23,721 bases of DNA from Escherichia coli (GCF_003334815.1 NZ_QOWO01000049.1), one strand, 5' to 3'. Shown: positions 1 to 23,721, counted from the first letter of the stretch. Program-made: numbers and translations. The notes: a model not told the origin generated them from the letters alone.

Positions 1-10008: not shown

Positions 10009-10995
10009 TTACAGAAAGACGCAGTTGCGCTTACGCCAGAAGAGATACCCAAAGTTACGCCGGTCATTGGGCATGTTCTTGCCCGCTTCCCAGCGGGTTA
10101 CGCTACGCCCCAGCGGATGACACTGTCCGGCATCGGGATACTTGTTGACCATGTGATATCGCCAGCGGCTTTTGGGGATGATCGGGGATGGATATTCAAA
10201 GCAGACAGCCCTGTTTTCACCGATGCTGTTCATGATCATGCCCTGGCGGTGAAGCTTGAACGCCATGCGCTCACTGAGTAACAGTGACGTCTGTAACGGA
10301 CTGAATTCGTTAGAAACATAGCCGTTAAACGGGTACATACTGCCCTGACTGCCGGCACACCAGAAAAGGGCGTCGATGGGTTTACTCACCAGACTGGCCA
10401 CGGCATCAGCGGCACAGGCTCCCTGGGCGATGATGTTGCCAAAGAGAATCGCTTCCGGCTGGATAATCATGCTGAGAGAGCTGCTGTCCCACATGGGATC
10501 AAGTTCCGACAGATAACCAATATCCAGGTCGCCACCCTGCAGGCAGCCCATCGACGTGATAATGTTCAGCCAGTAGGTGAGCGGGTATTTGTACCAGTGA
10601 ACATGGTAGAAGGCCCCCGGTTTGGCGCGGCTTTCCTGACCACCACTGCCGCTGCCCACATTACCAATATTGATATTAAAGCCCCCCAGATTCACCATGC
10701 AGTAAGGGGAGCGTGTCACATCCGTCAGCGCCATCGGCTCCCAGTAACCAATGGCCAGCCCCACCCGGTATAAAATGCCCATCGGGCAAAACTGGATCGG
10801 CATGGAAGGATTCGGCGTATCCGGCTGACGTCCTTTGGCGACCGGAACATTGCCAATGGTTACCGGAAAAATACACTCCCAGCAGATATCGGTGATAGGA
10901 TTAACAAAATTACCTTCACATTCAGCCGAAGCGGCTCTGGCCGTACCGGTCAGGCATAACAACATCAGCGCCAGTCCTGTTACATAACGGTTCAT
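10009..10995 (-). CDS. traU: TraU, F-type pilus assembly protein
   Basis: 328 aa; long stretches match remembered F TraU (CEGRFVNPITDICW, PSMPIQ-CP, GLAIGYWEPMALTDVTRSP, HVHWYKYPLTYWLNIITS, C-terminal FGYLxWRKRNCVFL). Confidence 0.95.
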   Translation of the reverse strand: MNRYVTGLALMLLCLTGTARAASAECEGNFVNPITDICWECIFPVTIGNVPVAKGRQPDTPNPSMPIQFCPMGILYRVGLAIGYWEPMALTDVTRSPYCMVNLGGFNINIGNVGSGSGGQESRAKPGAFYHVHWYKYPLTYWLNIITSMGCLQGGDLDIGYLSELDPMWDSSSLSMIIQPEAILFGNIIAQGACAADAVASLVSKPIDALFWCAGSQGSMYPFNGYVSNEFSPLQTSLLLSERMAFKLHRQGMIMNSIGENRAVCFEYPSPIIPKSRWRYHMVNKYPDAGQCHPLGRSVTRWEAGKNMPNDRRNFGYLFWRKRNCVFL

Positions 10996-11627
10996 GGCTT
11001 CACCTCCGGCACATCCAGTGCAAACGAATCCACCCGCAGACGGCGACGATCTTCCGCCAGCGTCACACGGGCCGGGATGGTTTTGAGTTCAAACTTCCGG
11101 CTGAGCGAGCCATCCTGATCGAAGTAAATGCGTGTATTCAGGGCATTGGTCGCTTCTCGAACATCCCCATTGACCAGTATGACGCGGTACGTCAGCGTGC
11201 CGGGATTCTGCTTCTTCATCCACGCCAGCTGCTGCGGATTATCCGCATCAATAAAATACAGCGTGTCGGTAAAGGGCACCGTATCAAGCGGATTAATCAC
11301 CTGTCCCTTACGGGCAAACACCCGCCCCTGATGGTCTTTCAGATCTTCACTGACCATCAGCGATGGATCGATATAGTGCGTGGTGTTTTCCTGCGCCAAT
11401 GTCAGCCCTTCCACCGGCTTAGGACGCAGGGTGTTTTCTATGACACGCTGTTTGAATGCTTCCTGCTCCCGGGCCATCTCACCACTGGCCTCCATTGCTT
11501 TCAGCCGGGTCTGAATGGTGGTCAGCATGTCCTGCTCGGCAATGGGGTACATCTCCCCCCATGTGCCCAGGTTTTTTGCCTGTACCATGCCGGACAGGGC
11601 AAGCAGTATGAGCAGACGTCGGTACAT
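10992..11627 (-). CDS. traW: TraW, F-type pilus assembly protein
   Basis: 211 aa with signal peptide (F TraW 210 aa); canonical position; ATGA-type overlap with traU start and TAA/ATG overlap with trbI. Confidence 0.88.
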   Translation of the reverse strand: MYRRLLILLALSGMVQAKNLGTWGEMYPIAEQDMLTTIQTRLKAMEASGEMAREQEAFKQRVIENTLRPKPVEGLTLAQENTTHYIDPSLMVSEDLKDHQGRVFARKGQVINPLDTVPFTDTLYFIDADNPQQLAWMKKQNPGTLTYRVILVNGDVREATNALNTRIYFDQDGSLSRKFELKTIPARVTLAEDRRRLRVDSFALDVPEVKP

Positions 11628-12091
11628 TACTGCCCCCCTCCGGCGGCCATTTTTTGTGCCACTGCAGACTGAATTTCACCGGTAATGTCTGCCGCACCGC
11701 TGACCACCGCCGGCGTCACCAGGATAAGGACGTTGTGATCGCGCTGGTATTCCTGAAGTTCTGTGCTAAGTGTCTGCATAAAGCGTTCTGTCAGGACGCT
11801 CATCTGCGCCTCATTCAGGGACTGTGCCCCCGCCTGGTCGGTGAACTGATCGACCGTGCCCTTCATATCAAAAGACACAACCGTCGGTGTACGCCAGCTA
11901 ATCAGCAGAGACGTGACCGCCGCGTTAACGCACAGAACAGTGGCAGCGACCAGCAGCAGATTACGCAGACAACGGCGACGGCGTTGCTCCCGCCGGCTCC
12001 CTTTAACATTAATATTCCCCCCTTTTCTGACTGACTCAGCAGAAACAGAGGATTCAGACAGTGCTGAGTTAAGGTTTTGCTCTGTGGTCAT
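11627..12091 (-). CDS. trbI: TrbI, F-type inner-membrane pilus retraction/assembly protein
   Basis: 154 aa with a single TM segment after a basic stretch; canonical position between traC and traW; start overlaps the traC stop. Confidence 0.8.
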   Translation of the reverse strand: MTTEQNLNSALSESSVSAESVRKGGNINVKGSRREQRRRRCLRNLLLVAATVLCVNAAVTSLLISWRTPTVVSFDMKGTVDQFTDQAGAQSLNEAQMSVLTERFMQTLSTELQEYQRDHNVLILVTPAVVSGAADITGEIQSAVAQKMAAGGGQ

Positions 12092-14679
12092 GCTGCCTCC
12101 GCAAGCGCTTCCAGTTCGCGCATCTCATCAGGGAAGTTGCGTTGTGCCAGCAGGTAGACGGCGTCATGGATATCCATGTTCTGTTCCCGGCACTGGCGGA
12201 TAAATTCGAAGTCATCGCCCTTTGAACTGAACATCGCGCGACTGAGCGGATCGACAAAGAGACGATGGAAACTGCAGGTATCGTTGATGCGCAGCATAAA
12301 GGAGGAGAACCACTGGTCTTTGGCATCCCCGAATTTGGAGATAACGCTGCGCTCCAGCTCACTGAACTGGTTGGGGCGGTTCTGGTTGTACTGTTTGAAT
12401 TCCGACGCATCCTGCTTGAGAACCACCTTGAAGGCAGAGTTACCCCAGGCTGCTTTTGCTGCGCCGGAGGCATCATCGGCATCAAAGTCCTTGATGTTCT
12501 GACTTATGGTGATGAACGCGCCACGGTGACGTCGCACAGTGCGGTAGCCGGTCTCAATGAACTCACCGACCTTCTCATTTTTGAAGTTGAGCAGCTTCCA
12601 GCCTTCGTCGATGGTGCAGCACTTCTTCAGGCTGCGCGGCGTGCGGTACATCTTGTCCTCGATGTAGATGATGAGGGAGAACATCACCGCAACCAGCAGA
12701 TCAGGCTTGTCCTGCAGGCCGCCCAGCTCCAGGACGATAAAGCGGGCATCGTCGGTCAGTGACGGCTCATCGCTGTTGAAATATTCACCGTAAATTCCCC
12801 AGGAGCAGTATTTCCCGAGTAGCTCGATAATTTCATCCAGTCGGTTGGTGATGCCCGGCGAATTCTGGTATTTATCATGCTCACGGATAGCCGTCAGCTT
12901 ATGGACGACATGGTCAATACGGGCGGTTTCCTTGTGTTCTTCCCAGGCCTCCTGAACCCCGCGCAACAGCAGGCTGTGGTGGACTTCATCCAGCGTACCG
13001 TTAGGGCTTGCCAGCACAGCCAGCTGGTCACGAATACGTTCCCCGGACTCATTGATGTTAGAGATGTTGGCAAACGGATTGAATTTGAGTGACTTACCGT
13101 CAAGGTAGGTGCCACCCACGTTCTCACAGAACGATTTGTAGCCGTCCCCCATGTCAAACACCCAGGCGATACCGCCGGAGTCCAGCACGCTGCGCAGGAT
13201 AGGCTGCACCAGGCCGGTCTTGCCTGCCCCCGAGGTACCGGTGACCGCCATGTTGTAGTTGGTGTTGCCCATCCCGTCCCCGTAGATATCGAGGAAGGCC
13301 AGCTGGTTACGGTAGGACGGTGTCAGCAGTCCCCCCTGACACAGTCGGTTGTCGGCCACCACCGGCAGCAGATTCACGGCCTGGATACTCTCCGCCCGGC
13401 ACGTGGCTCCGCCCATTTTAATGTCCTCCCAGAGCCCTTCCGCATGAATGAAGGGGATCATCGCTATCCAGTTGCGGAACTGCATATAGGTCGGGGAAAA
13501 CAGCTCTATACCGTTTTTCTTGAACGTATTGATAACCTTCTGTTCGCAGACCAGCGCATCCTCATCCGTATCCGGACAGAATGTGGTGATGTTATAGTAA
13601 TAACGAACAATACAGGTCTGGTTGCTGTTAAGACGCTCGCGGATTTCCTTCCACTCCTGGGCCTGTTTGGCCACACCGGGAAACAGGGTGGCATAGGGGG
13701 ATTTCGCTTTTTTGTCCCGGTCGAGATACTTGCGTGTGGCCTCCCCTTGCGTTGCCACCTGGTCCTCGGCCTCCATTACCATGGTGATGACAAACGGGCT
13801 GGCAATGGTCAGGTCCGGGCTGAGCAGATTGGATAGGTTATCGCCGCCCATCCACAGCATGAACATATCCGGGTTATTTTCCAGCATAAAGTTCATGGCC
13901 CGTGTTGTGGTCACACTGCCCTGCCTGTCAGCCAGGCTGATACGCACATCGTCAGGACGCACATCGATACCGATACGCTGATCAATACAGCGCTGATGCA
14001 GTTCATCAAATTTGCCGACACGTACGTCGTCCGGATACAACTGATCATGGCGGGCATTCAGCATCCCGTGAACCAGCGTGGCCAGTTCCTGAGCATCTGC
14101 CGTCTGTGTGAAAATTTTTGCCGCATCCAGTGAAGAACGAAGAACTTTCAGTGTGTGGGCAACCTCCGTCATGACCGCCGCCGTGCGTTTCCTGGCTTTC
14201 ACACAGTAGGAGATATACAGGCGGTAGTCCCGCAGGGTCAGCGGCAACCCCGTAGGACTGTTGAACTGCTGCTGTGCAGCACGCCGGTAAAACGCCCGCG
14301 TGATACGGTTAAATTTATCCGCACGCTTACCCTGCCAGCGGAATTCAGACAGGCCACGATCCAGCTGCTCGCCAATCAGCTTACTGGACACCAGGTGGAA
14401 GGAAATCGGTGTCTTACGCGGCAGCTTGCTTTTGATGAGGTCTTCCAGCACATACACTATCTGTTCGTTAGCACCGATAAGGGGTTCCGCCCGCAGCAGA
14501 AAACCAACCGTACTGCGGTTCACAAACAGCCCGGAGTCACGGTCATAGTCGCGATACGGCAGGACGCTGGTCAGCTGCGGAAAATCCAGACTGGCCAGAT
14601 TACGCGTCATCTCAGATGCACCATCCGGCATACGGAAAGCATTCGTGAGGTTCTCCAGCACGCTCAGAAATTTTTTCAC
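12088..14679 (-). CDS. traC: TraC, F-type T4SS ATPase (VirB4 family)
   Basis: 863 aa; Walker A GTSGAGKTGL; long blocks matching remembered F TraC (LPYRDY, NYNMAV-GTSGAGKTGL-QP-IRSVLDSGG, VFDMGDGYKS-CEN-GG-YLDG, LLVAVMFSLIIYIE-MYRTPR-LKK, FVDPLSRAM-SS). Apparent GTG start at 14677-14679 with AAGGAGG upstream. Confidence 0.95.
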   Translation of the reverse strand: MKKFLSVLENLTNAFRMPDGASEMTRNLASLDFPQLTSVLPYRDYDRDSGLFVNRSTVGFLLRAEPLIGANEQIVYVLEDLIKSKLPRKTPISFHLVSSKLIGEQLDRGLSEFRWQGKRADKFNRITRAFYRRAAQQQFNSPTGLPLTLRDYRLYISYCVKARKRTAAVMTEVAHTLKVLRSSLDAAKIFTQTADAQELATLVHGMLNARHDQLYPDDVRVGKFDELHQRCIDQRIGIDVRPDDVRISLADRQGSVTTTRAMNFMLENNPDMFMLWMGGDNLSNLLSPDLTIASPFVITMVMEAEDQVATQGEATRKYLDRDKKAKSPYATLFPGVAKQAQEWKEIRERLNSNQTCIVRYYYNITTFCPDTDEDALVCEQKVINTFKKNGIELFSPTYMQFRNWIAMIPFIHAEGLWEDIKMGGATCRAESIQAVNLLPVVADNRLCQGGLLTPSYRNQLAFLDIYGDGMGNTNYNMAVTGTSGAGKTGLVQPILRSVLDSGGIAWVFDMGDGYKSFCENVGGTYLDGKSLKFNPFANISNINESGERIRDQLAVLASPNGTLDEVHHSLLLRGVQEAWEEHKETARIDHVVHKLTAIREHDKYQNSPGITNRLDEIIELLGKYCSWGIYGEYFNSDEPSLTDDARFIVLELGGLQDKPDLLVAVMFSLIIYIEDKMYRTPRSLKKCCTIDEGWKLLNFKNEKVGEFIETGYRTVRRHRGAFITISQNIKDFDADDASGAAKAAWGNSAFKVVLKQDASEFKQYNQNRPNQFSELERSVISKFGDAKDQWFSSFMLRINDTCSFHRLFVDPLSRAMFSSKGDDFEFIRQCREQNMDIHDAVYLLAQRNFPDEMRELEALAEAA

Positions 14680-14689
14680 CAGAACCTCC

Positions 14690-15289
14690 TTAATTTATGC
14701 GGGCCGGAAGGACCCAGTCAGCAGGGCTGACCACAAAAGAGACACGACCGGGCTGATGGAAAGCGTTATCGCTGTCCACCCAGGGCGCGATCCAGACGGT
14801 AGCGATGCGATCCCGGCTGCGCTGAGGATGTACAGAGCCGGGATTATCACAACGCACGGTCTGGCATGAGGGAGCCGGATTGCCCACGGACACAGCCGGA
14901 CGCGAAACTGGTGTTACCGGCGTTCCGGCAACCAGACGGGGCGTCAGGGTTGGCGCTGCGGCATTCGTGCTTTTACCTGTTGCGCCGTCAACTGATACTG
15001 CAGGTTTGTTGCTGGTTACCTGTATACGGGAAGAGGTGCTGACAGCAGAGCGGGATGCTGACGGAAGCACCGCCGCAGAAGTGGCCGGGAGATTAACCAG
15101 GGAAGGCAGTCCGCCCGCAGCCGGCTTTCCCGCCTGTTTTGCCGCCTTGTCCCGTGCCAGCTGGTTGGCTTTCGTCATGGTCATACAGGTATCAGACGTT
15201 GTGGCATCACAGTCAAAGCTGCTTTTAACGCCGGCACAGCCGGTCAACAGCAGGACACTGCCTGCCAGCAAAAATGTAATTTTTTTCAT
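14690..15289 (-). CDS. traV: TraV, F-type outer-membrane lipoprotein of the core complex
   Basis: 199 aa; lipobox LLTGCAG and conserved CDATTSDTCMTM block as in F TraV; C-terminal WIAPWVD-D--HQP block; RBS AGGA before ATG 15287-15289. Confidence 0.88.
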   Translation of the reverse strand: MKKITFLLAGSVLLLTGCAGVKSSFDCDATTSDTCMTMTKANQLARDKAAKQAGKPAAGGLPSLVNLPATSAAVLPSASRSAVSTSSRIQVTSNKPAVSVDGATGKSTNAAAPTLTPRLVAGTPVTPVSRPAVSVGNPAPSCQTVRCDNPGSVHPQRSRDRIATVWIAPWVDSDNAFHQPGRVSFVVSPADWVLPARIN

Positions 15290-15348
15290 CGCTGTTTCCT
15301 GAAAAATTATGCTCTGAAGGGTCTGGCTGGCTGCGAAAGCGCAGCGCT

Positions 15349-15759
15349 TTATTTATCATGATGCCCGTCCCCTGGCTTCAGCGGATACCAGACGTTGCAG
15401 TTCTGACGGATAACCTCCGCCAGCCTCTCCCCGTCCTCACCGCTATACAGTGCTTTAATCTGGCTGACGTCAGACTTCGCCAGGAAAACCCGGTACATCT
15501 GTTGTTTTGTTATGCTCATACCTGACCCCGGTTTTCCCAGGAACAGGCAGTGCCCTCGTTCCCGCTGCAGTACAAGTACGCCCTGAGAAATCCGCGCCTT
15601 CCCCTCAAGGGCGGTAGCGCACGGCAGAGACGCTGAAGGCCAGAAGTCGCTCTCTGCGGCATCAACACAGATGACACGCATCCCTGGATTCTCGCAGCAG
15701 ACCGCAATATCATTAAGGTGGCGGGTCTTACCCGGACTGCCGTTACTGTTGGTTGTCAT
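15349..15759 (-). CDS. Hypothetical protein (about 136 aa) in the traB-traV interval
   Basis: ATG 15757-15759 with RBS AGGAGA 7 nt upstream, overlapping the end of the preceding 61-aa ORF by 17 nt. Soluble, Cys-containing, with degenerate P-loop-like strings (GSPGKT, GKPGSGMS). Occupies the position of traP/trbD/trbG in F but I cannot confirm homology to any of them. Confidence 0.5.
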   Translation of the reverse strand: MTTNSNGSPGKTRHLNDIAVCCENPGMRVICVDAAESDFWPSASLPCATALEGKARISQGVLVLQRERGHCLFLGKPGSGMSITKQQMYRVFLAKSDVSQIKALYSGEDGERLAEVIRQNCNVWYPLKPGDGHHDK

Positions 15760-15928
15760 GATGTTCGTCTCCTGGTTTTTTGCCATCGTTCTGAATGTCT
15801 TTGCGTAATTCACGCCAGTCGCGGAGTTGTCGTTCTGATAAAAAGGTCCGCATAACGTCAACGCTGATGGATGTCTTACCGCTATCGGTTTTCCCCACGA
15901 CCGTCACATTGGTTTTTCTGTTTTTCAT
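15743..15928 (-). CDS. Hypothetical small protein (61 aa) with Walker-A-like motif GKTDSGKT
   Basis: ATG 15926-15928 directly behind a strong RBS (GAGGAGGTGA); begins a few nt after the traR-like stop. Contains VVGKTDSGKTS (GxxxxGKT). Too short to be a stand-alone NTPase. Confidence 0.45.
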   Translation of the reverse strand: MKNRKTNVTVVGKTDSGKTSISVDVMRTFLSERQLRDWRELRKDIQNDGKKPGDEHHDNQQ

Positions 15929-15931
15929 CCT

Positions 15932-16159
15932 TCACCTCCTCAGGCAGTGTTTTTGCCGGATTTCCAGTACCCGCTGGCATTCCGTACAGGTTCGTACACC
16001 GGGTATCGTTTGCTGGCGTTTGAGAGGAATGTCGTTGCCACAGCATTCACACTCGCAGAGGCTTTCTCCCCCTTTTATTAGCAACTGCCGGGCAGCCTGA
16101 ATATGCAGCCGGTTCAGCAGGTCTTCCTGCATCTGTAAATGGTCCAGTACGTCGGCCAT
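15932..16159 (-). CDS. traR: TraR/DksA-family C4 zinc-finger protein
   Basis: About 75 aa from ATG 16157-16159 (RBS AAGGAG 5 nt upstream); CxxC...CxxC motif (CECECCGNDIPLKRQQTIPGVRTCTECQ) aligning with remembered F TraR (CEACGNPIPEARRKIFPGVTLCVECQ). The ORF track's GTG-extended start at 16210 is rejected. Lies upstream of traV rather than between traV and traC as in F. Confidence 0.8.
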   Translation of the reverse strand: MADVLDHLQMQEDLLNRLHIQAARQLLIKGGESLCECECCGNDIPLKRQQTIPGVRTCTECQRVLEIRQKHCLRR

Positions 16160-16270
16160 CGGTTCTCCTTGTTTACGTTGTCCGGACACGCTACCGCCCA
16201 TCCCTTTCACGTCTTTCAGGGCTCTGACTGTTCCGGATTGTGTGGTTCTGGCCGGTATTCCGGCTCCCGT

Positions 16271-17635
16271 TTACTGCGTGATAACCTGGCCTGTAGCCGG
16301 GTCGACGGTGTCCCCCAGCCTGAAGTCCTGCAGGTGTTTAAGCATGTCCGTCGTGTTGCCGGGCATGGCAGCAGGCGCAGATGAGGCTGATGGTTGATTT
16401 TGTTTTTTGCGTGCAGCGGCTTTCGCGCGGGCTTCTTCCAGCGTTTCAAGCTGGAAGCCATCCTGGAAAACCAGGGTGACTTCATTGCCCGCACCAATCG
16501 GAATAACCGGGTGGTATTGTTCAGCACGTTTGATGTAGTAATCAGAGAGTGTTTTGGCCGCAGAACTGACTCCGCCGCCGAGCCCGGCCTGGCCGATTTC
16601 ACCGGCACTCATACTGGCAGTGGCTCCAACGCCCACGGTTGTGGAAGAGGCTTTCTCAATGCCCTTCCCGATACCATCAAGAAAGCCTGATCCCCCCGCA
16701 TACAGCAGGATTTGACCGTTACGCATGACCACTTCGCCCTTGATGCCATTCTTGCCCATAAAGGACACATGACCGGCAATCTTCTGGTCGATATTGTCAT
16801 CACCCAGCTTGCAGCTGATGGAGCGGGTACGGACGATGGCGCGTTCACTGGAAACATCCCCCCAGGCTTCGAGAGTCACAAAACACCCGGTTAGATCGAA
16901 TTCCTGATCGTTAGGCATCTGAACTTTGCCGGTCAGGCGAAGCTGCATCGGGACAGTATTTTTATCGCCGGTGACAGAGGCATTGGCATCAGCGCCTTCC
17001 ACCACAATGGCTTCGGCAAAACTGCCGGAGGAAATCCACGGGAAACGGGGCTTTTCCGGAGCGGTGTCCGGCTGAGTGAATTCATGGCTGTCCATCATTC
17101 CCGGACGCTGAACCGGGGTCATCACCGGTGCGACAGGAGCCTGTCCGCCACCGGCGGGCCAGAAAGTGGTCGGGGGAGGAACATCACCGGCCTGTGCAGC
17201 AGTTTTTCCCTGTGAGGCGAGCGCCCCTGGCAGCGGTTCAGCGCTGAGAGAGTCAAAATTCTTCCCGGCTTCGATTTGTGTCTGCAGGAGTTTATTTTCA
17301 TCTTCCAGCTCACGGATACGCTCCTGAGAGCCTTTCAGATCACGCCCGATAATTCCCATTTCTGTACGCAGCTTTTTAATTTCAGCCTGCGTTTCCTTGT
17401 TCAGACGCTGGGCTTCCGCAATGGCGGAACGCTGGACTTTATTGTCAAAGGACTGATTGACCACCCCGGTCATATCCGGCGCAGGTTCGCCCTTTGGTGC
17501 TTTTGCCGGCGGGGCTTTCTTCAGATTCATCTCGGATACCATCCAGGTTCCTGCCCCACCCGCACCAATACCCAGCACAAGCGCGATAAACAGAGCGAGC
17601 TGACGACGACGAACGATTTTGTTAACGTTGGCCAT
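16271..17635 (-). CDS. traB: TraB, F-type T4SS inner-membrane/core protein (VirB10-like)
   Basis: About 454 aa from ATG 17633-17635 (RBS GGGGAGGG upstream); N-terminus MANVNKIVRRRQ resembles F TraB MASINTIVKRKQ; conserved C-terminal blocks (SGSFA-A-VEGADANASVTG, GCFV-LEAWGDVSSERAIVRTR, GKNGIKGEVVMRNG, YYIKRAEQYHPVIPIGAGNEVT-VFQDGFQL). Confidence 0.93.
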   Translation of the reverse strand: MANVNKIVRRRQLALFIALVLGIGAGGAGTWMVSEMNLKKAPPAKAPKGEPAPDMTGVVNQSFDNKVQRSAIAEAQRLNKETQAEIKKLRTEMGIIGRDLKGSQERIRELEDENKLLQTQIEAGKNFDSLSAEPLPGALASQGKTAAQAGDVPPPTTFWPAGGGQAPVAPVMTPVQRPGMMDSHEFTQPDTAPEKPRFPWISSGSFAEAIVVEGADANASVTGDKNTVPMQLRLTGKVQMPNDQEFDLTGCFVTLEAWGDVSSERAIVRTRSISCKLGDDNIDQKIAGHVSFMGKNGIKGEVVMRNGQILLYAGGSGFLDGIGKGIEKASSTTVGVGATASMSAGEIGQAGLGGGVSSAAKTLSDYYIKRAEQYHPVIPIGAGNEVTLVFQDGFQLETLEEARAKAAARKKQNQPSASSAPAAMPGNTTDMLKHLQDFRLGDTVDPATGQVITQ

Positions 17636-18362
17636 CTGTTCCCTCCCCGTTTTCACGGATAACGGTGACAGTCAGCCGTCCCCCGCCCATCAGGGTCTGT
17701 GCATTGCTGTCAAACATGACGGCACGAACTCCGGGCTTCCAGAAGTCCTGCTCACGCAGAGCCACTCCCCACGTATTTGCATTGCGTAGTTCATAACTAT
17801 CGACCCGTAACTTGTCGCCCGACCATGCTTTCTGCGGCGTGGCGGAAAACCCATCCGGTACGTTGATACCGTCCGCAAGCGGTTTCACCTCGCCATAGCC
17901 ATCAGGCATCGTGTCTGTCAGCACAGCCCGGTTGAGTGCGATGAGCAGTTTTTCGTAAGCCTGAGCGGTTTCCCAGTGGCGGGTTTCTGGGCGCGACGGA
18001 GGTTCTGCACTCATCAGTCGGTAGACTCGCCCCTCACCTTTGACGGGCGTGGCCACAACAGAGAAGGTTTGCCCCAGGGCAGTTTCCACATACAGCGTGA
18101 AGGCCCGGGTAGCCACGGAAGTGAACAGCACCCCGCCGGCAGACGTCAGTCGTTTATCTGCCAGCATCCCGTTCTGAGCTGTGATGGCTGTGACTTTATC
18201 TCCCGGAATAAAAATCATATTGGGATCGGTATTACTGATACTGAGCCGGAACTGCCCCCCCTGCGGAAAGCTGAGTGTGGCAGGTGACTGTGCATATACT
18301 GTCACAGGCGAAGTGACCATCAGGGCGGTGCCCAAAAGCAGCGCTGGAAAGTTATTTTTCAT
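17622..18362 (-). CDS. traK: TraK, F-type secretin-like core complex protein
   Basis: 246 aa with signal peptide (F TraK 242 aa); canonical position; overlaps traE stop and traB start. Confidence 0.88.
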   Translation of the reverse strand: MKNNFPALLLGTALMVTSPVTVYAQSPATLSFPQGGQFRLSISNTDPNMIFIPGDKVTAITAQNGMLADKRLTSAGGVLFTSVATRAFTLYVETALGQTFSVVATPVKGEGRVYRLMSAEPPSRPETRHWETAQAYEKLLIALNRAVLTDTMPDGYGEVKPLADGINVPDGFSATPQKAWSGDKLRVDSYELRNANTWGVALREQDFWKPGVRAVMFDSNAQTLMGGGRLTVTVIRENGEGTDGQR

Positions 18363-18915
18363 TGGTTACCTCATAGAAACGGCCAATGCGGGTAAAGCCA
18401 CCGGCGTACTTAAGGCGGAGACGATAGTTTTTTAATTCCGTGGTGGGTTTTGAGTTGCCGATCCACATTTTCAGCACCCCCCTGACATCCACGCGCCCGT
18501 CTACGGGATAGACATTGATTTCCGTGGTGTAGAATGTGGAATTCACATCACTGGCCTTTATCTGTGCAGCCTCTTCCTGCAGAACTTTTTTAAATTCCTC
18601 TCTGACTTCTGGTTCGACAAAAGACATCAGAAAAGCGTGGTTTGAATCTACCGTTTCGGGGGAGACGTTAAGACGCAGGGCCAGGAAGGACAGCGTCATC
18701 ATCCGGAAAAACTCGGTATCCGCTTTTGTTTCAGATACCGCGAAAGGCGCGTTATAGGTCATCGGGGTAACGACCGTACGCTGTTCATGAATGAGTGTTC
18801 TGTTAGTCACCGCCAGCCAGGTAACAGCAAACCCCAGAATAAATACCAGAGCCGTGAGTGACAGAATAATAATGGCAATAATTTTGGTGGATGAGTTACG
18901 AGCGCTTATTTCCAT
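18352..18915 (-). CDS. traE: TraE, F-type pilus assembly inner-membrane protein
   Basis: 187 aa (F TraE 188 aa), single N-terminal TM; blocks match F TraE (NEQRT-VTPM-FNAPFAVS, LSF-ALRLNVS-ETVD, VRGVLK-WIG-SKP). Confidence 0.9.
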   Translation of the reverse strand: MEISARNSSTKIIAIIILSLTALVFILGFAVTWLAVTNRTLIHEQRTVVTPMTYNAPFAVSETKADTEFFRMMTLSFLALRLNVSPETVDSNHAFLMSFVEPEVREEFKKVLQEEAAQIKASDVNSTFYTTEINVYPVDGRVDVRGVLKMWIGNSKPTTELKNYRLRLKYAGGFTRIGRFYEVTNEK

Positions 18916-18934
18916 AAGATGGCCCTGTAATATT

Positions 18935-19240
18935 TTATTTTATCCATTTCCTGTAACTGGAGTCGGGAATAACGCGGTAGACAACCCGGAATAATTCAAC
19001 AGGCAGATGCCAGTAGCACCAGTTATATAACCAGCGGGAACTCTTTCCGCGTTTTGCCGCCCGGATTAGCTGCCAGACCACTGTCGCAATAATCAGACCA
19101 AATACATATTTCTTGGCGAAAAATCCCCACAGCACTAACACAGCTGCGGGGATGGCTTCATCAAGCGGCAGTCCGATAATACGGTTCTGCTCTGACAGAG
19201 TTTTCGGGAAACGGAATTTTTCTAAATCGTTTCCCGACAT
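18935..19240 (-). CDS. traL: TraL, F-type pilus assembly membrane protein
   Basis: 101 aa; FRFP-TL and GLPLDE-IPAA motifs and C-terminal VPDS--R-WIK as in F TraL; starts 1 nt after the traA stop. Confidence 0.85.
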   Translation of the reverse strand: MSGNDLEKFRFPKTLSEQNRIIGLPLDEAIPAAVLVLWGFFAKKYVFGLIIATVVWQLIRAAKRGKSSRWLYNWCYWHLPVELFRVVYRVIPDSSYRKWIK

Positions 19241-19241
19241 A

Positions 19242-23721: not shown

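Follow-up and report, generated by a model that had tools for sequence, protein, structure and literature searches.

What are the two small open reading frames that follow a TraR/DksA-type gene between traB and traV, and do these three genes form a functional module of their own within an F-like transfer operon? The question is raised by a 23,721-nt stretch of Escherichia coli DNA (the window, that is, the whole stretch that was analysed), whose minus strand reads traB, the TraR/DksA-type gene, ORF61, ORF136, traV and traC. This order and its coordinates, as given by the initial annotation, all hold. The upstream cistron traB (16271-17656, minus strand like all features below) is separated by a 111-nt spacer from the traR-like gene (15932-16159; ATG at 16159, stop at 15934-15932), which encodes a 75-aa C4 zinc-finger protein and has its Shine-Dalgarno sequence (SD), AAGGAG, 5 nt upstream. 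ORF61 (15743-15928) has its ATG 3 nt past the traR stop and its SD, GAGGAGG, within the 3' end of traR, while ORF136 (15349-15759) overlaps ORF61 by 17 nt and its SD, AGGAGA, sits within the final codons of ORF61; the earlier remark that each gene has its own ribosome-binding site and abuts or overlaps its neighbour is thereby borne out. The downstream cistron traV (14690-15289) is preceded by the SD AGGAAA at 15295-15300, and traC (12088-14679) begins 10 nt past traV. No internal promoter was found in 15100-16400, the two terminator-like matches of that interval lie on the non-coding strand at a deletion-junction palindrome, and a search for non-coding RNAs gave no Rfam match in the window.

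The way these small genes are joined turned out to be informative about the history of the locus. At the ORF61-ORF136 junction (15753-15778, minus strand), the SD (CCAGGAGAC) and the ATG of ORF136 are read as the codons for PGDEHHD, and a second junction at the end of ORF136 (15353-15378, minus strand) holds the SD and ATG of a traP gene that is no longer there. The two form a 26-nt direct repeat, 81% identical, and the PGDxHHD tails of ORF61 and ORF136 are nothing other than the SD (CCAGGAGAC) and ATG (CATCATGA) of the following cistron; the second junction is laid out identically to the ORF133/traP junction of Salmonella pCFSAN006238 (L012). Repeated SD/ATG junctions of this kind speak strongly, on the level of sequence, for translational coupling of the genes in the string, so that ORF61 and ORF136 would be translated by coupling within a string of traR, ORF61, ORF136, (traP, orf146) and traV. 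The end of ORF136 (...CCAGGGGACGGGCATCATGATAAATAA) contains the SD and the first traP codons (ATG ATA AAT AAA, MINK, 15359-15348); the traP start relic proper (15345-15359, minus strand; ATG ATA AAT AAA GCG, MINKA) matches the MINKVL of the Salmonella traP together with its upstream sequence and heads a 44-aa relic ORF (15225-15359) that crosses the traV start. It is followed by the last 13 codons and the stop of a second lost gene, orf146/147 (SAALSQPARPFRA, 15307-15348, minus strand), a sequence almost the same as the 3' end of a 147-aa gene located before traV in Citrobacter freundii p48846 (L011). In comparison with the Salmonella plasmid, about 0.9 kb holding traP and orf146 is missing, and it is through this deletion that the window arose from a traB-traR-61-136-traP-orf146-traV layout.

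How far does this arrangement extend beyond the window? The 1.1-kb interval matches 361 plasmid records, 63 of them over at least 80% of its length and with up to 94.6% identity; these long matches include E. coli, Shigella, E. albertii and one K. pneumoniae plasmid. The layout of the window is common to about 60 E. coli and Shigella plasmids, NZ_CP023348 and pC16EC0702-1 being examples of the window type, and the window as a whole shares 96-97% identity with the tra regions of E. coli plasmids known to be conjugative. Since related plasmids have the same three ORFs annotated (by PGAP, with ORF61 as "DEAD/DEAH box helicase family protein" and ORF136 as "hypothetical") and since tblastn retrieves ORF136 homologs in 307 plasmid records, mostly from Enterobacter, Citrobacter, Klebsiella, Escherichia, Serratia, Salmonella and Yersinia, the trio is no chance set of ORFs. 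The unusual gene order is therefore typical of a large plasmid clade and not of the window alone. The description of traR as relocated is right relative to F only; in the clade itself, the position after traB is the normal one. Several other layouts occur: traB-traV-[traR-61-136]-traP-traC, with traR in the F-like position after traV, in Enterobacter and Klebsiella plasmids and in Y. pestis pMT, the trio being found between traV and traP in plasmids of Enterobacter, Citrobacter, Klebsiella and Yersinia; traB-[traR-61-133]-traP(154 aa)-orf146-traV-traC in the Salmonella plasmid; traB-traR-(one 64-71-aa ORF)-(orf147)-traV in others; and related small ORFs with traR absent in Serratia and Erwinia plasmids. 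Because the layouts differ in this way between plasmids, the traB-traC interval has to be seen as a variable region. Our search of the literature found no description of ORF61 or ORF136.

The first gene of the trio belongs to a known family. Its product is colinear with F TraR (37% identity over 71 aa, E 9e-14), matches the TraR structure 5W1S in the PDB (E 8e-9) and phrog_54 (E 4.7e-18), and retains the four zinc-binding cysteines, CECCGN...CTECQ aligning with CEACGN...CVECQ of F TraR. D3 and D6 of the acidic tip DxxDxA are kept, in contrast to position 8, where Leu takes the place of Ala in this protein and in every ortholog examined. Unlike the F gene, which follows traV, that of the window follows traB, and its product scores below the NCBIfam equivalog cut-offs (TIGR02419, E 9.8e-14, 51.7 bits against a cut-off of 59.7 bits; PRK13715, 40.2 against 108), so that we regard it as a family member rather than a certified equivalog of F TraR, the binder of the RNA-polymerase secondary channel (PDB 5W1S, 6N57). 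It is the best conserved gene of the trio.

Residues 12-19 of ORF61 read GKTDSGKT, which fits GxxxxGKT and the Walker A pattern GxxxxGK[ST]. ORF136 carries two P-loop-like strings, GSPGKT at residues 7-12 and GKPGSGMS at residues 75-82, and departs from Walker A in both, with Lys replaced by Met in GKPGSGMS and the first Gly absent from SNGSPGKT; the P-loop-like motif of ORF61 and the degenerate strings of ORF136 are thus as first reported. No hydrophobic segment was found in either product. Met81 of ORF136 (15519-15517) may serve as an internal start. The 94 relatives of ORF136 are all hypothetical proteins of Enterobacterales, conserved in an N-terminal block (GGPGKTRHLNDIA..GMRVICV) and a C-terminal one (RVFLAKSDVSQIKALYSGEDGERLAEAIRQNC.VWFPL) on both sides of a variable middle that is often deleted in frame. 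ORF136 consists of an N-terminal half that is specific to the family (GSPGKT...GMRVICV) and, behind it, one copy of a unit (residues 64-136; 15352-15570, minus strand), in which the degenerate P-loop GKPGSGMS is followed by RVFLAKSDVSQIKALYSGEDGERLAEVIRQNCNVWYPLKPG, and ORF61 is a truncated or diverged copy of the same P-loop mini-protein unit.

This unit defines a small unnamed family of 64-90-aa proteins to which ORF61 and residues 64-136 of ORF136 belong, and whose hallmarks are a Walker A motif and a "SDVSQLK...NC" motif. In its complete form of about 70 aa, it comprises a strand, the Walker A loop, a short helix and RVFLA-SDVSQLK-YSGEDGE-LAEAIR-NC-W-LKPG. It is restricted to the traB-traC interval of F-like plasmids, where it is either a free mini-gene, usually just 5' of traP, or fused to TraP as a cytoplasmic tail. 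Free unit ORFs of 64-85 aa from Citrobacter, Serratia, Erwinia and Enterobacter plasmids align with ORF136 residues 64-136; Cfre_71 (MGSRKANVMVVGKTGSGKTMTLSQVTQFFLAKSDVSQLKERYSGNDGERIAEAIRQNCNIWYPLKPGDEGQ) is one example. A unit HMM built without any ORF61 sequence matches ORF61 at E 4.5e-6 through its N-terminal P-loop half (HMM positions 2-42) and ORF61 orthologs at E 2.6e-9 and 4.5e-9. Natural recombinants with an ORF61-type N-terminus and an ORF136-type C-terminus exist (Eclo_64, P0093, Cfre_71), and in a DNA alignment the single-unit gene of C. freundii p48846 is the start of ORF61 joined to the end of ORF136. These HMM matches and recombinants identify ORF61 and the C-terminal half of ORF136 as tandem paralogs, both ORFs carrying diverged tandem copies of the unit of about 70 aa. 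The PGDxHHD tails that they have in common were discarded as evidence of paralogy, since they only translate the SD and ATG that serve the next cistron, and the N-terminal half of ORF136 as a third copy of the unit is unsupported (hhalign P 0.17). Searching 1.84 billion representative proteins with HMMER gave 65 matches at E <=1e-3, which comprise about 45 small proteins (clusters), two kinds of TraP fusion and some giant multi-P-loop proteins, the last of which are P-loop noise. About half of the units retain GxxGxGKT, and in the systems with two copies the degeneration is complementary, the P-loop being intact in ORF61 and Smar_71 and the C-terminal motif being kept in ORF136 and Smar_79. 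A modestly new result of the sequence comparison is the grouping of ORF61, ORF136, a large number of unannotated mini-ORFs and the tail of Klebsiella TraP into one family of P-loop-fragment mini-proteins.

The connection to TraP deserves particular attention, as the initial annotation had left room for ORF61 and ORF136 to be diverged equivalents of trbD, trbG or traP. The Serratia unit Smar_79 matches, at E 1e-4 and in frame with traP, the C-terminal ~50 residues of the IncFII TraP of 527 Klebsiella plasmids; the unit HMM recognises the Klebsiella-type tail at E 5.9e-19; and in the other direction a tblastn search of the window with residues 141-197 of Klebsiella TraP finds ORF136 (E 1.15e-5). 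Residues ~136-198 of this TraP form one unit (KNGVVVGESGSGSSRLILARSDVSQIKRVY...AIKENTQIRMNLKK), in which the P-loop lysine is lost as it is in ORF136. Both termini of F TraP are cytoplasmic and the protein has two transmembrane segments (PMC7555446), so by homology the unit is a cytoplasmic tail. Separate unit genes, for their part, usually lie directly 5' of a tail-less, membrane-only traP and overlap its start (L003, L006, L010, L012), the 154-aa TraP of the Salmonella plasmid matching only positions 10-145 of the 197 of the model. That the unit is fused to TraP in some plasmids and separate from it in others points to TraP, rather than TraR, as its functional associate. The link is made by the Klebsiella-type tail and by gene adjacency, given that the tail of F TraP, F TrbD and F TrbG all went undetected by the unit HMM or BLASTP. 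The equivalence to traP is consequently a partial one: the C-terminal cytoplasmic tail of the Klebsiella IncFII TraP (NF010299) has homologs in ORF61, which is a related unit, and in the C-terminal half of ORF136, whose residues 64-136 are the same unit; in contrast to TraP, neither ORF has transmembrane helices or a periplasmic loop. Neither matches the NCBIfam TraP models or possesses the two transmembrane helices of TraP, tblastn finds no TraP membrane domain anywhere in the window, and with this domain missing the two ORFs are not TraP orthologs.

The comparison with TrbD and TrbG gave less. Like the non-essential TrbD of F and R100 (PF10894, DUF2689), ORF61 and ORF136 are small, probably dispensable ORFs of the same variable interval; they differ in having the two motifs in the reverse order and no Pfam or NCBIfam TrbD match, PF10894 yielding nothing at E up to 10. 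By BLASTP against F TrbD, ORF61 gives no alignment at E up to 100 and ORF136 a weak one (E 0.46), and neither ORF aligns with F TrbG. The R100-type TrbD (106 aa) ends in an intact Walker A (VVAGQSGGGKS), which hhalign pairs with the N-terminus of the unit at 88% probability (P 3e-6) over the P-loop segment only, while its AVLSNCTTKIVL aligns weakly with the AIRQNCNVWYPL of the unit (P 0.004); the Walker A alignment is suggestive of a relationship that is still unproven. On the profile searches and BLASTP, ORF61 and ORF136 are thus not orthologs of TrbD, of TrbG or of a full TraP.

Could the unit nevertheless be what remains of a P-loop enzyme? Against the PDB, its profile matches ClpX residues 112-171, from Walker A through the GYVGED helix (E 0.004), and Cfre_71 matches the NCBIfam ClpX model at 1.7e-5. 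The likeness to ClpX and other P-loop NTPases consists of the strand-loop-helix of Walker A and a segment like the GYVGED helix; the difference is that the unit has only 60-75 residues, without Walker B, sensors or helicase motifs II-VI. The PDB and NCBIfam matches are generic P-loop/AAA+ ones, dynein and midasin among them, far under the family cut-offs, and none extends past ~60 residues. With 61 and 136 aa, ORF61 and ORF136 contain no Walker B, sensor motif or arginine finger and fall short of a core of ~150 or more residues. ORF136 has no Pfam match even at E 10; ORF61 has weak generic P-loop matches alone in Pfam, NCBIfam and PADLOC and no Pfam match to a DEAD/DEAH helicase, of which it resembles motif I only; and comparison of both ORFs with PHROGs, Pfam and PADLOC gave nothing above P-loop noise, the PADLOC defence models matching over the P-loop length only (E >1e-3), which does not place either ORF among anti-phage defence systems. 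A fragment of VirB4/TraC, proposed by eye from the likeness of the unit and F TrbD, was rejected, as the unit HMM meets TraC at Walker A only (residues 477-505, E 2.5) and PDB profile searches gave no VirB4 match. AlphaFold2 did not arrive at a confident fold, with a pLDDT of 34.5 for ORF136 and of 58 for an intact unit, which the shallow alignments of 29-32 sequences may explain, and Foldseek against the PDB with the predicted structure returned one meaningless match. As nothing beyond the Walker A segment is present and the P-loop lysine of ORF136 is lost, the two ORFs would not be enzymes, and at their size they cannot be stand-alone ATPases. With the names "DEAD/DEAH box helicase family protein" and "Clp protease", PGAP over-annotates a P-loop match, and hundreds of plasmid records mislabel in this manner, or as "hypothetical", what is one TraP-tail-related family.

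The evolutionary rates separate ORF61 and ORF136 from their neighbours. Pairwise dN/dS is 0.05-0.15 for traB among window-type backbones (up to 0.35 against the L003/L013 lineage, with dS saturated), 0.1-0.25 for traR and 0.2-0.4 for traV; it is 0.35-0.75 for ORF61, exceeding 1 in close pairs, and 0.37-0.55 in distant pairs and ~1 in close pairs for ORF136. Alleles of ORF136 with a frameshift or a truncation are frequent, P0085 occurring on 127 contigs and P0065 on 82. The comparison shows that both ORFs evolve fast under weak constraint. Some purifying selection is nevertheless shown by the dN/dS of 0.4-0.5 in distant pairs and by two segments of strong conservation, GPGKTRHL...GMRVI and SDVSQ...N. 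A recombination patch at 15752-15871 (minus strand) has a sliding identity of 97-98% to Enterobacter and Y. pestis pMT-type plasmids (L003, L013), against 55-87% in its flanks, and dS between the window and the Enterobacter-type L003 is 3.0 for traB, 1.5 for traR and 1.9 for traV, for only 0.03 in ORF61; on this pattern, the patch is one of gene conversion. Duplications, deletions, fusions and gene conversions cluster in the traB-traC interval, a hot spot for such events, and departures from the F gene order within it are not to be read as new functional modules. The finding of the window is accordingly real yet ordinary, a clade-typical and recombination-prone accessory stretch of an F-like tra operon.

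Taken with the TraP connection, these observations make it tempting to propose, with somewhat better than even confidence, that ORF61 and ORF136 are a dispensable cytoplasmic accessory of TraP and the inner-membrane complex of the type IV secretion system (T4SS), now decaying in a plasmid that has lost traP. Both would be small soluble cytoplasmic proteins, a location and a translation that we infer, and would play a non-essential accessory part at the T4SS inner membrane, presumably by associating with TraP or by replacing its tail. With traP and orf146 already deleted and constraint on ORF61 and ORF136 weak, the module is probably being lost here; in view of the purifying selection just mentioned, "being lost" may be too strong. 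The main rival, which we find on balance doubtful, sees them as non-functional relics whose frames stay open only for ribosome passage to the next SD and ATG (formerly of traP, now of traV) and whose products have no role. The dN/dS of ~1 in close pairs, the many in-frame deletions and frameshifted alleles in plasmids typed as conjugative, the failure of modelling to predict a fold, and the fact that PGDxHHD, the sole feature common to both tails, is the protein shadow of an SD and ATG are all in keeping with it. Mere passage of ribosomes would, however, hardly account for a dN/dS of 0.35-0.55 across distant pairs, for nearly invariant residue blocks far from the junctions, for large deletions that preserve both the frame and the C-terminal motif, or for the persistence of the unit in Escherichia, Serratia, Erwinia and Klebsiella, with its fusion to TraP fixed in more than 500 Klebsiella plasmids.

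Nucleotide binding is the core of a different proposal, improbable in our opinion, in which ORF61 (P-loop) and ORF136 (second motif) are the halves of a split, degenerate P-loop ATPase of AAA+/ClpX-like or VirB4/VirB11-like type that binds nucleotide as a heteromer. Retention of GxxGxGKT by about half of the units, the complementary degeneration of ORF61/ORF136 and Smar_71/Smar_79, the ClpX matches and the intact Walker A of the R100-type TrbD would suit it; the P-loop-driven scores far under family cut-offs, the want of Walker B, sensor and arginine finger, the TraC/VirB4 match confined to Walker A, the lysine gone from ORF136 and from the Klebsiella TraP tail, the structure predictions of low confidence and the failure of Foldseek to find a relative weigh against it. 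To our knowledge, F-type systems have no VirB11-type ATPase. An even less probable extension would make the whole unit family (ORF61, ORF136, the tail of TraP and perhaps the P-loop half of TrbD) the remains of an ancestral AAA+-like ATPase gene of the traB-traC interval, the complementary ORF61 P-loop and ORF136 SDVSQLK...NC of two-copy plasmids then serving together, at the cytoplasmic face of the T4SS, as an adaptor that binds nucleotide. Most doubtful of all is the initial proposal of a regulatory or host-manipulation trio, in which traR, ORF61 and ORF136 would act as one module on RNA polymerase or host physiology. The three genes are indeed contiguous, coupled and co-conserved in two operon positions; against this, units occur without traR in Serratia and Erwinia plasmids and traR with a single unit in others, F and R100 have traR without a recognisable free-standing unit, the rates and recombination history of the conserved traR differ sharply from those of the weakly constrained ORF61 and ORF136, and the unit neighbours or is fused to TraP, an inner-membrane pilus protein.

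Should the unit of our preferred reading, the TraP accessory, bind TraP, TraB or TraC, it would offer a way into the cytoplasmic side of F-pilus assembly, which is poorly understood. Finally, the ORF136 frame is open for 48 codons 5' of its ATG, and a programmed +1 frameshift fusing ORF61 to ORF136 was considered; it was rejected, as the fused product would not rebuild a unit, and the sole fused ORF61-ORF136 protein in the databases (P0052) has a second frameshift too.

Several F-like plasmids carry, upstream of traV, a conserved gene for a predicted membrane protein of 144-147 aa (MDxxxLLLRDFSDLTRPELI...), found at 3356-3796 of the Salmonella pCFSAN006238 locus, at 3710-4153 of the C. freundii p48846 locus, and at 4155-4595 and 2926-3360 of plasmid loci L010 and L015, respectively; no NCBIfam model matched this protein. 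The gene (orf146/147) is deleted in the window, where the junction on the minus strand (15307-15359) joins the traP start codon and the following 4-5 codons to the final 13 codons of orf146/147. The relic traP ATG heads a 44-aa ORF (15225-15359, minus strand) that reads, in a different frame, through the Shine-Dalgarno sequence and start of traV, an arrangement by which traV translation could be affected. A palindrome, GCTGCGAAAGCGCAGC (15330-15345, plus strand), which gave a terminator-like hit for the non-coding strand, is also found within the relic orf146/147 3' end, just downstream of the junction.

ORF136, the 136-aa P-loop-like ORF preceding traV, contains a degenerate P-loop, GSGMS, which puts an ATG (Met81, codon 15519-15517) behind a GGGG stretch, and the surrounding segment (15510-15535) forms a third, weaker copy of the repeated Shine-Dalgarno-plus-ATG element. 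Since Met81 is kept in most members of the ORF136 family, internal initiation at this codon is possible; in some cases PGAP calls the 55-aa ORF that starts there, under the label "Clp protease" (locus L005, 3735-3902).

The pairing of ORF136 with its 61-aa neighbour, ORF61, has a parallel in S. marcescens pE36_1, where traR is absent and the ORF61 position, immediately upstream of the ORF encoding the P-loop mini-protein module, is taken by an ORF of 71 aa (3777-3992 of that locus) whose Walker A, GTAGAGKTT, is perfect. Both ORFs of this Serratia-type pair are naturally fused in the database protein P0240. An intact Walker A, VVAGQSGGGKS, is likewise held by the C-terminal half of the 106-aa R100-type TrbD (P0158 and P0170), whereas F TrbD (6260-6451 of the F locus) is a 63-aa form devoid of that half.

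A recombination patch of about 120 nt (15752-15871) shares 97-98% identity with plasmids of the Enterobacter/Y. pestis pMT type; elsewhere in the interval the closest relatives are E. coli ETEC-type plasmids. Finally, the TraR-like protein (15932-16159) bears the acidic tip DxxDxL, in contrast to DxxDxA in F TraR and DksA; all eight orthologs examined share this leucine at residue 8, the position at which Ala8 of F TraR has been reported as functionally important (PMC7555446).
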